Made by a program: the position numbers and the translations under genes. This document shows, piece by piece, positions 1 to 49,570 of a stretch of DNA of 49,570 bases (positions are counted from its first letter, which is position 1; each line of letters opens with the position of its first letter). The stretch spans positions 1 through 49,570 of the forward strand of contig JBOGFI010000037.1 of the NCBI GenBank assembly GCA_050743365.1, in the 5' to 3' direction. Origin of the DNA: Acidimicrobiia bacterium (GTDB lineage Bacteria; Actinomycetota; Acidimicrobiia; IMCC26256; JACDBD01). The notes under the pieces are model-generated. The model was given only the letters and a program-made list of their open reading frames with translations. It was not told the origin of the DNA and did no database searches.

Positions 1-213
1 GTCGTAGATCGTGCGCGCAAGCTCGCGCGCCCGCTCGCTTCGGCCCCATGCATCGACGTCGCCGCGACGCAGCTCGGTGTCGTCGGGCTCGGCCTCGGGC
101 GGGATGGGCACCAGGTCGGTGCTCGCCGGCGGCGCCTCGACGTCGACCTCGTCTACCTCGTCGGGCTCGCGCAAATGGATGCTGGGGGACTGCTTGTCCC
201 ACGCGTCGGACAT
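1..213 (-). CDS. Partial CDS (5' end present, runs off the left window edge); hypothetical, N-terminus resembles actinobacterial acyltransferase-type proteins
   Basis: ATG at 213. Translation is MSDAWDKQSPSIHLREPDEVDEVDVEAPPASTDLVPIPPEAEPDDTELRRGDVDAWGRSERARELARTIYD... Third positions are G/C-rich, and the alternative frame is R-rich junk. The ORF track omits it because it is open to the edge. Confidence 0.45.
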   Translation of the reverse strand, partial: MSDAWDKQSPSIHLREPDEVDEVDVEAPPASTDLVPIPPEAEPDDTELRRGDVDAWGRSERARELARTIYD

Positions 214-262
214 CCATGGAAGGAAATCGCGTCGAGGCGATCGGTGCAAACTGCATCGGCGA

Positions 263-1588
263 TCAGGCTGTTCGCACGGCTCCAGTCACCAGCCAGCGGG
301 ACCCCGCGAACCGGGTCGCCATGCCGACGCAGCGGGCGCCCATCCAGAGCGCCAGCGCACCCCACAGCCAGAGCAACCCGCCGCCGAGCACGAGCACGGC
401 GATTGCCGCCGGCACGTAGACGAGGAGCGCGCCGAGCATCGCCAGCGCGAGGTACGTGACGTCGCCGGCGCCGATCAGCACGCCGTCGAGCACGAACACG
501 ACCGCGTTGAGCGGCTGGAGCGCGGCCACGAGCCAGAGCAGGTCGAGCGCCAGGGCGCGGACCGAGCCGTCATCGGTGAAGAGCGGCACCAGCCACGGCC
601 GAGAAAGGGCGACCAGCGCGCCGAGGCCGATCCCGGCCGCCAGCCCCCACTCGACCATCCGGCGCGCCGCGGCGCGTGCGCTGCCGGGGTCGCCGGCTCC
701 GAGGAAGCGGCCGATCATCGCCTGGCCGGCGATGGCCACCGCGTCCAGCGAGAGGCCGAGGAAGAGCCAGATCTGGAACGCCACCTGGTGGGCGGCCACC
801 GGCGCGTCGCCGATGCGCGACGCGACCGCGGTGGCGGCAGTGAGCGCGAGGAGCAGCGATCCTGTGCGCAGCACCAGCTGGCCGCCCACGACGGCTGCGC
901 CTCGGATGTCGGCGGCGTGCGGCCGCACGCTCGCTCCTTCCGCCGCCACGGTACGGGCGAGCAGCCAGACGTAGGTGAGCGCCGCGCCCACCTGCGCCGT
1001 CACCGTGCCCCAGGCCGAGCCCGCGATGCCGAGGTCGAAGCCGTACACGAGCACGATCTCGAGCAACAGGTTGACGACGTTGGCCGCGACTGCGATGACC
1101 AGGGTCGTGCGCGTGTCCTGGAGCCCGCGCAGGTACCCCATGCCGGCGAGCATCAGCAGCATGAACGGCGCGCCGAGCAGGCTGATACGGAGGTACGTGA
1201 GGGCCGGCGGGGCCACCGAGCGCGACGCGCCCATCACGTCGACGATGGTCGGGGCGATCCCGAGGCCGACGGCCGTGAGCATCACGCCCAGGCCGACCGC
1301 CAGCCACAGTCCGGCCACGCCCTGCTCGGCCGCCGCCTGCCGGTTGCCGGCGCCGACGCGCCGCGCCACCGCCGCCGTGGTGGAGTAGGCGAGGAAGTTG
1401 AAGATGTTGAACACCGCCACCAGCACGCTGCCCGCCACCGCGAGCCCACCCAGCGGATCGGTCCCCAGATGCCCGACGATGGCGGTGTCGACGAGGATGT
1501 AGAGCGGCTCGACCGCCAGCGCGCCGAGCGCGGGGAGCGCGAGACGGGCGATCTCCCGGTCGTGACCACTGCGCCGCTCGGGCCGCAT
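263..1588 (-). CDS. MATE family efflux transporter (DinF-like)
   Basis: This is the inner part of tracked ORF 263..2464. The real protein starts at MRPERRSGHDREIARLALPALGALAVEPLYILVDTAIVGHLG and is a roughly 12-TM hydrophobic protein of 441 aa. The upstream 292 codons are an R/P-rich shadow of the DUF72 gene. Confidence 0.9.
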   Translation of the reverse strand: MRPERRSGHDREIARLALPALGALAVEPLYILVDTAIVGHLGTDPLGGLAVAGSVLVAVFNIFNFLAYSTTAAVARRVGAGNRQAAAEQGVAGLWLAVGLGVMLTAVGLGIAPTIVDVMGASRSVAPPALTYLRISLLGAPFMLLMLAGMGYLRGLQDTRTTLVIAVAANVVNLLLEIVLVYGFDLGIAGSAWGTVTAQVGAALTYVWLLARTVAAEGASVRPHAADIRGAAVVGGQLVLRTGSLLLALTAATAVASRIGDAPVAAHQVAFQIWLFLGLSLDAVAIAGQAMIGRFLGAGDPGSARAAARRMVEWGLAAGIGLGALVALSRPWLVPLFTDDGSVRALALDLLWLVAALQPLNAVVFVLDGVLIGAGDVTYLALAMLGALLVYVPAAIAVLVLGGGLLWLWGALALWMGARCVGMATRFAGSRWLVTGAVRTA

Positions 1589-1599
1589 CGGGTTGGAAC

Positions 1600-2442
1600 C
1601 TACCGCCGCGCCCCCACCACCCTGACGCTCGCCGGGTCCGGGGCCCTCGTCGGGCGAAGGCCGGCTCGCTCCGACAGCCGCGCGAACCGGGCCGCGTTGC
1701 GCACCGCGCAGGCACGAGGGTCGTTGTTGAAGAAGACGTAGCAGTCCTCGCCGGCGGACCAGCCGTCGGCGAGGCGCTCGACCCACCGGGCGAGGGCCCG
1801 GTCGCCGTAGCATGGCCGGGGCGACGCCGTGCCCTCGTGGAGCCGCAGGAACGCCCAACCGGCGGTGCGCTCCACGGGGCCGAGCCGGCCGACGCGATCG
1901 ATGAGGCATAGGGCGGCGTCGTGGCGGGCGAGCAGCTGGTAGACCTCGTCGGTGAACCACGAGTCGTGGCGCGGCTCCACCGCGACCCGGCGCCGGGCCG
2001 GGAACCGCTCGAGCGTCTCGGCGAGTCGGCCCACGTCGACTCGGAGATTCGGCGGGAGCTGGAGCAGCACCGGGCCGAGCTTCGGGCCGAGACCGCTGGC
2101 GTGATCGAGCATTCGCTTCACCGGCTCCCGGGGCTCCCGCAGCCGCCGGACGTGGGTCAGGAACCTGTTCGCCTTGATGACGAACACGAAGTCCTCGGGA
2201 GTACGGCGACGCCAGTCCTCGAATGTCTTGCGGTCGGGGAGGCGGTAGAAGGTGTTGTTGACCTCGACCGTGGCGAAGCGCTCGGCGTAGTGCTCGAGCC
2301 AGGCCCGCTGAGGGAGGTCGCGCGGGTAGAAGGCGGGCCGCCAGTCCCGGTACTGCCAGCCCGACGTCCCGACGATCAGGGGCACACCGCCGTTGTACCT
2401 CGCGATGAGGTGATAGGTGTCGTACCCCCGTGGGATGCTCAC
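1600..2442 (-). CDS. DUF72 family protein
   Basis: Motifs IVGTSGWQYRDWRPAFYP...VEVNNTFYRLP...FVFVIKANRFLTH are typical of DUF72 (YecE-like). An alternative GTG start at 2385 (VPLIVGTSGW) is possible. Confidence 0.85.
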   Translation of the reverse strand: MSIPRGYDTYHLIARYNGGVPLIVGTSGWQYRDWRPAFYPRDLPQRAWLEHYAERFATVEVNNTFYRLPDRKTFEDWRRRTPEDFVFVIKANRFLTHVRRLREPREPVKRMLDHASGLGPKLGPVLLQLPPNLRVDVGRLAETLERFPARRRVAVEPRHDSWFTDEVYQLLARHDAALCLIDRVGRLGPVERTAGWAFLRLHEGTASPRPCYGDRALARWVERLADGWSAGEDCYVFFNNDPRACAVRNAARFARLSERAGLRPTRAPDPASVRVVGARR

Positions 2443-2445
2443 GGC

Positions 2446-2763
2446 GTGGACGCGCCTCCCGCACTGCGCTTCGCCCGCACCGCCCGTCGGCTGGGCGCCG
2501 CGGCCCGGGCGGCCGGGCTCACCGTCCCCGCGTTCCGGTGTCCACCCCGCCTGGCCGGCGCCCCCCGGACGATCCGCCGGTACACCGGCGGGGCGGTGAT
2601 CTCGGTGCAGCTCCGGGAGCGGCCGTTCGAGCAGGTGGCAGCGGACATGGTGGAGGGGGTGATCGTCGCCAACCGCCTCGGCGGCGTGGCCGCGGCCCGC
2701 CTGCGCTCCGCCCTTGCCGATGCGGCCGAGGCCCCCCGCACCGACGACGCCCGGGCGGCGTAG
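2446..2763 (+). CDS. Small conserved hypothetical protein (actinobacterial family)
   Basis: C-terminal part of tracked ORF 1921..2763, from the GTG at 2446: VDAPPALRFARTARRLGAAARAAGLTVPAFRCPPRLAGAPRTIRRYTGGAVISVQLRERPFEQVAADMVEGVIVANRL... GC3 is high. I recall similar small proteins in other actinobacteria. The start is uncertain. Confidence 0.5.
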   Translation: MDAPPALRFARTARRLGAAARAAGLTVPAFRCPPRLAGAPRTIRRYTGGAVISVQLRERPFEQVAADMVEGVIVANRLGGVAAARLRSALADAAEAPRTDDARAA

Positions 2764-2767
2764 CGAA

Positions 2768-3244
2768 ATGCTCTCGTGGGAGGAGTTCGAGCGCGAACGA
2801 CCGGACCTCGCGGGAGCCGGCCGGGGGCTGCTGTCCCAATTCGGTGGTGTCGGGCTCGCGTTCCTTGCGACCGTGAGGCGTGACGGGGGCCCGCGGGTTC
2901 ACCCGATGTGCCCCCTCGTCGAGCGCGGAGGCCTCTTCGCGTTCCTGGTGCCCTCTCCCAAGCGCGCCGACTTGGTTCGAGACCGTCGGTATGCCATGCA
3001 CTCGTTCCCGTCGCCGGTGAACGAGGACGCCTTCTATCTCGCCGGCGTCGCTGAAGCGCGCCCCGAAGCCGATCTCAGGGAGGCCCTGGCGGCTGTCTGG
3101 TTCCGAGAACGAGACTTGGACGCCCCGCCGCCCGGGTTCGACGAGGAGTTGCTCTTCGAGTTCCGAATCGATGCGTGCCTGCTCACCCGGACGACCGGCC
3201 ACGGCGACTACAGCCCCCGACATACGGTCTGGACGGCAGGGTGA
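2768..3244 (+). CDS. Pyridoxamine 5'-phosphate oxidase (PPOX) family protein
   Basis: ATG at 2768 (MLSWEEFERERPDLAGAGRGLLSQFGGVGLAFLATVRRDGGPRVHPMCP...), a split-barrel PPOX-like N-terminus. The upstream 18 codons of the tracked ORF are unlikely to be translated. Confidence 0.75.
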   Translation: MLSWEEFERERPDLAGAGRGLLSQFGGVGLAFLATVRRDGGPRVHPMCPLVERGGLFAFLVPSPKRADLVRDRRYAMHSFPSPVNEDAFYLAGVAEARPEADLREALAAVWFRERDLDAPPPGFDEELLFEFRIDACLLTRTTGHGDYSPRHTVWTAG

Positions 3245-3295
3245 GGAGAAAGGCCGGGAGCGGCGAGCGCCCGGCGGGTACGGCAGTCTGTCCCC

Positions 3296-4042
3296 ATGCC
3301 TCCCACCGACCTCCGCCAGATCGCGTTCCTCGCCCCGATGCGCTCGGAGCTGCGCCCGCTCGTGCGAGCGCTTTCGCTGCGCCGAACCCGCGTCGGCGAC
3401 TTCGACGTGTACCGGGGAGCCGTGGGCGACACGGAGGTCGTCGCCAGCCTCACGACGATCGGGACGGTCGCCGCTGCCGAAGCCACCGAACGGCTCCTGC
3501 ACGGGTTTCCCTCTACCGACCACGTGGTCGTCGTCGGCATCGCCGGCGGGGTCGGCCCGAACGTGGGAGTCGGCGACCTGATCGTCCCCGAGATCGTCGT
3601 CGACGGCGCGACGGGGCGCGAGTACCGCCCGGCACCCCTGGGTGCGGGCACAGGCGCGGTTCGGCCGAGCGGCAAGGTATGGACCTCGGACGAGTTCGTC
3701 ATCGACAAGACGAGGTTGGCGGGCCTCGAGGCCGACGGAGTCGTGGCCCTCGACATGGAGACCGCGGCGGTCGCGGCAGTGTGCGAAGGGCACGCCCGAG
3801 CGTGGTCCGTATTCCGGGCGATCAGCGATCGGGCCGACGAGCACGAAGACAGTTCGGTGTTCGAGCTGGCCCGCGCCGATGGGTCGCCGAACCTGCCCGC
3901 AGTGGCGCGCCTGTTGCTGAGGCGCCCGCGCTACGCCCTCCGGCTGGCCCGCCTCGGGCGCGAGGCAGCGTCGGCCGCACGGACGGCCGCGTCAGCAGCC
4001 GCCCGTGCGCTCCGCGACGAGCGGAGTGCCGAGCGAGGTTGA
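3296..4042 (+). CDS. Nucleoside phosphorylase family (PNP_UDP_1, MTA/SAH nucleosidase-like) protein
   Basis: IAFLAPMRSELRPL...VVVVGIAGGVGPNVGVGDLIVP...VALDMETAAVAAVC...FRAISDRADE matches phosphorylase family 1 motifs. Confidence 0.8.
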   Translation: MPPTDLRQIAFLAPMRSELRPLVRALSLRRTRVGDFDVYRGAVGDTEVVASLTTIGTVAAAEATERLLHGFPSTDHVVVVGIAGGVGPNVGVGDLIVPEIVVDGATGREYRPAPLGAGTGAVRPSGKVWTSDEFVIDKTRLAGLEADGVVALDMETAAVAAVCEGHARAWSVFRAISDRADEHEDSSVFELARADGSPNLPAVARLLLRRPRYALRLARLGREAASAARTAASAAARALRDERSAERG

Positions 4043-4051
4043 AGCCGCCGC

Positions 4052-4501
4052 TTGGCGCTACCGGAGCGGCCTAGTGTCTCGCCCGTGGCTCATCCGCGGA
4101 TGTACCGCGACGACGATCCCTACCTTGCCGAGCTGCGGGCGATCTGCCTGGACCTGCCCGAGTCGGCGGAGGTCGAGGCGTGGGGAAGGCCGACCTTCCG
4201 GGCCGGCAAGAAGATGTTCGCGGTGCTCGCGGGCGACGACGAGCACGCGTACGCCGTGACGTTCAAGCCCGAGGCCGACGAGCGGCTCGCGCTCCTCGAG
4301 GACCCGCGCTTCTACGTGCCGCCCTACTTCGGGCCGGGCGGATGGCTGGCGCTCGACTTCACCGCCGCGCCCGTCGACTGGACCGAGGCCGCCGAGCTCA
4401 TGGAGAGCTCGTATCGCCAGGTCGCCCTGAAGCGCATGCTCGAGGCGCTGGACGAGCGGGGCGGGCTCGGCGCCGCCCAGGACGGTGCCGGGGACGGGTG
4501 A
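4052..4501 (+). CDS. MmcQ/YjbR family DNA-binding protein
   Basis: LRAICLDLPESAEVEAWGRPTFRAGKKMFAVL...PPYFGPGGWLALDF is typical of YjbR. The start may instead be the Met at 4100 (MYRDDDPYL). Confidence 0.8.
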   Translation: MALPERPSVSPVAHPRMYRDDDPYLAELRAICLDLPESAEVEAWGRPTFRAGKKMFAVLAGDDEHAYAVTFKPEADERLALLEDPRFYVPPYFGPGGWLALDFTAAPVDWTEAAELMESSYRQVALKRMLEALDERGGLGAAQDGAGDG

Positions 4502-5033
4502 GCGCGTTCTCGGACGCGCGGAACGCGCCCTCAGCGGGTCTCGAGACGTTCGAGGTACTGACGATGATCGCGGCTCCACCGGGGGACGTCTGGGACCGCG
4601 TGACCACTCCCGCCGGCATCAACGGGGAGCTCAGGCCGTTTGTGCGAATGACGGTCCCGCGGTCGATGAGGGGTAGGACGATCGCCGACGTCGCCGCGGG
4701 ATCCCACGTCGGGCGCAGCTGGCTGCTGCTCTTCGGGGTTCTCCCCTTCGAGTACGACGACATCGGCATCGCCGAGCTCGAATCTGGTTGCCGCTTCGTC
4801 GAGCGCTCCTCCATGCTGAGCATGAGGCAATGGGAGCACGAGCGTACGGTCGTGGGTCGCGCTGGTGGCTGCGAGGTTCAGGACCGCGTGGCTTTCGAGC
4901 TACGCGGTCCCTTGTCGCGGATCCCTGGGTTGGCGCGACTGCTACGTTCGAGTTCTTCGGCGCCCTCTTTCAACATCGGCATCGTCGACTCGCTCGACAC
5001 TTCAGCGAAGCCCTCCCGAACCGGTCCCCTTGA
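4498..5033 (+). pseudogene. SRPBCC (polyketide cyclase-like) family gene with an internal frame break
   Basis: The GTG at 4498 overlaps the upstream stop (GTGA). Frame 1 gives LETFEVLTMIAAPPGDVWDRVTTPAGINGELRPFVRMTVP...AFELRGPLSRIPGLARL. The expected C-terminus TFEFFGALFQHRHRRLARHFSE* is in frame 3 and ends at 5033. Confidence 0.6.
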
Positions 5034-5059
5034 CCTGGAACCGCCAGCAGATTCCCCGG

Positions 5060-5170
5060 AAGCTCCACGACAGCCACGGCGGCCGAGACGACAACCGACT
5101 CGACAACCTACGTATCCTGTGCCCGAACCACCATGCTCGGACGCCGACCTACCGCGACAGGAACATCGCC
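5060..5170 (+). pseudogene. HNH endonuclease remnant (C-terminal fragment only)
   Basis: Frame 2 reads KLHDSHGGRDDNRLDNLRILCPNHHARTPTYRDRNIA. This resembles the actinobacterial HNH signature H-x-G-x-x-DN-R-x-x-NL-x-x-LCPNCH-x-x-T. The second Cys is replaced (CPNHH), and there is no N-terminal domain or start. Confidence 0.5.
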
Positions 5171-5182
5171 AACGCGCGCTGG

Positions 5183-5256
5183 GCCCCCGTATCCCAACTG
5201 GCAGAGGAGAGGGTCTTAAACACCCTTCAGTGTGGGTTCGACTCCCACCGGGGGCA
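5183..5256 (+). tRNA. tRNA-like gene, class-I size, anticodon UAA (Leu codon UUA/UUG), discriminator A
   Basis: Hand fold: GCCCCCG-TA-TCCC-AACTGGCAG-AGGA-G-AGGGT-CTTAAAC-ACCCT-TCAGT-GTGGG-TTCGACT-CCCAC-CGGGGGC-A. It has a 7-bp acceptor, 5-bp anticodon stem and 5-bp T stem. U8, A14, G18G19, U33, A37, G53, T54-T55-C56, A58 and C61 are all present. No CCA is encoded. Confidence 0.55.
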
Positions 5257-5282
5257 CGTCGTTCATGCAGGTCATGGCACGC

Positions 5283-6062
5283 TCACTCGGTGAGATCCGG
5301 GGGCGCCGGTGACTTGCGGCGGCGCAGCTTCCTTCCCAGCCACATCACCGGGTCGTAGCGGGCGTCCACGACCCGCTCCTTCAGGGGAATGATGGCGTTG
5401 TCGGTGATGTGGATGTCCACGGGACAGACCTCGGTGCAGCACTTGGTGATGTTGCACATCCCGAGCCCCGCGCGGGCGTCGAGGAGGTCGCGTCGGTCGT
5501 TCGTGTCGAGAGGGTGCATCTCGAGCGCGGCGTAGCGGATGAACATGCGCGGGCCGGCGAACGCGGTGCGGTTCTCCTCATGGTCGCGGAGGACGTGGCA
5601 CACGTTCTGACAAAGGAAGCACTCGATGCACTTGTGGAACTCCTGGACCCGGTCGATGTCCTCCTGGCGCATCCGGTAGGTCCCGTCGGGTTCCTTCGGA
5701 CCGGGCCGGAACGGCGGCACCTGCTTGGCCATCTCGTAGTTGAACGACACGTCGGTGACGAGGTCACGAATCAACGGGAACGTCCTCATCGGCGCCACGG
5801 TGATCGCCTCGCCCGGTTCGAAGGTGTTCATCCGGGTCATGCAGGTGAGGCGAGGAAGGCCGTTGACTTCCGCGCTGCACGAGCCGCACTTGCCTGCCTT
5901 GCAGTTCCAACGGACGGCAAGATCGTTGGCCTGGGTTGCCTGGAGCCGGAGGAGGACGTCGAGGACGACCTCTCCTTCTTGGGCGACCACGTCGTATTCC
6001 TGGAAGTCCCCACCGCTGGCGTCGCCGCGCCAGATGCGCATCGTGACCGTGCCGGGCATCAC
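5283..6062 (-). CDS. sdhB: Succinate dehydrogenase/fumarate reductase iron-sulfur subunit
   Basis: WNCKAGKCGSCSAEVNG...CIECFLCQNVCHV...CNITKCCTEVCP are the three Fe-S cysteine clusters. The ATG overlaps the sdhA stop (ATGA). Confidence 0.95.
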   Translation of the reverse strand: MMPGTVTMRIWRGDASGGDFQEYDVVAQEGEVVLDVLLRLQATQANDLAVRWNCKAGKCGSCSAEVNGLPRLTCMTRMNTFEPGEAITVAPMRTFPLIRDLVTDVSFNYEMAKQVPPFRPGPKEPDGTYRMRQEDIDRVQEFHKCIECFLCQNVCHVLRDHEENRTAFAGPRMFIRYAALEMHPLDTNDRRDLLDARAGLGMCNITKCCTEVCPVDIHITDNAIIPLKERVVDARYDPVMWLGRKLRRRKSPAPPDLTE

Positions 6063-7852
6063 GCGTCCTCCAACAGCTTCTTCAGGTCGTCCGACAGGGG
6101 CGGGAGAGGCTCACGCGCCAGGCTCAGCTCTCCTGCCCGCTCGCGGACGACCACGTTGACCTTTCCGAGCTCTGGGTCGGCAGTGGGGTAGTCGTCCCGG
6201 GTCTGGGCACCGCGGCTCTCCCGGCGCTCCCGAGCCGCGAGCGCGATGCATTCCGAGACGGCGAGCAACGACGGGAGGTCGAGCGCGAGATGCCAGCCGG
6301 GGTTGTACTGACGGTGCCCCTCGACCCGAACCCGAACGGCTCGGTCCCTGAGAACTGTCAGCTCCTCCAGCGCCTTGCCGAGCTCGTCCTCGGTGCGGAT
6401 GATGCCGACGAGGTTGTGCATGCACTCCTGGAGGTCCTGCTGCACGGCATAGGGATTCTCGGCGCCGGCCGCCTCGAACGGTCGGACGGCATGGCGGGCG
6501 AGCTCGTCGATCGCCTCGGTATCGGCGGCGGGTCTCGCCGACAGCCCGGCCGCGTACCGCGCCGCGTACAACCCGGCTCGCCGGCCGAAGACGAGCAGAT
6601 CGGACAGCGAGTTGCCCCCGAGCCGGTTGGCTCCGTGCATGCCACCGGCGCACTCGCCGGCGGCGAACAGCCCGGGAACGGTCGACTCCTGACTTTCGGC
6701 GTCGACGCGCACCCCACCCATCATGTAGTGGCAGGTCGGTCCGACCTCCATCGGCTCCTTGGTGATGTCGACGTCGGCGAGCTGGAGGAACTGGTGGTAC
6801 ATCGACGGCAGCCTGCGCTTGATGTAATCGGGGTCGCGTCGATTGGCGATGTCGAGGAACACGCCCCCATGGGGGCTCCCCCGGCCAGCCTTGATCTCGC
6901 TGTTGATCGCCCGTGCCACCTCGTCCCGGGGCAGGAGGTCGGGGGTGCGCCGGGCGGTCTGCTTGTCCGTGTACCAGCGGTCGGCCTCCTCCTCGGTCTC
7001 GGCGGTCTCGGCACGGAACATCTCGGGGATGTAGCGGAACATGAACCGCTCTCCGAGGGAGTTCTCCAGAACGCCGCCGTCGCCCCTCACGCCCTCGGTG
7101 ACGAGGATGCCGCTCACCGACGGTGGCCACACCATTCCGGTCGGATGGAACTGGACGAACTCCATGTCGATGAGATCGGCGCCGGCCCAGAGCGCCAGCG
7201 CATGGCCGTCGCCGGTGTACTCCCAGGAGTTCGAGGTGATCTTGTAGGCCTTGCCGATCCCGCCCGTGGCGAGCACGACGGCGGGAGCCTGGAACACGAC
7301 GAAGCGGCCCGACTCGCGCCAGTAGCCGAAGGCACCCGCGATTCGCTCGCCCTCTTTGAGCAGGCGGATGATGGTGCACTCCATGAAGACGTCGATGCCC
7401 TTGTGAACGGCGTGATTCTGGAGCGTCCGGATCATCTCGAGACCGGTACGGTCACCGACGTGGGCGAGACGGGCATACCGGTGGCCACCGAAGTCGCGCT
7501 GGAGGATGCGCCCGTCCTCCGTGCGGTCGAAGAGGGCGCCCCACTCCTCGAGCTCGAGCACCCTGTCCGCGGCCTCTTGAGCATGGATCTGCGCCATCCA
7601 CGAGCTGTTGAGGAGCTTGCCGCCCCGCATCGTGTCGCGGAAGTGCACCTTCCAGTCGTCCTCGGGGTACACGTGGCCAAGGGCCGCAGCGATCCCCCCT
7701 TCGGCCATCACCGTGTGCGCCTTGCCGAGCAGCGACTTGCAGACGAGCGCCGTGCGTGCCCCCTGCGCGGAGGCCTCGATCGCCGCGCGCAAGCCCGCCC
7801 CTCCGGCCCCCACGACGATGACGTCGAACGCGTGAATCTCGTACTCGGCCAT
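6059..7852 (-). CDS. sdhA: Succinate dehydrogenase/fumarate reductase flavoprotein subunit
   Basis: Start is at the internal Met, MAEYEIHAFDVIVVGAGGAGLRAAIEA (FAD-binding GxGxxG). Also present: HPTGMVWP and GGNSLSDLLVFGRRAG. The start overlaps the upstream stop (ATGA). Confidence 0.95.
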   Translation of the reverse strand: MAEYEIHAFDVIVVGAGGAGLRAAIEASAQGARTALVCKSLLGKAHTVMAEGGIAAALGHVYPEDDWKVHFRDTMRGGKLLNSSWMAQIHAQEAADRVLELEEWGALFDRTEDGRILQRDFGGHRYARLAHVGDRTGLEMIRTLQNHAVHKGIDVFMECTIIRLLKEGERIAGAFGYWRESGRFVVFQAPAVVLATGGIGKAYKITSNSWEYTGDGHALALWAGADLIDMEFVQFHPTGMVWPPSVSGILVTEGVRGDGGVLENSLGERFMFRYIPEMFRAETAETEEEADRWYTDKQTARRTPDLLPRDEVARAINSEIKAGRGSPHGGVFLDIANRRDPDYIKRRLPSMYHQFLQLADVDITKEPMEVGPTCHYMMGGVRVDAESQESTVPGLFAAGECAGGMHGANRLGGNSLSDLLVFGRRAGLYAARYAAGLSARPAADTEAIDELARHAVRPFEAAGAENPYAVQQDLQECMHNLVGIIRTEDELGKALEELTVLRDRAVRVRVEGHRQYNPGWHLALDLPSLLAVSECIALAARERRESRGAQTRDDYPTADPELGKVNVVVRERAGELSLAREPLPPLSDDLKKLLEDA

Positions 7853-8643
7853 CAGAAGATCCGCGGGTCCCGGATGACATCGGTCGCGACGAGGCGGACG
7901 TACAGGTCGGTGAGAACGACCCCGACGAGACTCACCCAGGCGATCTGCATGTGCCGATCGTTCAGGAAGGACACGACCTTCCACGCGCGGTACCGCCGGG
8001 GCGATCTGGACAACACGTCGAGACGCCCTCCACAAAGATGCCGGCAGGAATGGCAGGAAACGGTGTAGGCGCCGAGCAGCACAGCGTTGGCCAACAGGAT
8101 CACGGTGCCCACGCCCATGCCGGTGCCGTCAGGGAAGCTGAACGCCTTGATGCCGTCCCACAGGAGGAGGAACGGGAACGGCAGCACCAGATAGAAGAAG
8201 ACGCGGTGGACGTTTTGGAGGATCAGAGGAAAGCGGGACTCACCCCTGTAGCGCGATCGGGCGTCGGGGACGGCGCACGCCGGCGGCGACCAGAAGAAGG
8301 CCCGATAGTAGGCCTTGCGGTAGTAGTAGCAGGTGAGACGGAACCCGAGTGGGAACGGGAGGATCAATAGGGCGGGCGACAGACCCCACCAGCTGCCGAC
8401 GAGATTCCACGAGTGGTGCTCACAGTTGTCCGCCAGACACGGTGAGTAGAACGGCGAGAGGTACGGATCGGCGTAGTAGTCGGCGTTGACGAACGTCACG
8501 TACAGGCCGTAGACGATGAACCCGCCGAGCGCGAGCACCGTGATCAGTGGTTCGAGCCACCACCGATCCTGTCGGCGGGAGGGCACGCTCGGCTCCCCGA
8601 GCCTCGCGTCGCGCACACGCAACTGATCGGTGGTAGCCGCCAT
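7852..8643 (-). CDS. Succinate dehydrogenase membrane anchor subunit (Sdh1-type, mycobacterial Rv0249c-like)
   Basis: It is the first gene of the sdh operon. It is polytopic and rich in aromatic residues (FYSPCLADNCEHHSW..., CYYYRKAYYRAFFW, TVSCHSCRHLCGG). The gene order anchor-flavoprotein-FeS matches actinobacterial Sdh1. Confidence 0.75.
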   Translation of the reverse strand: MAATTDQLRVRDARLGEPSVPSRRQDRWWLEPLITVLALGGFIVYGLYVTFVNADYYADPYLSPFYSPCLADNCEHHSWNLVGSWWGLSPALLILPFPLGFRLTCYYYRKAYYRAFFWSPPACAVPDARSRYRGESRFPLILQNVHRVFFYLVLPFPFLLLWDGIKAFSFPDGTGMGVGTVILLANAVLLGAYTVSCHSCRHLCGGRLDVLSRSPRRYRAWKVVSFLNDRHMQIAWVSLVGVVLTDLYVRLVATDVIRDPRIF

Positions 8644-8686
8644 CCCCTGCGCTCCCTCTGCGCTCGGTGCCCGGTCAAACTAGCCG

Positions 8687-9214
8687 CTACTCCAGGGGCT
8701 GCTCCTGCTCCACCTCGGGTGGCCGGGGCCGAAGGTTGGCCTCCTGGATCGTCCGCACGCACGCGTTCCACCGCAGGATCGCCTCGTCGTCATCGGCGGG
8801 GCTCAGAACACTCGCCCGCTCGTAGCAGGCCATCGCAGAGCGGAAGCTGTCGTAGCCGAAGTCCGAACCCACCGGCCGGGCCAGGCGCGCACGCGCTTCG
8901 CGTTCCCAGACGAGGCCCTCGTAGTAGTTGCGCGCGTACGGGTCGGTGAGCCGGCCAACGTACTCCCGCGCCAAGCGGACGCCCCGCGTACCGTGTCTGC
9001 CGAACTGATCGGTCATCGAGAGGATGAGGACGACAAGGACCGGTTGGTTGCCGGGGTCGGCGGCGAGGATGTCGAGGCAGATACTCTCGGCCTGCTCGGG
9101 GTCACTGAGGAGTCGGTAGCGCTCGGCCTTCTCGAGTGCCCGCGGGATCGCGGCCTTCGAGATCGGCTTGAGTGTGAAGGACTCCGACACCTCTCGCCCA
9201 CCTCCCGGGACCAC
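8687..9214 (-). CDS. Conserved hypothetical protein (helical repeat-like)
   Basis: Protein-like composition: ALEKAERYRLLSDPEQAESICLDILAADPGNQPVLVVLILSMTDQF...YYEGLVWEREARARL. I cannot assign a family. The start is uncertain. Confidence 0.65.
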   Translation of the reverse strand: MVPGGGREVSESFTLKPISKAAIPRALEKAERYRLLSDPEQAESICLDILAADPGNQPVLVVLILSMTDQFGRHGTRGVRLAREYVGRLTDPYARNYYEGLVWEREARARLARPVGSDFGYDSFRSAMACYERASVLSPADDDEAILRWNACVRTIQEANLRPRPPEVEQEQPLE

Positions 9215-9232
9215 GTGGTGACCGCGTGTGCG

Positions 9233-10792
9233 CTACGCCAGGTCGGGAACAGGCTGGGGCGGCGGCGGGCCCGCGTAGTGGGCGCTGGGGCGGATCAGCC
9301 GGTTGTCGGCCGCTTGCTCGAGGATGTGGCTGGTCCAGCCGATCACGCGACTGGACGCGAACGTGGGAGTGAACATCTCGCGGGGGACGCCGCAGGTGTC
9401 CATCACGATCCCGGCGTAGAACTCGACGTTAGTGTAGAGCTGGCGGCCCGGCTTCAGCTCGGCGAGCACGTCGACGGCCTTCTTCTCGATCGCCTTGGCC
9501 AGATCGACCTTGGGCCCGCCGAGCCGCTCGGCGACGCCGCGAAGCATGACCGAGCGGGGGTCGTCGGTCTTGTAGACGCGGTGGCCGAAACCCATGAGCC
9601 GGTCGCCCCGTTCCACCGCGTCGCGTAGCCACGGCTCGGCTTTATCCTCGGTTCCGATGGCGTCGAGCATGTCGAGGGCCCGGCTCGGCGCACCGCCGTG
9701 CAACGGGCCCGACAACGCGCCGATCGCCCCCACGACCGCCGAGCTCAGGTCTGCGCCCGTGGACGTGATCACTCGGGCGGTGAACGTCGACGCGTTGAAG
9801 CCGTGGTCGATCGTCGAGATGAGGTACTGCTCGACGGCGCGGGCGTGCCCGGGCTCCGGGACCTCTCCCAGCATCATGTACAGGTAGTTGGCGGCGTAGG
9901 ACAGCTCGGCGTGCGGGGCGATCGGCTCCATCCCATGCTTGAGCCGGTACAGCGCGGTCAGCAGCGTGGGCACCACCGCGCAGGTCTGGAGCGCCTGTCG
10001 ACGGAGCTCCTCGCGGCTCACGTCGAGCCAGGGCCGGAAGTCCAGGTCGACGCCCATCATCGAGGCGGTGGTGCGCAGCATGTCGAGCGGCGGCGCCTCG
10101 GGGCCGCCCAGCGCCGCGACCTGCGGCAGCAGGTCCTCGACATCGGGCGGGATCTCGCGCAGCGGGTTCACCTCGTCGATGAACCGGTTGCGCTCGTCGA
10201 CCGACGGCAGCTCGCCCTCGAAGAGCAGGTGCCACACGTCCTCGATGGTGCGCTTCTCGGCGAGCTCGACCGCGTTGTACTGGCGGTAGTGGTAGAAGCC
10301 CTCGAGGCCTCGTACGTCGCCGATGGCGGTGTCGGCCACGACGATGCCCTCGAGGCCCTTGGGGATGTCGGTGGCGGCCCGCTCGACCGGCAGGATCTGG
10401 GCGATCCTCATCAGGTCGCGCATCGATACCAGCCCGACGAGCTTGTCGTCGTCGACGACCGGAATGTGCCGGTACCCGTGCTCGGCGAGGCTCGCGAAGG
10501 CATCGGTGACCTCCTCGTCGGAGGCGACCGAGTCGGGGTCGGCCGTCATCCAGTCGGAGACCTTGTCGGCGCCCGTGTTGGCACCGGCGGCCGCGACTCG
10601 GATCATGTCGCGCTCGGTGAGGATGCCGATCGCCTTCTCGCCGTCGACGACGACGACGGAGCCGACCCGCTTCTCCCGCATCCGGGTGGCGGTGTCGGCG
10701 ATGGTCTCGCTCGCCGTGGCCGTGACCACCGGGTGGCTCATGATGTCGCCGACCGTGCGCGTTCCGGGTGCCTCGGTTGCGGCCATCGACAC
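9233..10792 (-). CDS. Citrate synthase with N-terminal CBS-pair domain
   Basis: Residues ~15-135 form two CBS repeats (VGDIMSHPVVTA...VGSVVVVD...GILTERDM; DWMTADPDSV...HIPVVDDDKLVGLVSMRDL). The rest is citrate synthase (GPLHGGAPS..., MGFGHRVYKTDDPR, TNVEFY). Confidence 0.9.
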   Translation of the reverse strand: MSMAATEAPGTRTVGDIMSHPVVTATASETIADTATRMREKRVGSVVVVDGEKAIGILTERDMIRVAAAGANTGADKVSDWMTADPDSVASDEEVTDAFASLAEHGYRHIPVVDDDKLVGLVSMRDLMRIAQILPVERAATDIPKGLEGIVVADTAIGDVRGLEGFYHYRQYNAVELAEKRTIEDVWHLLFEGELPSVDERNRFIDEVNPLREIPPDVEDLLPQVAALGGPEAPPLDMLRTTASMMGVDLDFRPWLDVSREELRRQALQTCAVVPTLLTALYRLKHGMEPIAPHAELSYAANYLYMMLGEVPEPGHARAVEQYLISTIDHGFNASTFTARVITSTGADLSSAVVGAIGALSGPLHGGAPSRALDMLDAIGTEDKAEPWLRDAVERGDRLMGFGHRVYKTDDPRSVMLRGVAERLGGPKVDLAKAIEKKAVDVLAELKPGRQLYTNVEFYAGIVMDTCGVPREMFTPTFASSRVIGWTSHILEQAADNRLIRPSAHYAGPPPPQPVPDLA

Positions 10793-10822
10793 TCCCCCTC
10801 TCGCGATCGACCGTCGCGGAGT

Positions 10823-11458
10823 CTAGAGGCCTCCCCGGGCCAGCCGGTCAGGGTCGCGGGACCCCACGAGGTGCGCGGTCTCGTTGAGCGTGACGATCGA
10901 CCGTGGGCCCGAGCGAGCGGCGGCGACGCGGCTGACGGACGTGTACGCCGGCTCGAACCACAGGTGCCGCTCGAGCCCGAGGAGGGCGGCCAGGTAGACG
11001 TTGATCACCCCGCCGTGGCAGACGAGCGCCACCCGCCGCTGCGCGAACCGGCCGATGATCCCGTCGACGCAGGGCACGATGCGGGCCGTGAACTGCTCCG
11101 GGGGCTCGCCTCCGAAGTCCTCCCAGCGTCCCTCGATCATCGCGGTCCAGCGGTGGTCGCGCGTCTCGCGCAGCTCCTCGACCGGGATGTAGTGGTCGGC
11201 GTTCACGTCGTACTCCGCCAGGTCGGCGCAGACCTCGGGCTCGAGCCCGTGGGCCCGGGCGACCGGCTCGGCCGTCTGACGCGCTCGCGCGAGGGGGCTC
11301 GTCAGCACGGCGTCGAGCGGCTCGAGCGCGAGCCAGTCGGCCAGCCGCTCGGCCTGGGAGCGCCCCCGTTCGGTCAACGCCGGGTCGACGGGACCGCCGC
11401 CGCCCTCGCCCGGCGCGATCCGCACCGGCTCGGCATGGCGGATGAGGAGCAGGTCCAC
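10823..11458 (-). CDS. Histidine phosphatase (phosphoglycerate mutase) family protein
   Basis: LLLIRHAEP...LTERGRSQAERLA...SPLARARQTAEP...VCHGGVIN, carrying the RHG and H catalytic motifs. Confidence 0.9.
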   Translation of the reverse strand: MDLLLIRHAEPVRIAPGEGGGGPVDPALTERGRSQAERLADWLALEPLDAVLTSPLARARQTAEPVARAHGLEPEVCADLAEYDVNADHYIPVEELRETRDHRWTAMIEGRWEDFGGEPPEQFTARIVPCVDGIIGRFAQRRVALVCHGGVINVYLAALLGLERHLWFEPAYTSVSRVAAARSGPRSIVTLNETAHLVGSRDPDRLARGGL

Positions 11459-11464
11459 AGTCGG

Positions 11465-12100
11465 TCAGGCCAGTGTGAAGCCGAGTACGGACTCGAGCTC
11501 GGCCAGCGCCGCGGCCGGGTCGGTGACCTTGATCGTGGTCATCCCGAGCGCACGCGCCGCCTTCAGGTTCACGCCGAGGTCGTCGAGGAAGACCGACTCT
11601 TGTGGACGGACGCCCAGTCGCTCGCAGGCCAGCTCGTAGACCCGCGGGTCGGGCTTGCGCAGCCCCTCGACCGCCGACTCCACGATCACGTCGAAGCGGT
11701 CACCCAGGGCGGAGACGCCGCCGGACTCGCGCCGTTCGTGGTCGCCGGCCCAGTTGTTCGTGAGCGCGCCGGTCTTGAGCCCCTGGCTCCGGATCGCGTC
11801 CAGGGCGATCACCATCTCCGGTCGCGGGGCGAGCCCGGCGCCGACGGCCGCCATAATGTCGGAGGCCGACACCGTCTCGCCGGCGGCGGCGCATTCGGCC
11901 TCGAACGCGGTGCAGAACTCGTCGACCATCAGTTCGCCGCGCTCGAGCCGCGCCCACGCCCCGCCCTCGGGGTCGGCGAGCACCACCTCGCTGAGGAAAC
12001 GATGTGGGAGCCCGTGCTCGCGCTCGTAGGCGCGGAACACGTCGAGGGGCGACGGGAACACGACACCCCCGAGGTCGAAGATCACCGCTCGGTACTGCAT
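11465..12100 (-). CDS. HAD family hydrolase
   Basis: Start is at the internal Met, MQYRAVIFDLGGVV (DxDx motif). Also present: GALTNN and FLDDLGVNLKAARALGM. The ATG overlaps the upstream stop (ATGA). Confidence 0.9.
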   Translation of the reverse strand: MQYRAVIFDLGGVVFPSPLDVFRAYEREHGLPHRFLSEVVLADPEGGAWARLERGELMVDEFCTAFEAECAAAGETVSASDIMAAVGAGLAPRPEMVIALDAIRSQGLKTGALTNNWAGDHERRESGGVSALGDRFDVIVESAVEGLRKPDPRVYELACERLGVRPQESVFLDDLGVNLKAARALGMTTIKVTDPAAALAELESVLGFTLA

Positions 12101-13716
12101 CAGCGGATCGGGTCCACCAGCACGCCGGGATTGAGCAAGCCCGCGGGGTCGACGGCGGCCTTGGCCGCCCGCAGCGCGTCGGCGAAGGGCTCGGGACGCT
12201 GGCGGTCGTACCACGGCCGGTGGTCGCGGCCGACCGCGTGATGATGGGTGATGGTGGCGCCGTGCCGCATCAGCGCCTCGGACGCCGCCGCCTTGATCGC
12301 GGCCCACTGCGCGAGCTGGTCGCCGTCGCGCCCCGGCGCGATCACCGTGAAGTAGGGCGCGGGGCCGTCGGGGTACACGTGGGTGAAGCGGCAGGTGACG
12401 ACCCCGTTGGCGGCGTCGACAGCCGCCAATGCGCCCCGCACGGCCTGCATCACGTCGGCGTAGAGGGCGCCGAACCGATCCCAGGTGATCGCGGTCTCGA
12501 AGGTCTCGTTGACGCAGCCCATCGCCACCAGGGCGTCGCGCGTGTACGGCGCCCGGATGAACGCGTTGCGCCATGCGCCCGCCGCGCCTTCTCGTGAGGC
12601 GTCGTCGTCGGTTCGCGTGCGCACGGCGTCATCGGCCACGTCGCCGCCGTGGTCGCGGGCGCACTCGACCGCCCGGGCGATCCAGGGGTCGAGAGGATGG
12701 TCGGCCGACTCGAACGCCACCAGCAGCACGTGGGCGGAGCCGTCGTCGGTGCCGGTGATCATGGCTTCGGTGGCGTCGAGCAGCCGGCAGTTGGCCGGGA
12801 ACAGCCCGGCCTGGGCGAGCGCGCGGGCGGCGTCGACGCCGTCGTCGAACTTGCGGAAGCGGACCGGGGCCGAGGCGCGGAACCGGGGCCGGTCCTGGAG
12901 GCGCATCCACGCCTCGGTGATCACGCCGAGGATGCCCTCGGAGCCGAGCAGCAGCCGGTCGGGGGACGGCCCTGCGCCCGAGCCGGGCAGCCGGAACGTC
13001 TCCAGCACGCCGCCGGGCGTGACCGCCCGCAGCGACTCCACGAAGTCGTCGATGTGGGTGTAGAGGGTGGCGTAGTGGCCGCCCGACCGGGTCGCGATCC
13101 ATCCCCCGAGGGTCGAGCACTCGAACGACTGCGGGAAGTGGCGGAGGGTGAGGCCGTGGGGGCGGAGCTGCTCCTCGAGCGCGGGGCCGTAGACCCCGGT
13201 CTGGATGCGGGCGGCGCGGGAGGTGCGGTCGATCTCGAGCACGCGGTCGAGGTTGCGGAGGTCGATCGTCACGACACCGGAGTACTGCCCGTCGCCGGCG
13301 TCGCACTCGACGCCTCCGACCACCGACGAGCCGCCGCCGTACGGGACGGCGGCGGCGCCGGCCTCGGCGCACCAGTCGAGCAGCCCGGCGACGTCGTCCT
13401 CGGTTCGAGGCAACGCAACGACGTCAGGCGGATGCGGGAACTCGCGCCGGAACGCGCGGACAACGTCGCGGAACGACTTGCCGTAGGTGTGACCGGCCCG
13501 CTCGAACGGGTCGGTGGTGCAGAGCGACGCGAGCGACGTCGGCGGGGTGAGGCGGGGGGCGGGCAGGTCGAGCTCATCGAGAGTGGGGGCCTCGGCGACG
13601 GCCAGTGAGTCAACCCGGAACATCGCCGCCAGGGTCTGCGCCATCGACTCCTGCTGGGCCCGGGTCGGGCCCTCGCCCTCGTAGCCCCAGCCCCAGAACT
13701 TTCGCCGTCGCGCCAC
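12100..13716 (-). CDS. FAD-binding oxidoreductase (alkylglycerone-phosphate synthase-like FAD-linked oxidase)
   Basis: RRKFWGWGYEGEG..., PDVVALPRTEDDVAGLLDWC..., AVPYGGGSSVVGGVE. The GTG at 13716 was chosen as the start; the upstream tracked codons are uncertain. Confidence 0.85.
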   Translation of the reverse strand: MARRRKFWGWGYEGEGPTRAQQESMAQTLAAMFRVDSLAVAEAPTLDELDLPAPRLTPPTSLASLCTTDPFERAGHTYGKSFRDVVRAFRREFPHPPDVVALPRTEDDVAGLLDWCAEAGAAAVPYGGGSSVVGGVECDAGDGQYSGVVTIDLRNLDRVLEIDRTSRAARIQTGVYGPALEEQLRPHGLTLRHFPQSFECSTLGGWIATRSGGHYATLYTHIDDFVESLRAVTPGGVLETFRLPGSGAGPSPDRLLLGSEGILGVITEAWMRLQDRPRFRASAPVRFRKFDDGVDAARALAQAGLFPANCRLLDATEAMITGTDDGSAHVLLVAFESADHPLDPWIARAVECARDHGGDVADDAVRTRTDDDASREGAAGAWRNAFIRAPYTRDALVAMGCVNETFETAITWDRFGALYADVMQAVRGALAAVDAANGVVTCRFTHVYPDGPAPYFTVIAPGRDGDQLAQWAAIKAAASEALMRHGATITHHHAVGRDHRPWYDRQRPEPFADALRAAKAAVDPAGLLNPGVLVDPIR

Positions 13717-13774
13717 GGCGGGCAGGCTATGCCCGGAACGAGCCGCCGACGCCGCCGACGCGAGGAATCCGCTG

Positions 13775-14509
13775 ATGGAGACAAAGGTCGACGAGATCGC
13801 CCCCGGGATCCACCGCCTCTCGACGTTCGTGCCCGAGATCGCCGAGCCCGCCGGCTTCACGTTCAATCAGTTCCTCGTCGACGCCGACGAGCCGCTGCTG
13901 TTCCACTGCGGGCCCCGCCAGATGTTCCCGCTGGTGGCGGACGCCGTCGGCCGGATCATGCCGGTCGAGCGGCTGCGCTGGATCACGTTCGGCCACGTCG
14001 AGTCGGACGAGTGCGGCTCGATGAACGAGTGGCTCGCGGCCGCGCCGAAAGCGGAGGTGGCGCACGGGGTCATCGGCTGTCTCGTGTCTCTGAACGACCT
14101 CGCCGACCGACCACCCCGGGCGCTCGAGGACGGCGAGGTGATCGACCTCGGCGGCAAGCGGGTACGCCACCTCGACACCCCGCACGTCCCGCACGCGTGG
14201 GAGGCGCGGGTGCTGTACGAGGAGACGACCGGGACGCTGCTGTGCGGCGACCTGTTCACCCATATCGGCGACGGGCCTGCACTCACCCGGGACGACATCG
14301 TGGGCCCGGCGATGGAGACCGAGGACATTTTCCTGGCCTCGTGCCTCACCCCCCAGACCGCGCCGACGATCCGGAAGCTCGCCGACCTCGAGCCGCGCGC
14401 GCTCGCGCTCATGCACGGCTCGTCCTTCGACGGCGACTGCCCTGCCGCGCTGCGGGCACTCGCCGACGGCTACCAGGAACGCCTCGAGAACGCGGCAGCG
14501 TCAGCCTGA
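13775..14509 (+). CDS. MBL-fold metallo-hydrolase family protein
   Basis: FNQFLVDADEPLLFHCGP...ITFGHVESDECG...HLDTPHVPHAW, a beta-lactamase-fold/ODP-like pattern. Confidence 0.8.
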   Translation: METKVDEIAPGIHRLSTFVPEIAEPAGFTFNQFLVDADEPLLFHCGPRQMFPLVADAVGRIMPVERLRWITFGHVESDECGSMNEWLAAAPKAEVAHGVIGCLVSLNDLADRPPRALEDGEVIDLGGKRVRHLDTPHVPHAWEARVLYEETTGTLLCGDLFTHIGDGPALTRDDIVGPAMETEDIFLASCLTPQTAPTIRKLADLEPRALALMHGSSFDGDCPAALRALADGYQERLENAAASA

Positions 14510-14514
14510 CCAAG

Positions 14515-15084
14515 TCACCCGGAGCGCAGCACCGCCTCGATCTCGAGCTCGATGCGGACCGTCTTGCCCAATAGCACCCCGCCGGTCTCGAGCACGACGT
14601 TCCAGTTGGCGCCGAAGTCGTCCCGGTCGATCTCGGTCGAAGCCGAGAAGCCGGCCCGCTTCCCGCCCCAGGGGTCGTCGGACCAGCCGAGGTACTCGAC
14701 GTCGAGGGTCACGGGCCTGGTCACGTCCCGGATGGTGAGGTCGCCCTCGACCACGTAGCGGCCAGGCTCGTCGGGGCGCACGGCCGTGCTCCGGAACGAG
14801 AGCGTCGGGAAGCGCTCCACGTCGAGGAAATCGGGGTTGCGCAGGTGGGCATCCCGGTCGGGGTTGTGGGTGTCGATGCTGGCGGCCTGGATCTGGGCCT
14901 CCACCGACGACCGGCTCGGGTCGGCATCGATCGTGATCGAACCCTCGAACTCGGTGAAGCGGCCCCGGACCTTCGACAGCAGGTGCCGGGCGACGAACTC
15001 CACGTTGGAGTGCGCGGGGTCGATCTCCCACACACCGGGGGAGAGGATGTCCTGGTCGGGTCGGGTGATCTGCGTGGTGCTCAT
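14515..15084 (-). CDS. YceI family protein
   Basis: WEIDPAHSNVEFVARHLLSKVRGRF...IDTHNPDRDAHLRNPDFLDVERFPT...GDLTIRDVTRPV. Confidence 0.9.
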   Translation of the reverse strand: MSTTQITRPDQDILSPGVWEIDPAHSNVEFVARHLLSKVRGRFTEFEGSITIDADPSRSSVEAQIQAASIDTHNPDRDAHLRNPDFLDVERFPTLSFRSTAVRPDEPGRYVVEGDLTIRDVTRPVTLDVEYLGWSDDPWGGKRAGFSASTEIDRDDFGANWNVVLETGGVLLGKTVRIELEIEAVLRSG

Positions 15085-15147
15085 GAGCGCCCCTTCTGCT
15101 AATCTCTAGTAAGGTACTTATGGTCTACAAGTCCAGGGAGGCGCCCA
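15085..15147. promoter_or_regulatory. Divergent promoter/operator region between the yceI-like and hxlR-like genes
   Basis: This is the only AT-rich patch locally (ctaatctctagtaaggtacttatggtctacaag). It has a short inverted repeat TAAG-gta-CTTA. This is the usual place for HxlR autoregulation, but it is not verifiable from sequence alone. Confidence 0.3.
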
Positions 15148-15525
15148 ATGTTCCCCGGAGCCGCCGGACCGATGGCGGTAGGGTCCGCGACCATGGGAGC
15201 GGAGCCGGCCGAGGAGTACTGCGCCACCTACCAGCGGGCGATCGAGCTGGTGGGGCGCCGCTGGACCGGTGAGATCGTGCGGGCGCTTCTCGCCGGAAAG
15301 ACCCGCTTCAGCGAGTTCACCGCCACCATCCCCGGTCTCAGCGACCGGCTCCTCTCGGAGCGGCTCAAGGACCTCGAGACCGAGGGGATCGTCCAGCGCT
15401 GCGTGAGCCCGGACACCCCGGTACGGGTCGACTATCGCCTCACCGACAAGGGGGAGGCCCTCGGCGACGTCGTGGACGCCGTGTCGGCCTGGGCCGAGCG
15501 GTGGGTGCGCGCGGGCAGTGGATGA
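15148..15525 (+). CDS. HxlR family transcriptional regulator
   Basis: CATYQRAIELVGRRWTGEIVRALLAGKTRFSEFTATIPGLSDRLLSERLKDLETEGIV...YRLTDKG. The start may be the internal Met at 15193. Confidence 0.9.
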   Translation: MFPGAAGPMAVGSATMGAEPAEEYCATYQRAIELVGRRWTGEIVRALLAGKTRFSEFTATIPGLSDRLLSERLKDLETEGIVQRCVSPDTPVRVDYRLTDKGEALGDVVDAVSAWAERWVRAGSG

Positions 15526-15973
15526 CGCCACCGCGATCACCGCGCTGATCCACGCCTACGCCGAGCTGCTCGACGCCGGCGACCTCGACGGCGTCGCGGC
15601 GCTGTTCGAGGACGCGACGTGGGGCTCGCCCGGCCGCGGCGAGCCGCTGCGGGGCGCGGCGCCGGTGCGTCGGGGCTACGACGGCGTGATCCTCCACGAG
15701 GACGGGACGCCCGCCACCAAGCACGTGATCTCGAACGTCACCATCGACGTCGACGAGGCCAACAGGACGGCCACGGCGCGTTCGTACTTCACCGTGCTCC
15801 AGGCTCTGCCCGACTTCCCGCTCCAGCCGATCATCGCCGGTCGGTACCACGACCGGTTCGGACGGGTCGAGGGCCGGTGGCGTTTTACCGAGCGCGTCAT
15901 CGTCCCCGACCTTCTCGGGGATCTGAGCCGGCACCTGCGTGACCCCGGGGAGGCCACCCGGGCCCAGGGGTGA
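15518..15973 (+). CDS. SnoaL-like / NTF2-fold protein
   Basis: ITALIHAYAELLDAGDLDGVAALFEDATW...HVISNVTIDVD...GRYHDRFGRVEGRWRFTER. It overlaps the upstream gene by 8 nt. Confidence 0.8.
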   Translation: MDDATAITALIHAYAELLDAGDLDGVAALFEDATWGSPGRGEPLRGAAPVRRGYDGVILHEDGTPATKHVISNVTIDVDEANRTATARSYFTVLQALPDFPLQPIIAGRYHDRFGRVEGRWRFTERVIVPDLLGDLSRHLRDPGEATRAQG

Positions 15974-16920
15974 GGTTCGGGGTCGTCGTCCCGAGCTACG
16001 GGCGCCTCGGCGACCCCGAGGCGGTGGCCCGCCTGATCGTGGCGGCCGAGCGGCTCGGCTACGAGGGCGCGTGGTTCGCCGACCACGTGGTGGTGCCCGA
16101 CTACGCCACCGGGTGGCTGCCGCCGCCGATTCTCGAGCCCCTTTCGACCTGTGCGTTCGGCGCCGGGCTCACCTCTCGGCTGCGCTTCGGGGTCGACGTC
16201 CTGGTCGCGGCGTACCGGCACCCGCTCGTGCTCGCGTCGACGGCTGCCACCATCGACCGGCTCTCCCGCGGACGGCTGGTGGTCGGCGTCGGCGTGGGCT
16301 ACCTGGAGGGCGAGTTCGCCGCCTTGGGCGTCCCGTACGAGCAGAGGGGCGACATCACCGACGAGCACCTCCGACTGCTGCGCGACGCGTGGACGACGTC
16401 GGGACCGGTCGGCGGCGTGCATCCCGGCGTGCAGCCCGAGGCGCCCGGCGTCCCGCTCTGGGTCGGGGGCAACATCACCCGCGCCCTGCGGCGCGCCGCC
16501 GAGCTCGGCGACGGCTGGCATCCGCTCTGGCCCACGCCCGAGGACTACGCGGGCGGACGCCGGCGCATCGACGAGCTGCGCGCCCGGGCCGGGATCGCCC
16601 GGCCGTTCACGTTCTCCTACTCGTGCCCGCTCGGGCGCGTGCTCGATCGGCCCCGCGACGACTGGGGCGACGTGGCCGACCCCCGCCCGACCCGGCCCGA
16701 GTTCGGCTACGTGCCGCCGCTCCCGCGCGCCGGCGGCGGGCGCCCGCGCTTCACCGGCACGCCCGAGCAGCTGGCCGACGACGTCGCCGTCTTCGCCGCC
16801 GCCGGAGTGGAGCACCTGACGCTGCGCTTCTGGACGTCGGGCGTCGACCTCGACGCCGCCGGCGTCGAGGCGCAGATGGATGCCTTCGCGACCGAGGTCA
16901 TGCCAGAGTTCGGGTCGTGA
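15970..16920 (+). CDS. LLM-class (luciferase-like) F420-dependent oxidoreductase
   Basis: MRFGVVVPSYG...AERLGYEGAWFADHVV...DRLSRGRLVVGVGVGY...PLWVGGN. The GTG start overlaps the upstream stop. Confidence 0.9.
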   Translation: MRFGVVVPSYGRLGDPEAVARLIVAAERLGYEGAWFADHVVVPDYATGWLPPPILEPLSTCAFGAGLTSRLRFGVDVLVAAYRHPLVLASTAATIDRLSRGRLVVGVGVGYLEGEFAALGVPYEQRGDITDEHLRLLRDAWTTSGPVGGVHPGVQPEAPGVPLWVGGNITRALRRAAELGDGWHPLWPTPEDYAGGRRRIDELRARAGIARPFTFSYSCPLGRVLDRPRDDWGDVADPRPTRPEFGYVPPLPRAGGGRPRFTGTPEQLADDVAVFAAAGVEHLTLRFWTSGVDLDAAGVEAQMDAFATEVMPEFGS

Positions 16921-17540
16921 CCGTGACGTCCGAGGACATCGTGGTCGCGGCCGAGCTGTGCTCCACCACGTTGGGGCAGGCCGACGACGCCGACTGGGAC
17001 GCGACCGCCGGCGTGCTCGACTGGACGTGCAAGCACACCCTCGACCACATCGCGAATACGTCGATCTTCTACGCCACCGCCCTCGCCAGCCGGGCGAAGG
17101 GCCCGACGCCGAAGGTCCGCAACGGCGACCCCGCCGCCCCGGTCGGGATCCTGCTGAGCGTCGTGCCCGCGGCCGCCTCGATCCTCGCCGAGGTCGCGAA
17201 GGCCGCGGGGCACGAAGCGCGCGGTTGGCATCCCGCCGGGGTCGCCGACGCCGAGGGCTTTCTCGCCATGGGTTGCGACGAGGTCCTGGTGCACACGGCC
17301 GACATTGCCGCCGGCCTCGGCGTGGGGTTCGCCGCCCCCGTCGACCTCTGCCAGCGCGTCGTAGCCCGGCTGTTCCCGTGGGCGCCGATCGACACCGAGC
17401 CGTGGTCGACACTGTGGTGGGCCAACGGGCGCGCCCCCCTCGGCGACCGTCCCCGTCTCGATCCCGACTGGTACTGGCACTGCGCCCCGCTCGCCGAGTG
17501 GGACGGCACCGTCAAGCGACGCTCGGCCCCCCCGGGCTGA
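16917..17540 (+). CDS. DinB / maleylpyruvate isomerase N-terminal domain family protein
   Basis: The GTG at 16917 overlaps the upstream stop (GTGA). Sequence: VTVTSEDIVVAAELCSTTLGQADDADWDATAGVLDWTCKHTLDHIANT... Only the last 208 codons of tracked ORF 15939..17540 are protein-like. Confidence 0.75.
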   Translation: MTVTSEDIVVAAELCSTTLGQADDADWDATAGVLDWTCKHTLDHIANTSIFYATALASRAKGPTPKVRNGDPAAPVGILLSVVPAAASILAEVAKAAGHEARGWHPAGVADAEGFLAMGCDEVLVHTADIAAGLGVGFAAPVDLCQRVVARLFPWAPIDTEPWSTLWWANGRAPLGDRPRLDPDWYWHCAPLAEWDGTVKRRSAPPG

Positions 17541-17561
17541 CGAACGTCTTTGGGAACTACA

Positions 17562-17684
17562 TAGGAAGGCGTAGGAAGGCCTGCCAGCGCGTTCCTGGCC
17601 GCCAGGATTGCGCGGGAGTGGCGAGCGGCCCGGAGCGCGGCGGCAGGTACCCTGCCGCCGAGCGAGCGCGACCAGGAATGAGGG
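17562..17684 (+). repeat. Interspersed intergenic repeat, long copy A
   Basis: It carries tandem taggaaggcg/taggaaggcc, then ctgccag-N7-ctggc, a perfect 9-bp hairpin ggcggcagg-tac-cctgccgcc (17639..17659), and gcgaccaggaatgaggg. It abuts the merR-like stop codon at 17685. Confidence 0.8.
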
Positions 17685-18050
17685 TCAGTTCCAGACGCCC
17701 GCCGGCAACAGCCCGCCCGGGTCGTCGGGCGCCAGGTAGGCGGCGAACAGCTCGTCGGCCCAGTCGCCGGGCGTCGAGGCCGGCTCGAAGCCGAGCACGT
17801 GGGCGAGCGTGCGGCCCTCGTCCCAGGCCCGCAGCAGATCGGCGACGGCGGCGAGGGAGTAGCCCCGACCCCGGAGCCGGGCGATGGCCCCGAGGCGGCG
17901 AAGGTGCTCCTCGCCGTAGTAACCGGTCCGGCCCCGGAGGCGGGGGGGCGGGAGCAGGCCGGCGGTCTGGTGGGCCCGGATGGTGCGCGTGGTGAGCCCG
18001 GCCCGCCGGGCGAGCTCGTCGACGGTGAGCCCGTACGTTGCCATATCCAT
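17685..18050 (-). CDS. MerR family transcriptional regulator
   Basis: The internal start MDMATYGLTVDELARRAGLTTRTIRAHQTAGLLPPP...YYGEEHLRRLGAIARLRGRGYSLAAV is a MerR HTH. The upstream part of tracked ORF 17685..18383 is a shadow frame. Confidence 0.9.
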   Translation of the reverse strand: MDMATYGLTVDELARRAGLTTRTIRAHQTAGLLPPPRLRGRTGYYGEEHLRRLGAIARLRGRGYSLAAVADLLRAWDEGRTLAHVLGFEPASTPGDWADELFAAYLAPDDPGGLLPAGVWN

Positions 18051-18072
18051 TGTTACATAATATCGTGCAAGT
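18051..18072. promoter_or_regulatory. 22-bp AT-rich divergent control region (merR-like gene / downstream gene)
   Basis: Sequence is tgttacataatatcgtgcaagt. On the minus strand TATTAT lies 6 nt before the merR ATG, which fits a leaderless geometry. On the plus strand TAATAT lies 9 nt before ATG 18073. Confidence 0.4.
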
Positions 18073-18924
18073 ATGTCGTCCCGCGGAGCCGCCCCCGGCG
18101 ACCGGGTGAGCGAGGTCAGCCGCCGCCTGCGGTCACGCTGCGACGCCATCCTGGCCGCGGTCTGGTTCATGCCCGAGGCCCGGACCGGCTTCACCGACCT
18201 CGGCCTCTCGCCGGCCGCGAGCGGGCTCGGGGGCCGGGTCGCCTGCCTGGGCCCGGTACGGGGCGAGGTCGCAGCGGCCGTGGTCGCGCCCATGCACCCG
18301 GCACCTGTCGTGGCCGCGGTCGAGGAGGCCTGGCGGGTGACCGACCCGCCCGCGCTGCTCCAGGCTCGGCTGCACGCCGCCACCGCTCATCTCGGACGCG
18401 TGATCGGCGAGGAGCCGCCCGGCATCGAGCGGGCCGTCGAGCTCTTGCGCCCGGTCGCGACCGCCGGCACCACCGAGGGCCACGCCGTGTACGCGGGGCT
18501 GCGCTCGCTGCCGTGGCCAGGTACTCCGCTCGGCGACCTGTGGCGCGCCTGCGACATGGTGCGCGAGCGGCGCGGCGGCTCGCACCTCAACGCCTGGACC
18601 GCGGCGGGACTCGACCCGGTGGAGCTGCTGCTCCTGACCGAGGGCTGGCGCGCCACGCCGAACCCCGGGTCGGCGGGGCCGGCGGAGATGGGCTGGCCCC
18701 CGGCCGACGCGGCCGCCGGGCTCGAGCGCCTTCGGGCGCGCGGCCTGGTGCACGAGGCCGGCCGGCCCACCGAGGCCGGCCGCCGACTGCGCGACGACGT
18801 CGAGCTCGCCACCGACCGCCAGGAGCGGGCACTGGTCGAGGCGCTCGGCGACGACGTCGACGAGCTCTTCGGCCTCCTCGCCCCTTGGGCTCGGGCGGTC
18901 GTGGCCGGCGCCGGTGCACAATGA
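18073..18924 (+). CDS. Conserved hypothetical protein (actinobacterial, helical; winged-helix-like C-terminus)
   Basis: 283 aa with protein-like composition (AILAAVWFMPEARTGFTDLGL...YAGLRSLPWPGTPLGDLWRACDMVRERRGGSHLNAW...). I cannot name the family. Confidence 0.65.
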   Translation: MSSRGAAPGDRVSEVSRRLRSRCDAILAAVWFMPEARTGFTDLGLSPAASGLGGRVACLGPVRGEVAAAVVAPMHPAPVVAAVEEAWRVTDPPALLQARLHAATAHLGRVIGEEPPGIERAVELLRPVATAGTTEGHAVYAGLRSLPWPGTPLGDLWRACDMVRERRGGSHLNAWTAAGLDPVELLLLTEGWRATPNPGSAGPAEMGWPPADAAAGLERLRARGLVHEAGRPTEAGRRLRDDVELATDRQERALVEALGDDVDELFGLLAPWARAVVAGAGAQ

Positions 18925-18948
18925 CCCCCGGCCGAGAAGGGGGATCGC

Positions 18949-19767
18949 ATGGGCGAGAGCGACCGGGAGCTGGTTGACCGGCTCGAGGAGGTCTGGCGGT
19001 CCGTCGAGCAACTCTGCGCCGGGCTCGACGAGGCGGAGTGGAAGACGGAGACCGAGTGCCCGGGCTGGAGCGTGCAGGACAACATCGCCCACCTCATCGG
19101 CATCGAGTCGACGATCATGGGCCGCGCCGCGCCCGACCACACGCCGCCCGAACTGCCCCACATCAAGAACGACGTCGGCCGGCGGAACGAGGTCTGGGTC
19201 GACTCCCGCCGCGACCGCTCGGGCGCCGAGGTGCTCGCGGAGTTCCGCGGGATCATTGATCAGCGACTGACCACGCTGCGGCGGATGACCGATGCGGACT
19301 TCGGCGCCGAGTCGTGGACGCCCGCCGGCCCCGGCACGGTCCGCGACTTGCTGCCGTTCCGAATCTTCGACTCATGGGCGCACGAGCAGGACATCCGCCG
19401 GGCGCTCGACCGCCCCGGGAACCTCGACACCCCCGTGGGCGGCCTGTCGCTCGATCGCGTTGCAGGTGCCATGCCGTTCGTGGTCGGGAAGAAGGTGAAG
19501 CCGCCCGACGGCACAACCGTCGTTTTCGACGTCACCGGGCCCGCCGGCCGCGTCGTGTCTGTCGGGATGGACGGCGGTCGGGGGAAGGCCCTCGACGAGG
19601 CACCCACCGACCCCTCGGTGCGCCTGACGATGGACACCGACACCTTCGTCCGCCTCGGTATGGGCCGCGGCGACCCCGCCGAGATCCTCGCGAGCGGTGC
19701 CGTGCAACTCGACGGCGACGAGCCTCTCGGCCGGAAGATCGTCGAGGAGATGAACTTCCTGTTCTGA
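18949..19767 (+). CDS. Maleylpyruvate isomerase family mycothiol-dependent enzyme (DinB N-domain plus SCP2-like C-domain)
   Basis: LCAGLDEAEWKTETECPGWSVQDNIAHLIGIES...RIFDSWAHEQDIRRALDRPG...GDEPLGRKIVEEMNF. Confidence 0.85.
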   Translation: MGESDRELVDRLEEVWRSVEQLCAGLDEAEWKTETECPGWSVQDNIAHLIGIESTIMGRAAPDHTPPELPHIKNDVGRRNEVWVDSRRDRSGAEVLAEFRGIIDQRLTTLRRMTDADFGAESWTPAGPGTVRDLLPFRIFDSWAHEQDIRRALDRPGNLDTPVGGLSLDRVAGAMPFVVGKKVKPPDGTTVVFDVTGPAGRVVSVGMDGGRGKALDEAPTDPSVRLTMDTDTFVRLGMGRGDPAEILASGAVQLDGDEPLGRKIVEEMNFLF

Positions 19768-19778
19768 CCCGACCGCGC

Positions 19779-20819
19779 TCAGAGCGTGAGCTCGGCCATG
19801 ACCTGGAGCGCCTCGGGCTGCTGCGCACCGAGGATCATCGTGGTGATGCCGCTCTCCCGCCACGCGTCGAGCCGCTCGGCAATGCGCTCCTTCGGGCCGA
19901 TCAGCGAGATCTCGTCGACGAGCTCGTCGGGCACGGCGCCCGTCGCCTCGCGTTTCTTGCCGTCGAGGTAGAGGTCCTGGATCTCCCGGGCCGCGGCCTC
20001 GAACCCGTAGCGGCAGGCGAGGGCGTTGTAGAAGTTGCGACCCCGAGCGCCCATGCCGCCGACGTACAGCGCCACCATCGGCTTGACGAAGCCCCGCAGA
20101 GTCTCGACGTCGTCGCCGACGATCACGGTCACGGTCGGCGCCACGTCGAAGCTGTCGAGGCTCTTGCCCCCGCCGGCCTTGGCGAAACCGGCGTCGAGCG
20201 TGGCGCCGTAGGTGTCCTTCAACCGGTAGGGCGAGAAGAAGATCGGCAGCCACCCGTCGGCGATCTCGGCCGCCAGCTCGACGTTCTTGGGCCCGATGGC
20301 GGCGAGGTAGACGGGGACGTCGGACCGCTTCGGGTGCACGATGATCTTGAGTGGCTTGCCCAGCCCGGTGGCGCCCTCGCCGCGGTAGGGGATGTCGTAG
20401 TGCGGCCCGTGGTGCTCGAGCGGCTCCTCGCGCCGGAGGATCGCGCGGACGATCTCGACGTACTCACGCGTCTTCGCCAGCGGCTTGCCGTACGCCTGGC
20501 CGTGCCAGCCCTCCACGACCTGGGGGCCCGACAGGCCCAGGCCGAGCAGGAAGCGCCCGCCGCTCATGAGGTCGAGCGTGGCCGCGGTCATGGCGGTCAT
20601 CGCCGGGCTGCGCGCCGGCATCTGCATGATCGCCGAGCCCACGTTGAGCCGCTCGGTGTGGGCGGCGAGCCAGGTCAGCGGCGTGATGCAGTCGGTGCCG
20701 TAGGCCTCCGCCGTCCACGCCGAGTGGAACCCGAGTCGGTCGGCCTCCTGTGCGAGGTCGACCGCGCCGGCGAGGCCTGAGCCCCAGTCCTGGTAGCCGA
20801 AGTTGATCCCGAGGCGCAT
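19779..20819 (-). CDS. LLM-class F420-dependent oxidoreductase
   Basis: Start is at [12 protein letters not shown]. Also present: [37 protein letters not shown] and YLAAIGPKN. Confidence 0.9.
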
Positions 20820-20868
20820 GGGCGGAATCGTCGCGCACACTCGACCGGACGGTCGAGAGGACGAGGGA

Positions 20869-21441
20869 TCAGCCGGCTCGTCCCGGGTCCCCCACGAGCC
20901 GGAGCCCCGCTCGGCTCAGCGAGAACATCACCATCGTCTCGCTGCGCCCGGCGCAGCGCTCCGGTGCGGGCACCTCTCCCTCGCGCCGGAACCGGGCCTT
21001 CTCGGCCACGCGCTGCGAGGCGCGGTTGCGCACGTCGGCCTGGAGCTCGAGTCGGGCGAAGCCGAGATCGCACAGCACCCACGGCGCCAAGAGCCGCACG
21101 CCGCGCGCGGCGGTGCCCCGGCCGCGCGCTCCCCGCTTCACCCAGTAGCCCACCTCGGCCACGCCGGCGTCGCGATCGAGGCGCACCAGCCCGATCGAAC
21201 CGAGCAGCTCACCGGTGGCGGTGTCGACGATCACGAAGACGGCGCCCGCACCGCCCCTCCACGCGCGCGCCGACTCCTCGACGTGCCGGACGGCATGGGC
21301 GCGCTTGTACGGCCACGGGACCGTCGTGAAACGGGAGATCTCACGGTCCTGGCACGCCTCGAAGATGGCGTCGACGTCGCCGGGAGCCGGCGGTCGGAGT
21401 GCCACGACCCCGTCGTCGAGCTCGGGAGCCTCGAGCCGCAT
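20869..21441 (-). CDS. GNAT family N-acetyltransferase (RimJ/RimL-like)
   Basis: [16 protein letters not shown]...[36 protein letters not shown]...[27 protein letters not shown]. Confidence 0.9.
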
Positions 21442-21502
21442 GGGGCCCAGGGTCGCACGCGCGCCGTGGGAGAGGCGCGCGATTTCCCCTTAGGCTGACG
21501 GC

Positions 21503-22501
21503 ATGAGCCTGATCACGAACGTCGTGCACGGCGGCGAGCCCGAGCGGGTCTTCCTGCTCGCCCACGGCCTCGGCGCCGACGAGCGCGACCTGAGTGGACT
21601 GCTGCCCTACCTCGACCCTGACGGGCGTTTCGTCACCGTGCTCCCGCGCGGGCCGGTCGCGGCCCCTCCCGGGTTCGCCTGGTACCAGTGGGGCGAGTCG
21701 GGCGCGTTCGACGCCGAGGGCTTCCGGTCGAGCCTCGACGAGCTCGACGACCTGCTCGACGAGGCCTGCACCGAGCACGGGCTCGGGCGCGACGAGGCGG
21801 TGGTGGGCGGCTTCTCCCAGGGCGCGGGGATGACGCTCGCGCTCGCCCTTCGTCGCAGCGAGCGGCTCCACCCGGCGGCGGTGCTCGCGATGAGCCCCGC
21901 CGCCCCGGCGCTCGACGCCCTCGACCCCGACTGGGAGGCGGCCAAGGCCATGTCCGTGCTCGTGCAGCACGGCACCGAGGACCCGCTGGTGCCCGTGCAG
22001 CGCAGCCGCGACCTCGCCCGCACCCTCGAGTCGCACGGCGTGCCCGTGACCTATACCGAGTACCCGATGGCCCACCAGGTCGCGCTCGAGAGCGTGCAGC
22101 AGGGCCGGGACTGGCTCGACGCGGTGCGGGCCGGCGAGCAGCCGTCGGAGGTCGTCCCCGAGGACCCGCCCGAGGGCCCGGTCAAGGCGGTGACCACCGC
22201 CACGTTCGACCACGAGGTGCTGGCGGGCGAGCTCCCCGTGATCGTCGACTTCTGGGCGCCGTGGTGTGCCCCGTGCCGCCAGGTGAGCCCGATCGTCGAG
22301 CAGATCGCGATGATGCGCGAGGGGGCCTACAAGGTCGTGAAGGTCAACATCGACGACGAGCCCGCGATCGCCCAGCGCTACGAGGTGCAGAGCATCCCGA
22401 TGATCGGCCTGTTCCGCAACGGCCGCCTCGAGCGCTCCTCCCTGGGCGCCAAGCCGCGCCAGCAGATCGAGGCCGAGCTCGGCATGCTCGTGATCCCGTA
22501 G
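21503..22501 (+). CDS. Fusion protein: phospholipase/carboxylesterase-type alpha/beta hydrolase plus thioredoxin
   Basis: The N-domain has the GFSQGAG nucleophile elbow, HGTEDPLVP and YPMAHQV. The C-domain is FDHEVLAGELPVIVDFWAPWCAPCRQVSPIVEQIA...VKVNIDDEPAIAQRYEVQSIPMIGLF, a thioredoxin with a WCAPC active site. Confidence 0.85.
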   Translation: MSLITNVVHGGEPERVFLLAHGLGADERDLSGLLPYLDPDGRFVTVLPRGPVAAPPGFAWYQWGESGAFDAEGFRSSLDELDDLLDEACTEHGLGRDEAVVGGFSQGAGMTLALALRRSERLHPAAVLAMSPAAPALDALDPDWEAAKAMSVLVQHGTEDPLVPVQRSRDLARTLESHGVPVTYTEYPMAHQVALESVQQGRDWLDAVRAGEQPSEVVPEDPPEGPVKAVTTATFDHEVLAGELPVIVDFWAPWCAPCRQVSPIVEQIAMMREGAYKVVKVNIDDEPAIAQRYEVQSIPMIGLFRNGRLERSSLGAKPRQQIEAELGMLVIP

Positions 22502-22507
22502 CGCTCG

Positions 22508-23572
22508 TCAGCAGACTCGGATCGTCGTCGGCTCGCCGCGTGTGACGCGGCCGACGATCGCCGCAGCCGGGGTGTTGCGCGAGCGGAGCTCGTCGACCAG
22601 ATCGCCCGAGCGGCCGGGCGCCACCGCGAGGAGCAGGCCGCCCGAGGTCTGGGCGTCGGCGAGGAGCAGCTGCTGGGACTCGGGCAGCCCGCCCCAATCC
22701 ACGGTGTCGCTGACGAAGGCATGGTTGCGTTGCGTGCCACCCGCGACCATGTCCGCCGCGAGCAGCTCACGGACGCCGTCGATCACGGGCACTGACGCCG
22801 CGTCGACCTCGGCCGAGACCCCCGACGCCACGAGCATCTCCCGGAGATGCCCGAGCAGGCCGAAACCGGTGACGTCGGTTCCGGCGTGGACCGCGCCACC
22901 GAGCGCGGCGGCGGCATCGCGCGCGCCCGCGTTGAGGGTCGTCATCACGTGGACGGCGTCGTCGAGCACACCCGCGGGCGCGGCGTCGCGCTTCAGCGCG
23001 GTCGAGATCACGCCCAGGCCGATGGGCTTGGTGAGCACGAGCGCGTCGCCCGGAAGGGCGGCGGCGTTGGTGAGCACGCGGGCGGGGTCGACCGTTCCCA
23101 CGACGGCGAGGCCGAACTTGGGCTCGGCGTCGTCGATGGAGTGCCCCCCCGCCACGACCGCGCCGGCGGCGCGCACGACGTCGGCGCCGCCGTCGAGCAC
23201 CCGCGCGAGCAGCTCGAACGGCAGTCCCTCGCGGGGCCAGGCCACCAGGTTGAGGGCGAGCAGCGGCGTCCCGCCCATCGCGTACACGTCGGACAGGGCG
23301 TTGGCGGCGGCGATGCGCCCCCAGTCGTAGGGGTCGTCGACGATCGGGGTGAAGAAGTCGGTCGTCACCACGACGGCCAGGTCGGCGCGCAGCCGGTACA
23401 CCGCGGCGTCGTCGGACGTGTCCAGCCCCACCAGCAGGTCGGGGTCGGCCGGCGGATCGAGCCCGCGCACGAGCCCGAGCACCGTGCGCAGGTCGGCGGG
23501 ACCGAGCTTGCAGGCGCAGCCGGCGCCGTGCGAGAAGCGGGTGAGGCGGACGGGCTCGGCCGCGGTCGTCAC
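22508..23572 (-). CDS. selD: Selenide, water dikinase (Cys form)
   Basis: LTRFSHGAGCACKLGP (Cys/Lys active-site loop), DDAAVY, TTDFFTPIVDDPYDWGRIAAANALSDVYAMGG, GGHSIDD. The GTG at 23572 was chosen; 23587 is an alternative. Upstream tracked codons are a shadow frame. Confidence 0.9.
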   Translation of the reverse strand: MTTAAEPVRLTRFSHGAGCACKLGPADLRTVLGLVRGLDPPADPDLLVGLDTSDDAAVYRLRADLAVVVTTDFFTPIVDDPYDWGRIAAANALSDVYAMGGTPLLALNLVAWPREGLPFELLARVLDGGADVVRAAGAVVAGGHSIDDAEPKFGLAVVGTVDPARVLTNAAALPGDALVLTKPIGLGVISTALKRDAAPAGVLDDAVHVMTTLNAGARDAAAALGGAVHAGTDVTGFGLLGHLREMLVASGVSAEVDAASVPVIDGVRELLAADMVAGGTQRNHAFVSDTVDWGGLPESQQLLLADAQTSGGLLLAVAPGRSGDLVDELRSRNTPAAAIVGRVTRGEPTTIRVC

Positions 23573-23592
23573 GAGACCGCAGCGTACGACGC

Positions 23593-24663
23593 TTAGCCGC
23601 TGACGCGCACCGCCGCGCGCACGGAACCGCTGCCGGCGACGAACTTGATGAAGTCGCCGGTGTGGGTGGCGTGGATGTACCCGCCCCCGACCCAGATGCC
23701 GATGTGCGCTGGCCAGCTGCTCGTCGTGATGAGGTCGCCGGGGGCGAGCTGGTCGATCGAGATCGCCTGGCCCTGCCCCGCCTGCGCGCCCGAGTAGTGC
23801 GGCAGCGACACACCCCCGGCGCGCCACGCCATCATCGTGAGGCCCGAGCAGTCGTAGCAGCCCGGCCCGGCACCCGCGTAGCAGTACGGCTTGCCGACCT
23901 GGGCCCACGCGTACCCGACCGCCGCGCCCGCGCCACCGTGCCCGAGCGGCGGTGGGCCCGACGGTCCGCCGCCGCCGCGGCTTCGGCCAGCACTACCAGA
24001 GGATCGCGGCGGCGCCGCGGCTGCGGCCCGGGCGGCGGCGTCGCGCCGCGTTTGCTCCTCGCCCACGTACTGCTCGATCTCGCCGTTGACCTGGTCGAGG
24101 AGACCCTGCTGCTCGGCGGCGGCGGCGTCGGCCTCGGCCTTGGCGCCAGCGAGGTCGTCGCGCTCCTTCCCGGCCTCTTCGCGCGTCCTCTCGGCGTCCG
24201 ACTTCTGCTGCGCGAGGTCTTCCTTCGCCTGCGAGAGCTGGTCGACGAGGGCCTCGTCCCCGGCGGCGGCGGCGTCGGTGTACTTCTCACGGCTCCCCGA
24301 CTCCGTGGCGTCCTCGGCGTTGATCGACTCGAGCGGACCGCTCGTGCCGGAGATGCGGTAGATGGTGGCGGCCCGATCGGCGATCAGCATGGTGAGCTCG
24401 CCGATCCGCGCCTGCGCGCCGTCGATCCGTCGCTGGGAGTCGGCGATCTTCTCCTCGGCCTCGTCGACGCGGATCTGCGCCGCGTTCAGCTGCTCCCCCA
24501 GCGCGGCGACCTTGGCGCCGTGCTCGTCGATCTCGTCCTGGAGGCGCGCCGCCTCGGCGCGCTTGTCGTCGATGGGCGCGCCGGGAGCGGCGGTCGGGAG
24601 GAGCAGCGGCGCGGTGGCGCCGACGAAGAGGAGGGCTACCAGCCGGGCAGGCCGGAGGTTCAC
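23593..24663 (-). CDS. Secreted NlpC/P60 peptidoglycan hydrolase with N-terminal coiled coil (RipA-like)
   Basis: Signal peptide MNLRPARLVALLFVGATAPLLL, then a long E/A/Q-rich coiled coil. The C-terminal domain is GKPYCYAGAGPGCYDCSGLTMMAW...HIGIWVGGGYIHATH. GTG start with GGGAG 7 nt upstream. Confidence 0.9.
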   Translation of the reverse strand: MNLRPARLVALLFVGATAPLLLPTAAPGAPIDDKRAEAARLQDEIDEHGAKVAALGEQLNAAQIRVDEAEEKIADSQRRIDGAQARIGELTMLIADRAATIYRISGTSGPLESINAEDATESGSREKYTDAAAAGDEALVDQLSQAKEDLAQQKSDAERTREEAGKERDDLAGAKAEADAAAAEQQGLLDQVNGEIEQYVGEEQTRRDAAARAAAAAPPRSSGSAGRSRGGGGPSGPPPLGHGGAGAAVGYAWAQVGKPYCYAGAGPGCYDCSGLTMMAWRAGGVSLPHYSGAQAGQGQAISIDQLAPGDLITTSSWPAHIGIWVGGGYIHATHTGDFIKFVAGSGSVRAAVRVSG

Positions 24664-24732
24664 GTAGGGACTCCCTTTGGCAGGTGCCGCCGTCGGTCCT
24701 TGCTGAACACGGTCTGGCTTTTGGCGGACTAT

Positions 24733-24771
24733 AAAAAGACGCCCGTACGCACCCAGAGGGGACGTGCGGGC
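24733..24771 (-). terminator. Intrinsic terminator-like hairpin plus U5 inside the NlpC/P60 leader
   Basis: Minus-strand RNA is GCCCGCACGUCCCC-UCU-GGGUGCGUACGGGC. It has 12 pairs (11 WC and 1 GU), two 1x1 mismatches and a 3-nt loop, followed by GUCUUUUUAU. It lies 121 nt after the upstream stop and 70 nt before the NlpC/P60 GTG. Confidence 0.65.
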
Positions 24772-24875
24772 TTCTACTGAACCCGAGGGGGGACTTGCGG
24801 GCTTCGGCTAAAGGTTAGACGCCGCCCCCCAGCGGCGCCAGCATTGCCGACCGCTGTCTACCCCGATCAGCCGTC
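24733..24875 (-). promoter_or_regulatory. Candidate structured cis-regulatory leader RNA (four hairpins: two G-loops, two C-loops) upstream of the NlpC/P60 gene
   Basis: Hand-folded hairpins lie at 24849..24875 (loop AUCGGGGUAGA), 24818..24839 (8 bp, loop UGGGGG), 24779..24805 (loop CAAGUCCCCCCU) and 24741..24771 (terminator). The 17-nt direct repeat GAAGCCCGCA[A/C]GUCCCC lies at 24789..24805 and 24758..24774. Confidence 0.55.
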
Positions 24876-24891
24876 CCCCAAACCGGATATA

Positions 24892-25371
24892 TCAGGCGGC
24901 CCAGCCAGGGGTGGGGGCCGGATCGTAGGGCCCGGCGACCTCGGGGACCGTCCACGCCAGCGCCTTGCCGACCTCTCGGGCGACCCGCTGCCATTCGCGT
25001 GGGTCCCAGCCCTCGGCGGCGGCGACGACGGTGGTGTCCTGGCGCAGGTGCACGAACGCAGGCAGGCGCTCCAGCCCGAGGCTGTGCACGAAGGCGCGGT
25101 CGGGGTCGACGAACACGACCGCCTCCCGCTCCGCGTCGGCGAGGATGCGACGGGCGACGCTCACGTTGCCGGTCACGCAATACGCCGCGTGGCAGTCGGC
25201 GTCGGCGAACGTACGAAAGATTCGACGCGCGACCGGCACCCACGCGCTCGCCTCCGGCCGATCGGGGAGGACCACCAGGCAGAGGTGGAACATCGTCGAC
25301 CAGTCGTCGAGCGTGCGCGTCACGCCCTTGATGCTGGTGAGCTCGAGCGTCGGATCCGGGTCCTTGGCCAC
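24892..25371 (-). CDS. Hypothetical protein (possibly thioredoxin-fold, no CxxC)
   Basis: 159 aa with protein-like composition: LELTSIKGVTRTLDDWSTMFHLCLVVLPDRPEASAWVPVARRIFRTF...LPAFVHLRQDTTVVAAAEGWDPREW. The family is not recognised with confidence. Confidence 0.6.
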   Translation of the reverse strand: MAKDPDPTLELTSIKGVTRTLDDWSTMFHLCLVVLPDRPEASAWVPVARRIFRTFADADCHAAYCVTGNVSVARRILADAEREAVVFVDPDRAFVHSLGLERLPAFVHLRQDTTVVAAAEGWDPREWQRVAREVGKALAWTVPEVAGPYDPAPTPGWAA

Positions 25372-25408
25372 GGCCCGAGAAACGTAGCGCGGCGGTAGGC
25401 TCCGTCAG

Positions 25409-25870
25409 GTGAGCAGACGAGACCAGATCCGCATGACCGACGAAGAGGCGCAGGCGTTCCTCGAGGCGGGACGCGACCTCCAGGTCGCGTCGATCAACCC
25501 CGACGGCACGCCCCACCTCGTGACCATGTGGTACGCGGTGCTCGACGGCGAGCCCGCGTTCTGGACCTACGCCAAGTCGCAGAAGATCGTGAACCTCCGG
25601 CGCGACCCGCGTCTCACCGTGCTGGTGGCCACGGGCGAGCGGTACGAAGAGCTGCGTGGCGTGTCGATCGCCGGCCGGGCCGAGCTGGTCGACGACCGCG
25701 ACGCGGTGCAGCGCTATGGCGAGACCGTCTACCAGCGCTACTGGGGCCCCATCGACGACGATGCCGTGCGCGAGGGCGTGCGGGCGATGGGCGCCAAGCG
25801 TGTCGTCGTCGTCGTGAAGCCGGAGAAGATCGTGAGCTGGGACCACTCGAAGCTGGGCGGGGTCTACTAA
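25409..25870 (+). CDS. PPOX-class (probable F420-dependent) oxidoreductase
   Basis: MTDEEAQAFLEAGRDLQVASINPDGTPHLVTMWYAVLDGEPAFWTYAKSQKIVNLRRDPRLTVLV...ELRGVSIAGRAELV. Confidence 0.85.
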   Translation: MSRRDQIRMTDEEAQAFLEAGRDLQVASINPDGTPHLVTMWYAVLDGEPAFWTYAKSQKIVNLRRDPRLTVLVATGERYEELRGVSIAGRAELVDDRDAVQRYGETVYQRYWGPIDDDAVREGVRAMGAKRVVVVVKPEKIVSWDHSKLGGVY

Positions 25871-25883
25871 CCGGAGGTGCCAC

Positions 25884-26570
25884 GTGGGTGAGATGGTCGA
25901 GTTCCAGAGTAACGGCACCACCGGCCAGGGGTACCTGGCCGTTCCCGCGTCGGGATCGGGCCCGGGCGTGGTGGTGATCCAGGAGTGGTGGGGCCTGAAC
26001 CCGCAGATCAAGGAGGTCTGCGACCGTTTCGCCGAAGAGGGCTTCGTCGGGTTCGCGCCCGACCTCTACCGCGGCAAGGCGACCACCATGGAGGACGAAG
26101 CCGGCCAGATGATGATGTCGCTGAACATCGAGCAGGCGGCCAAGGACATGGCCGGCGCGGTCGACTTCCTGAAACGGCACGATGCCGTGACCGGCAGCGG
26201 CGTGGGCGTCACCGGCTTCTGCATGGGCGGCGGCCTGGCGCTGTGGCTGGCGACGCTGCGTCCCGACGATGTGAAGGCAGTCGTCCCGTACTACGGCGTC
26301 ATCCCCTGGCCCGCGGCCCAGCCCGATTATTCGAAGCTGAAGTCACCGGTGCAGGGCCACTACGCCGAGAACGACGACTTCGCGAACCCCGAGACCGTCC
26401 GCAAGCTCGAAGAAGAGCTGAAGGGCCACGGCGCCAGGGTCGAGTTCTTCGTCTACCCGGGTGTCGGGCACGCGTTCACGAACCACCACCGGCCCGAGGT
26501 CTTCCACGAGGAGCACTCGCGGGTCGCCTGGGAGCGGACGGTCGCGTTCTTTCGGGAGAACCTCCGCTGA
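25884..26570 (+). CDS. Dienelactone hydrolase family protein
   Basis: GYLAVPASGSGPGVVVIQEWWGLNPQIKEVCDRFAEEGFVGFAPDLY...VGVTGFCMGGGLAL...YPGVGHAFTN. Confidence 0.9.
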   Translation: MGEMVEFQSNGTTGQGYLAVPASGSGPGVVVIQEWWGLNPQIKEVCDRFAEEGFVGFAPDLYRGKATTMEDEAGQMMMSLNIEQAAKDMAGAVDFLKRHDAVTGSGVGVTGFCMGGGLALWLATLRPDDVKAVVPYYGVIPWPAAQPDYSKLKSPVQGHYAENDDFANPETVRKLEEELKGHGARVEFFVYPGVGHAFTNHHRPEVFHEEHSRVAWERTVAFFRENLR

Positions 26571-26577
26571 TCTTGAT

Positions 26578-27420
26578 CTAGCCGAAGCCGATCGCCTTCA
26601 GCATCGACGGCGGCATACCGTCGTCGCCCCGGGCGAGCAGGGCGGCGCGCTCCACGTTGATGGCGTCGCGGTCGCGCTCGAGCCAGGAGTCCCACGGCCC
26701 CGACGGAATCTTCGCGGGGTCGCCGTGGGCCTCGACGCACGCCCGCAGGTAGCCCCGGAGCTCGCGGATCTCGGCCTCGCCGCCGATGGGCCCGTGGCCG
26801 GGCACGATCGTGTCGGCGAGCTCGGCCACCGCGTCGAGCATCTCGGCCCACTTCGCCGGGTCGCCCTGGAACGCCAGCGGGGTAACGCCGAAGAAGCACA
26901 GGTCGCCGGCGAAGCACACGTCGGCGTCGGCAACCAGCGCCAGGAGATCGCCGTCGGTGTGTCCCGAAGCGGGGAGCACCTCGACTCGCGGCGTCAGCTG
27001 GGCGGCCGTGTCGATCTCGTGCGTGGCCGGGCGGGTCCCGAGCTCGGCCAGCTCGTCGAACTCTTCCTCGAACGCGGGCATGAACGCCTTGTAGGCGTCG
27101 AGCGGCATCGTCTGGTCGAGCAATGCGCTCGTCATCGGCGACGCGCACACCGACGCGTGCGGGAAGGCCTTCGCCCCGCCCACGTGGTCGATGTGCGCGT
27201 GCGTGAGCACGATGCGGCGGATCGGCACGCCCAGCTCCTTCACCGCCGCGGCGAACGGCTCCCATTGCGAGCGCACCATGAGCGTGTCGACGATCGTGGC
27301 GCCGTCGTCGTCGACGATGACCCCGGCGTTGCTCACCCCCGACTCGCCCCCGGGCTGGAGCCACGCGTACACGCCGTCGCCGAGCGGGTGGAGGGTCAGG
27401 GTCGGGCTCGCCGTGGCCAC
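26578..27420 (-). CDS. MBL-fold metallo-hydrolase
   Basis: IVLTHAHIDHVGGAKAF (HxHxDH), PASGHTDGDL, VPGHGP. Confidence 0.9.
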   Translation of the reverse strand: MATASPTLTLHPLGDGVYAWLQPGGESGVSNAGVIVDDDGATIVDTLMVRSQWEPFAAAVKELGVPIRRIVLTHAHIDHVGGAKAFPHASVCASPMTSALLDQTMPLDAYKAFMPAFEEEFDELAELGTRPATHEIDTAAQLTPRVEVLPASGHTDGDLLALVADADVCFAGDLCFFGVTPLAFQGDPAKWAEMLDAVAELADTIVPGHGPIGGEAEIRELRGYLRACVEAHGDPAKIPSGPWDSWLERDRDAINVERAALLARGDDGMPPSMLKAIGFG

Positions 27421-27573
27421 GGATTCGAGCCTAACCCCGCGTCGATCGGTCCCGTTCGGTGACGCGGTAGGCGCAGCGGGCGTCGCCCGAGAGCAGGTGC
27501 TGCGTGCGGTAAGTACTAGCTTGCGGAATCAGGACGGCGCCGGCGGCGCCGAGACCGTCCCGGAGGTGGCGAG

Positions 27574-29301
27574 GTGGCGGGAGAGCAGGTCCGGGCCGGG
27601 TCGGTCGGGGAGCTCCGCGCCCACGGCCGGCTCCTCGCCAAGGTGGGGAGCGTCCCGGTCGTCGTCTTCTGGCACGACGGGCGGGCGTACGCGATGGAGG
27701 ACCGCTGCCCCCACATGGGCTTCCCGCTCCACCGCGGGACCGTCGAGAGCGGCCTCGTCACCTGCCACTGGCACCACGCCCGCTTCGACCTCGAGTCGGG
27801 CTCCACGCTCGACCTCTGGGCCGACGACGCCCGCGCCTTCGCCGTCGAGCTGGCGGGTGACGACGTCCTCGTCGCGCCACAGGCCGACGGCGACGAGATC
27901 GACCGTCTCCAGCGCCGGCTGCGCGACGGCCTCGAGGAGGGGCTGACGCTCGTCGTCGCCAAGTCGGTGCTCGGCCTCCTGGAGGGGGGTGTGGCGCCGG
28001 CCGAGATCGTGCGCACCGGCGTCGAGTTCGGCGCGACCTATCGCGGCCCGGGCTGGGGTGCCGGGCTCACCGTGTTGGTGGCGATGTCGAACGTCCTCCC
28101 CCGCCTCGACCCGGCCGACCGCGCCGCCGCACTCGTCCACGCGCTGGCGTTCGTGTCGCGCGACACCCGCAATCACGCCCCCCGGTTCCCGGTTGCGCCC
28201 CTGCGCACCCGAGGCGTGCCCCCCGAGCGCCTCGCCGCCTGGTACCGCCGCTTCGTCGACACCCGCTCCACCGACGCCGCCGAGCGTGTGCTCGCCACCG
28301 CGCTGGCCGGCGACGTCGACCTCGCCGCCGTCGAGGGCATGATGCTCGCCGCCGTCACCGACCACGTCTTCGTGGACGGCGGTCACACCCTCGACTTCAC
28401 CAACAAGGCGCTCGAGGCCGTCGAGATGCTCGGGGCGGGCGCGGCGCCGCTCGTGCTTCCGACGCTGGTGCGCCAGACCGCCCACGCCAGCCGCAGCGAG
28501 GAGGGCAGCGAGTGGCGGCATCCGCACGACCTCGCCGGCCTCATCGCGCGCGCCGACGGGCGACTGCCCGAAGCGCTCGCTGCCGGTGAGCCCCGGCGAG
28601 GGAGCTTCGACGACGTCGCCGGCCTGGCGCAACGGCTCCTGGCCGACGAGCCGGGCCCGGTGGTCGACGCCGTGCTCGGCGCGCTGGAGTCGGGCTCGAC
28701 GCCGGAGCAGCTCGGCCGTGCCCTCGCGTACGCCGCCGCGCTGCGGATCACCCGCTTCCACACCCAGAACGACTTCGGCGACTGGGACTCGGTGCACCAC
28801 GCGTTCACCGCCGCCAACGCGCTCCACCATGCCCTCGAGCGGGCCCCCGGCCCCGAGCTCCTGCGGGGCGTGGTGCACGGCGCCCTGCGCGTGTACCTCG
28901 ACCGCTTCCTGAACGTGCCACCGGCCCGGCTCCCGACCGCCGAGCGCGGGAGCCTGGCCGAGCTCGCCGGGTGCTGGGAGGTCCAGGGCGAGGTCGACAC
29001 CGCCGGCAACCTCGCCTACGGGTTCCTGCGCGGCGGCGGCACGCGCGAGGAGCTGGCGGCCGCGCTGGGCCACGCGCTGCTGCACGAGGACGTGGAGTTC
29101 CACTGGTTCCAGGTGTACGAGGCCGCGATGCGGCAGGCATTCGCGTGGCCCGAAGGATCGGAGGAGGCCGCGCTGATCCTCGCGGGGCTGGCCCGCTTCC
29201 TCGCCGCGCACACGCCGACCCGCCGCGAGCTGCCGACTGTGATCCGGATCGCGACCCGCTTGCGGCGCGGCGAGCGGCTGTTCGAGGACGGGGACGCGTA
29301 G
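27574..29301 (+). CDS. Rieske [2Fe-2S] domain protein with a large uncharacterised helical C-terminal domain
   Basis: The N-terminal ~110 aa carry CPHMGFPLHRG...CHWHHARF (CxH...CxxH). The following ~460 aa are helical and have no family I can name. GTG start with GGAGG upstream. Confidence 0.85.
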   Translation: MAGEQVRAGSVGELRAHGRLLAKVGSVPVVVFWHDGRAYAMEDRCPHMGFPLHRGTVESGLVTCHWHHARFDLESGSTLDLWADDARAFAVELAGDDVLVAPQADGDEIDRLQRRLRDGLEEGLTLVVAKSVLGLLEGGVAPAEIVRTGVEFGATYRGPGWGAGLTVLVAMSNVLPRLDPADRAAALVHALAFVSRDTRNHAPRFPVAPLRTRGVPPERLAAWYRRFVDTRSTDAAERVLATALAGDVDLAAVEGMMLAAVTDHVFVDGGHTLDFTNKALEAVEMLGAGAAPLVLPTLVRQTAHASRSEEGSEWRHPHDLAGLIARADGRLPEALAAGEPRRGSFDDVAGLAQRLLADEPGPVVDAVLGALESGSTPEQLGRALAYAAALRITRFHTQNDFGDWDSVHHAFTAANALHHALERAPGPELLRGVVHGALRVYLDRFLNVPPARLPTAERGSLAELAGCWEVQGEVDTAGNLAYGFLRGGGTREELAAALGHALLHEDVEFHWFQVYEAAMRQAFAWPEGSEEAALILAGLARFLAAHTPTRRELPTVIRIATRLRRGERLFEDGDA

Positions 29302-29348
29302 CCGCCCATTTGGAGCCCGAGCCGCGGGGGCCGATACCCTCCTTGCCC

Positions 29349-30299
29349 ATGTCCGAGCGGTCCCGCAACCTGCCCCGTCGCTCGTGCCTCTCGGTCCCCG
29401 GCTCGAGCGAGAAGATGATGGGGAAGGCCCCCGGCCTCGGCGCCGACATGGTGTTCCTCGACCTCGAGGACGCGGTCGCGCCTCTCGAGAAGGAGCCGGC
29501 GCGCGACAAGGTCGTGAAGACGATCAACGACCTCGACTGGGGCGACACCGTTCTCTGCGTGCGCGTGAACGCGTGGGACACGGAGTGGACCTACCGCGAC
29601 GTGGTCGACGTGGTCGAGAACGCGTCCGAGCGGCTCGACGAGTTGATGCTGCCCAAGGTGCAGTCGGCGGCCGAGGTGCAGGCCCTCGACATGCTGCTCA
29701 CCCAGGTCGAGGCGGTCACGGGCCGCCAGAGCCGGGTCGGCATCGAGGCCCAGATCGAGACCGCGCGCGGCCTCATCAACGTCGAGGAGATCTGCGCGGC
29801 ATCCGATCGGCTCGAGACGATCGTCTTCGGGCCCGCCGACTTCGCCGCCTCCACCGAGATGCCCGTTCTCACCGGCGGCGTGCAGGTCGACGACTACCCC
29901 GGCGACCACTTCCACTACGTGTTCGCGAGGATCCTCATGGCCGGGCGCGCCAACGGGCTCCAGGTGATCGACGGCCCTTTCCTCAAGATCCGCGAGCTCG
30001 ACGCCCTGCGCGACTACTCCATGCGCACCCGGATCCTCGGCTACGACGGCAAGTGGGCCCTGCACCCCGACCAGGTGAGGGTGATCAACGAGGTGTACAC
30101 GCCCACGCAGGAGCAGTTCGACCGGGCGTGGGACATCCTCGAGGCCTACGAGCGAGCCACCACCGAGGGCGGCGCGGGCGAGCGCAAGGGCGCGGTGATG
30201 TTCGGCGACGAGATGATCGACGAGGCGAGCCGGAAGATGGCCACGAAGTTCGTGAGCCGGGGCGAGCGTGCGGGGATGAGCCGGTCGCAGGAGGGCTGA
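29349..30299 (+). CDS. HpcH/HpaI aldolase / citrate lyase beta (CitE-like) acyl-CoA lyase
   Basis: Internal ATG: MSERSRNLPRRSCLSVPGSSEKMMGKA...DMVFLDLEDAVAP...LMLPKVQSAAEV...GIEAQIETARG...FGPADFAAS...GKWALHPDQ. Confidence 0.9.
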   Translation: MSERSRNLPRRSCLSVPGSSEKMMGKAPGLGADMVFLDLEDAVAPLEKEPARDKVVKTINDLDWGDTVLCVRVNAWDTEWTYRDVVDVVENASERLDELMLPKVQSAAEVQALDMLLTQVEAVTGRQSRVGIEAQIETARGLINVEEICAASDRLETIVFGPADFAASTEMPVLTGGVQVDDYPGDHFHYVFARILMAGRANGLQVIDGPFLKIRELDALRDYSMRTRILGYDGKWALHPDQVRVINEVYTPTQEQFDRAWDILEAYERATTEGGAGERKGAVMFGDEMIDEASRKMATKFVSRGERAGMSRSQEG

Positions 30300-30306
30300 C
30301 GCCCGC

Positions 30307-31017
30307 TCACCGTCGAGTGGCGCCGCCCGGCGGCTGGTCCTCCGCCATCTCGGTCAGCTCGGCCTCGACCTCGCCGACCGTCTCGATCTCGGAACGACCG
30401 GTGTGACGTGCTCGCCACACCGAGATCGTCACCAGCGAGACCGAGATCCCGGTGAGCCACCACCGGTAGCGGCCCACGAAGTCGGTCACGTCGAGAAGCT
30501 GGTCGGAGAACAGGTCGCCGACCCAAACCACCAGCGCCATGCGAGCCGCGGTGCCGCCTAGGTTGAGTACCAGGAACGGCGCCGTCCGCATGCCCGTGGC
30601 CCCCGCGAGCACGCAGACGAGGTTGTTGGGCGCGACCGCGACGATCGGGTGAGAGGCCTTGCGGAACCAGCGCTCGGCCGTCTGCACTGTGCGCGGCGAG
30701 CCCGACTTGCGCTCGATCCAGCGGATCCCGACGTCTCCGTAGCGGCGCCCGAACGCGAAGAACACCGGGTCGGTGAGCACGAGCCGCACGAGACCGACGA
30801 CGAAGAACGGGACCACGTCGACGAGCGGGGCGGTCAGGACCAGGTACCGCGTGCGGGGGATCATCGCCACGAGGAGCAGTGGATGCTCGACGAGCAACGT
30901 GGGCGCGAGTGCGTCGCCCACCTGCGCGACCGCGGTCACGGCGACCATCGGGACCACCAGCAGCGTCAGGCTGGCACGGGAAGAGGGCCGGCTCGTCTCG
31001 ATTCCGGCGTCGCCCAT
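30307..31017 (-). CDS. DedA / VTT-domain family membrane protein
   Basis: Internal ATG: MGDAGIETSRPSS...PVFFAFGRRYGDVGIRWIERK...ASHPIVAVAPNNLVCVLAGATGM. The upstream tracked codons are a shadow frame. Confidence 0.8.
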   Translation of the reverse strand: MGDAGIETSRPSSRASLTLLVVPMVAVTAVAQVGDALAPTLLVEHPLLLVAMIPRTRYLVLTAPLVDVVPFFVVGLVRLVLTDPVFFAFGRRYGDVGIRWIERKSGSPRTVQTAERWFRKASHPIVAVAPNNLVCVLAGATGMRTAPFLVLNLGGTAARMALVVWVGDLFSDQLLDVTDFVGRYRWWLTGISVSLVTISVWRARHTGRSEIETVGEVEAELTEMAEDQPPGGATRR

Positions 31018-31048
31018 CCGCTCAATCCTCTCAGGCGCCGGAGCGGCG

Positions 31049-31612
31049 ATGAACGCGGCGGGCGGTACCCTCGCCGTCGTGGAGGTCGGGCTGCTCGTTC
31101 TGGCTGCCGCGACGGCCGCGTTTCTCGCCTGGCGCCTGCGGCGCCGGCACCGGGGCGTGCCGCTCGGGTGGCAGACGGCGCAGAGCAGCGCCGCCGACCT
31201 CCACCGCCGGCTCCACCGCTGCATCGACGAGACCCGGCGGGCGGTCGCCCGCGCCGGGGGACGGGGCGCACCCGTCGACCGGCTGACGTCGCTCACCGAG
31301 GATCTCGAAACCCAGGCGCGGGCGATCGACGCGCAGCTCGTGGCGGCGTCGCGTCTGCCGTCGGCGCCACGGCATCGGGCGCTCCAGGACCTCCGCTACC
31401 GCGTGATCGAGGTCGAGAAGCTGGCGCGGAGGGTGGACGCGGTCGCGGCCGATCTCACCGGCCCGGTGCTCGGCGCCGCTGACGCCGGCCTTCGCGACCT
31501 CCGTGAGCGACTCGACGCGCTCGACGAGGCCCGGCGCGAGGCCCACGAGCTCGGTGGCGGGAGCGACGCGACCGGTCCACGCGGCGACGAGCACCCCGGC
31601 ACCACCGGTTGA
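31049..31612 (+). CDS. Hypothetical membrane-anchored helical protein
   Basis: ATG at 31049: MNAAGGTLAVVEVGLLVLAAATAAFLAW (one TM), then helical R/A/L/D-rich sequence with good GC3. No family recognised. Confidence 0.5.
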   Translation: MNAAGGTLAVVEVGLLVLAAATAAFLAWRLRRRHRGVPLGWQTAQSSAADLHRRLHRCIDETRRAVARAGGRGAPVDRLTSLTEDLETQARAIDAQLVAASRLPSAPRHRALQDLRYRVIEVEKLARRVDAVAADLTGPVLGAADAGLRDLRERLDALDEARREAHELGGGSDATGPRGDEHPGTTG

Positions 31613-31682
31613 GCGGCCTCGCGGTTGGGTCGGCCGTCCGTCTGGTCTTCGGAGTGGAGCCGCACCGGTACGCTGGCCGCTC

Positions 31683-32402
31683 GTGGCGCCCTCGGCAGTC
31701 GTCGACAACGCCGTCTCCTTCCGCCGGCCGGGCCTCGGACTGCTCGCGCTCGAGGCGCCCCGCGCCGTCGCCGAGCTGGGCGCGTTCGGCGCCGCCCTGC
31801 CGCTGCTGCGGCTCGCGCCCCGCGGTTACGGCCACCCGGTGGTGGTGCTTCCCGGCTTCATGGCCTCCGACCGCTCCACCCGGCCGCTGCGGTGGTTCCT
31901 CCGGGACCGTGGCTACCACGTGCACGGGTGGAGGCTGGGCGCCAACCTCGGCCCGACCGACCACATCATCGAAGGCCTCGACGCACGTCTGACCCGGCTG
32001 CGCGAGGTCCACGGCGGGCACAAGCTGAGCCTGATCGGCTGGAGTCTGGGCGGGATCTACGCCCGCGAGATCGCCCGGGCGAACCCCGACGGCATCCGTC
32101 AGGTGATCACCCTCGGGAGCCCGTTCCGGCTCACCGACGGGGACGGGAGCCATGCCTCCGGCCGCGAGCCACCGCCGCTGCGCGTCCCGTCGACCGCCAT
32201 CTACAGCCGCACCGACGGGATCGCGGCGGGGGAGTCGTGCCACGATGGCCACGGCGAGCTCCGCGAGTGCGTCGAGGTGATCGGCAGCCACTGCGGCCTC
32301 GGGCACCACCCGGCCGTGCTGCTGGTGATCGCCGACCGGCTCGCCCAGCCCGACGGCGCGTGGCGGCCGTTCTCGCTCCGCCGTCTCCTCGCTCGGCGCT
32401 AG
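31683..32402 (+). CDS. Alpha/beta hydrolase family protein
   Basis: HPVVVLPGFMASDRSTRPLRWFLRDRGYHVHGW...LSLIGWSLGGIYAREIA (GxSxG)...VITLGSPF. The GTG at 31683 was chosen and the start is uncertain. The TAG stop is the first triplet of repeat copy B. Confidence 0.75.
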   Translation: MAPSAVVDNAVSFRRPGLGLLALEAPRAVAELGAFGAALPLLRLAPRGYGHPVVVLPGFMASDRSTRPLRWFLRDRGYHVHGWRLGANLGPTDHIIEGLDARLTRLREVHGGHKLSLIGWSLGGIYAREIARANPDGIRQVITLGSPFRLTDGDGSHASGREPPPLRVPSTAIYSRTDGIAAGESCHDGHGELRECVEVIGSHCGLGHHPAVLLVIADRLAQPDGAWRPFSLRRLLARR

Positions 32403-32456
32403 GAAGGCCTGCCAGCCCGATGCTGGCCGCCAGGGGAGCGCGACCAGGAATGAGGG
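32400..32456 (+). repeat. Interspersed intergenic repeat, copy B
   Basis: Sequence is taggaaggcctgccag-cccgatg-ctggccgccagg...gagcgcgaccaggaatgaggg. It has the same ends as copy A, the same GCCAG-N7-CTGGC hairpin with a different loop, and an internal deletion relative to A. Confidence 0.8.
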
Positions 32457-32476
32457 ACCTGATCAGAGCAGATCAG

Positions 32477-32492
32477 ACGAGCGCGGGCTCGT
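32477..32492 (-). terminator. Short GC hairpin 3 nt after the stop of the 86-codon ORF
   Basis: Minus strand reads ACGAGC-ccgc-GCUCGU (6 bp, 4-nt loop), followed by a CUGAUCUGCUCUGAUC tail that is U-rich for this genome. Confidence 0.4.
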
Positions 32493-32494
32493 GC

Positions 32495-32755
32495 TCACGA
32501 CGGTGTGACCTGCGCTGCCATGGCGTAGAGGAGCTCCCGCTCGCTCTCCTCGGCAGCCCGAAGGAGCAGCAGCGCATGGGCGTCGATGTGCTGAAGGATC
32601 GCGTCCGAAGCGAGTGAACGCAGCAGCTCTGGCGGGATCGCATCGACTTCGACAGATTCGCCCTTGAAGCGCTTCGCTCGGGCGTCGGTGCGCTTGGTCG
32701 GTGGCCACGCTTCCCCCGTTCGGCTCGGCGCGATCGGGGGAAGAAGAGGAAGCAC
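32495..32755 (-). CDS. Small hypothetical protein (86 aa), probably leaderless and LexA-controlled
   Basis: The GTG at 32755 lies 5 nt after the TAGGGT -10 element. Translation is VLPLLPPIAPSRTGEAWPPTKRTDARAKRFKGESVEVDAIPPELLRSLASDAILQHIDAHALLLLRAAEESERELLYAMAAQVTPS. 22 of 86 codons end in A/T, which is unusual here. Confidence 0.5.
   Translation of the reverse strand: MLPLLPPIAPSRTGEAWPPTKRTDARAKRFKGESVEVDAIPPELLRSLASDAILQHIDAHALLLLRAAEESERELLYAMAAQVTPS
32710..32743 (-). other. Conserved hairpin of SOS module 1
   Basis: Minus strand reads CUUCCCCCG-16 nt-CGGGGGAAG (9 bp), followed by CGUG. It shares the 12-mer GGGGGAAGCGTG with module 2 at 41670..41681. Confidence 0.5.
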
Positions 32756-32760
32756 TCGCT

Positions 32761-32789
32761 ACCCTAGCGAACGTACGTTCGGCTGTCAA
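32761..32789 (-). promoter_or_regulatory. Near-consensus promoter: TTGACA, 17-nt spacer, TAGGGT
   Basis: Minus strand reads TTGACA (32789..32784), gccgaacgtacgttcgc, TAGGGT (32766..32761). The spacing is exactly 17 nt. Confidence 0.7.
32768..32781. promoter_or_regulatory. LexA (SOS) box, perfect palindrome CGAAC-GTAC-GTTCG
   Basis: cgaacgtacgttcg is a perfect 14-bp palindrome. It matches the Gram-positive/actinobacterial GAAC-N4-GTTC consensus and lies inside the promoter spacer. Confidence 0.75.
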
Positions 32790-32827
32790 GCGATGGGAGC
32801 GGCTTCACGACAGAGATCCTGATCAGA

Positions 32828-35152
32828 TCAGAGAAGCCCCTCGTGACGAAGCCGGCGCAGCGTGACGTAGCCGAGAGGGATCGGCAGCCAGTAGGTCAAG
32901 AGCCGGAACGTCAGGACACCGGCGACAGCGAGGCTGGCGTCGGTGCCCGCCGCGGTGAGGCCGGCCATCAACGCCGCTTCCACCGCGCCGAGCCCGCCCG
33001 GCGTCGGTGCGGCGCCGCCGACGGTGCTGCCGCCGAGGTACACGACGATGGCCGTGCTCGCGCCGACGTGCGCGTGCACCGCCGCGAGCGCGGCGGCGAA
33101 GCAGATGATGTTCAGCAGGATCACCGCCAGCGCGCCGCCCAGCAGCGCGAACGCCTTGGCCGGGTCGCGCAGGACCACGCCGAGCTCAGTGAACGCGCTG
33201 CGGATCGGCTGGAGCAGCCGTCGGCCGATGGCGGTGAAGAAGATGACACCGGCGACGGCGCCGACGACCACCACCGCCACGAGGATCTCCCAGTCCGCCG
33301 GCCGGGGCACGCCGAACCCGCTGGAGCCGATGAGGGGGATGGCGGCGGCGATGGCGACGAGGCGGGCGATGCCCCCTGCCACCGAGTTGAGGGCGGTCCC
33401 GGTCACCGCCTCCTCCGAACTGAGGCCCGAACGCTGGAGGAAGCGGATGCGCACCGCGAGGGTGCCGATCGACGCGGGCGTCAGCCGGCTCGTGAACGCC
33501 GCCGCCAGCTGCATCGCCGTCGCGCGCGTGAGCGCGATCTGCTGGCGCACGGCGCCCGTCTGCGACCAGCCCCCGGCGACGTAGGTGAGCAGCGACGCGA
33601 CCAGCGCGAGGGCGAGCCATCCAGGGTTGGACTCGCGGATCGCCTCGAACGCGCGCCCCAGCTCGCCGACCTGGGGCGCGAGGAGGTGGACGCCCAGCCC
33701 GAGCACCGCGACCACGAGGATGGTCTCGGGCCGGATGCGGGTCAGCGGCTCGAGCTTGGGCTCCTCGACCCCGGCGCCGTGCGCCGCCTGGGCCCGGACC
33801 TCGTCGAGCAGGCCCTTGTGGCCGCGCAGCGCGCGGCGGGTGGTGGACGACAGCACCGCCGGCTGGAGGAGCGGCAGCGCCGGAACGAGTGCCGCGGCGC
33901 CGATCCCGCGGGCCGCGCTGGCCACCGCGCGTTCGGCGCCCACGCGAATCGCGAGCGACACGAGCAGCTCGGCGACGTCCTCGGCGACGCGCCGGTCGGT
34001 GGCGGCCGACCGCCCGTCGGCCCAGTCGACCAGCGAGACCCGACCGCCGGCGACGTAGACGTTCTCTGCCCGGAGGGCGCCGTGGGCGAGATGCACGGCG
34101 TGGAGGGTGGCGACATTGCGCCACAGGTCGTCGAGGACGCCGTTGCCGAGCTTCGTCGGATCCAGTGAGGAGAGCGGGGTTCCCGGCGCGAGCTCCTCCA
34201 TCAGCACCGCCGCGCCGGTGAACCCGGCGGTGACCCAGACCGTCGGCGTGCAAACGCCCGCTCGTTGCGCGAGGAGGGCCAGATACGCCTCGTGCTCGAC
34301 TGCCTGGAGAGACGTGAAGAACGGCTGGTCGTGTTGGTCCCGCAGCGCTACCGCCCGCCAGGCCTTGTCGAGCAAGTCGGTGTCGCGCTCGTCGCGTCCG
34401 ATCGCCCGGCAGAACACGGCGGTGCCGTCGGCGGCGTGGCCCGTGAACACGGCCGAGCCGCGGCGGCCGAGTCCGGCGGGCGTGAGGTCGCTGATCGGAC
34501 GGCCGGTGCGGGCGAGCGCGTCGCGAACGGCCGCCAGCATCGGGCGTCCGCCGGGAGCGCCGAACGCGAGATGCACGAGCGCGCCCGCCACCCAGCCCAC
34601 GGCGAAGCCGCCGACCGCGTCGACCGGCAGATGCGCGCCTACGTAGATGCGCGCCAGCGCGACCAGCGCGACCACCGCCCACAGCAGCCGCCGGGGCCGG
34701 CGAGTGAGGAAGGGCGATGCCGCGGTCGCGAGCCCGGCGGCCACCGCGACGTAGGGCGACGGGAAGCCGAGGCCGCTGGCCTCGATGCCCCGCAGCTCGA
34801 CCCCCTTCAGGAGCCCCGCGGGAGCGTCGCGCTCGACGAGCCGCTCGACGAGCTCGGCCGCCCCCCACGAGAGCGCCGCCGCCACCACGAGGTCGCGGGC
34901 CAGCCGCAGCCGCCGGAACACGAGCGCGAGAAGCGGCGCGGCGGCTGCCGCCACCAGGGTCGCGGCCAGCACCACGCGGAACGGGTCCTCCATGAACCCG
35001 GGCAGCGTGTTGATCGCCTGGAACACGTTGGCCTCGGTCAGGCCGACGCGTCCGTCCCGCACCGACAACGCCGCCAGCACCAGGAGCACCACGCCGAGGA
35101 CGACGCGGATGACGTCGCCCGGGTGCCGCTCCGGCCGGTCCGGCGCGGCCAC
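32828..35152 (-). CDS. Three-domain membrane protein: PAP2-like phosphatase, protein-kinase-like (probably inactive) domain, LPG_synthase_TM/UPF0104 flippase-like domain
   Basis: PAP2: GFPSPY...RIYVGAHLPVDAVGG. Kinase-like: VFCRAIGRDERD...LHAVHLAHGALRAENVYV...LVDWADG. C-terminus is polytopic with GGAAPTPGGLGAVEAAL. Start set at the GTG at 35152; an alternative TTG at 35161 overlaps the upstream stop. Confidence 0.85.
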   Translation of the reverse strand: MAAPDRPERHPGDVIRVVLGVVLLVLAALSVRDGRVGLTEANVFQAINTLPGFMEDPFRVVLAATLVAAAAAPLLALVFRRLRLARDLVVAAALSWGAAELVERLVERDAPAGLLKGVELRGIEASGLGFPSPYVAVAAGLATAASPFLTRRPRRLLWAVVALVALARIYVGAHLPVDAVGGFAVGWVAGALVHLAFGAPGGRPMLAAVRDALARTGRPISDLTPAGLGRRGSAVFTGHAADGTAVFCRAIGRDERDTDLLDKAWRAVALRDQHDQPFFTSLQAVEHEAYLALLAQRAGVCTPTVWVTAGFTGAAVLMEELAPGTPLSSLDPTKLGNGVLDDLWRNVATLHAVHLAHGALRAENVYVAGGRVSLVDWADGRSAATDRRVAEDVAELLVSLAIRVGAERAVASAARGIGAAALVPALPLLQPAVLSSTTRRALRGHKGLLDEVRAQAAHGAGVEEPKLEPLTRIRPETILVVAVLGLGVHLLAPQVGELGRAFEAIRESNPGWLALALVASLLTYVAGGWSQTGAVRQQIALTRATAMQLAAAFTSRLTPASIGTLAVRIRFLQRSGLSSEEAVTGTALNSVAGGIARLVAIAAAIPLIGSSGFGVPRPADWEILVAVVVVGAVAGVIFFTAIGRRLLQPIRSAFTELGVVLRDPAKAFALLGGALAVILLNIICFAAALAAVHAHVGASTAIVVYLGGSTVGGAAPTPGGLGAVEAALMAGLTAAGTDASLAVAGVLTFRLLTYWLPIPLGYVTLRRLRHEGLL

Positions 35153-35157
35153 TTCCG

Positions 35158-36795
35158 TCAAGCGTGCTGTCCCTCGAGCGCCTGTTCGGCCAGGCGCCGC
35201 GCGATCACCCGCAGGCACAGCGTCTCGTCGGCGCCCTCGAAGATCGACAGCACGCGGGCGTCGACGAAGTAGCGCGACACCGGGAACTCCTCGGCGTAGC
35301 CCATTCCGCCGTGGAGCTGCATGGCCTCGCGCGTGACCCACTCGGCGGCACGGCACACGTAGGCCTTGACCATCGACGCCTGCAACGCGCCCTCGCCGTT
35401 GGCCATGCGCCGGGCGACGTCGTACGAGAACTGGCGGCCCGCCTGGATGAGTGCGGCCATCCGGGCGAGCTTGGCCCGGCTCAGCTGGTAGTCGAACACC
35501 GCCTTGCCGAACACGCGCCGCTCCTGTGCGTACCCGAGCCCGGCCTCGAACGCGGCCTGCATGAGCCCGACGGCACGTGCCGCAGTCTGGAGCCGGCCGT
35601 TCTCGAAGCCCTCCATCTGGAGGTAGAAGCCCTTGCCCAGACCGCCCTCCTCGCCGACGAGGTTCTCGGCCGGCACCAGCCAGTCGTCGAACGCGACCTC
35701 GTAGGAGTGCATGCCGCGGTAGCCGAGCGTGTCGATGGCGCGGCCCTCGACCTTGCCGCCGCCGTCCTGGGTGAACGAGAACGAGTGCCCCGGCGCCGGC
35801 TCCTTCTCCACCACGAACAACGACAGCCCCCGGTGGCCGGCGGCGCGGTCGAGGTCGGTGCGCGCCAGCAGCATGAGCACGTCAGCGCGCCCCGCGAAGG
35901 TGGCCCACGTCTTGACGCCGTTGATGCGGTAGCCGCCGCCATCGGCCGGCGTCGCGGTCACCTTGAGGTTGGCGACGTCGGAGCCGAAGTCGGGCTCGGT
36001 GACCATCACGCCCACCATCAGGTCACCGCTGGCCAGGCCGGGCAGCCACCGCTGCTTCTGCTCCTCGGTGCCGCCCCTCACGATCGCCCGCGTGAGGATT
36101 TCGGGTCGGGTGATGAGCGAGCCGCCCACGCCCAGCGAGCCCCACGACAGCTCCTCGGTCGCCACGACCATGCCGAGGTAGTCGTGCTCGCCGCCGGCGG
36201 CGAACCCCCCGTACTCCTCGGGCACCGACAGACCGAAGCCGCCGATCTCGGCGAGGCCGGCGATCACGTCCTCGGGGATGTCTGCGTTGGCGCGGTGCAC
36301 GTGCTCGGCGACCGGCCGCACCTTCTCCTCGGCGAAGCGGTGGAACGTCTCGCGCACGAGGTCGAAGTCGTCGGAGAGGTGCGCCGGCCCGGTGCCGTGC
36401 TTCTCCACCTGCTGGGCGAGCGAGTCGAGGAACTGGGGCGCGCGGTGCGCGGCGACGAAGGGCAGGGTGGGGGCGAGCACGCCGGGCTCGACACCCCACG
36501 CCTCGTCCCGGGCGATGAGGCGAGCGCCGATATCGGCGACGGTGTCGGCGACGAACGCGCGAGCGAGCATCGACTCCAGCTCGCCGTGCCCGGCGTACCC
36601 GAGCATCACCCGGCACCCCTCGACCGCGCTGGCCGCGTGGGCGAGGTCGTAGGCGACCACCTGGTGGGAGTCGAGCTTCCCGACCGCTACCCGCCCGTCG
36701 TCGGCGGAGGCGTCGGCCAGATAGGCAGCGGCGGCCGCCACGATCTCGCCGGCGGCGTCGACCGCGGCCGCGGCCGCGTCGAGATGGTCCGTCAT
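35158..36795 (-). CDS. Acyl-CoA dehydrogenase (long form with N-terminal extension)
   Basis: FGLSVPEEYGG...MVTEPDFGSDVANL...INGVKTWATFAG...YAQERRVFGK...MQLHGGMGYAEEFPVSRYFVDARVLSIFEG. Confidence 0.9.
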   Translation of the reverse strand: MTDHLDAAAAAVDAAGEIVAAAAAYLADASADDGRVAVGKLDSHQVVAYDLAHAASAVEGCRVMLGYAGHGELESMLARAFVADTVADIGARLIARDEAWGVEPGVLAPTLPFVAAHRAPQFLDSLAQQVEKHGTGPAHLSDDFDLVRETFHRFAEEKVRPVAEHVHRANADIPEDVIAGLAEIGGFGLSVPEEYGGFAAGGEHDYLGMVVATEELSWGSLGVGGSLITRPEILTRAIVRGGTEEQKQRWLPGLASGDLMVGVMVTEPDFGSDVANLKVTATPADGGGYRINGVKTWATFAGRADVLMLLARTDLDRAAGHRGLSLFVVEKEPAPGHSFSFTQDGGGKVEGRAIDTLGYRGMHSYEVAFDDWLVPAENLVGEEGGLGKGFYLQMEGFENGRLQTAARAVGLMQAAFEAGLGYAQERRVFGKAVFDYQLSRAKLARMAALIQAGRQFSYDVARRMANGEGALQASMVKAYVCRAAEWVTREAMQLHGGMGYAEEFPVSRYFVDARVLSIFEGADETLCLRVIARRLAEQALEGQHA

Positions 36796-36843
36796 GCGGG
36801 ATGCAGCCTACCGAGGGCCTCCCGGATCGTCGGCCAGCCGCCG

Positions 36844-36891
36844 GCCGACCTTCGGCCTAACCGTCGGGGTAACCGTCGGCCTAACCGTCGG
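36844..36891. repeat. 12-nt tandem repeat (three good units plus one degenerate) spanning a stop codon
   Basis: Plus strand reads gccgaccttcgg / cctaaccgtcgg / ggtaaccgtcgg / cctaaccgtcgg. On the minus strand the units read CCC GAC GGT TAG | GCC GAC GGT TAC | CCC GAC GGT TAG. The first TAG is the SGNH gene stop. Confidence 0.8.
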
Positions 36892-37996
36892 GGAGCAAGG
36901 TCGTGGTCGTGGGCGACGCGCTGGTGGGAGGCGCGCTCGTGGACGGCGCGGTGGTGGGTGGAGCCGGAGGCGCGGTCGACGCCGGCGCCGCGGCGGCGGT
37001 GGTGGTCACGGTCGTCCTCGACTCGCGTGACGTCCCGGGGACGCGCGAGCTGCCCTCGGTCTCGATGGTCTGCTTGGCGGCCCCGGGCACCGCCTGGGTG
37101 GTGATCGCGCACCTCGGGTCGAGGCTGGCGAACACCGCGCCGGCGAGGCGGTCGCCACCCTCGGGCGTGAAGTGCACCCCGTCGTCGGCGCGCACCCGTA
37201 CCGTCTCGCCCGCGCCGTCGGGCAACGACGAGGCGTACTCGCCGTCAGGCCCCGTGAACAGCGTGTAGGCGTCGACGTAGGTGACCTCCGGATGGCGACC
37301 CGCCACCGTTTGGAACACCTCGTTGAGCTGGCGGACCTTCTCCGACCGGCGGTCCTCCAGCACCGGCGCCCCCACCCAATACACGGCGCGCCCGTCCCCG
37401 ATGAGCAGCGTCATCATCCTCTCGACGAGCTGCTCGTACCGAGGTCGCCACTCCGAGGCGTCGTCCTGCACCACGGGAGTGTCGTTGGCGCCGATGATGA
37501 AGACGGCGACCTCGGGGTCGAGCTTGAACATCTCTTCGCCGCCGCGCTCGGGCCAGTCGAAGAAGTCGGGGGACATCAGCCCGCTCGACACCTTGGAGTA
37601 GAAGACCGGCTGGACCACGCCGGTCTTGGCGGTGAGGTCGCCCAGTGAGGGGCCGACCGATCCCGCCAGCGAGTCCCCGCCGATCCAGAGTCGCAGCGGG
37701 TCGTCCGGGTCGAGCGGGCTCCGGCACGAGCCCGACGGCGTCGCGTCCCCCGTCACGGCCGGGGCGGTGGTTGCCGATGCCGCGGCGCGCTCTCCCAGCA
37801 GCTCGGGGTCGTCACCGCCGACGTCGACCACGCCGGTGAGCGCGAGCGCGGTGCCGGTGACGGCGAACCCGCCTGCGACCGCCCCGGCGACGAAGAGGCC
37901 GCGCACCAGGCGCCGGCGCCGCTGCTGACGGCGGTCACGGCGGGAGGCGGGGGCGGTGTCGTCAGGCGGCATCGAGGCGCGATCGCTCGGCGCCAT
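36881..37996 (-). CDS. SGNH/GDSL hydrolase family (DUF459-like) secreted or membrane-anchored protein with a T/P/A-rich C-terminal tail
   Basis: One N-terminal TM, then LRLWIGGDSLAGSVGP (GDS block), AVFIIGANDT and GVHFTPEGG. The tail is TTVTTTAAAAPASTAPPAPPTTAPSTSAPPTSASPTTTT. Confidence 0.85.
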   Translation of the reverse strand: MAPSDRASMPPDDTAPASRRDRRQQRRRRLVRGLFVAGAVAGGFAVTGTALALTGVVDVGGDDPELLGERAAASATTAPAVTGDATPSGSCRSPLDPDDPLRLWIGGDSLAGSVGPSLGDLTAKTGVVQPVFYSKVSSGLMSPDFFDWPERGGEEMFKLDPEVAVFIIGANDTPVVQDDASEWRPRYEQLVERMMTLLIGDGRAVYWVGAPVLEDRRSEKVRQLNEVFQTVAGRHPEVTYVDAYTLFTGPDGEYASSLPDGAGETVRVRADDGVHFTPEGGDRLAGAVFASLDPRCAITTQAVPGAAKQTIETEGSSRVPGTSRESRTTVTTTAAAAPASTAPPAPPTTAPSTSAPPTSASPTTTTLLPDG

Positions 37997-38081
37997 GCCG
38001 AGGGAATCGGATAATGGTAGTGGCGGGCGGCCTCAGCCGTGGGGACGCGTCGGCTCGGGTCGACTCGCAGCGGCGACTTCC

Positions 38082-39950
38082 TCAGGCGGGCTCGGCGGCC
38101 CGCTCGAGCTGGGTGCGGTAGAGGTCGGCGTAGAGCCCGCCGGCCCGCACGAGCTCCTCGTGTCGGCCCTCCTCGACGATGCGGCCCTCGTCCATCACCA
38201 GGATCCGGTCGGCGGCCACGATGGTCGACAGGCGGTGCGCGATGACGAGCGCGGTGCGGCCGCGCAGGGCGTCGGCCAGGGCGCGCTGGATGGCGAGCTC
38301 CGACTCGGAGTCGAGGTGCGAGGTCGCCTCGTCGAGCACGACCACCCGCGGGCTCTTGAGCAACATGCGGGCGATGGCGAGCCGTTGCTTCTCGCCGCCC
38401 GACATCCGGTAGCCCCGCTCGCCCACGATGGTGTCGTAGCCCTCGGGCAGCGACTCGATGAGCTCGTGGATGCGCGCGGCGCGGGACGCCTCGACGAGCT
38501 CGGCGTCGGTGGCGTCTGGCCGCGCGTACCGCAGGTTCTCTCGGATCGACTCGTGGAAGAGGTGCGGGTCCTGCATCACCACGCCCACCGCCCCGCGCAG
38601 CGACTCGAGCGTGAGCTCACGCACGTCGACGCCGTCGAAGGTGACGCGCCCCTGGCTCACGTCGTGGATGCGCGGCACCAGCATCGCGGTGGTGGTCTTG
38701 CCCGCGCCCGACGGGCCGACCAGCGCCACCAACTCGCCCGGCTCCACCGTGAAGCTGACGTCGCGCAGGATCCAGGCGCTGGGGTCGTCGCCGGGCACGA
38801 CGACGCCTTCCTCGAGCGAGGCCAGCGACGCCAGCGCCGCCGGCGGATGGCGGAACCACACGTGCTCGAAGGCGATGCGGCCGTCGGGCGCGACGAGGTC
38901 CACCGCGCCGGGATGGTCGGTGACCCTGGAGGGGAAGTCGAGCACCTCGAACACCCGCTCGAACGCCACCAGAGCCGTCATCACGTCGACCCGGGCGTTC
39001 GTGAGCTGGGTGAGCGGCTGGTAGATCTGCCCGACGTACACGACGAAGGCGGCGATGGTCCCTATCTGGATGGCGCCCGAGATCACGAGGTTGCCGCCGA
39101 CGTAGTACACGACGGCGGTACCCACGGCGGCCACGAGCCCGAGGGCCACGAAGAGCACACGGGCGTACATGGCGCTGGTCACGCCGATGTCGCGCACACG
39201 GCTCGCGCGGCCCGAGAACCCCTCGCGCTCCTGGTCGTGGCGGCCGAAGAGCTTCACCACCAGCGCCCCGGCAACGTTGAAGCGCTCGGCGATGGTGTTG
39301 TTCATCGACGCGTTGAGCTGCATGCCCTCCCGGGTGACGGCCTGGAGCCGGCGGCCGATGCGTCGCGCCGGGATGACGAACGCCGGCAACACCAGCAGCG
39401 TGAGGATGGTGAGACGCCACTCGAGCACGAGCATGAACGTGAGCGTGACGGTGAGGGTGATGACGTTCGAGACGACGGTTCCGAGCGTGTTCGTGACCGC
39501 TTGCTGGGCGCCGATCACGTCGTTGTTGAGCCGCGACATCAACGCGCCGGTCTGCGTGCGGGTGAAGAACGAGATCGGTAGCCGCTGCACGTGGTCGAAC
39601 AGCGCCACCCGCATGTCGTAGATCAGCCCCTCACCGATGCGGGCGGAGTACCAGCGCTGGAACAGGGAGAGCGCGGCGCTGGCCAGCGCGAGGCCCACCG
39701 CGCCTACCGCGAGGACCGTCACCATGGCCCGGTCGCGGTCGGGGACGGCCGTGTCGAGGAGCGCCTTGAGCAGCAGCGGCGGGATCGCGGTGACGACCGC
39801 GGCGGCGACGACGCCGACCAGGAACCCGACCAGCAGCCCGCGATAGGGGTGGGCGAGCCGCAGCACGCGCCGCACCAGGGCGCGCTCGACGCGCTTGCCC
39901 CTCACGGCGTCGGGATCACGCCGGAAGCCCCAGATCGTCTGGTGCATCAT
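38082..39950 (-). CDS. ABC transporter, fused permease/ATP-binding exporter (MsbA-like)
   Basis: A six-TM N-domain, then the NBD with GPSGAGKTT (Walker A), LSGGEKQRLAIARML (signature) and VVVLDEATSHLD (Walker B). Confidence 0.9.
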   Translation of the reverse strand: MMHQTIWGFRRDPDAVRGKRVERALVRRVLRLAHPYRGLLVGFLVGVVAAAVVTAIPPLLLKALLDTAVPDRDRAMVTVLAVGAVGLALASAALSLFQRWYSARIGEGLIYDMRVALFDHVQRLPISFFTRTQTGALMSRLNNDVIGAQQAVTNTLGTVVSNVITLTVTLTFMLVLEWRLTILTLLVLPAFVIPARRIGRRLQAVTREGMQLNASMNNTIAERFNVAGALVVKLFGRHDQEREGFSGRASRVRDIGVTSAMYARVLFVALGLVAAVGTAVVYYVGGNLVISGAIQIGTIAAFVVYVGQIYQPLTQLTNARVDVMTALVAFERVFEVLDFPSRVTDHPGAVDLVAPDGRIAFEHVWFRHPPAALASLASLEEGVVVPGDDPSAWILRDVSFTVEPGELVALVGPSGAGKTTTAMLVPRIHDVSQGRVTFDGVDVRELTLESLRGAVGVVMQDPHLFHESIRENLRYARPDATDAELVEASRAARIHELIESLPEGYDTIVGERGYRMSGGEKQRLAIARMLLKSPRVVVLDEATSHLDSESELAIQRALADALRGRTALVIAHRLSTIVAADRILVMDEGRIVEEGRHEELVRAGGLYADLYRTQLERAAEPA

Positions 39951-40002
39951 CTGCCGGCTTCAACCTACTCGGGCGCGAAGGGATTCCACCTAGGCTCCGG
40001 CC

Positions 40003-41157
40003 GTGCCGACCGACCCCGCCGTGCGCGAGGAGCTCGTCTCGACCGTGCGCCGGTTCGTCGAGCGCGAGGTGCTGCCGGTCGCGCTCGACCTCGAGCACGC
40101 CGACGCGTACCCGGCCCAGATCGTGGCGGGCATGCGCGCCCTCGGCCTCTTCGGGGTCACCATCCCCGAGGAGTACGGCGGGCTCGGGCTCGACCTCCGC
40201 ACCTACGCGGGCGTGATCGAGGAGCTGGCCGCGGGGTGGATGTCGCTGTCGGGGATCCTCAACACCCACGTCATGGCGGCGAACCTGCTGAAGGCCTACG
40301 CCACCGAGGAGCAGCGCAAGCGTTGGCTCCCTGCCCTCGCCGCGGGCGAGATCCGGGGCTGCCTGTCACTCTCGGAGGCCGACGCCGGCAGCGACACCAG
40401 CGCCCTCACCTGCCGGGCGGTGCGCGATGGCGACGAGTACGTCATCACCGGCACCAAGATGTGGGTCACGAACGGGCAGCGGGCCGGCCTCGTCGCGCTG
40501 GCGGCGCGCACCGACGAGGGCATCACGTGCTTCATGGTCGACAAGGAGCCCGATGCGCAGCGCTCGGGCGGCATCACGGTGAGCCGCGAGATCGGCAAGC
40601 TCGGGTACAAGGGGATCGAGACCGTGGAGATGGTCTACGAAGGCCACCGGGTGGGCGCCGACTGCGTGCTCGGCGGTGGCGACGGCCTCGGCCGCGGGCA
40701 GCACTTCATTCTCTCCGCGCTCGAGGTCGGTCGCATCAACATCGCGGCACGCGCCGTCGGCGTCGCCCGGGCCGCCTTCGAGGCCGCAATCCGCTATGCG
40801 CAGGAACGGCAGACGTTCGGGAAGCCCATTGCGCAGCACCAGGCGATCCAGATGAAGCTGGCCGACATGGGCACGAAGCTCGAGGCGGCTCGGCTCCTGA
40901 CTGCTCATGCCGCCGAGCTCAAGGAGTCGGGTGCCCGCTGCGACGTCGAGGCCGGGATGGCGAAGCTGTTCGCCAGCGAGGCTGCGTTCGAGATCGCCAC
41001 CGACGCCATGCGCATCCACGGCGGCATGGGTTACACGACCGAGCTGCCGGTCGAGCGCTACTACCGCGACGCGCCACTCATGATCATCGGTGAAGGGACC
41101 AACGAGATCCAGCGGCTCGTGATCGCGCGCGGGCTGCTCGAGCGGTACCAGGCCTAA
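40003..41157 (+). CDS. Acyl-CoA dehydrogenase
   Basis: [14 protein letters not shown]...[13 protein letters not shown]...[11 protein letters not shown]...[19 protein letters not shown]...[35 protein letters not shown]. Confidence 0.9.
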
Positions 41158-41159
41158 GC

Positions 41160-41594
41160 ATGGACGATCGCACCGGCGCCGACACGGTGCGGCGGTTCAA
41201 CGAGGAGCTGCCGTGGGGTCCGTTTCCGTCAATGATCGGGCTCGAGATGCTCGAGATCGAACGCGATGTCGTGCGCGGCCGGCTCGGCGTCACGGACCGC
41301 CTGCTGGCCGGGACCGGGTTCCTGTGGGCACCGGTGGTCGTCGGGCTCGCCGACGCGCTGTGCGCGGCGGGTACCGGCGCCAACCTGCCCGAGGGTGCGA
41401 GCTTCACCACGGTCGAGCTCAAGACAAACTTCCTCGGCTCGGCGCGGGGCGGCGAGGCGGTCGAGGGGGAGGCTCGGCCCGCGCACCTCGGCCGCACAAC
41501 CCAGGTGTGGGACGTGACGGTGACCAACACGACGTCGGGCCGGCTGATCGCGCTCCAGCGCTGCACCCAGATGATTCTCTACCCCAGGGCCTGA
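41160..41594 (+). CDS. PaaI-family (hotdog fold) thioesterase
   Basis: PFPSMIGLEMLEIERDVVRGRL...TTVELKTNFLGSARGGEAVEGEARPAHLGRTTQVWDVTV. Confidence 0.85.
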   Translation: MDDRTGADTVRRFNEELPWGPFPSMIGLEMLEIERDVVRGRLGVTDRLLAGTGFLWAPVVVGLADALCAAGTGANLPEGASFTTVELKTNFLGSARGGEAVEGEARPAHLGRTTQVWDVTVTNTTSGRLIALQRCTQMILYPRA

Positions 41595-41619
41595 CAGTCG
41601 AACACCTGTTCGATAGACG
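41591..41619 (+). promoter_or_regulatory. Promoter-like element of SOS module 2: CTGACA, 17 nt, TAGACG
   Basis: It has the same architecture as 32761..32789: a -35-like CTGACA that overlaps the thioesterase stop, a 17-nt spacer holding the LexA box, and a weaker -10-like TAGACG. Confidence 0.4.
41598..41613. promoter_or_regulatory. LexA (SOS) box, TCGAAC-ACCT-GTTCGA
   Basis: Both 6-nt arms match the mycobacterial/actinobacterial consensus TCGAAC-N4-GTTCGA exactly. It lies 4 nt after a stop codon in a convergent intergenic gap. Confidence 0.7.
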
Positions 41620-41639
41620 TGTGGCAACTTCCTATCGAG

Positions 41640-41679
41640 CGCTTCCCCGTCCTGGTCGGTCCTCCCGGAGGGGGAAGCG
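41640..41679 (+). other. Conserved hairpin of SOS module 2
   Basis: CGCUUCCCC-22 nt-GGGGAAGCG (9 bp), followed by UG. It shares CTTCC, CTTCCCC and GGGGGAAGCGTG with module 1. Confidence 0.5.
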
Positions 41680-41816
41680 TGTTCGCGCAGACGACCCGGG
41701 TCGACTCCGCCTGGGACGCTCACCCCCACACCACAAGCTCAAGACGCACTACGGCTGGAAGGTCGTCGGCACCACCACGACTGGGACCTCGCCCCACCCG
41801 ACGACCCCGATCCCCC

Positions 41817-42125
41817 CTAGACCGCGACCCCCTTCGCCCGCACCGGCTCGCCCAAGGTCAGCTCCGACTCGGCGATGAGCGGGCCGAACATCTTGGCCGC
41901 GGCGCCCATGGCCTCGCTGCCGCCGTGGGCGCCGAGCGCGGCGGTGTCGGCGTACAGCTCGTAGAACCAGAACACATCGGGATCGTCCTTCGAGCGGTTC
42001 ATCGCGTAGATCTCGGTTCCCGGCTCCTTCTCGACCGCCTGGAAGATCGAGTCGAAGGCGGCGACGAGCTCGTCGCCCTTCCCTTCCTTCGCCCGGAGCT
42101 TGGCGAGCATCGAGACCTTGGCCAT
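41817..42125 (-). CDS. Antibiotic biosynthesis monooxygenase (ABM) family protein
   Basis: About 100 aa of ferredoxin-like fold: MAKVSMLAKLRAKEGKGDELVAAFDSIFQAVEKEPGTEIYAMNRSKDDPDVFWFYELYAD. Confidence 0.85.
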   Translation of the reverse strand: MAKVSMLAKLRAKEGKGDELVAAFDSIFQAVEKEPGTEIYAMNRSKDDPDVFWFYELYADTAALGAHGGSEAMGAAAKMFGPLIAESELTLGEPVRAKGVAV

Positions 42126-42178
42126 CGCGGTTCCTTCCGTTCGGCCCGTCGGTAGGGCCCGTCGGTAGGCTCGGATCC

Positions 42179-42685
42179 ATGACCGAGCACGAGCGCGCGT
42201 TCGGACGCTACTTCGAGGACTTCGAGCCCGGCGACCTGTACCGGCACTGGCCGGGCAAGACCATCACCGAGTACGACGACCACCTGTTCTGCATGATCAC
42301 CATGAACCACCATCCGCTCCACACCGACGCGTGGTTCGCCGAGACCCAGACCCAGTTCGGCAAGAACGTGGTGGTCGGCAACCTCGTGTACTCGGTCGTC
42401 CTGGGCATGAGCGTGCCCGACGTGAGCGGCGTGGCCATCGCCAACCTCGAGGTCGAGAGGCTCGAGCACAAGATGCCGACGTTCCACGGCGACACCATCT
42501 ATGCCGAGACGAAGGTCCTCGACAAGAAGGAGTCGTCGAGCAAGCCCGACCGCGGAGTCGTGGGCGTCGAGACGCGCGGCTTCAACCAGCGCGGCGAGGA
42601 GGTGTGCTACTTCCGCCGCAAGGTGATGGTCCCCAAGCGCGAGGCGGCCAAGCCCCGGCAGCGGCCGTACACGTCCCCGGAGTAG
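42179..42685 (+). CDS. MaoC-family dehydratase (enoyl-CoA hydratase 2-like)
   Basis: FEDFEPGDLYRHWPGKTITEYDDHLFCMITMNHHPLHTD...GNLVYSVVLGMSV...FHGDTIYAETKVLD. Confidence 0.9.
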   Translation: MTEHERAFGRYFEDFEPGDLYRHWPGKTITEYDDHLFCMITMNHHPLHTDAWFAETQTQFGKNVVVGNLVYSVVLGMSVPDVSGVAIANLEVERLEHKMPTFHGDTIYAETKVLDKKESSSKPDRGVVGVETRGFNQRGEEVCYFRRKVMVPKREAAKPRQRPYTSPE

Positions 42686-42693
42686 CGCGCCCG

Positions 42694-43116
42694 GTGGCCG
42701 GTGCGGGCGAGTGCAGGTTCTGCGCCATCGTCGCCGGTGAGCTCGACGCCTGCGTCGTGCACGACACCGAGGACGTGGTCGCCTTCCTCGATCACCGGCC
42801 CGTGTTCCACGGTCACACGCTCGTCGTGCCTCGCGACCACGTCGACACGCTGCTCGACCTCCCGGCGGGGCTGGTGGAGCCGTTCTTCACCGAGGTCCAA
42901 CGGGTCGCCGCCGCCGTCACCGCGGCGATGGACGCCGAAGGCACGTTCGTCGCCATGAACAACGTGGTGAGCCAGAGCGTCCCCCACTTCCACGCCCACG
43001 TGGTGCCCCGGCGGCGCAAGGACGGGCTGCGCGGCTTCTTCTGGCCCCGCCACAAGTACGGGGGCGACGACGAGATGGCCGAGGTGGCGGAGCGGATCCG
43101 GCGCGCCCTGGTTTGA
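42694..43116 (+). CDS. HIT (histidine triad) family protein
   Basis: From the GTG at 42694: VAGAGECRFCAIVAGELDACVVHDTEDVVAFLDHRPVFHGHTLVVPRDH...VPHFHAHVVPR (HxHxHxx motif). Confidence 0.9.
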   Translation: MAGAGECRFCAIVAGELDACVVHDTEDVVAFLDHRPVFHGHTLVVPRDHVDTLLDLPAGLVEPFFTEVQRVAAAVTAAMDAEGTFVAMNNVVSQSVPHFHAHVVPRRRKDGLRGFFWPRHKYGGDDEMAEVAERIRRALV

Positions 43117-43138
43117 CAGGTCATGTAATATTGTAATT
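43113..43138 (+). promoter_or_regulatory. AT-rich control region with TTGACA, TAATAT and a tandem TGTAAT direct repeat
   Basis: Sequence is ttgacaggtcatgtaatattgtaatt. TTGACA overlaps the HIT stop. TGTAAT lies at 43124..43129 and 43132..43137 (8-nt period). TAATAT ends 7 nt before ATG 43139. Confidence 0.4.
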
Positions 43139-43663
43139 ATGAAAGAGGCATCGAGCAAGACCCGGGGATGGTTCGCCGGCCGCCTCCCCGACGGCTGGTT
43201 CACCGGTGCCCCCGAGGTGTCGTACGACCGTGAGGAGATCCTCGTCGTGGGGGCGCTGGCCGAGCCCGAGCTGGGCGACGACACCGACGACGCCGCCCGC
43301 GCCGCGGCACGGCGGGCGCGCGTCGAGGGATTCCGTGAGGACACTCGGGCGCAGCGAATCCGCATCGCCGCCGACGCCGAGCACAAGTTCGGCCGCAAGG
43401 TGGCCTGGGGCGCCGAGTGCGGCGGCGAGCGGGTGGTGTTCACCAGCCTGAGCGTTCCGGTGATGACCCGGCTGCGGATGGCGGAGCGTGGTGTCCTCGA
43501 CACCCTGGTGGAGGCCAACGTCGCCCGCAGCCGCAGCGAGGCGTTGGCCTGGTGCGTCCGCCTCGTGCGCGACCACGAGGCCGACTGGATCCAGCAGCTG
43601 CGAGACGCGCTCGCCCACGTCGACGAGGCGCGCGCCGACGGGCCCGACCCGTCCGGCGGGTGA
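43139..43663 (+). CDS. Conserved hypothetical protein with a C-terminal ribbon-helix-helix-like segment
   Basis: MKEASSKTRGWFAGRLPDGWFTGAPEVSYDREEILVVG...SVPVMTRLRMAERGVLDTLVEANVARSRSEALAWCVRLV (a CopG/RHH-like pattern). Confidence 0.7.
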   Translation: MKEASSKTRGWFAGRLPDGWFTGAPEVSYDREEILVVGALAEPELGDDTDDAARAAARRARVEGFREDTRAQRIRIAADAEHKFGRKVAWGAECGGERVVFTSLSVPVMTRLRMAERGVLDTLVEANVARSRSEALAWCVRLVRDHEADWIQQLRDALAHVDEARADGPDPSGG

Positions 43664-43680
43664 CCAGCGCGCCTGCTCGC

Positions 43681-43716
43681 TAGGAAGGCCTGCTGCCGAG
43701 CGAGTGCGACCAGGAG
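43681..43716 (+). repeat. Interspersed intergenic repeat, short copy C
   Basis: Sequence is taggaaggcctgc + tgccgagcgagtgcgaccaggagt. These are the 5' 13-mer and the 3' module of copy A joined directly. It abuts the protease stop codon at 43717. Confidence 0.7.
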
Positions 43717-44559
43717 TTAGAGCCGCGGCGCGGTCTGGAGGGTCAGGGCCAGGCCGAGGACCTGCTCGGCCCGGGCCTCCTGGGGCCCGAGACGCGTGAT
43801 CCCCATGACCCCGGCGTCGACCCCGCCGGTGCCGATCGAGCTCGTGTGGACGCCGACGGTGACGATCACGCCCACCGCCCGGCCATCGTCGGAGACGATG
43901 CCGCTGCCCGAGTCGCCCGGCACCACGACGCCCTGCGCGAACACGTGGTCCGGATCGGGCATCCCGGCGGCCACCGCGCTGCGGGCGGGGACGACGGTCC
44001 CGACGCCGACGCCGTTGCCATAGTGCTGGAGCACCACCGGCGACGACGGCGTGTCGGCGTTCGTGCCCGTCGGCCCGCCGAAGTGGCACATCTGCGGGCT
44101 CGCGGGGACGCCGGGGTCGAGACGGATGAGCGCGAAGTCCTTGGGGTCCTGGAGGATGGCGTAGGCGAACTCGCCGATCCGCTGGTTCTGGCCGTCGCGA
44201 GCCACGGGGCCGGCGCCGGGTGCCCACGCCTGCTCGCCGGCGTCGCCGCCGATGGCGCTGTCACCGAGGATGCAGTGGCCGGCGGTCCCGATGTAGGCGC
44301 GGCCGTCCGAGCCCTGGAAGAGGAAGTTGAACGTGCATTGTCCCTTGTCGCTGCGGACGATCGCCCCTGGGCGGACGCCGGGGCAGGTGCCCGTGCCCAC
44401 GGGGGCCGCCGTCGGCACCGGGATCAGCCGGCACGGCTCACCGCCCAGCGTCCAGTTGGCGGTTTCGGTGGCGGTGCTGACGACTCCGCCGACGCAGGCC
44501 GGGAGCACGGCGAGCGCAGCCGCGCCGGCGACGAGCGTGACCCACCGGCGGAACCTCAT
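43717..44559 (-). CDS. Secreted trypsin-like (S1 family) serine protease
   Basis: Internal ATG: MRFRRWVTLVAGAAALAVLPACVGG (signal peptide, possible lipobox). Catalytic residues are TAGHC (His), FALIRLD (Asp) and PGDSGSG (Ser). Confidence 0.85.
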   Translation of the reverse strand: MRFRRWVTLVAGAAALAVLPACVGGVVSTATETANWTLGGEPCRLIPVPTAAPVGTGTCPGVRPGAIVRSDKGQCTFNFLFQGSDGRAYIGTAGHCILGDSAIGGDAGEQAWAPGAGPVARDGQNQRIGEFAYAILQDPKDFALIRLDPGVPASPQMCHFGGPTGTNADTPSSPVVLQHYGNGVGVGTVVPARSAVAAGMPDPDHVFAQGVVVPGDSGSGIVSDDGRAVGVIVTVGVHTSSIGTGGVDAGVMGITRLGPQEARAEQVLGLALTLQTAPRL

Positions 44560-44681
44560 CGGAGCGGCGCCGTCTCTGTGGGCGTACGAGGCATAAATAC
44601 CGCTTGTACCTTCCCCGCAGCGACGCCCGCCAAACCCCTCAGCGCGCGAAATCGGCAACCGGCCGGCCACCGAGGGCGGTC

Positions 44682-45590
44682 TTAGGGTCGGGCGGCTGGA
44701 GCGGGCGCGGCCGGGCCCAGGAAGGTGAGGATGCGTTCGTTCACCTCGTCGGGCCGCTCCAGATGGAGGAAGTGGCCGGCGCCGGGTACCAGCTCGACCT
44801 CGAGGCCGGCGGGGAAGAACGGGCGGAGCTCGCCGTCGACGACGCCCTCGACGCCGAGGCAGCCGTCGTCGGTGCCGTGGAGGTACAGCGTCGGGACCGG
44901 GATCTCGCCTCCGCCCTGGGCCTGGACCTCGGCCAGCGCGGGGTCGGGCGGGGTGGTGCCGAAGGTGGCCCGGTAGTAGCCGATGGCGGCGTCGAGGCAG
45001 CCCGGAGCCGAGAACGTGTCCTTGAGCGCGCGCATGAAGCCAGGATCGGGCGTGTACCCGGGGGACCAGTCGCGCCACAGCGTGTCGATGACTGCGTAGT
45101 CGTCGAGCGGCACGGCGATGTCGGCCAGGGGGAGTTGGAAGAAGAAGACGTACCAGGAGCGCTTCAGCTGTGCCGGCTTCACCAGGTGCGCGCCGAATCC
45201 ACTGAAGTGGGGTACGGCGAGAGCCACGAGCTTGCGGAACCGCTCCGGCGCGTGGGCGCAGGCCACGTATGCGGCGGTCGCCCCCCAGTCGTGCCCGATC
45301 ACGACCGCGTCGCGGTCGGCCGCGAACGCGTCGGCCAGCGCGATCGCGTCAAGGCCCAGCGACGCGATCTGGTAGTTGCCGTCGGGCGCGAGGGCCGTCG
45401 GGGCGTATCCGCGCGTCCAAGGCGCCACCGCGTGGTAGCCCGCCGCCGCGAGCGCGGCGAGCATGGGCTCGAAGGAGGGCGCGTGGTCGGGGAAACCGTG
45501 CAGGCACAGCGCCAAGGGCCCGTCGGCGGGTCCGTCCTCGAGGTACGCGAAGTCGACGCCGTTGGCGGTGACCCGCTGCGGCTCGGTCAC
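44682..45590 (-). CDS. Alpha/beta hydrolase (epoxide hydrolase-like)
   Basis: The GTG overlaps the permease stop (GTGA). Sequence: LCLHGFPDHAPSFEPM...VIGHDWGATAAY (nucleophile Asp/Ser elbow)...PGAGHFLHLERPDEV. Confidence 0.85.
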   Translation of the reverse strand: MTEPQRVTANGVDFAYLEDGPADGPLALCLHGFPDHAPSFEPMLAALAAAGYHAVAPWTRGYAPTALAPDGNYQIASLGLDAIALADAFAADRDAVVIGHDWGATAAYVACAHAPERFRKLVALAVPHFSGFGAHLVKPAQLKRSWYVFFFQLPLADIAVPLDDYAVIDTLWRDWSPGYTPDPGFMRALKDTFSAPGCLDAAIGYYRATFGTTPPDPALAEVQAQGGGEIPVPTLYLHGTDDGCLGVEGVVDGELRPFFPAGLEVELVPGAGHFLHLERPDEVNERILTFLGPAAPAPAARP

Positions 45591-46432
45591 GCCAGCACCC
45601 GCCGCTTGAAGCCGACGATGCCGAGGCGGCCGAGCACGGCGGTGAACCCGACCAGCGCGCCGTAGATCCCCCAGGCGTTCATGTGGGGGATGTCGGTGAG
45701 GGCCATCCGGAAGCCCTCGCTGAGGTAGATGAGCGGGTTCACGAGCACCGCCCACTTGAGCCACTCGATGGCGTCGAGACGCTCCCACGGGTAGTAGGCG
45801 GCGCCCAGCATCGTCATCGGGATGACGATGATGCCGAACACCAGCGGCACCTGGCCCGGCTCGGCCCGGGTGCCGATGGCGAGGCCGAGCGCGCCCGCCA
45901 GCAGGCACGACAGCGGCCCGACGGTGAGCAGCACGGGCCAGTTGAGGTCGACGTTCACCGGTGTGCTCGGGATCCACAGCGCGAACGGCACGACGATGAG
46001 CGCCGCCAGGCCCGACTGGACGGCCCCCGACACGATCTTGCCGACACCGACGGCCCACACCGGCAGCGGCGCCATCACCCGGTCCTCGATCTCGCGCGTG
46101 TAGCCGAACTCGCTCACCAGCGGGAGCGCGACGGCCTGAATGCCCTGGAAGACCACGGCCACGCCGATCAGCCCGGGCATGAGCGACGTGGAGAACGACG
46201 TGGCGCCGGCACCCGAGCCCCCCACTCCCTGGCCGATCTCCGGGAACACGTAGGCGAACACGAACACGATGAGGAGCGGCTGGGTGACCGTGCGCATGAG
46301 GAAGGCCACCGCGGTCTTGCGGAGCACCTGCACGTCGCGCAGCAGGAGGGCGCCGAACGCGACGATCGCGGCGGTCCGCTTCGGCGTGAGCCGGTCGAGC
46401 GTGGCGTCGAGGCGGGTGGTGACGGTGGTCAT
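45587..46432 (-). CDS. ABC-2 type transporter permease
   Basis: Internal ATG: MTTVTTRLDATLDRL... It is a six-TM hydrophobic protein, and the ATG overlaps the ATPase stop (ATGA). Confidence 0.85.
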   Translation of the reverse strand: MTTVTTRLDATLDRLTPKRTAAIVAFGALLLRDVQVLRKTAVAFLMRTVTQPLLIVFVFAYVFPEIGQGVGGSGAGATSFSTSLMPGLIGVAVVFQGIQAVALPLVSEFGYTREIEDRVMAPLPVWAVGVGKIVSGAVQSGLAALIVVPFALWIPSTPVNVDLNWPVLLTVGPLSCLLAGALGLAIGTRAEPGQVPLVFGIIVIPMTMLGAAYYPWERLDAIEWLKWAVLVNPLIYLSEGFRMALTDIPHMNAWGIYGALVGFTAVLGRLGIVGFKRRVLA

Positions 46433-47430
46433 TCGCGCAGGTCCTTCCCCGTCAGGGTGATGAACACGGTCTCGAGCGTGGGTTCGGTGATACCGACGTC
46501 GGTGATCCCGAACCCGGCGTCGTCGACGTCGGCGATGAGCCGAGAGAGGCCGCCGTGGTCGCCGCGCAGGTAGACGTGCACGACGTCGTCGGTCACCTGT
46601 GCGTTGGCCACGCCGTCGAGGGCCTCGAGGTGGGCCGCCAGCTGCGCCGCCCGGCCGTCCTCGAGCTGGATGCGCACCTCGGTGTCGGCGCCGACCGACC
46701 GCTTGAGGGCCGCGGCCGTGTCGAGGGCGAGGATGCGGCCGTGGTCCATGATCGCCACCCGGTCGCAGAGCTGGTCGGCCTCCTCCATGTAGTGCGTGGT
46801 CAGCAGGATGGTCTGGCCCGCGCGATGCAGCTCGCCGATCACCTCCCACAGCGCGATGCGGCTCTGGGGGTCGAACCCGGCGGTGGGCTCGTCGAGGAAC
46901 AGCAGCTGGGGCCGGTGGAGGATGGCCCGAGCCACCATGAGCCGTTGTGCCATCCCGCCCGACAGCTCGAGGATCTCGGCCTTCGCCCGGTCGGCCAGGC
47001 GGAAGCGCTCGAGCATGTCGTCGGCGGCGTCGCGCGCTGCCCGTGCGCCCATCCCGAAGTAGCGGCCGTGGTAGTAGAGGTTCTCCCAGACGTTGAGGCT
47101 GCGGTCGAGCGTGCTGACCTGGGGCACGACGCCGATCATCTGCTTGGCGGCCACCGGGTCGGCCACCACGTCGACGCCACCCACCCACGCCCGACCGCTC
47201 GTCGGGACCACCCGGGTCGTGAGCATCCCCACGGTGGTGGTCTTGCCGGCCCCGTTGGGTCCGAGGAGCCCGAAGATCTCGCCGTTGCGCACCCCGAGGT
47301 CGAGGTGGTCGACGGCCGTGATCGCGGCGCCGGCCTTCGACGCGAACACCTTCGTGAGCGCCGAGGTGCGGATCACGTCGTCGGGCGTGTGCGCCGTGCC
47401 ACTGGCCGTGGTCTCGGCCTTGGTTTCCAT
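46429..47430 (-). CDS. ABC transporter ATP-binding protein (DrrA-like)
   Basis: Internal ATG, METKAETT... Then GLLGPNGAGKTTT (Walker A), LSGGMAQRLMVARAIL (signature) and LLFLDEPTAGFD (Walker B). Confidence 0.9.
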   Translation of the reverse strand: METKAETTASGTAHTPDDVIRTSALTKVFASKAGAAITAVDHLDLGVRNGEIFGLLGPNGAGKTTTVGMLTTRVVPTSGRAWVGGVDVVADPVAAKQMIGVVPQVSTLDRSLNVWENLYYHGRYFGMGARAARDAADDMLERFRLADRAKAEILELSGGMAQRLMVARAILHRPQLLFLDEPTAGFDPQSRIALWEVIGELHRAGQTILLTTHYMEEADQLCDRVAIMDHGRILALDTAAALKRSVGADTEVRIQLEDGRAAQLAAHLEALDGVANAQVTDDVVHVYLRGDHGGLSRLIADVDDAGFGITDVGITEPTLETVFITLTGKDLRE

Positions 47431-47541
47431 GGTCCTCCGGCCCCCGTGGACCGCCCAGGATCGCACACGCCCGGGCGCGCGACCGCTTCCACCAGGCAGG
47501 ACGCGGTTTATCCCGGGGCCGGATGTCGGTATCCTCCAGGT

Positions 47542-48456
47542 GTGGTGCCCGGGGGGACACGCGTTCGCTTCCATGGCACTCGGGGCTCGACCCCCTGTGC
47601 CGGCGCCCGCTACGAGCGATACGGCGGCAACACCTCGTGCGTCTCGTTCGAGGCCGACGGCCATCCGCCCGTGATCTTCGACATGGGCACGGGCCTGCGC
47701 CCGTACGGCGAGGAGCTCGTCGGCTTCGCCACCAGCGGTCCCGAAGGACGCAGCCACCCGCCCTTCGGCCCGTTCCACGGCGCGGTCCTCCTCACTCACC
47801 TCCACTGGGACCACATCCAGGGGCTGCCGTTCTTCGGCCCGCTCGGCGACCCCGACGCCACGCTCGACGTGTACGGCCCCCGCCAGGAGGAAGGTCCGCT
47901 CGCGGACGTCTTCACCGGCGTGATGCGCCCGCCGTACTTCCCGATCCGCCCCGACCAGATCGGGGGGGCGGTCCGATTCCACGACAGCGCCCACGACGAC
48001 TTTGCCGTCAACGGAGCCAAAGTGCGCTCCCGCTGGGTGCGCCACACGAGCCCCACGCTCGGCTTCCGCGCCGAGGTCGAGGGCGTCACCGTCGCCTACC
48101 TCTCCGACCACGGCCCGGGGTGCGTCGGCGATCCCGACGACTTCGTGCCCACCGACGTGCTCGACCTGTGCGACTCCGCCGATCTCGTCATCCACGACTC
48201 GCAGCACACCTCCAAGGAGTACGAGGCGAAGCGTCACTACGGGCACTGCACCGTGGACTACGCCGTGCACGTCGCCCGGGAGGCCGGGGCTCGCCGGCTG
48301 GCGCTGTTCCACCACTGCCCGACGCATTCCGACGGTGACGTCGACCTCATGCTCCTGCACGCCCGCGAGCTGTGTGCTCGCGCCTCGGGCAGCCTCGACG
48401 TCTTCGCTGCTGCCGAGGGCCTGACCGTCGACCTGCACCAGCCGCTCGCCCGTTGA
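47542..48456 (+). CDS. MBL-fold metallo-hydrolase
   Basis: From the GTG at 47542: VVPGGTRVRFHGTRGSTPC...GGNTSCV...LLTHLHWDHIQGLPFF (HxHxDH)...FHHCPTHSD. The upstream part of tracked ORF 46555..48456 is a shadow frame. Confidence 0.8.
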   Translation: MVPGGTRVRFHGTRGSTPCAGARYERYGGNTSCVSFEADGHPPVIFDMGTGLRPYGEELVGFATSGPEGRSHPPFGPFHGAVLLTHLHWDHIQGLPFFGPLGDPDATLDVYGPRQEEGPLADVFTGVMRPPYFPIRPDQIGGAVRFHDSAHDDFAVNGAKVRSRWVRHTSPTLGFRAEVEGVTVAYLSDHGPGCVGDPDDFVPTDVLDLCDSADLVIHDSQHTSKEYEAKRHYGHCTVDYAVHVAREAGARRLALFHHCPTHSDGDVDLMLLHARELCARASGSLDVFAAAEGLTVDLHQPLAR

Positions 48457-48482
48457 GCGAATCCGAGAGCGCCGAAGCGCTC

Positions 48483-48959
48483 ATGACGCCCGACGAGGCG
48501 TCCTTTCGCACGGTCCTCGGGCACTTCGCCACCGGCGTCACGATCATCACCGCCATGGACGGCAACGAGCCCGTCGGGATCTCCGCGAACTCGTTCACCT
48601 CGGTCTCGCTCGACCCTCCGCTGGTGCTGTTCTGCGCGGCGAAGGACTCCACCACCTGGCCGCGCATCAAGGCGGCCGGGAAGTTCACGGTCAACGTCCT
48701 CAACGAGCACCAGGAGGACGTGTCCCGGGTGTTCGCCACGAAGGGCGCCGACCGGTTCAGCCGCATCGGCTGGCGGGAGAGCAGCGCCGGGTCGCCGGTC
48801 CTCCACAACAGCCTCGCCTACATCGACTGCGAGATCGACGACGAGCACGACGCGGGCGACCACGTCATCGTGGTCGGCCGCGTGCTCGAGCTCGGCGTGC
48901 TCTCCGAAGACGGTCCGCTCCTCTTCTTCCGCGGCGGCTACGGCCGGATCGCCTCCTGA
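48483..48959 (+). CDS. Flavin reductase family protein
   Basis: MTPDEASFRTVLGHFATGVTIITAMDGNEPVGISANSFTSVSLDPPLVLFC...AGDHVIVVGRV. An alternative TTG at 48453 overlaps the upstream stop. Confidence 0.85.
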   Translation: MTPDEASFRTVLGHFATGVTIITAMDGNEPVGISANSFTSVSLDPPLVLFCAAKDSTTWPRIKAAGKFTVNVLNEHQEDVSRVFATKGADRFSRIGWRESSAGSPVLHNSLAYIDCEIDDEHDAGDHVIVVGRVLELGVLSEDGPLLFFRGGYGRIAS

Positions 48960-48971
48960 TCCGGCCGCGCT

Positions 48972-48990
48972 CGTCCGACGGCGGCGGACG
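48972..48990. terminator. GC hairpin between convergent genes (possible bidirectional terminator)
   Basis: cgtccg-acggcgg-cggacg (6-bp stem, 7-nt loop), midway between the stops at 48959 and 48993. There is no U tract. Confidence 0.3.
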
Positions 48991-48992
48991 CG

Positions 48993-49424
48993 TCACCGAT
49001 CGTGCCGGAGACGGCGGTGGAGCGCGGCCCCGGCCGAGATACCGGTCGCGCCGTCGAGCGCGGCCACTCCTGCCACCACGAGGGCGAGGACCCAGGCCAG
49101 GCCCTCGGTGCCCGCCAGGACGAGGAGCGACGCGCCCGCGAGCAGAGCCGCCTCGAGCAGCACGGCGAAGCGCCGAGGCGCCGCCGGCTCGACTCGGGTG
49201 CCGGCATCGAGTCGGGGCGCCAGCAGGGTGTGGAACACGATCTGGAGCGGAGCGGACCGGGACCCCACCAGCGCGCTGACGAGCAGCGCCGCCAGGCAAA
49301 CCGGGATCAGCAGCGCGGCGCCAAACACGAAGCCAGACAGGAGCACGACCGCGACGACCGCCTGCTCGAAGCGCGCCGGACGTGGATCGGTCGTGCGGGG
49401 CGGCGGGCTCCCCGTGGCGGGCAC
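48993..49424 (-). CDS. DUF4395-like membrane protein
   Basis: DPRPARFEQAVVAVVLLSGFVFG...LLIPVCLAALLVSALVG...EPAAPRRFAVLLEAALLAGASLLVLAG. The start is uncertain. The tracked ORF extends to 49529, and the GTG at 49424 was chosen. Confidence 0.6.
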   Translation of the reverse strand: MPATGSPPPRTTDPRPARFEQAVVAVVLLSGFVFGAALLIPVCLAALLVSALVGSRSAPLQIVFHTLLAPRLDAGTRVEPAAPRRFAVLLEAALLAGASLLVLAGTEGLAWVLALVVAGVAALDGATGISAGAALHRRLRHDR

Positions 49425-49570
49425 GGCGGCGACAGTACCGTCGGCACCGTGGCGCGGCCCCGGCACAGGACCGGCCCGCTGGCGGGCCGGGTGGTGGTCG
49501 TGAGCGCCGACGCGCTCGACGCGGCCCACGCACTCGCGCGCGAGGGCGCCGCGGTCGTGATCCTGGGCGG

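What the first reader, a model, noticed from the sequence alone, without database searches (positions are those of the whole stretch)
24664..24891. Four-hairpin G-loop/C-loop leader RNA with a duplicated terminator arm upstream of the NlpC/P60 hydrolase gene
On the minus strand, the 228-nt gap between the stop at 24892 and the NlpC/P60 GTG at 24663 folds by hand into four consecutive hairpins.
- Hairpin 1 (24875..24849): 7 pairs around a G:G mismatch, 11-nt loop AUCGGGGUAGA.
- Hairpin 2 (24839..24818): 8 pairs, loop UGGGGG.
- Hairpin 3 (24805..24779): 7 pairs with a one-nt bulge, 12-nt loop CAAGUCCCCCCU.
- Hairpin 4 (24771..24741): 12 pairs, followed by GUC-UUUUU (24737..24733), a classic intrinsic terminator 70 nt before the start codon.
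The 5' arm of the terminator, GAAGCCCGCACGUCCCC, is a 16/17 direct repeat of the 5' half of hairpin 3, GAAGCCCGCAAGUCCCC. The second copy can therefore fold in two mutually exclusive ways. One is a short hairpin-3-like stem (CCCG/UGGG) exposing a CCCC loop; the other is the long terminator. The two upstream G-rich loops are complementary to the two C-rich loops, so loop-loop kissing could decide between the folds. Established context supports a regulatory reading. NlpC/P60 and Rpf wall hydrolase genes in Actinobacteria are classic targets of the c-di-AMP (ydaO) riboswitch. A separate NLPC-P60 RNA motif has been described in Streptomyces. The actinobacterial 6C motif is defined by two C-rich hairpin loops. 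I could not align the ordered ydaO core blocks here, so this may be a distinct or undescribed class. The element sits at the exact centre of the window.
Basis: partly seen in the sequence, partly recalled or inferred. Interest (0 to 1): 0.8.

Follow-up and report, generated by a model that had tools for sequence, protein, structure and literature searches.

The report
Promoter, terminator-like hairpin, ribosome-site stem
The gap before this cell-wall hydrolase gene is not a four-hairpin riboswitch but a conserved promoter, one conserved terminator-like hairpin and a conserved, undescribed stretch around the ribosome-binding site, found where related bacteria carry the c-di-AMP riboswitch.

Summary
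All four hairpins, the 16/17 repeated arm and the hairpin-plus-UUUUU are present at the stated coordinates. Comparison with about 30 syntenic Acidimicrobiia-type loci splits them into unrelated parts.

- **Hairpin 1:** it lies in a stretch of variable length that is not conserved.
- **Hairpin 2:** it is the 18-nt spacer of a conserved sigma-A-type promoter, nTGGCr-N18-TAGGGT (window: CTGGCG-N18-TAACCT). Its pairs are not conserved.
- **Hairpin 3:** it comes from a 31-nt tandem duplication seen only in this window.
- **Hairpin 4:** it is conserved with clear covariation, starts 8-12 nt after the -10 box and is followed by a U/G-rich tract.
- **Element R1 (24722..24646):** It can fold so that the Shine-Dalgarno sequence and start codon are paired, but the pairs are invariant, so the structure is unproven.

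Rfam gives no hit here or in 28 orthologous loci. The c-di-AMP riboswitch is found upstream of more distant homologues in Actinomycetes.

**Best reading:** the hairpin ends the upstream gene's transcript, attenuates and caps the hydrolase mRNA, and R1 limits translation. The kissing-loop switch is not supported. This is a moderately interesting candidate for a new leader motif.

The parts
24892..25371 (-). Upstream 159-aa gene ('p159'). No Pfam family; only a weak, sub-threshold Redoxin match.
   Evidence: ORF list. Pfam scans. tblastn finds it directly upstream and co-directional in 21 of 21 tested loci, at 52-87% identity.
24849..24875 (-). A local hairpin in the variable stretch between the p159 stop and the promoter; not conserved.
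   Evidence: Folds at -11.3 kcal/mol, z -3.4. The stretch from the stop codon to the -35 box ranges from 8 nt to about 200 nt or more among orthologues.
24836..24841 (-). -35-like hexamer CTGGCG.
   Evidence: An ungapped 30-nt alignment of 20 loci shows nTGGCr with T2, G3 and C5 invariant. The pattern TGGCR-N17-19-TAGNNT occurs upstream of the orthologues.
24818..24839 (-). It covers the last 4 nt of the -35 hexamer plus the 18-nt promoter spacer (24835..24818). The spacer has fixed length, variable sequence and no conserved pairing.
   Evidence: Alignment of 20 loci. Pair counts: 52.8% of cells paired, not above shuffled or slid controls.
24812..24817 (-). -10-like hexamer TAACCT (TAGGGT in most orthologues).
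   Evidence: T, A and the final T are invariant in 20 loci.
24804..24805 (-). Predicted transcription start. This is inferred, not shown: it is the 7th-8th nt after the -10 box.
   Evidence: Inference from the usual actinobacterial -10-to-start distance (own knowledge). The conserved hairpin starts 8-12 nt after the -10 box in most loci.
24752..24812 (-). Tandem duplication: copy A 24812..24783 and copy B 24781..24752. It covers the start region plus the 5' half of the conserved hairpin and was seen only in this window.
   Evidence: Repeat search: 30 nt, 80% identity, spacing 31 nt. Absent from L161, L163, L165, L167, L169, L170, L197, L181 and L191.
24779..24805 (-). A weak hairpin made from copy A and the duplication junction.
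   Evidence: Folds at -6.7 kcal/mol, z -1.07. No counterpart in the orthologues.
24737..24775 (-).
   Evidence: Folds at -21.1 kcal/mol, z -4.0. RNAalifold finds 10 pairs, 7 with compensatory changes. Pairing is 90% against 69% in shuffles, with 44 double-change cells against 16 (0 of 500 shuffles reach this).
24728..24736 (-). U-rich tail UUUUAUAGU. Orthologues carry U/G-rich tracts such as GUUGUUGUUG or CUUUUUUU.
   Evidence: Tails are 31% U against a 14.7% background, even with over-extended automatic stems.
24646..24722 (-). Conserved leader element R1, which extends into the first five codons. Candidate pairings:
- CCG 24712..24710 with CGG 24654..24652.
- GUUCA 24708..24704 with UGAAC 24662..24658 (start codon plus codon 2).
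- GGAC 24699..24696 with GUCC 24671..24668.
- An inner GGC/GCC stem.

The Shine-Dalgarno sequence GGGAG lies at 24675..24671.
   Evidence: Alignments A2 and A6 show 29 invariant columns in 15 sequences. Covariance model R1 hits once per orthologous locus at 22.5-85 bits and nowhere else. The same fold is the minimum-energy structure in 8 of 8 orthologues. There is no covariation.
23593..24663 (-). NlpC/P60 endopeptidase gene of RipC/CwlO type: signal peptide, coiled coil and a C-terminal NlpC/P60 domain.
   Evidence: Pfam PF00877. The best NCBIfam match is RipC, below its cut-off. Homologues were retrieved.
22511..23572 (-). SelD-like gene (AIRS and AIRS_C domains) starting 20 nt after the hydrolase stop. 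It is probably co-transcribed.
   Evidence: Pfam scan. The same adjacency occurs in L161, L163, L165, L167, L170 and L181.

Best explanation
The gap holds the expression signals of a RipC/CwlO-like cell-wall endopeptidase gene, in this order:
1. A sigma-A-type promoter, CTGGCG-N18-TAACCT.
2. A stable G+C-rich hairpin followed by a U-rich tract, starting almost at the predicted first transcribed base.
3. Further downstream, a conserved 76-nt stretch in which the Shine-Dalgarno sequence and the start codon can be paired.

Proposed mechanism:
- The hairpin with its U tract is an intrinsic terminator that ends transcripts of the upstream 159-aa gene.
- Because the hydrolase promoter lies just upstream of it, the same hairpin also stops some hydrolase transcripts early (attenuation).
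- In transcripts that read through, it forms a stem-loop at the 5' end that should hinder 5'-end-dependent RNases.
- R1 then limits translation initiation, possibly under the control of an unknown factor.

Together these would keep a potentially lytic enzyme at a low level.

In this window a 31-nt duplication has added a second, weak hairpin (hairpin 3) at the 5' end. Hairpins 1 and 2 are incidental.

Shown: conservation, covariation of the hairpin, the promoter motif with fixed spacing, and absence of known RNA families.
Inferred: the transcription start, termination, stabilisation and translational repression.
For: Synteny:
- The order p159, gap, NlpC/P60 is kept in all orthologous loci examined.

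Promoter:
- 20 loci align without gaps as nTGGCr-N18-TAGGGT, with a variable spacer.
- The same type of motif, TTGGCR-N17-TAGnnT, precedes c-di-AMP riboswitches of distant homologues.

Hairpin:
- It starts 8-12 nt after the -10 box in most loci.
- Its pairs covary: 7 of 10 have compensatory changes; 90% of cells are paired against 69% in shuffles; 0 of 500 shuffles reach the observed value.
- Its tail is U-rich.
- In L163 it ends 17 nt before the ATG, and in L165 50 nt before the GTG, so no promoter fits downstream.
- No other terminator-like site was found between p159 and the hydrolase gene in L002, L120 or L181.

R1:
- 29 invariant columns.
- Single-copy and gene-specific.
- 8 of 8 minimum-energy folds pair GUUCA with UGAAC and GGAC with GUCC.
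- The element lies 44-62 nt from the start codon but 40-162 nt from the -10 box.

Precedent:
- The B. subtilis cwlO leader controls transcript stability (Noone et al. 2014, as cited in bioRxiv 10.1101/2022.01.12.475998).
Against: - No transcription start, 3'-end or expression data are available.
- A strong terminator about 50-70 nt after its own promoter would abort most transcripts, which is an unusual design.
- R1's helices show no compensatory change. In the diverged L081, L083, L084 and L001 the pairs break rather than covary.
- R1's folding energy is no better than that of shuffled sequence (z about 0).
- R1 is absent or degenerate in several clades: L161, L197, L163, L165, L001, L181, L191 and L089. 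It is therefore dispensable.
- An E. coli-type promoter scan finds nothing here.
Confidence: 0.55

Rival explanations
1. One four-hairpin leader RNA acts as a riboswitch-like element. Kissing between the G-rich loops (hairpins 1 and 2) and the C-rich loops (hairpins 3 and 4) decides whether the duplicated arm forms the terminator.
For: - All four hairpins fold locally.
- The loops are complementary by inspection.
- Read-through transcripts from p159 would contain all four.
Against: - Hairpin 1 lies in a stretch of variable length.
- Hairpin 2's pairs are not conserved, and it sits between conserved -35 and -10 boxes at a fixed 18-nt spacing.
- The duplication, and so hairpin 3, was seen only in the window.
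- The terminator fold dominates the ensemble at P 0.996, against 0.0004 and -2.7 kcal/mol for the alternatives.
- The whole gap folds no better than shuffles (z -1.06).
Confidence: 0.04
2. Hairpin 4 is only the terminator of the upstream 159-aa gene. The hydrolase mRNA starts inside or after it, so its own transcripts never form the full hairpin. There is no attenuation and no 5' cap function.
For: - It is the first terminator-like structure after p159 in every locus, and no other was found in L002, L120 or L181.
- The hairpin and U tract look like a classic terminator.
- A start a few nt further downstream than assumed cannot be excluded without data.
Against: - The hairpin's position is fixed relative to the -10 box (8-12 nt). 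It is not fixed relative to the p159 stop: that distance varies by about 200 nt because the stretch from the stop to the -35 box ranges from 8 nt to about 200 nt or more.
- There is no room for a downstream promoter in L163 or L165.
- With the usual distance of about 7 nt from the -10 box, the start falls before the stem.
Confidence: 0.17
3. R1 (24722..24646) is a new ligand- or protein-responsive translational control RNA. In Acidimicrobiia it takes the place that the c-di-AMP riboswitch holds upstream of RipC/NlpC-type genes in Actinomycetes.
For: - Nucleotide conservation across hosts whose hydrolases are only 36-62% identical.
- Strict association with this one gene.
- It encloses the Shine-Dalgarno sequence and start codon.
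- It sits behind the same promoter type and in front of the same kind of gene as RF00379 in relatives.
- No Rfam family matches.
Against: - No covariation.
- A simple, imperfect hairpin with no evident multi-helix pocket.
- Lost in several clades.
- Similarity to the 3' part of ydaO is not significant: 25-79% of shuffles score as well.
Confidence: 0.17
4. The conserved block CGTGTTCAGCAAGGACCGA is a DNA operator for a transcription factor, for example a cell-envelope response regulator such as MtrA, rather than an RNA element.
For: - It is conserved in sequence rather than by covariation.
- Some loci carry two or three GACCG / TGTTCA direct repeats.
- MtrA controls wall hydrolase genes in Actinobacteria (PMC9599347).
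Against: - Repeat spacing varies from 13 to 17 nt.
- The block is fixed relative to the start codon, not the promoter.
- Conservation runs on through the Shine-Dalgarno sequence into codons 2-4.
- The only MtrA motif retrieved is 'TCG-rich' and does not resemble the block.
Confidence: 0.07

Closest known systems
c-di-AMP (ydaO/kimA) riboswitch, RF00379, upstream of nlpC / RipC-type genes in Actinomycetes
   Same: - Same kind of gene downstream.
- Same type of promoter upstream (TTGGCR-N17-TAGnnT).
- A long leader that ends at the Shine-Dalgarno sequence.
- In C. glutamicum the nlpC riboswitch probably acts on translation (PMC9960051).
   Different: - The covariance model does not match the window or the 28 orthologous loci scanned, while it scores 44-86 bits in 8 distant homologues.
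- The leader here has only single hairpins, not the large pseudo-symmetric aptamer.
- Local similarity of R1 to the ydaO 3' strand is not significant.
Bacillus subtilis cwlO leader
   Same: A coiled-coil NlpC/P60 D,L-endopeptidase gene whose long 5' leader sets the mRNA level after transcription (Noone et al. 2014, as cited in bioRxiv 10.1101/2022.01.12.475998).
   Different: - The cwlO leader destabilises the mRNA, whereas a 5'-terminal hairpin would be expected to stabilise it.
- No sequence relationship was tested or expected.
- The organisms belong to different phyla.
5'-terminal stabiliser stem-loops (E. coli ompA hp1, B. subtilis aprE and ermC leaders). From own knowledge, not tested here.
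   Same: A stable hairpin within a few nt of the predicted 5' end, followed by a single-stranded U-rich segment and a second structure at the ribosome-binding site.
   Different: - Here the hairpin also has a terminator-type U tract.
- It lies downstream of another gene.
- The 5' end is only predicted.
Promoter-proximal terminators that make a short transcript unless read through (phage lambda pR'-tR'). From own knowledge.
   Same: A promoter followed within tens of nt by an intrinsic terminator that every transcript of the downstream gene must pass.
   Different: - No antiterminator is known here.
- No -10-like pause element was seen at the start of the transcript, though no dedicated search for one was run.
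- The distance is shorter, about 45-70 nt.
6C RNA and the Streptomyces NLPC-P60 motif (Rfam)
   Same: Actinobacterial RNAs. 6C has two C-rich loops, and the window's hairpins 3 and 4 carry C runs.
   Different: - No match even at E<=10.
- The second C-rich hairpin exists only because of the window-specific duplication.
- Loop sequences vary among orthologues.

Membership tests
c-di-AMP riboswitch (ydaO/kimA, RF00379) | Match to the Rfam covariance model at or above its gathering score (38 bits). | tested here: not met
   No hit in the window at gathering thresholds or at E<=10 on 24600-24950. None in 20 orthologous loci, and none at E<=1 in 8 more. Positive control: 8 hits of 44-86 bits upstream of distant homologues.
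c-di-AMP riboswitch (ydaO/kimA, RF00379) | A large multi-helix aptamer (model length 134) between the promoter and the ribosome-binding site. | tested here: not met
   Leaders are 71-224 nt from the -10 box to the start codon. They consist of one covarying hairpin plus the R1 hairpin.
c-di-AMP riboswitch (ydaO/kimA, RF00379) | Binds c-di-AMP. | not testable with these tools
   Needs in-line probing or ITC.
6C RNA | Rfam model match, and two hairpins with conserved C-rich loops. | tested here: not met
   No 6C hit at E<=10. The second hairpin is window-specific. Loops are not conserved.
NLPC-P60 RNA motif (Rfam, Streptomyces) | Rfam model match. | tested here: not met
   No hit at E<=10 in the gap. 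None in the orthologous loci.
Intrinsic (Rho-independent) terminator | A G+C-rich hairpin immediately followed by a U-rich tract on the transcribed strand. | tested here: met
   Hairpin of -21.1 kcal/mol plus UUUUAUAG. Hairpin and U/G-rich tail are conserved in orthologues.
Intrinsic (Rho-independent) terminator | Transcripts actually end at the U tract. | not testable with these tools
   Needs Term-seq, northern blotting or in-vitro transcription.
Sigma-70 / sigma-A-type promoter | -35 and -10 hexamers at a constrained spacing, conserved across orthologues while the spacer varies. | tested here: met
   nTGGCr-N18-TAGGGT in 20 loci aligned without gaps; spacing is 19 nt in L001 and L002. An E. 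coli-consensus scan finds nothing, as expected for a TANNNT-type -10 box.
Sigma-70 / sigma-A-type promoter | A mapped transcription start about 7 nt downstream of the -10 box. | not testable with these tools
   Needs 5'-RACE or dRNA-seq.
5'-terminal stabiliser stem-loop | A stable hairpin within about 5 nt of the mRNA's 5' end. | tested here: inconclusive
   The hairpin starts 8-12 nt after the -10 box in most loci. This gives 1-5 unpaired nt if the start is at the usual distance, but the start is not mapped.
Shine-Dalgarno / start-codon sequestering leader | Conserved base pairing that covers the ribosome-binding site, supported by covariation. | tested here: inconclusive
   92.8-93.8% of cells are paired and 8 of 8 minimum-energy folds agree. 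The key helices never covary, and they break in diverged loci.

The most novel reading that the evidence does not exclude
R1, perhaps together with the promoter-proximal terminator, is an undescribed class of cis-regulatory RNA: a compact riboswitch or a protein-binding operator. In Acidimicrobiia it would replace the c-di-AMP riboswitch in front of RipC/CwlO-type peptidoglycan endopeptidase genes and couple their translation to a cell-envelope or second-messenger signal.
Probability: 0.15. Interest if true: 0.75.

Novelty: new variant of a known kind. Interest (0 to 1): 0.4.

Why it matters
Peptidoglycan endopeptidases of the RipC/CwlO type can lyse the cell and are tightly controlled. Control is by c-di-AMP riboswitches in Actinomycetes and by an unstable leader in Bacillus.

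This window shows that a largely uncultured class, Acidimicrobiia, uses a different conserved leader at the same place. That leader has a promoter placed just upstream of a terminator-like hairpin, and a strongly conserved stretch around the ribosome-binding site that is in no RNA family database.

If R1 proves to be regulated, it would be a new control element for cell-wall remodelling. It would also be an example of one riboregulator replacing another during evolution.

The unusual order of stop codon, promoter, then terminator is a testable case of one hairpin serving two neighbouring transcription units.

Tried and rejected
1. **Known RNA families.** Rfam at gathering and permissive thresholds found nothing on the window and nothing relevant on 28 orthologous loci.
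2. **Repeat family.** I asked whether the repeated 17-mer belongs to a dispersed repeat family. It occurs only in these two copies in the window.
3. **Hairpin 2 as a conserved structure.** Rejected.
4. **Duplicated arm as a switch.** Rejected on energies and base-pair probabilities.
5. **R1 as a relic of the ydaO 3' strand.** Local alignments score no better than shuffles.
6. **A conserved upstream ORF.** I tested for one ending in the UGA that overlaps the start codon (the 'VFSKDR' frame). Its GUG start is replaced by GCG or GGG in four loci, and the frame changes with loop length, so it is rejected.
7. **Extra copies of R1 that would define a regulon.** None were found. The hits in the window at 41183-41276 (E 0.33) and in L130 are noise.
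8. **Pairing of the U/G tract with CAGCAA in R1 as an anti-sequestor.** By inspection this is possible in some loci but not kept in L167, L169 or L170, so it was not pursued.
9. **A separate terminator for p159 in loci with long gaps.** None found.
10. **MtrA operator.** The motif in the literature is too vague to test.
11. **A CGAC:GUCG replacement of the GGAC:GUCC helix in L165.** The minimum-energy fold does not show it.
12. **DNA of the 96%-identical relative (P0001).** It could not be fetched. Whether it shares the duplication is therefore only suggested by its identical 228-nt gap.
Full report
**1. What is in the window**

On the minus strand a 159-aa ORF (25371..24892, here called p159) is followed by a 228-nt gap (24891..24664). 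Next comes a 356-aa gene with a C-terminal NlpC/P60 domain (24663..23593). Its best NCBIfam match is the mycobacterial hydrolase RipC, below that model's cut-off. JGI names several homologues CwlO. A SelD-like gene starts 20 nt after its stop.

| Hairpin | Energy (kcal/mol) | z-score |
|---|---|---|
| 1 | -11.3 | -3.4 |
| 2 | -16.5 | -4.2 |
| 3 | -6.7 | -1.1 |
| 4 | -21.1 | -4.0 |

Hairpin 4 is followed by UUUUAUAG and is picked up by a simple terminator scan. The repeated arm is part of a 30-nt, 80%-identical tandem duplication, 24812..24783 and 24781..24752. Its 17-mer is found nowhere else in the window. The gap as a whole folds no better than shuffled sequence (z -1.06).

**2. Known families**

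Rfam 15 finds only a tRNA in the window at gathering thresholds. A permissive scan of 24600-24950 (E<=10) gives only chance-level matches, with no ydaO, 6C or NLPC-P60.

**3. Relatives**

The hydrolase has more than 1000 homologues, mostly from uncultured Acidimicrobiia and Actinomycetota. I fetched 198 loci.

In the orthologous group p159 is always directly upstream and co-directional, at 52-87% identity. It is better conserved than the hydrolase. The gap is 111-250 nt long. None of 20 such loci has an Rfam hit at gathering thresholds. Eight more have no relevant hit at E<=1.

**4. A promoter, not hairpin 2**

Twenty loci align without a single gap over 30 nt as nTGGCr-N18-TAGGGT. In the window this is CTGGCG 24841..24836 and TAACCT 24817..24812. 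The hexamer positions are invariant and the spacer is variable. L001 and L002 have a 19-nt spacer.

Its nine pairs are kept in only 52.8% of cells. That is no better than shuffled partners, or partners slid by 1-3 columns.

A fixed length with free sequence between two conserved hexamers is the signature of a promoter rather than of an RNA helix.

The same motif type, TTGGCR-N17-TAGnnT, lies upstream of the c-di-AMP riboswitches of distant homologues. Those riboswitches must be transcribed from such a position.

Hairpin 1 lies between the p159 stop and the -35 box. That stretch is 8 nt in L167 and about 200 nt or more in L002.

**5. Hairpin 4 is real and conserved**

In most loci a stable hairpin starts 8-12 nt after the -10 box. 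On 17 sequences RNAalifold predicts 10 pairs, 7 of them with compensatory changes.

| Measure | Observed | Shuffled or slid control |
|---|---|---|
| Cells paired | 90% | 69% shuffled; 30-51% slid |
| Double-change cells | 44 | 16 |
| Covariation score | 0.62 | 0.25 |

No shuffle out of 500 reached the observed values.

The hairpin is followed by a U- or U/G-rich tract such as GUUGUUGUUG, GGUUUUGUAG or CUUUUUUU. These tails are 31% U against a 14.7% background, even with crude automatic stem calls.

In L163 the hairpin ends 17 nt before the ATG, and in L165 50 nt before the GTG. No promoter can fit downstream, so hydrolase transcripts must pass through it. No other terminator-like site separates p159 from the hydrolase gene in L002, L120 or L181.

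**6. Hairpin 3 and the 'switch'**

The ten other orthologue lineages whose sequence between the -10 box and the hairpin I read directly all lack the 31-nt duplication. They include the closest with DNA: L161 (64%), L197 (62%), L163 and L165 (61%).

A 96%-identical relative has a gap of the same 228-nt length, but its DNA could not be read.

In the folding ensemble the terminator's core pair has probability 0.996. Pairing of copy A with the 3' arm has probability 0.0004.

The duplication copies the start region and the 5' arm. The window's predicted transcript therefore simply gains a weak extra 5' hairpin.

**7.

The most conserved part of the leader is 24722..24646..ACCGUGUUCAGCAAGGACCGAC..GGC-loop-GCC..GGGAGUCCC..GUGAACCUCCGG. 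It has 29 invariant columns in 15 sequences, from hosts whose hydrolases are only 36-62% identical to the window's.

A covariance model of it (R1) hits once per orthologous locus at 22.5-85 bits. It hits nowhere else in about 0.9 Mb, including the rest of the window.

Minimum-energy folds of 8 of 8 orthologues give the same imperfect hairpin:
- CCG pairs with CGG.
- GUUCA pairs with UGAAC (the start codon plus codon 2).
- GGAC pairs with GUCC.
- There is an inner GGC:GCC stem.
- The Shine-Dalgarno sequence lies inside the fold.

However, the key pairs never vary. They break rather than covary in the diverged L081, L083, L084 and L001. The folds are no more stable than shuffles. RNAalifold on a plain alignment finds nothing, or only the invariant pairs. 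The structure is therefore compatible with the data but unproven.

R1 is missing or degenerate in L161, L197, L163, L165, L001, L181, L191 and L089.

It is not a conserved upstream ORF, because the candidate start codon and reading frame are not kept. It is not a recognisable relic of ydaO.

**8. Positive control and evolutionary context**

The same Rfam search finds the c-di-AMP riboswitch, at 44-86 bits, upstream of the hydrolase homologue in seven loci: L012, L017, L026, L038, L108, L122 and L129. An eighth hit, in L011, lies downstream of the matched gene. All eight are Actinomycetes or other Actinomycetota.

It agrees with the experimentally studied C. glutamicum nlpC riboswitch (PMC9960051). 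The Acidimicrobiia-type clade thus carries a different leader at the equivalent place.

**9. Mechanism**

- *Shown:* the promoter motif, the covarying hairpin with a U-rich tail at a fixed distance from the -10 box, the conserved R1 block, and the absence of known families.
- *Inferred:* transcription starts about 7 nt after TAACCT (24805/24804). The hairpin terminates p159 transcripts and part of the hydrolase transcripts. It remains as a 5'-terminal stem-loop on read-through mRNA. R1 restrains ribosome access.
- *Precedent:* post-transcriptional control of a CwlO-type gene through its leader is known in B. subtilis (Noone et al. 2014, as cited in bioRxiv 10.1101/2022.01.12.475998).
- *Analogies from my own knowledge:* 5' stabiliser hairpins (ompA, aprE) and promoter-proximal terminators (lambda pR'-tR').

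The main rivals are these:
- The hairpin is only p159's terminator, and the hydrolase start lies inside it.
- R1 is a new riboswitch or protein operator.
- The block is a DNA operator.

**10. Verdict**

A non-ydaO regulatory leader with a real terminator hairpin exists, but its architecture and mechanism are not those proposed.

The leader is a new variant of a known kind of element. The candidate motif R1 is undescribed as far as Rfam 15 and the searchable literature show. Interest is moderate.

Noticed in passing
window 24892..25371 (-): The 159-aa protein upstream has no Pfam family, only a sub-threshold Redoxin match at E 0.0065. It is more conserved than the hydrolase (up to 87% identity) and always sits directly upstream of it. 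It may be a functional partner of the hydrolase.
   Followed up: partly
window 22511..23572 (-): A SelD-like gene (AIRS and AIRS_C domains) starts 20 nt after the hydrolase stop, and the same adjacency occurs in most orthologous loci. The leader may therefore control a hydrolase-selD operon, which is an odd pairing.
   Followed up: partly
L017 2705-2732, L038 2624-2651, L108 2062-2089, L122 2606-2633, L129 2390-2417: Distant NlpC/P60 homologues in Actinomycetes carry a near-consensus promoter, TTGGCR-N17-TAGnnT. It lies about 30 to 110 nt upstream of their c-di-AMP riboswitch. This is the same promoter type as in the window's clade.
   Followed up: partly
L002 (CAZJSY010000018.1): This contig is labelled 'uncultured Burkholderiales bacterium'. 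Yet it has the full Acidimicrobiia-type synteny: p159, promoter, hairpin, R1 and the hydrolase gene. It is probably a mis-binned contig.
   Followed up: no
L197 640-715 and L161 2938-3015: In the clade closest to the window the R1 block has degenerated to GCGUUCGCG. In L197 it has a complement, GCGAAC, just upstream of the Shine-Dalgarno sequence, and the L197 minimum-energy fold pairs the two. In L161 the matching stretch is GCGAAG and the minimum-energy fold does not pair it. GUGAAC at the start codon is still present in both. GUUC may thus have two alternative partners in this clade.
   Followed up: partly
L001 2925-2960, L181 625-660, L191: In the clade without R1, the U/G tract after the hairpin (UUGUUGUUU) is complementary to a downstream CAACGAC or AAAACAAC segment and folds with it. 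A different hairpin, GGCUGC..CAGCC, abuts the Shine-Dalgarno sequence.
   Followed up: no
L171-L180 (marine, low G+C): A low-G+C lineage of the hydrolase has no called p159-like 159-aa gene in the 700 nt upstream. Its short leader is TAGGGT, then a small hairpin, then AGGA, with no R1.
   Followed up: no
window 21503..22501 (+): A fusion protein of an alpha/beta-hydrolase domain (Abhydrolase_2) and a thioredoxin domain, also present in the syntenic locus L161.
   Followed up: no
window 5183..5257 (+): tRNA-Leu (anticodon TAA). It is the only RNA gene that Rfam or ARAGORN finds in the window.
   Followed up: yes
window 24663..24652 (-) and orthologues: The first codons, AUG/GUG-AAC-CUC/CGC-CGG, are nearly invariant at the nucleotide level, while the rest of the signal peptide diverges. 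Loci that lack R1 also lack AAC as codon 2 (L163, L165, L089, L001). The exception is the degenerate L161/L197 clade, which keeps GUGAAC. This suggests an RNA-level constraint on the start of the coding sequence.
   Followed up: partly

What the first reader, a model, noticed from the sequence alone, without database searches (positions are those of the whole stretch)
32457..32827. Self-contained SOS-controlled mini-gene in a low-GC3 islet bounded by CCTGATCAGA repeats
A complete compact transcription unit lies on the minus strand between the large membrane-protein gene and repeat copy B. Its parts are:
- a consensus -35 TTGACA (32789..32784);
- an exactly 17-nt spacer occupied by a perfect 14-bp LexA-type palindrome CGAACGTACGTTCG (32768..32781);
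- a -10 TAGGGT (32766..32761);
- a GTG start only 5 nt further on (32755), which implies a leaderless mRNA;
- an 86-codon ORF;
- a 6-bp GC hairpin 3 nt after the stop.
The operator inside the spacer predicts tight LexA repression and DNA-damage induction. 22 of 86 codons end in A/T, whereas neighbouring genes use almost only G/C-ending codons, which suggests foreign origin. The segment is bracketed by near-identical direct repeats: cctgatcagagcagatcaga at 32458 and cctgatcagatcaga at 32819. The protein has a Pro-rich basic N-terminus and a helical acidic C-terminus (VEVDAIPPELLRSLASDAILQHIDAHALLLLRAAEESERELL). It resembles C-termini I have seen in mobile-element-associated hypothetical proteins, but I cannot name a family. 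Codons 5-16 also form a 9-bp hairpin shared with a second SOS module at 41591..41681. The transcript may therefore act as an RNA as well as, or instead of, an mRNA.
Basis: partly seen in the sequence, partly recalled or inferred. Interest (0 to 1): 0.7.

Follow-up and report, generated by a model that had tools for sequence, protein, structure and literature searches.

The report
Deleted remnant of SOS-controlled Mini-A gene
The "mini-gene" is what a frameshifting internal deletion left of a roughly 290-codon, DNA-damage-inducible topoisomerase-VI-A-like ("Mini-A") gene cassette, so it is most likely a dead relic that keeps a live-looking LexA-controlled promoter.

Summary
The unit is not a self-contained gene.

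A 99 %-identical relative (L012) carries at the same site a 271/294-aa gene behind the same promoter and hairpin leader, bounded by the same repeats. That gene has the Mini-A hallmarks (RQVFY, EKDAL, DYDPSG, SVEVDAI), and a family member has a Topo VI-A fold. Soil-metagenome contigs identical to the window on either side of position 32699-32701 continue into the missing coding sequence. The window therefore carries a roughly 0.67-kb deletion between two CCG triplets.

The family's normal start codon follows the hairpin (GTG 32708-32706) and is now out of frame with the remnant.

The promoter and leader module is otherwise the 5' region of LexA-regulated DUF222-HNH (13E12-type) genes. The "second SOS module" at 41.6 kb is an internally deleted copy of such a gene.

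Verdict: a pseudogene remnant of a mobile, SOS-controlled nuclease-like cassette. Interest is modest.

The parts
32818..32832 (-). Left (upstream) direct repeat, CTGATCTGATCAGG on the gene strand. It overlaps the stop codon (32830-32828) of the MprF-like gene.
   Evidence: It is 100 % identical to L012, including the next 14 nt. An X3 and an X6 contig both break away from the window exactly at 32826.
32784..32789 (-). -35 hexamer TTGACA
   Evidence: Conserved as TTGACAG in L003, L004, L005, L007, L010, L012, L014 and further loci.
32768..32781 (.). LexA-type SOS box CGAACGTACGTTCG, filling the 17-nt spacer
   Evidence: 2 perfect sites against 0.07 expected. Mycobacterial consensus TCGAAC-N4-GTTCGA. 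The box holds the same position in more than 20 homologous modules.
32761..32766 (-). -10 hexamer TAGGGT (TANNNT type)
   Evidence: TAGRGT/TANNNT sits at the same place in the homologous modules. It is not called by the E. coli-type scan.
32710..32743 (-). 5' leader hairpin: CUUCCCCCGAUCG, an 8-nt loop, then CGAACGGGGGAAG. The 3' arm is the G-rich Shine-Dalgarno-like GGGGGAAG.
   Evidence: -26.3 kcal/mol, z = -2.27. An equivalent hairpin is predicted in all 21 distinct leaders. The 5' arm is present in every real hit of a search that did not require it and in L012, which was found by synteny.
32706..32708 (-). Canonical start codon of the module (GTG directly after GGGGGAAGC). It is now out of frame with the remnant and opens an 81-codon nonsense frame ending at 32463.
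   Evidence: In the undeleted allele it reads GTG GCC ACC GCG ACC GCT TAT AGG..., parallel to L012's ATG TCA TCG AGC ACC GCG ACC GCT TAT AGG.
32699..32701 (-). Deletion junction: the CCG microhomology where about 0.67 kb of the gene was lost
   Evidence: X3 and X5 contigs match the window up to 32701 and then continue into intact coding sequence. X8 and X4 contigs match down to 32699, and X8 continues into the 5' coding region. Comparison with L012.
32495..32701 (-). Remnant coding sequence: the last ~68 codons plus stop of the Mini-A-like gene (T2BI-type box SVEVDAI and the terminal helices)
   Evidence: phrog_6247 positions 224-290 of 303. tblastn with the L012 protein covers residues 219-294 at 82 %. 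91 % nt identity to L012, pN/pS 0.32. Alignment.
32495..32755 (-). It is a chimera: 17 codons of translated leader followed by the remnant.
32477..32492 (-). Terminator-like hairpin ACGAGC-CCGC-GCUCGU after the stop, with no U-tract
   Evidence: -10.9 kcal/mol, z = -1.36. L012 has a different 8-bp hairpin, GAGCGCGA-AG-UCGCGCUC, at the same place.
32458..32476 (-). Right (downstream) direct repeat, CTGATCTGCTCTGATCAGG. It equals the left repeat with a 5-nt insertion.
41591..41816 (+). Second SOS module with an internally deleted DUF222-HNH (13E12-type) pseudogene. It has CTGACA, TCGAACACCTGTTCGA, the leader hairpin and GTG at 41679, then the first 4 codons (VFAQ) and roughly the last 30 codons (...KLKTHYGWKVVGT...) in another frame.
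   Evidence: The orthologous locus L010 has the intact 374-aa gene. The window lacks L010 5474-6513.

Best explanation
The 370-bp islet is a recently truncated copy of a small mobile cassette. The cassette consists of a LexA-repressed promoter, a 5' leader hairpin that occludes the ribosome-binding G-run and start codon, and one gene for a Mini-A protein. Mini-A is a stand-alone homologue of the topoisomerase VI A subunit / Spo11, with a 5Y-CAP tyrosine domain and a Toprim domain. The cassette sits between two convergent host genes and is bounded by a 14-nt direct repeat that contains the palindrome CCTGATCAGG.

In this genome a deletion of about 0.67 kb between two CCG triplets removed everything from codon 4 of the extended frame to about codon 225. 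The lost part includes the catalytic tyrosine, the Toprim glutamate and the DxD motif.

What remains:
- an apparently intact SOS promoter and operator (inferred to be still LexA-repressed and damage-inducible);
- the leader hairpin;
- the native start codon, now reading a nonsense frame;
- the last ~68 codons of the gene;
- the terminator-like hairpin.

The 86-codon ORF exists only because a GTG in the leader happens to be in frame with the remnant. The locus is therefore best read as a pseudogene that may still be transcribed after DNA damage, and not as a gene selected to make an 86-aa protein.

Shown here: the homology, the deletion, its breakpoints, the frame relations, and the conservation of the module. 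Inferred: LexA binding, damage induction, the translational role of the hairpin, and non-function of the remnant.
For: 1. Only ORF residues 19-81 have homologues, and they align to positions 224-290 of the 303-position profile phrog_6247. The closest homologues are longer on the N-terminal side.

2. L012 has flanks 99.2-99.4 % identical to the window. Between the same hydrolase and MprF-like genes it has a 271-aa called gene, or 294 aa from the ATG right after the hairpin. It is preceded by the same TTGACAG / LexA box / -10 / CUUCCCCC...GGGGGAAGCG leader and bounded by perfect CTGATCTGATCAGG repeats.

3. That protein matches phrog_6247 at 1e-62 over nearly its full length and Pfam DUF2399 (a Toprim-type domain) above threshold. 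It has RQVFY, WLEKDAL, DYDPSG and SVEVDAI, which are the Mini-A hallmarks of PMC7671362. An AF2 model of family member P0159 (pLDDT 88) finds Topo VI A subunits as its eight best PDB matches, E = 4.5e-5 to 4.7e-3.

4. Metagenome contigs with 0 differences (X3, X8) or 1 difference (X5) from the window run on, past 32701, into ...CAAATCGCGGCGTGGAGTTTGCCTACCCGG|CCG (QIAAWSLPTR|P), and past 32699 into GTGGCCACCG|CGACCGCTTATAGGTCTAGGACTATAAGAG. This shows the undeleted allele and a CCG microhomology junction.

5. The canonical start after the hairpin is used by about 20 DUF222-HNH genes with the same module. In the window it is out of frame with the remnant and gives an 81-aa R/A/P-rich frame.

6. 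GTG 32755 has no counterpart in 19 of the 20 other distinct leaders.

7. The same fate befell the second module. Mod2 is an internally deleted HNH gene whose orthologue is intact in L010.

8. The allele is not an assembly error. An independent Logan contig of 3788 bp at depth 24 spans the locus with 0 differences.
Against: - The 86-codon frame is open and retains pN/pS of about 0.3 against L012. However, the deletion is recent: the sequence on each side of the junction is identical to the undeleted allele. So this signal reflects selection on the full-length gene.
- A second locus, L001, also has a LexA-type box and -10 abutting an N-terminally truncated copy (residues 161-291) in a different neighbourhood. 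L038, L039 and L040 also carry only the C-terminal half. Recurrent retention of the C-terminal part could mean it has a use of its own.
- The transcription start is unknown. If it falls exactly on GTG 32755, a leaderless 86-aa product would be made.
- No expression or LexA-binding data exist for this uncultured organism.
- Only the source sample (X1) has a contig that crosses the junction itself.
Confidence: 0.87

Rival explanations
1. One reading: a functional, self-contained SOS-induced gene. A leaderless mRNA starts at GTG 32755 and yields an 86-aa protein made of the C-terminal T2BI box and helices of Mini-A. It could act, for example, as a dominant-negative or immunity factor against Mini-A proteins of incoming elements.
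For: - The ORF is open and in frame with a GTG 5 nt after the -10.
- Leaderless mRNAs are common in Actinobacteria (own knowledge).
- Promoter-proximal C-terminal fragments of the family recur in L001 and L038-L040.
- The T2BI box is proposed to cover the catalytic tyrosine in type IIB topoisomerases.
Against: - The first 17 codons are a translated RNA hairpin leader with no protein homology.
- GTG 32755 is not conserved in the other leaders.
- The deletion is recent and seen across the junction only in one sample.
- The fragment starts inside the Toprim fold of the model and not at a domain boundary.
- Only 2 homologues were retrievable with the 86-aa query among 5.8 billion clusters, and neither is a short form of this kind.
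Confidence: 0.07
2. The locus makes an SOS-induced non-coding RNA. The roughly 260-300-nt transcript, with a 5' hairpin and a 3' hairpin, would act as a regulatory RNA, for example by convergent or antisense transcription into the 3' end of the hydrolase gene.
For: A strong promoter consensus with an operator, a stable 5' hairpin (-26 kcal/mol) and a 3' hairpin. It runs convergent to the hydrolase gene, whose stop lies 93 nt beyond the ORF stop.
Against: - No Rfam family matches.
- The hairpin is fully explained as the mRNA leader of DUF222-HNH and Mini-A genes.
- The 3' hairpin has no U-tract and a weak z-score of -1.36.
- The transcript body is a gene fragment identical to the coding allele.
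- No RNA data exist.
Confidence: 0.04
3. Assembly or chimera artefact: the short allele does not exist in any cell and was produced by mis-joining reads of the full-length cassette.
For: The junction microhomology is only 3 nt. Full-length versions of the same allele exist in other metagenomes. Only the source sample crosses the junction.
Against: An independently built Logan contig of 3788 bp at an even depth of 24 spans 31900-33400 with 0 differences. A 3-nt repeat cannot mislead a k-mer assembler. No competing full-length contig was seen in X1.
Confidence: 0.02

Closest known systems
Mini-A proteins (stand-alone Topo VI A-subunit homologues of viruses and proviruses; Takahashi et al., NAR Genom Bioinform 2019/2020, PMC7671362)
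   Same: The parent gene (L012, 271/294 aa) has the defining size of about 300 aa, an RxxF-Y catalytic tyrosine motif, a Toprim E and DxDxxG, and a C-terminal ExDA[LI] box. It has no B subunit nearby. Its relatives sit in integrase and primase-helicase islands. A family member has the Topo VI-A fold.
   Different: - The window copy keeps only the last ~68 residues and cannot be catalytic.
- The C-terminal box reads SVEVDAI, not xWELDAL.
- The actinomycete cassette is a single gene bounded by 14-nt repeats and not a recognisable provirus.
- It is placed under a LexA box. I found no paper linking Mini-A to the SOS response.
REP13E12 / DUF222-HNH genes of Mycobacterium tuberculosis, LexA-regulated (Davis et al. 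2002; Smollett et al. 2012, PMC3381160)
   Same: The promoter, LexA box and leader module of the finding is the same module that drives about 20 DUF222-HNH genes in related Actinomycetes. LexA binds six 13E12-family loci in M. tuberculosis, and DUF222 is the 13E12 family. They are multi-copy, often decayed, selfish-looking genes. Mod2 in the window is one.
   Different: The ORF in the finding has no DUF222 or HNH homology. Only the regulatory 5' region is shared. I did not find the hairpin leader that occludes the start codon described in the papers I read.
SOS-induced small toxin genes of E. coli with structured, translationally inert leaders (tisB/istR-1, dinQ/agrB) - own knowledge
   Same: It works like them in outline: a LexA-repressed promoter and an mRNA 5' structure that hides the ribosome-binding site of a potentially harmful product.
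   Different: There is no homology. The product here is hydrophilic and not a membrane peptide. No antisense RNA partner was found. The harmful product would be the full-length nuclease-like enzyme, not the 86-aa remnant.
Wadjet JetD / DUF2399 Toprim nucleases
   Same: The central Toprim region matches Pfam DUF2399 (26.3 bits against a cutoff of 23.4) and, weakly, the JetD models (E of about 1e-3).
   Different: There are no JetABC genes. The N-terminal domain is a 5Y-CAP with RxxFY and not the JetD arm. The fold search ranks Topo VI A first, not JetD.

Membership tests
Mini-A (type IIB topoisomerase A-like) | Length of about 300 residues with a 5Y-CAP domain plus a Toprim domain | tested here: not met
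   The window ORF is 86 aa, and only residues 19-86 are homologous, to the extreme C-terminus. The feature is met by the parent gene in L012 (271/294 aa).
Mini-A (type IIB topoisomerase A-like) | Catalytic tyrosine in an RxxY/F-Y motif | tested here: not met
   Deleted in the window. Present as RQVFY in L012.
Mini-A (type IIB topoisomerase A-like) | Toprim metal-binding E and DxDxxG | tested here: not met
   Deleted in the window. Present as WLEKDAL and DYDPSG in L012 and its homologues.
Mini-A (type IIB topoisomerase A-like) | C-terminal T2BI box (xWELDAL signature) | tested here: met
   The window has SVEVDAI. E, D, A and I are invariant in the alignment and nearly invariant (at least 90 %) in that. 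It is a variant, with V in place of W and V in place of L (one search gives the definition).
Mini-A (type IIB topoisomerase A-like) | Topo VI A-subunit fold | tested here: met
   Tested on family member P0159, not on the remnant. pLDDT is 88 and the top 8 PDB hits are Top6A chains. Sequence and profile searches of the PDB found nothing.
Actinobacterial LexA (SOS) regulon | SOS box matching TCGAAC-N4-GTTCGA and placed so as to block the promoter | tested here: met
   The CGAAC-N4-GTTCG core is perfect, but both outermost consensus positions are C in mod1. Mod2 is a perfect 16-mer. The box fills the -35/-10 spacer.
Actinobacterial LexA (SOS) regulon | LexA binding and RecA-dependent induction by DNA damage | not testable with these tools
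   The organism is uncultured and no RNA runs hold the stretch.
Leaderless protein-coding gene | Transcription start at the start codon, and a start codon conserved among homologues | tested here: not met
   The transcription start is not testable. GTG 32755 is absent at the equivalent place in 19 of the 20 other distinct leaders. The family start lies after the hairpin.
DUF222-HNH / REP13E12 family | DUF222 and HNH domains in the product | tested here: not met
   The ORF of the finding has no Pfam hit. Only the 5' regulatory module is shared. The feature is met by the genes in L004, L007, L010 and others and, in remnant form, by mod2.
Insertion-type mobile element (IS/MITE-like) | Flanking direct repeats with an empty site in relatives, and terminal inverted repeats | tested here: inconclusive
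   Direct repeats are present in the window and in L012. A candidate empty site appears only on a 60-nt X3 contig. I saw no terminal inverted repeats by eye in the L012 ends.
SOS-induced type I toxin (TisB/DinQ-like) | Short hydrophobic membrane peptide with an antisense RNA antitoxin | tested here: not met
   The product is hydrophilic and helical-acidic. No padloc or Pfam hit points that way. No antisense partner was identified.

The most novel reading that the evidence does not exclude
The promoter-leader-Mini-A unit may be an autonomous single-gene mobile cassette. Its Topo VI-A/Spo11-like enzyme would itself cut and rejoin DNA at the palindrome CCTGATCAGG between convergent genes. Expression would be licensed by the SOS response and throttled by the leader hairpin. 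The window copy would then be a non-autonomous deletion derivative. Its still-inducible C-terminal fragment, which carries the T2BI box proposed to cover the catalytic tyrosine, could interfere with incoming full-length copies.
Probability: 0.08. Interest if true: 0.75.

Novelty: new member of a known kind. Interest (0 to 1): 0.3.

Why it matters
For annotating this window it matters in a negative way. The 86-codon ORF should be called a pseudogene fragment and not a new SOS gene, and the module at 41.6 kb is a second decayed SOS-controlled selfish gene.

The context that explains it is of some wider interest:
- A Mini-A (stand-alone Topo VI-A/Spo11-like) gene lies directly under a LexA operator in soil and cave Actinomycetes. 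The function of Mini-A proteins is unknown, so damage-inducible expression is a testable clue.
- Two unrelated DNA-cutting gene families (DUF222-HNH and Mini-A) share one regulatory module, whose hairpin hides the ribosome-binding site and start codon. This suggests a common way of keeping dangerous nucleases silent until the SOS response.
- Near-identical strains differ here by full, deleted and possibly empty alleles. The locus is therefore a natural example of gain and decay of such cassettes.

Tried and rejected
- Pfam and NCBIfam on the 86-aa ORF gave nothing. Rfam on the whole window found only a tRNA at 5183-5256.
- I first took P0002/L001 (130 aa) for a near full-length gene, because many database homologues are 145-220 aa. 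tblastn with the L012 protein showed that these are N-terminally truncated or split copies.
- PDB sequence and profile searches gave no hits. Only the fold comparison linked the family to Topo VI A.
- Covariation test of the leader hairpin: the core 7 pairs are invariant, partly because my metagenome pattern fixed them, so there is no covariation evidence either way. Thermodynamic z-scores are modest (-2.3, -2.2, -0.4).
- The E. coli-type promoter scan gave no call and is not suited to TANNNT promoters. The one terminator-like hit overlaps the operator and -10, and I regard it as incidental.
- The MAFFT alignment of the window against L012 mis-placed the promoter block. I replaced it with segment-wise alignments.
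- JetD/Wadjet membership was rejected: the hits are weak and Toprim-only, and there are no partner genes.
- An RNA-level role has no data behind it.
- The empty-site evidence is weak, resting on a 60-nt contig. I do not rely on it.
Full report
OBSERVATION

On the minus strand the region reads TTGACA (32789-32784), GC-CGAACGTACGTTCG-C, TAGGGT (32766-32761), AGCGA, then GTG (32755). An 86-codon ORF follows, ending at 32495, and then an ACGAGC/GCTCGT stem. The perfect CGAAC-N4-GTTCG core occurs twice in the window, at 32768 and 41599. Shuffles give 0.07 expected. With one mismatch allowed there are 12 matches against 2.9 expected. GC3 of the ORF is 0.74 against 0.90-0.95 in the neighbouring genes. 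The flanking repeats are 15 nt and 93 % identical, at 32458 and 32818. The bare 10-mer is not significant on its own. An E. coli-type scan does not call the promoter because the -10 is of the TANNNT type.

WHAT THE ORF IS

The product has no Pfam or NCBIfam match and only two relatives among 5.8 billion protein clusters. Both relatives are longer on the N-terminal side. Against PHROGs, ORF residues 19-81 match positions 224-290 of the 303-position family phrog_6247, "DNA topoisomerase". So only the last fifth or so of a larger protein is present.

I looked for the orthologous locus through the neighbouring hydrolase. This found L012, a 14-kb metagenome contig whose flanks are 99.2-99.4 % identical to the window. 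Between the same two convergent genes L012 carries a 271-aa called gene, or 294 aa from an in-frame ATG directly after the hairpin. That protein matches phrog_6247 at 1e-62 over nearly its whole length and Pfam DUF2399 (a Toprim-type domain) above threshold. It carries RQVFY, WLEKDAL, DYDPSG and SVEVDAI. These correspond to the catalytic-tyrosine motif, the Toprim E and DxDxxG, and the C-terminal "T2BI" box that define Mini-A proteins. Mini-A proteins are the roughly 300-aa stand-alone homologues of the Topo VI A subunit found in viruses and proviruses (PMC7671362).

Sequence and profile searches of the PDB were empty. An AlphaFold model of family member P0159 (pLDDT 88, pTM 0.82) has Topo VI A subunits as its eight best PDB matches, with E = 4.5e-5 to 4.7e-3. 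JetD models match only weakly. Elsewhere the family sits in islands with a phage-type integrase, an HTH_36 protein and a primase/DnaB helicase.

THE DELETION

In L012 the gene is preceded by the same arrangement: TTGACAG, LexA box, -10, and a CUUCCCCC...GGGGGAAGCG hairpin. The unit is bounded by perfect CTGATCTGATCAGG repeats.

Segment by segment, the window and L012 compare as follows:

| Segment | Identity |
|---|---|
| MprF-like gene, last 600 nt | 99.2 % |
| Left repeat plus the next 14 nt | 100 % |
| Promoter and leader | 81 % |
| Remnant coding sequence | 91 % |

L012 therefore holds a different allele of the cassette. The window's own allele exists undeleted in soil metagenomes:
- An X3 contig is identical to 32575-32701. 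On the gene strand it continues upstream as CAAATCGCGGCGTGGAGTTTGCCTACCCGG|CCG..., which is QIAAWSLPTR|PTKRT.
- An X5 contig behaves in the same way.
- An X8 contig is identical to 32699-32789 and continues as GTGGCCACCG|CGACCGCTTATAGGTCTAGGACTATAAGAG. This is the counterpart of L012's sequence after the hairpin.

The two kinds of contig overlap the window at 32701-32699, which is CCG. The window thus carries a microhomology-flanked deletion of about 0.67 kb, judged from L012 coordinates. It removed the 5Y-CAP tyrosine and both Toprim metal-binding motifs. An independent Logan contig from the source cave metagenome spans the locus without a difference at an even depth of 24, so the short allele is not an assembly accident.

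READING FRAMES

In about 20 related loci the gene starts at the GTG or TTG directly after GGGGGAAGC. In the window that codon is GTG 32708-32706. After the deletion it reads GTG GCC ACC GAC CAA..., which is out of frame with the remnant (CCG ACC AAG...), and it gives an 81-codon R/A/P-rich frame. If the true start of the Mini-A gene is instead the ATG 69 nt further on, as called in L012, then the start is simply gone. Either way the remnant has lost its native initiation. It is in frame by chance and has no counterpart in 19 of the 20 other distinct leaders. Its first 17 codons are the translated hairpin.

THE SHARED MODULE AND THE SECOND SOS MODULE

Mod1 and mod2 share about 105 nt, from just upstream of the -35 to GGGGGAAGCGTG, and nothing beyond. 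The shared 12-mer lies in different frames in the two ORFs, so the similarity is at the nucleotide level.

A genome-collection scan required only the box, TAG and the 3' arm. It returned five Actinomycetes loci in which the module drives a 374-aa DUF222 + HNH gene. A metagenome scan added about 15 more, several of them frameshifted. DUF222 is the 13E12 repeat family. In M. tuberculosis LexA binds six 13E12-family loci, and the SOS box there is TCGAAC-N4-GTTCGA.

L010 is collinear with window 39075-43251 but has 1.04 kb that the window lacks. Mod2 keeps VFAQ and, in another frame...KLKTHYGWKVVGT... of the HNH C-terminus. Both SOS modules of the window are therefore decayed copies of SOS-controlled, nuclease-type selfish genes. 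Only L012 and mod1 couple the module to Mini-A.

HOW IT PROBABLY WORKS

This part is inferred. LexA bound across the -35/-10 spacer should block the promoter until RecA-stimulated cleavage. The transcript should begin a few nucleotides before CUUCC. The leader hairpin pairs the pyrimidine stretch with GGGGGAAGC, and in most copies also with the start codon. That would keep translation low.

The hairpin is predicted in all 21 distinct leaders, at -19.5 to -29.6 kcal/mol. It is present in loci found without requiring its 5' arm. However, z-scores are modest, and covariation could not be assessed because the core is invariant. In the window copy this machinery now drives a nonsense frame.

RIVALS

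A functional 86-aa leaderless product cannot be excluded:
- L001 also has a LexA-type box abutting an N-terminally truncated copy, in another neighbourhood.
- L038-L040 carry only the C-terminal half of the family.
- pN/pS of the remnant against L012 is 0.32.

Against this, the deletion is recent, so the pN/pS signal belongs to the full-length gene. The fragment also starts inside the Toprim fold. A regulatory-RNA role has no support.

MOBILITY

The cassette looks inserted, for these reasons:
- It has low GC3 and flanking repeats.
- Its alleles are about ten times more diverged than the flanks (pS 0.19 against about 0.8 % flank divergence).
- A 60-nt X3 contig joins 32400 to 32826. This last piece of evidence is weak.

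VERDICT

The "self-contained mini-gene" is a frameshifted deletion remnant of an SOS-controlled Mini-A cassette. It is a new (dead) member of known kinds. The modestly interesting by-products are the link between LexA and Mini-A, and the leader shared with 13E12-type genes.

Noticed in passing
window 41591-41816 (+); L010 5389-6587: The second SOS module is an internally deleted DUF222-HNH (13E12-type) pseudogene. It keeps the promoter, LexA box (a perfect TCGAACACCTGTTCGA), leader hairpin, GTG and 4 codons, then about 30 C-terminal codons in another frame. The orthologous locus L010 has the intact 374-aa gene.
   Followed up: yes
window 32402-32434 and 17574-17606: A 33-nt hairpin-forming repeat, GGAAGGCCTGCCAGCCCGATGCTGGCCGCCAGG, occurs twice in the window (3 mismatches between copies, 0 expected by chance). 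It attracts many unrelated contigs in the metagenomes X1, X3, X4, X5 and X6. It is probably a small REP-like dispersed element. It lies in a stretch of about 52 nt that L012 lacks, between the hydrolase stop and the right repeat.
   Followed up: partly
window 31615/31662 versus L012 1320-6889: The 99 %-identical relative L012 has about 5.5 kb that is absent from the window at this point. It encodes OpuAC-, PAP2- (three) and LPG_synthase_TM-domain proteins. This is a second large indel between near-identical strains, 1 kb from the finding.
   Followed up: no
L012 about 9590-9615 (minus strand); X8 contig: An AT-rich perfect inverted repeat, CTTATAG-N8-CTATAAG, lies between the leader hairpin and the called ATG of the Mini-A gene. 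It is conserved in the undeleted allele (X8) and lost in the window. It may be a protein-binding site, and its rare codons cast doubt on whether the 23-codon N-terminal extension is translated.
   Followed up: no
L038/L039 3986-4408; L040 3780-4408; L001 195-587: Copies of the Mini-A-like family on long contigs from other bacteria often carry only the C-terminal half, starting at the internal MVTRGY. L040 lacks residues 82-146, which include the Toprim glutamate. This is either recurrent decay or a genuine short or split form.
   Followed up: partly
L003, L005, L019, L023, L024, L036: Several DUF222-HNH genes behind the same SOS module are frameshifted or truncated (204, 353, 84, 93, 238 and 135 codons instead of 374). 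Decay of these SOS-controlled genes appears common.
   Followed up: no
window 32753-32773 (-): The terminator scan reports a 9-pair stem, CGUUCGCUA-GGG-UAGCGAGUG, followed by a pyrimidine-rich tail. It overlaps half of the LexA box and the -10. It could terminate read-through from the MprF-like gene, or it may be incidental.
   Followed up: no
window 32828-35356 (-): The upstream 842-aa gene combines PAP2 phosphatase domains, a weak kinase-like match and an LPG_synthase_TM (MprF-type) domain. Its stop codon lies inside the cassette's left repeat.
   Followed up: no

What the first reader, a model, noticed from the sequence alone, without database searches (positions are those of the whole stretch)
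41591..41681. Second, ORF-less SOS box module paralogous to the one at 32710..32789
A full-consensus LexA box, TCGAAC-ACCT-GTTCGA (41598..41613), lies 4 nt after the thioesterase stop, in a 222-bp gap between convergent genes. No gene is positioned to be regulated by it. Its layout copies the module at 32761..32789: a -35-like CTGACA, a 17-nt spacer filled by the box, then TAGACG. Downstream similarity continues as CTTCC, CTTCCCC and an identical 12-mer, GGGGGAAGCGTG. In both copies these closing sequences form a 9-bp hairpin (CGCUUCCCC/GGGGAAGCG here, CUUCCCCCG/CGGGGGAAG there). None of the three forward frames after the box gives a credible ORF. One lacks a start codon, and the other two are R/P-rich and run antisense into the ABM gene. 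This looks like either a damage-inducible small or antisense RNA against the ABM monooxygenase gene, or a solo remnant of the same mobile module. Two such modules in 50 kb suggests a dispersed family.
Basis: partly seen in the sequence, partly recalled or inferred. Interest (0 to 1): 0.65.

Follow-up and report, generated by a model that had tools for sequence, protein, structure and literature searches.

The report
Decayed SOS-controlled HNH nuclease gene relic
The "ORF-less" LexA box is the surviving front end, plus two scraps of coding sequence, of a deleted copy of a multi-copy, DNA-damage-regulated DUF222/HNH endonuclease gene; it is an ordinary pseudogene relic, not a new regulatory RNA.

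Summary
A perfect TCGAAC-N4-GTTCGA box sits at 41598-41613, between -35-like and -10-like hexamers. A hairpin and the 12-mer GGGGGAAGCGTG follow, and the 12-mer recurs at 32706-32717.

The whole 222-bp gap is a deletion relic of a ~1.24-kb cassette encoding a DUF222+HNH endonuclease, the REP13E12 type that LexA controls in M. tuberculosis. It keeps three pieces:
- the cassette head: promoter, operator, 5'UTR hairpin, SD and GTG;
- 28 nt of mid-gene sequence (RVDSAWDAH);
- the last 32 codons plus the stop, with a 1-nt deletion.

About 1 kb is missing. Eighteen distinct intact heads from metagenomes, one of them in this same MAG, share the architecture. A model built without the window copies scores M2 at 61.6 bits and M1 at 55.6 bits; the next hit scores 11.9.

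M2 is mutated at two promoter positions that are invariant in all 18 intact heads. Three other species carry smaller relics at the same site, and close relatives show further deletions. So this is decay, not an exapted sRNA.

M1 is also only a head, fused to the tail of an unrelated Toprim-like gene.

The dispersed family and the "solo remnant" reading are confirmed. The antisense or sRNA reading is unsupported. Interest is low: a new member of a known kind.

The parts
41591..41596 (+). -35 hexamer remnant CTGACA. It is TTGACA in the 18 intact heads and in the related strains. Its TGA (41592-41594) is the thioesterase stop codon.
   Evidence: TTGAC is invariant in alignment A4. All four related runs read T at 41591.
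41598..41613 (+). Full-consensus actinobacterial LexA (SOS) box TCGAAC-ACCT-GTTCGA, lying in the promoter spacer.
   Evidence: The half-sites GAAC and GTTC are invariant in all 18 intact heads. The consensus TCGAAC(N4)GTTCGA is quoted from PMC3381160.
41614..41619 (+). -10 hexamer remnant TAGACG. The family has TAnnnT in 18 of 18 heads. The orthologous contig of the relative X5 reads TAGACT.
   Evidence: The promoter scan finds no site here because the final T is missing.
41620..41678 (+). 5'UTR of the cassette. It has an upstream ACTTCC motif (41627-41632). The hairpin CGCTTCCCC (41640-41648) / GGGGAAGCG (41671-41679) has an inner stem and encloses the Shine-Dalgarno GGAGG (41667-41671). There is a 1-nt deletion in the C run relative to related strains (after 41644).
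   Evidence: Folds. Pair counts.
41679..41694 (+). Start codon GTG and the first few codons (VFAQT..) of the DUF222/HNH gene. The first deletion junction lies at about 41687-41694.
   Evidence: 41663-41687 is 100% identical to the L088 cassette. Intact relatives begin MFAQ/MFAL.
41695..41722 (+). Internal gene fragment (block B). It matches codons ~192-201 of the full-length gene and encodes RVDSAWDAH.
   Evidence: 90% identical over 41695-41724 to L088 cassette nt 664-693, and 9 of 9 amino acids identical. 25 of 28 nt in the spliced alignment.
41723..41820 (+). 3' terminal fragment (block C). It holds the last ~32 codons (..HHKLKTHYGWKVVGTT|HDWDLAPPDDPDPP) and the stop TAG (41818-41820). It is out of frame with block B. 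A 1-nt deletion at 41775/41776 shifts the frame again. The stop overlaps the ABM stop CTA (41817-41819).
   Evidence: tblastn E=1.2e-6 to L088 residues 351-382, and blastn 91.5% with one gap.. The family C-terminus ..WDL[VA]PPDDPDPP* is shown.
32703..32789 (-). Module 1, a second cassette head with intact hexamers. It has TTGACA (32789-32784), the box CCGAACGTACGTTCGC (32782-32767), TAGGGT (32766-32761), the hairpin, GGGGGAAGCGTG (32717-32706) and the start GTG (32708-32706). No DUF222 body follows.
   Evidence: 55.6 bits with model R2, which was built without it. blastn to the heads of L093, L084 and L108.
32495..32701 (-). 3' fragment (last ~62 codons) of an unrelated Toprim-like gene (..PTKRTDARAKRFKGESVEVDAIPPELL..), joined to module 1 five nt after its GTG. 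It is out of frame with that GTG. It is in frame with a GTG at 32755, which gives a chimeric 86-aa ORF.
   Evidence: Homologs P0002 and P0003 are longer proteins whose C-termini match. DNA similarity to L115 starts at 32701. Pfam and NCBIfam give no hit.

Best explanation
The 222-bp gap between the thioesterase and ABM genes is a pseudogene relic of a compact (~1.24 kb) single-gene cassette. The cassette encodes a DUF222 + HNH endonuclease of the REP13E12 type.

Intact cassettes have this layout: TTGACA, a LexA box in the 17-nt spacer, a TAnnnT -10, a 40-70 nt leader, then a ~380-aa ORF ending ..WDLxPPDDPDPP*. In the leader, a GCUUCCCC/GGGGAAGC hairpin encloses the Shine-Dalgarno sequence just before the GTG or ATG start.

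The inferred working of an intact cassette is as follows. LexA sits across the promoter spacer and blocks transcription until DNA damage removes it. The leader hairpin then further limits translation, or stabilises the 5' end, of a potentially harmful nuclease.

The window copy has kept the head. It has lost about 560 bp and about 450 bp of coding sequence in two internal deletions. It also carries 1-nt deletions, and substitutions at the most critical base of each promoter hexamer.

Shown here: homology of each block, the deletions, the frame breaks, membership in the family, and decay at the same site in other genomes.

Inferred: LexA can probably still bind the perfect palindrome, making this an orphan operator. 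Transcription from the damaged promoter is weak or absent. The relic has no function of its own.
For: (1) A pattern scan of metagenomes gave 32 loci. Thirteen of them (11 distinct head sequences) share the whole head, followed by an ORF that begins MFAQ/MFAL.

(2) The full-length products are DUF222 (PF02720, E=1.5e-13 and 1.1e-14) plus HNH (PF01844).

(3) The window blocks map colinearly onto the full-length cassettes L088 and L125. The head is 41591-41690, with 41663-41687 100% identical to L088. 41695-41722 matches codons ~192-201 (RVDSAWDAH, 9 of 9). 41723-41820 matches the last 32 codons (tblastn E=1.2e-6, blastn 91.5% with a 1-nt gap).

(4) Nine homologous proteins were chosen by protein similarity alone. 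Their loci give seven further distinct heads, and every one has the box, promoter and hairpin. One of these, L132, is an intact 390-aa copy on another contig of the same MAG.

(5) Model R2, built without the window copies, scores M2 at 61.6 bits and M1 at 55.6 bits. The next hit scores 11.9.

(6) There are clear signs of decay. TTGAC and TAnnnT are invariant in 18 of 18 intact heads, yet M2 reads CTGAC and TAGACG. The orthologous contig of relative X5 reads TTGACA and TAGACT, and one X4 contig deletes a further 176 nt (41604-41779).

(7) Other species carry differently sized relics of the same gene at the same thioesterase/ABM site: L004 (residues 40-79, E=4e-12), L009 (19 aa, E=0.003) and L005 (17 aa, E=1e-4). 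None has a LexA box.

(8) There is precedent in M. tuberculosis. Most 13E12-family genes there are directly LexA-controlled, and an unannotated small 13E12 ORF lies in the Rv1056-Rv1057 intergenic region, where LexA binds upstream of Rv1057 (PMC3381160).
Against: LexA binding and transcription were not measured, and cannot be measured here. The source is an uncultured cave-metagenome MAG, and no usable RNA run exists.

The operator is still a perfect palindrome and the leader hairpin is intact. That could mean residual selection. It is equally expected if the deletions are recent.

The deletion junctions rest on short-read assemblies. Two assemblers agree, but they probably used the same reads. 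One contig from another sample spans the first junction (X3 record 12).
Confidence: 0.9

Rival explanations
1. Exapted regulatory element. The retained head works as an SOS-inducible promoter. Its transcript, a small RNA or a read-through antisense RNA, down-regulates the convergent ABM monooxygenase gene after DNA damage.
For: The LexA palindrome is perfect and the leader hairpin is intact. No terminator lies between the head and the ABM gene, so any transcript would run antisense into it. M. tuberculosis has LexA sites associated with small RNAs (PMC3381160).
Against: Both promoter hexamers are mutated at positions that are invariant in 18 of 18 intact heads. The standard promoter scan finds nothing here. 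The head is absent at this site in L003-L010. It is partly deleted in an X4 contig and absent from a more divergent X2 contig. Everything transcribed is explained as leftover gene sequence. No Rfam family matches.
Confidence: 0.06
2. A functional small protein gene. The GTG at 41679, behind GGAGG, starts a short damage-inducible peptide, possibly through programmed frameshifting across the C runs.
For: The SD-GTG spacing is good. The first 15 codons have high third-position GC. The three blocks would read through if the frame shifts were corrected (reading).
Against: The blocks come from non-adjacent parts of a 382-aa protein. The DUF222 core and the HNH catalytic region are missing. The literal frame from 41679 runs 159 codons antisense through the ABM gene. 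Two gene callers predicted nothing here. Relatives differ by indels in this stretch.
Confidence: 0.03
3. Chance resemblance. This is an isolated LexA-like palindrome next to a GC-rich hairpin, with no common ancestry with module 1.
For: The pairwise M1-M2 local alignment is only modestly above shuffles (9 of 2000), and the 12-mer carries it. The 12-mer statistic alone is weak.
Against: The family-level scores are 61.6 and 55.6 bits, from a model that excludes both copies. Three blocks match a full-length gene colinearly.
Confidence: 0.01

Closest known systems
REP13E12 (13E12 repeat) family of Mycobacterium tuberculosis: DUF222 + HNH endonuclease genes such as Rv0336, Rv0515, Rv1702c, Rv2100 and Rv1588c
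   Same: The domain make-up is the same, DUF222 (PF02720) with a C-terminal HNH. Both families are multi-copy and dispersed. Both have a LexA box of the TCGAAC-N4-GTTCGA type in the promoter. The M. tuberculosis family is described as mostly under direct LexA control, and a small unannotated 13E12 ORF lies in an intergenic region where LexA binds (PMC3381160).
   Different: The host here is an uncultured member of Acidimicrobiia, not Mycobacterium. Sequence relatedness to the mycobacterial genes themselves was not measured. The conserved leader hairpin that encloses the SD, and the flush placement against neighbouring stop codons, were seen here. I did not find them described for 13E12 in the papers I read. 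The window copy is a relic, not a gene.
Orphan or decoy LexA operators: LexA binding without apparent regulation
   Same: A consensus operator with no intact gene downstream. ChIP-seq in M. tuberculosis found LexA sites with no damage-induced gene (PMC3381160).
   Different: Here the origin of the orphan site is clear: gene decay. Binding has not been measured.
SOS-induced type I toxin loci with structured leaders (E. coli tisB/istR, dinQ/agrB; from general knowledge)
   Same: A LexA-repressed promoter combined with a leader structure that occludes the ribosome-binding site of a harmful product.
   Different: The product here is a ~380-aa nuclease, not a small hydrophobic peptide. No antisense RNA partner was found. 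There is no sequence relationship.

Membership tests
DUF222/HNH endonuclease (REP13E12-type) gene cassette | Sequence homology to DUF222-HNH genes | tested here: met
   Three colinear blocks match the full-length cassettes L088 and L125. The full-length relatives hit PF02720 and PF01844.
DUF222/HNH endonuclease (REP13E12-type) gene cassette | Intact ORF with the DUF222 core and the HNH catalytic motif, i.e. a functional member | tested here: not met
   About 1 kb of ~1.15 kb of coding sequence is missing. Only codons ~1-5, ~192-201 and the last 32 remain, in shifted frames. It is therefore filed as a relic, not as a gene.
DUF222/HNH endonuclease (REP13E12-type) gene cassette | Multi-copy and dispersed within a genome | tested here: met
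   There is an intact copy on contig 80 of the same MAG (L132), plus two heads in this window. The isolate-like run X5 has several copies of both the head and the tail.
LexA (SOS) regulon promoter of Actinomycetota | Palindrome TCGAAC-N4-GTTCGA overlapping the core promoter | tested here: met
   16 of 16 match at 41598-41613, inside the 17-nt spacer. The half-sites are invariant in 18 intact heads.
LexA (SOS) regulon promoter of Actinomycetota | LexA binding and damage-inducible transcription | not testable with these tools
   The source is an uncultured MAG and no RNA run is usable.
LexA (SOS) regulon promoter of Actinomycetota | Functional -35 and -10 hexamers | tested here: not met
   M2 reads CTGACA and TAGACG. 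It is mutated at the T of TTGAC and at the final T of TAnnnT, both invariant in 18 of 18 intact heads. The scan finds no promoter here. M1 keeps TTGACA and TAGGGT.
Small or antisense regulatory RNA | Own terminator or a defined 3' end | tested here: not met
   No intrinsic terminator lies in 41400-42000.
Small or antisense regulatory RNA | Conservation of the element at this locus beyond what gene ancestry explains | tested here: not met
   The head is absent from L003-L010. Related strains carry variable deletions.
Small or antisense regulatory RNA | Match to a described RNA family | tested here: not met
   Rfam at gathering threshold gives only a tRNA elsewhere in the window. A permissive search of 41400-42000 gives only chance-level hits.
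Conserved cis-regulatory leader hairpin (candidate, undescribed) | Base pairing kept across the family, with compensatory changes | tested here: inconclusive
   On the MAFFT alignment, 90.7% of cells pair, against 45-73% for slid partners. Only 3 pairs carry double changes, and 43 of 500 shuffles reach the observed count of double-change cells. The model-fitted alignment gives 94% paired, 9 double-change cells and 0 of 500 shuffles, but it is biased towards the structure. Eleven of the 20 sequences were found with a pattern that fixed the 3' arm.
Type I toxin-antitoxin (SOS-induced) | Short hydrophobic toxin ORF with an antisense RNA | tested here: not met
   The frames after the GTG are hydrophilic gene fragments.

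The most novel reading that the evidence does not exclude
Orphan cassette heads such as M2, and the better-preserved M1, may be more than debris. After the nuclease gene is lost they could persist as LexA-controlled promoters. They would then put neighbouring sequence under SOS control. For M2 that would be an antisense transcript into the ABM gene. For M1 it would be a chimeric 86-aa ORF carrying the tail of a Toprim-like protein. DUF222/HNH cassettes would in that case be a source of regulatory rewiring. A linked point is that the leader hairpin with its CUUCC anti-SD motifs would be an undescribed cis-regulatory RNA motif.
Probability: 0.08. Interest if true: 0.5.

Novelty: new member of a known kind. 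Interest (0 to 1): 0.22.

Why it matters
The result mainly serves annotation. An apparently gene-less consensus SOS box should not be scored as a new LexA target or sRNA promoter without first checking for decayed DUF222/HNH (13E12-type) cassettes.

It also shows that LexA control of this nuclease family, known from M. tuberculosis, extends to Acidimicrobiia with a very uniform promoter-operator-leader design.

It supplies a covariance model and 18 intact heads for anyone who wants to test whether the SD-enclosing hairpin is a real translational control element.

The relic itself is very probably functionless.

Tried and rejected
- **Rfam.** The whole window at gathering threshold and a permissive search of 41400-42000 found nothing relevant.
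- **Pfam and NCBIfam on the 86-aa ORF of module 1.** No hit.
- **Recent, lineage-specific insertion.** I first thought M2 was one, because eight related species lack any GAAC-N4-GTTC within 3 kb of the thioesterase. I rejected this when the short gaps in L005 and L009 and the long gap in L004 turned out to hold smaller relics of the same gene. The insertion is old and decay was independent in each lineage.
- **Small ORF with a frameshift.** The apparent coding signal comes from non-adjacent fragments of a 382-aa protein.
- **Pairwise M1-M2 alignment as proof of paralogy.** It is too weak alone, so I replaced it with a family model that excludes both copies.
- **Hairpin covariation.** The unbiased alignment gives only weak support. 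Part of the sample was ascertained with the 3' arm fixed, so the question stays open.
- **RNA evidence.** Only one doubtful 'RNA?' soil run and one isolate run share 18% of words with the region. Neither is usable.
- **E. coli-style promoter scanner.** It also misses the intact M1 promoter (TAGGGT matches only 3 of 6 positions of TATAAT). Its negative result at M2 counts only together with the family invariants.

Full report
**Observation.** The window is a high-GC actinobacterial contig from a cave-metagenome MAG (GCA_975305365.1). Its nearest neighbours are Acidimicrobiia MAGs.
- The thioesterase (4HBT) ends with TGA at 41592-41594.
- CTGACA is at 41591-41596.
- The 16/16 LexA palindrome TCGAACACCTGTTCGA is at 41598-41613, filling a 17-nt spacer.
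- TAGACG is at 41614-41619.
- The CTTCC and CTTCCCC motifs follow.
- The hairpin is CGCTTCCCC/GGGGAAGCG.
- GGGGGAAGCGTG is at 41670-41681.
- The convergent ABM gene begins 222 bp after the thioesterase stop.

The 12-mer recurs at 32717-32706 on the minus strand. The window's only two GAAC-N4-GTTC sites are these two modules. Rfam finds nothing here.

**First clue from related strains.** I laid contigs from four related public runs on 41450-41950.
- The stretch 41588-41690 is conserved.
- All four runs read T at 41591, which gives TTGACA.
- Both X3 and both X5 contigs read T at 41619, which gives TAGACT. One of the X5 contigs is continuous with the thioesterase.
- Downstream of about 41690 the contigs diverge. 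From the GTG at 41679 they still read VFAQT[TS]RAV...
- The last ~45 nt of the gap match several different contigs per run.

This pointed to a multi-copy protein gene rather than an RNA.

**Finding the family.** I scanned JGI metagenome contigs for GAAC-N4-GTTCG, a gap of 40-68 nt, then GGGGGAAGCGTG. The scan returned 32 loci. Thirteen of them, with 11 distinct head sequences, share the full layout. That layout is TTGACA, the box, a TAnnnT -10, a leader with GCTTCCCC...GGGGGAAGC, then GTG TTC GCG opening a long ORF.

Complete examples are 382 aa (L088) and 408 aa (L084). L088 ends ..HHHHLKTYFGWKVVGTTHDWDLVPPDDPDPP*. Both hit Pfam DUF222 (PF02720, E=1.5e-13 and 1.1e-14) and HNH (PF01844). This is the domain make-up of the REP13E12 family of M. 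tuberculosis.

**Anatomy of the relic.** tblastn and blastn against L088, and a spliced alignment against L088 and L125, divide the gap into three colinear blocks.
- Block A, 41591 to about 41690, is the promoter, operator, leader, start codon and first few codons. 41663-41687 is 100% identical to L088.
- Block B, 41695-41722, matches codons ~192-201 (RVDSAWDAH, 9 of 9 identical; the DNA is 90% identical over 41695-41724).
- Block C, 41723-41820, matches the last 32 codons and the stop (tblastn E=1.2e-6; DNA 91.5% identical).

Block C is out of frame with block B. It also carries a 1-nt deletion at 41775/41776, where ACCAC-CACGAC stands against ACCACGCATGAC. That deletion is why the tail reads ..GWKVVGTTTTG.. 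in one frame and HDWDLAPPDDPDPP* in another.

About 560 bp and about 450 bp are missing. The DUF222 core and the HNH catalytic region are gone. The relic fills the gap exactly. The TGA of its -35 hexamer is the thioesterase stop codon. Its own stop TAG (41818-41820) overlaps the ABM stop CTA (41817-41819).

**Is the head really a family feature?** The pattern scan fixed part of the sequence, so I took an unbiased sample. A protein search with L088 found 858 relatives at E<=1e-20. Most are ~383 aa and labelled DUF222, several from Acidimicrobiia.

I looked up nine of these proteins, chosen only by protein similarity and contig length. Their loci give seven further distinct heads, because two of the proteins sit at one shared locus. 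Every one carries TTGAC, the LexA box, TAnnnT, the CUUCC leader hairpin and the start codon. One of them (P0024, L132, 390 aa, intact) lies on another contig of the same MAG as the window.

In the alignment of the 18 distinct intact heads, TTGAC, GAAC, GTTCG and the T-A...T of the -10 are invariant. A covariance model built from these 18, without the window copies, scores M2 at 61.6 bits (E about 1e-15) and M1 at 55.6 bits (E about 7e-14). The next window hit scores 11.9 bits. The direct M1-M2 alignment alone would not have been convincing, since 9 of 2000 shuffles reach its score.

**Decay, not exaptation.**
- M2 differs from all 18 intact heads at the first T of the -35 and at the last T of the -10. 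These are the two positions where a promoter is most easily killed. The promoter scan finds nothing there.
- The orthologous contig of relative X5 still has both Ts. One X4 contig deletes a further 176 nt (41604-41779). One more divergent X2 contig has only 27 unrelated nt between the two genes.
- Eight related species keep the thioesterase/ABM synteny, with gaps from a few to ~800 bp and no LexA box.
- Three of these species hold smaller relics of the same gene at the same place. L004 has residues 40-79 (E=4e-12). L009 has a 19-aa tail (E=0.003). L005 has a 17-aa tail (E=1e-4).

So the cassette entered this site long ago and has been eroded independently. There is no terminator before the ABM gene, so a residual transcript would be antisense to it. 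Nothing suggests that this is selected. No RNA data exist for this uncultured organism.

**The leader hairpin.** In every head, the predicted minimum-free-energy fold pairs GCUUCCCC with GGGGAAGC around a short inner stem. The GGAGG/GAGG Shine-Dalgarno lies in the 3' side of the fold, directly before the start codon.

On the MAFFT alignment, 90.7% of cells pair, against 45-73% when partners are slid. Only three pairs show double changes, which does not clearly exceed shuffles. One is C-G to U-A in the outer stem of L123 and L133. Another is G-C to C-G in the inner stem between the short-leader and long-leader subfamilies.

A model-fitted alignment looks stronger (94% paired, 9 double-change cells, 0 of 500 shuffles), but it leans towards the structure. 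I regard the hairpin as a real, conserved feature of the cassette leader. Its role is inferred, not shown. It most plausibly restrains translation or protects the 5' end of an SOS-induced nuclease mRNA.

**Module 1.** M1 is also only a head, and it has intact hexamers (TTGACA, TAGGGT). Five nt after its GTG (32708-32706), the sequence becomes the last ~62 codons of an unrelated gene. Longer homologs of that gene (P0002, P0003) carry a YYFGDYDPSG Toprim-like motif. DNA similarity to L115 begins at 32701. The 86-aa ORF (32495-32755) is a chimera of translated leader and this tail. It is in frame with a GTG 6 nt after the -10, but not with the cassette's own start.

**Comparison with what is known.** In M. 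tuberculosis the LexA consensus is TCGAAC(N4)GTTCGA. [quoted passage not shown] A small unannotated 13E12-family ORF lies in the Rv1056-Rv1057 intergenic region, where LexA binds upstream of Rv1057 (PMC3381160). 13E12 genes are also recombination substrates (PMC13157036).

The present case has the same kind of gene, the same regulation and the same kind of remnant, in a different class of Actinomycetota.

**Verdict.** The 'solo remnant of a dispersed family' reading is confirmed and made specific. The sRNA or antisense reading is not supported. This is a new member of a known kind, and interest is low.

Noticed in passing
window 32495-32789 (minus strand): Module 1 is not an intact gene. Its cassette head has intact TTGACA and TAGGGT hexamers. 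It is fused 5 nt after the start codon to the last ~62 codons of a Toprim-like gene, whose homologs carry YYFGDYDPSG. This creates a chimeric 86-aa ORF that could still be SOS-expressed.
   Followed up: partly
window 41591-41596; L117 2425-2430; L124 9930-9935: In three independent loci, the TGA inside the cassette's -35 hexamer TTGACA serves as the stop codon of the upstream co-oriented gene. A relic-free site (L006) has a thioesterase of the same length with its own TGA. The cassette therefore seems to begin exactly at the neighbour's stop codon.
   Followed up: partly
window 41817-41820; L124 11122-11125; L126 4215-4218; L133 1636-1639: The DUF222 stop codon overlaps the stop codon of the convergent downstream gene in a 4-nt CTAG/CTAA arrangement at four loci. 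The cassettes sit flush against both neighbours. This hints at precise, possibly site-directed insertion, or at strong compaction.
   Followed up: no
window 41627-41648 and the long-leader heads (L088, L089, L123, L125, L126, L131, L132, L133): Long-leader heads carry a second pyrimidine motif, ACUUCC(C)UCGA, upstream of the hairpin's GCUUCCCC arm. This second anti-SD-like sequence could form an alternative pairing with the SD region.
   Followed up: no
L003 3430-4060; L004 3433-4224; L008: The thioesterase/ABM gap is a variable spot. L003 holds a pyridoxamine-5'-phosphate-oxidase-like ORF. L004 holds a ~790-bp decayed DUF222 fragment. L006 has only 6 nt between the stops.
   Followed up: partly
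L125 4960-5000: The leader of this intact cassette has a tandem duplication of ATTCCCGGAGGGG, which doubles the SD-containing arm of the hairpin.
   Followed up: no
L087, L098, L107, L113 (metagenome loci): Several other family copies have premature stops or frameshifts shortly after an intact head, giving ORFs of 36-238 aa. Decay of the gene body with retention of the head seems common in this family.
   Followed up: no
window 5183-5256: A tRNA gene is the only Rfam match in the window at gathering threshold. It is unrelated to the finding.
   Followed up: no
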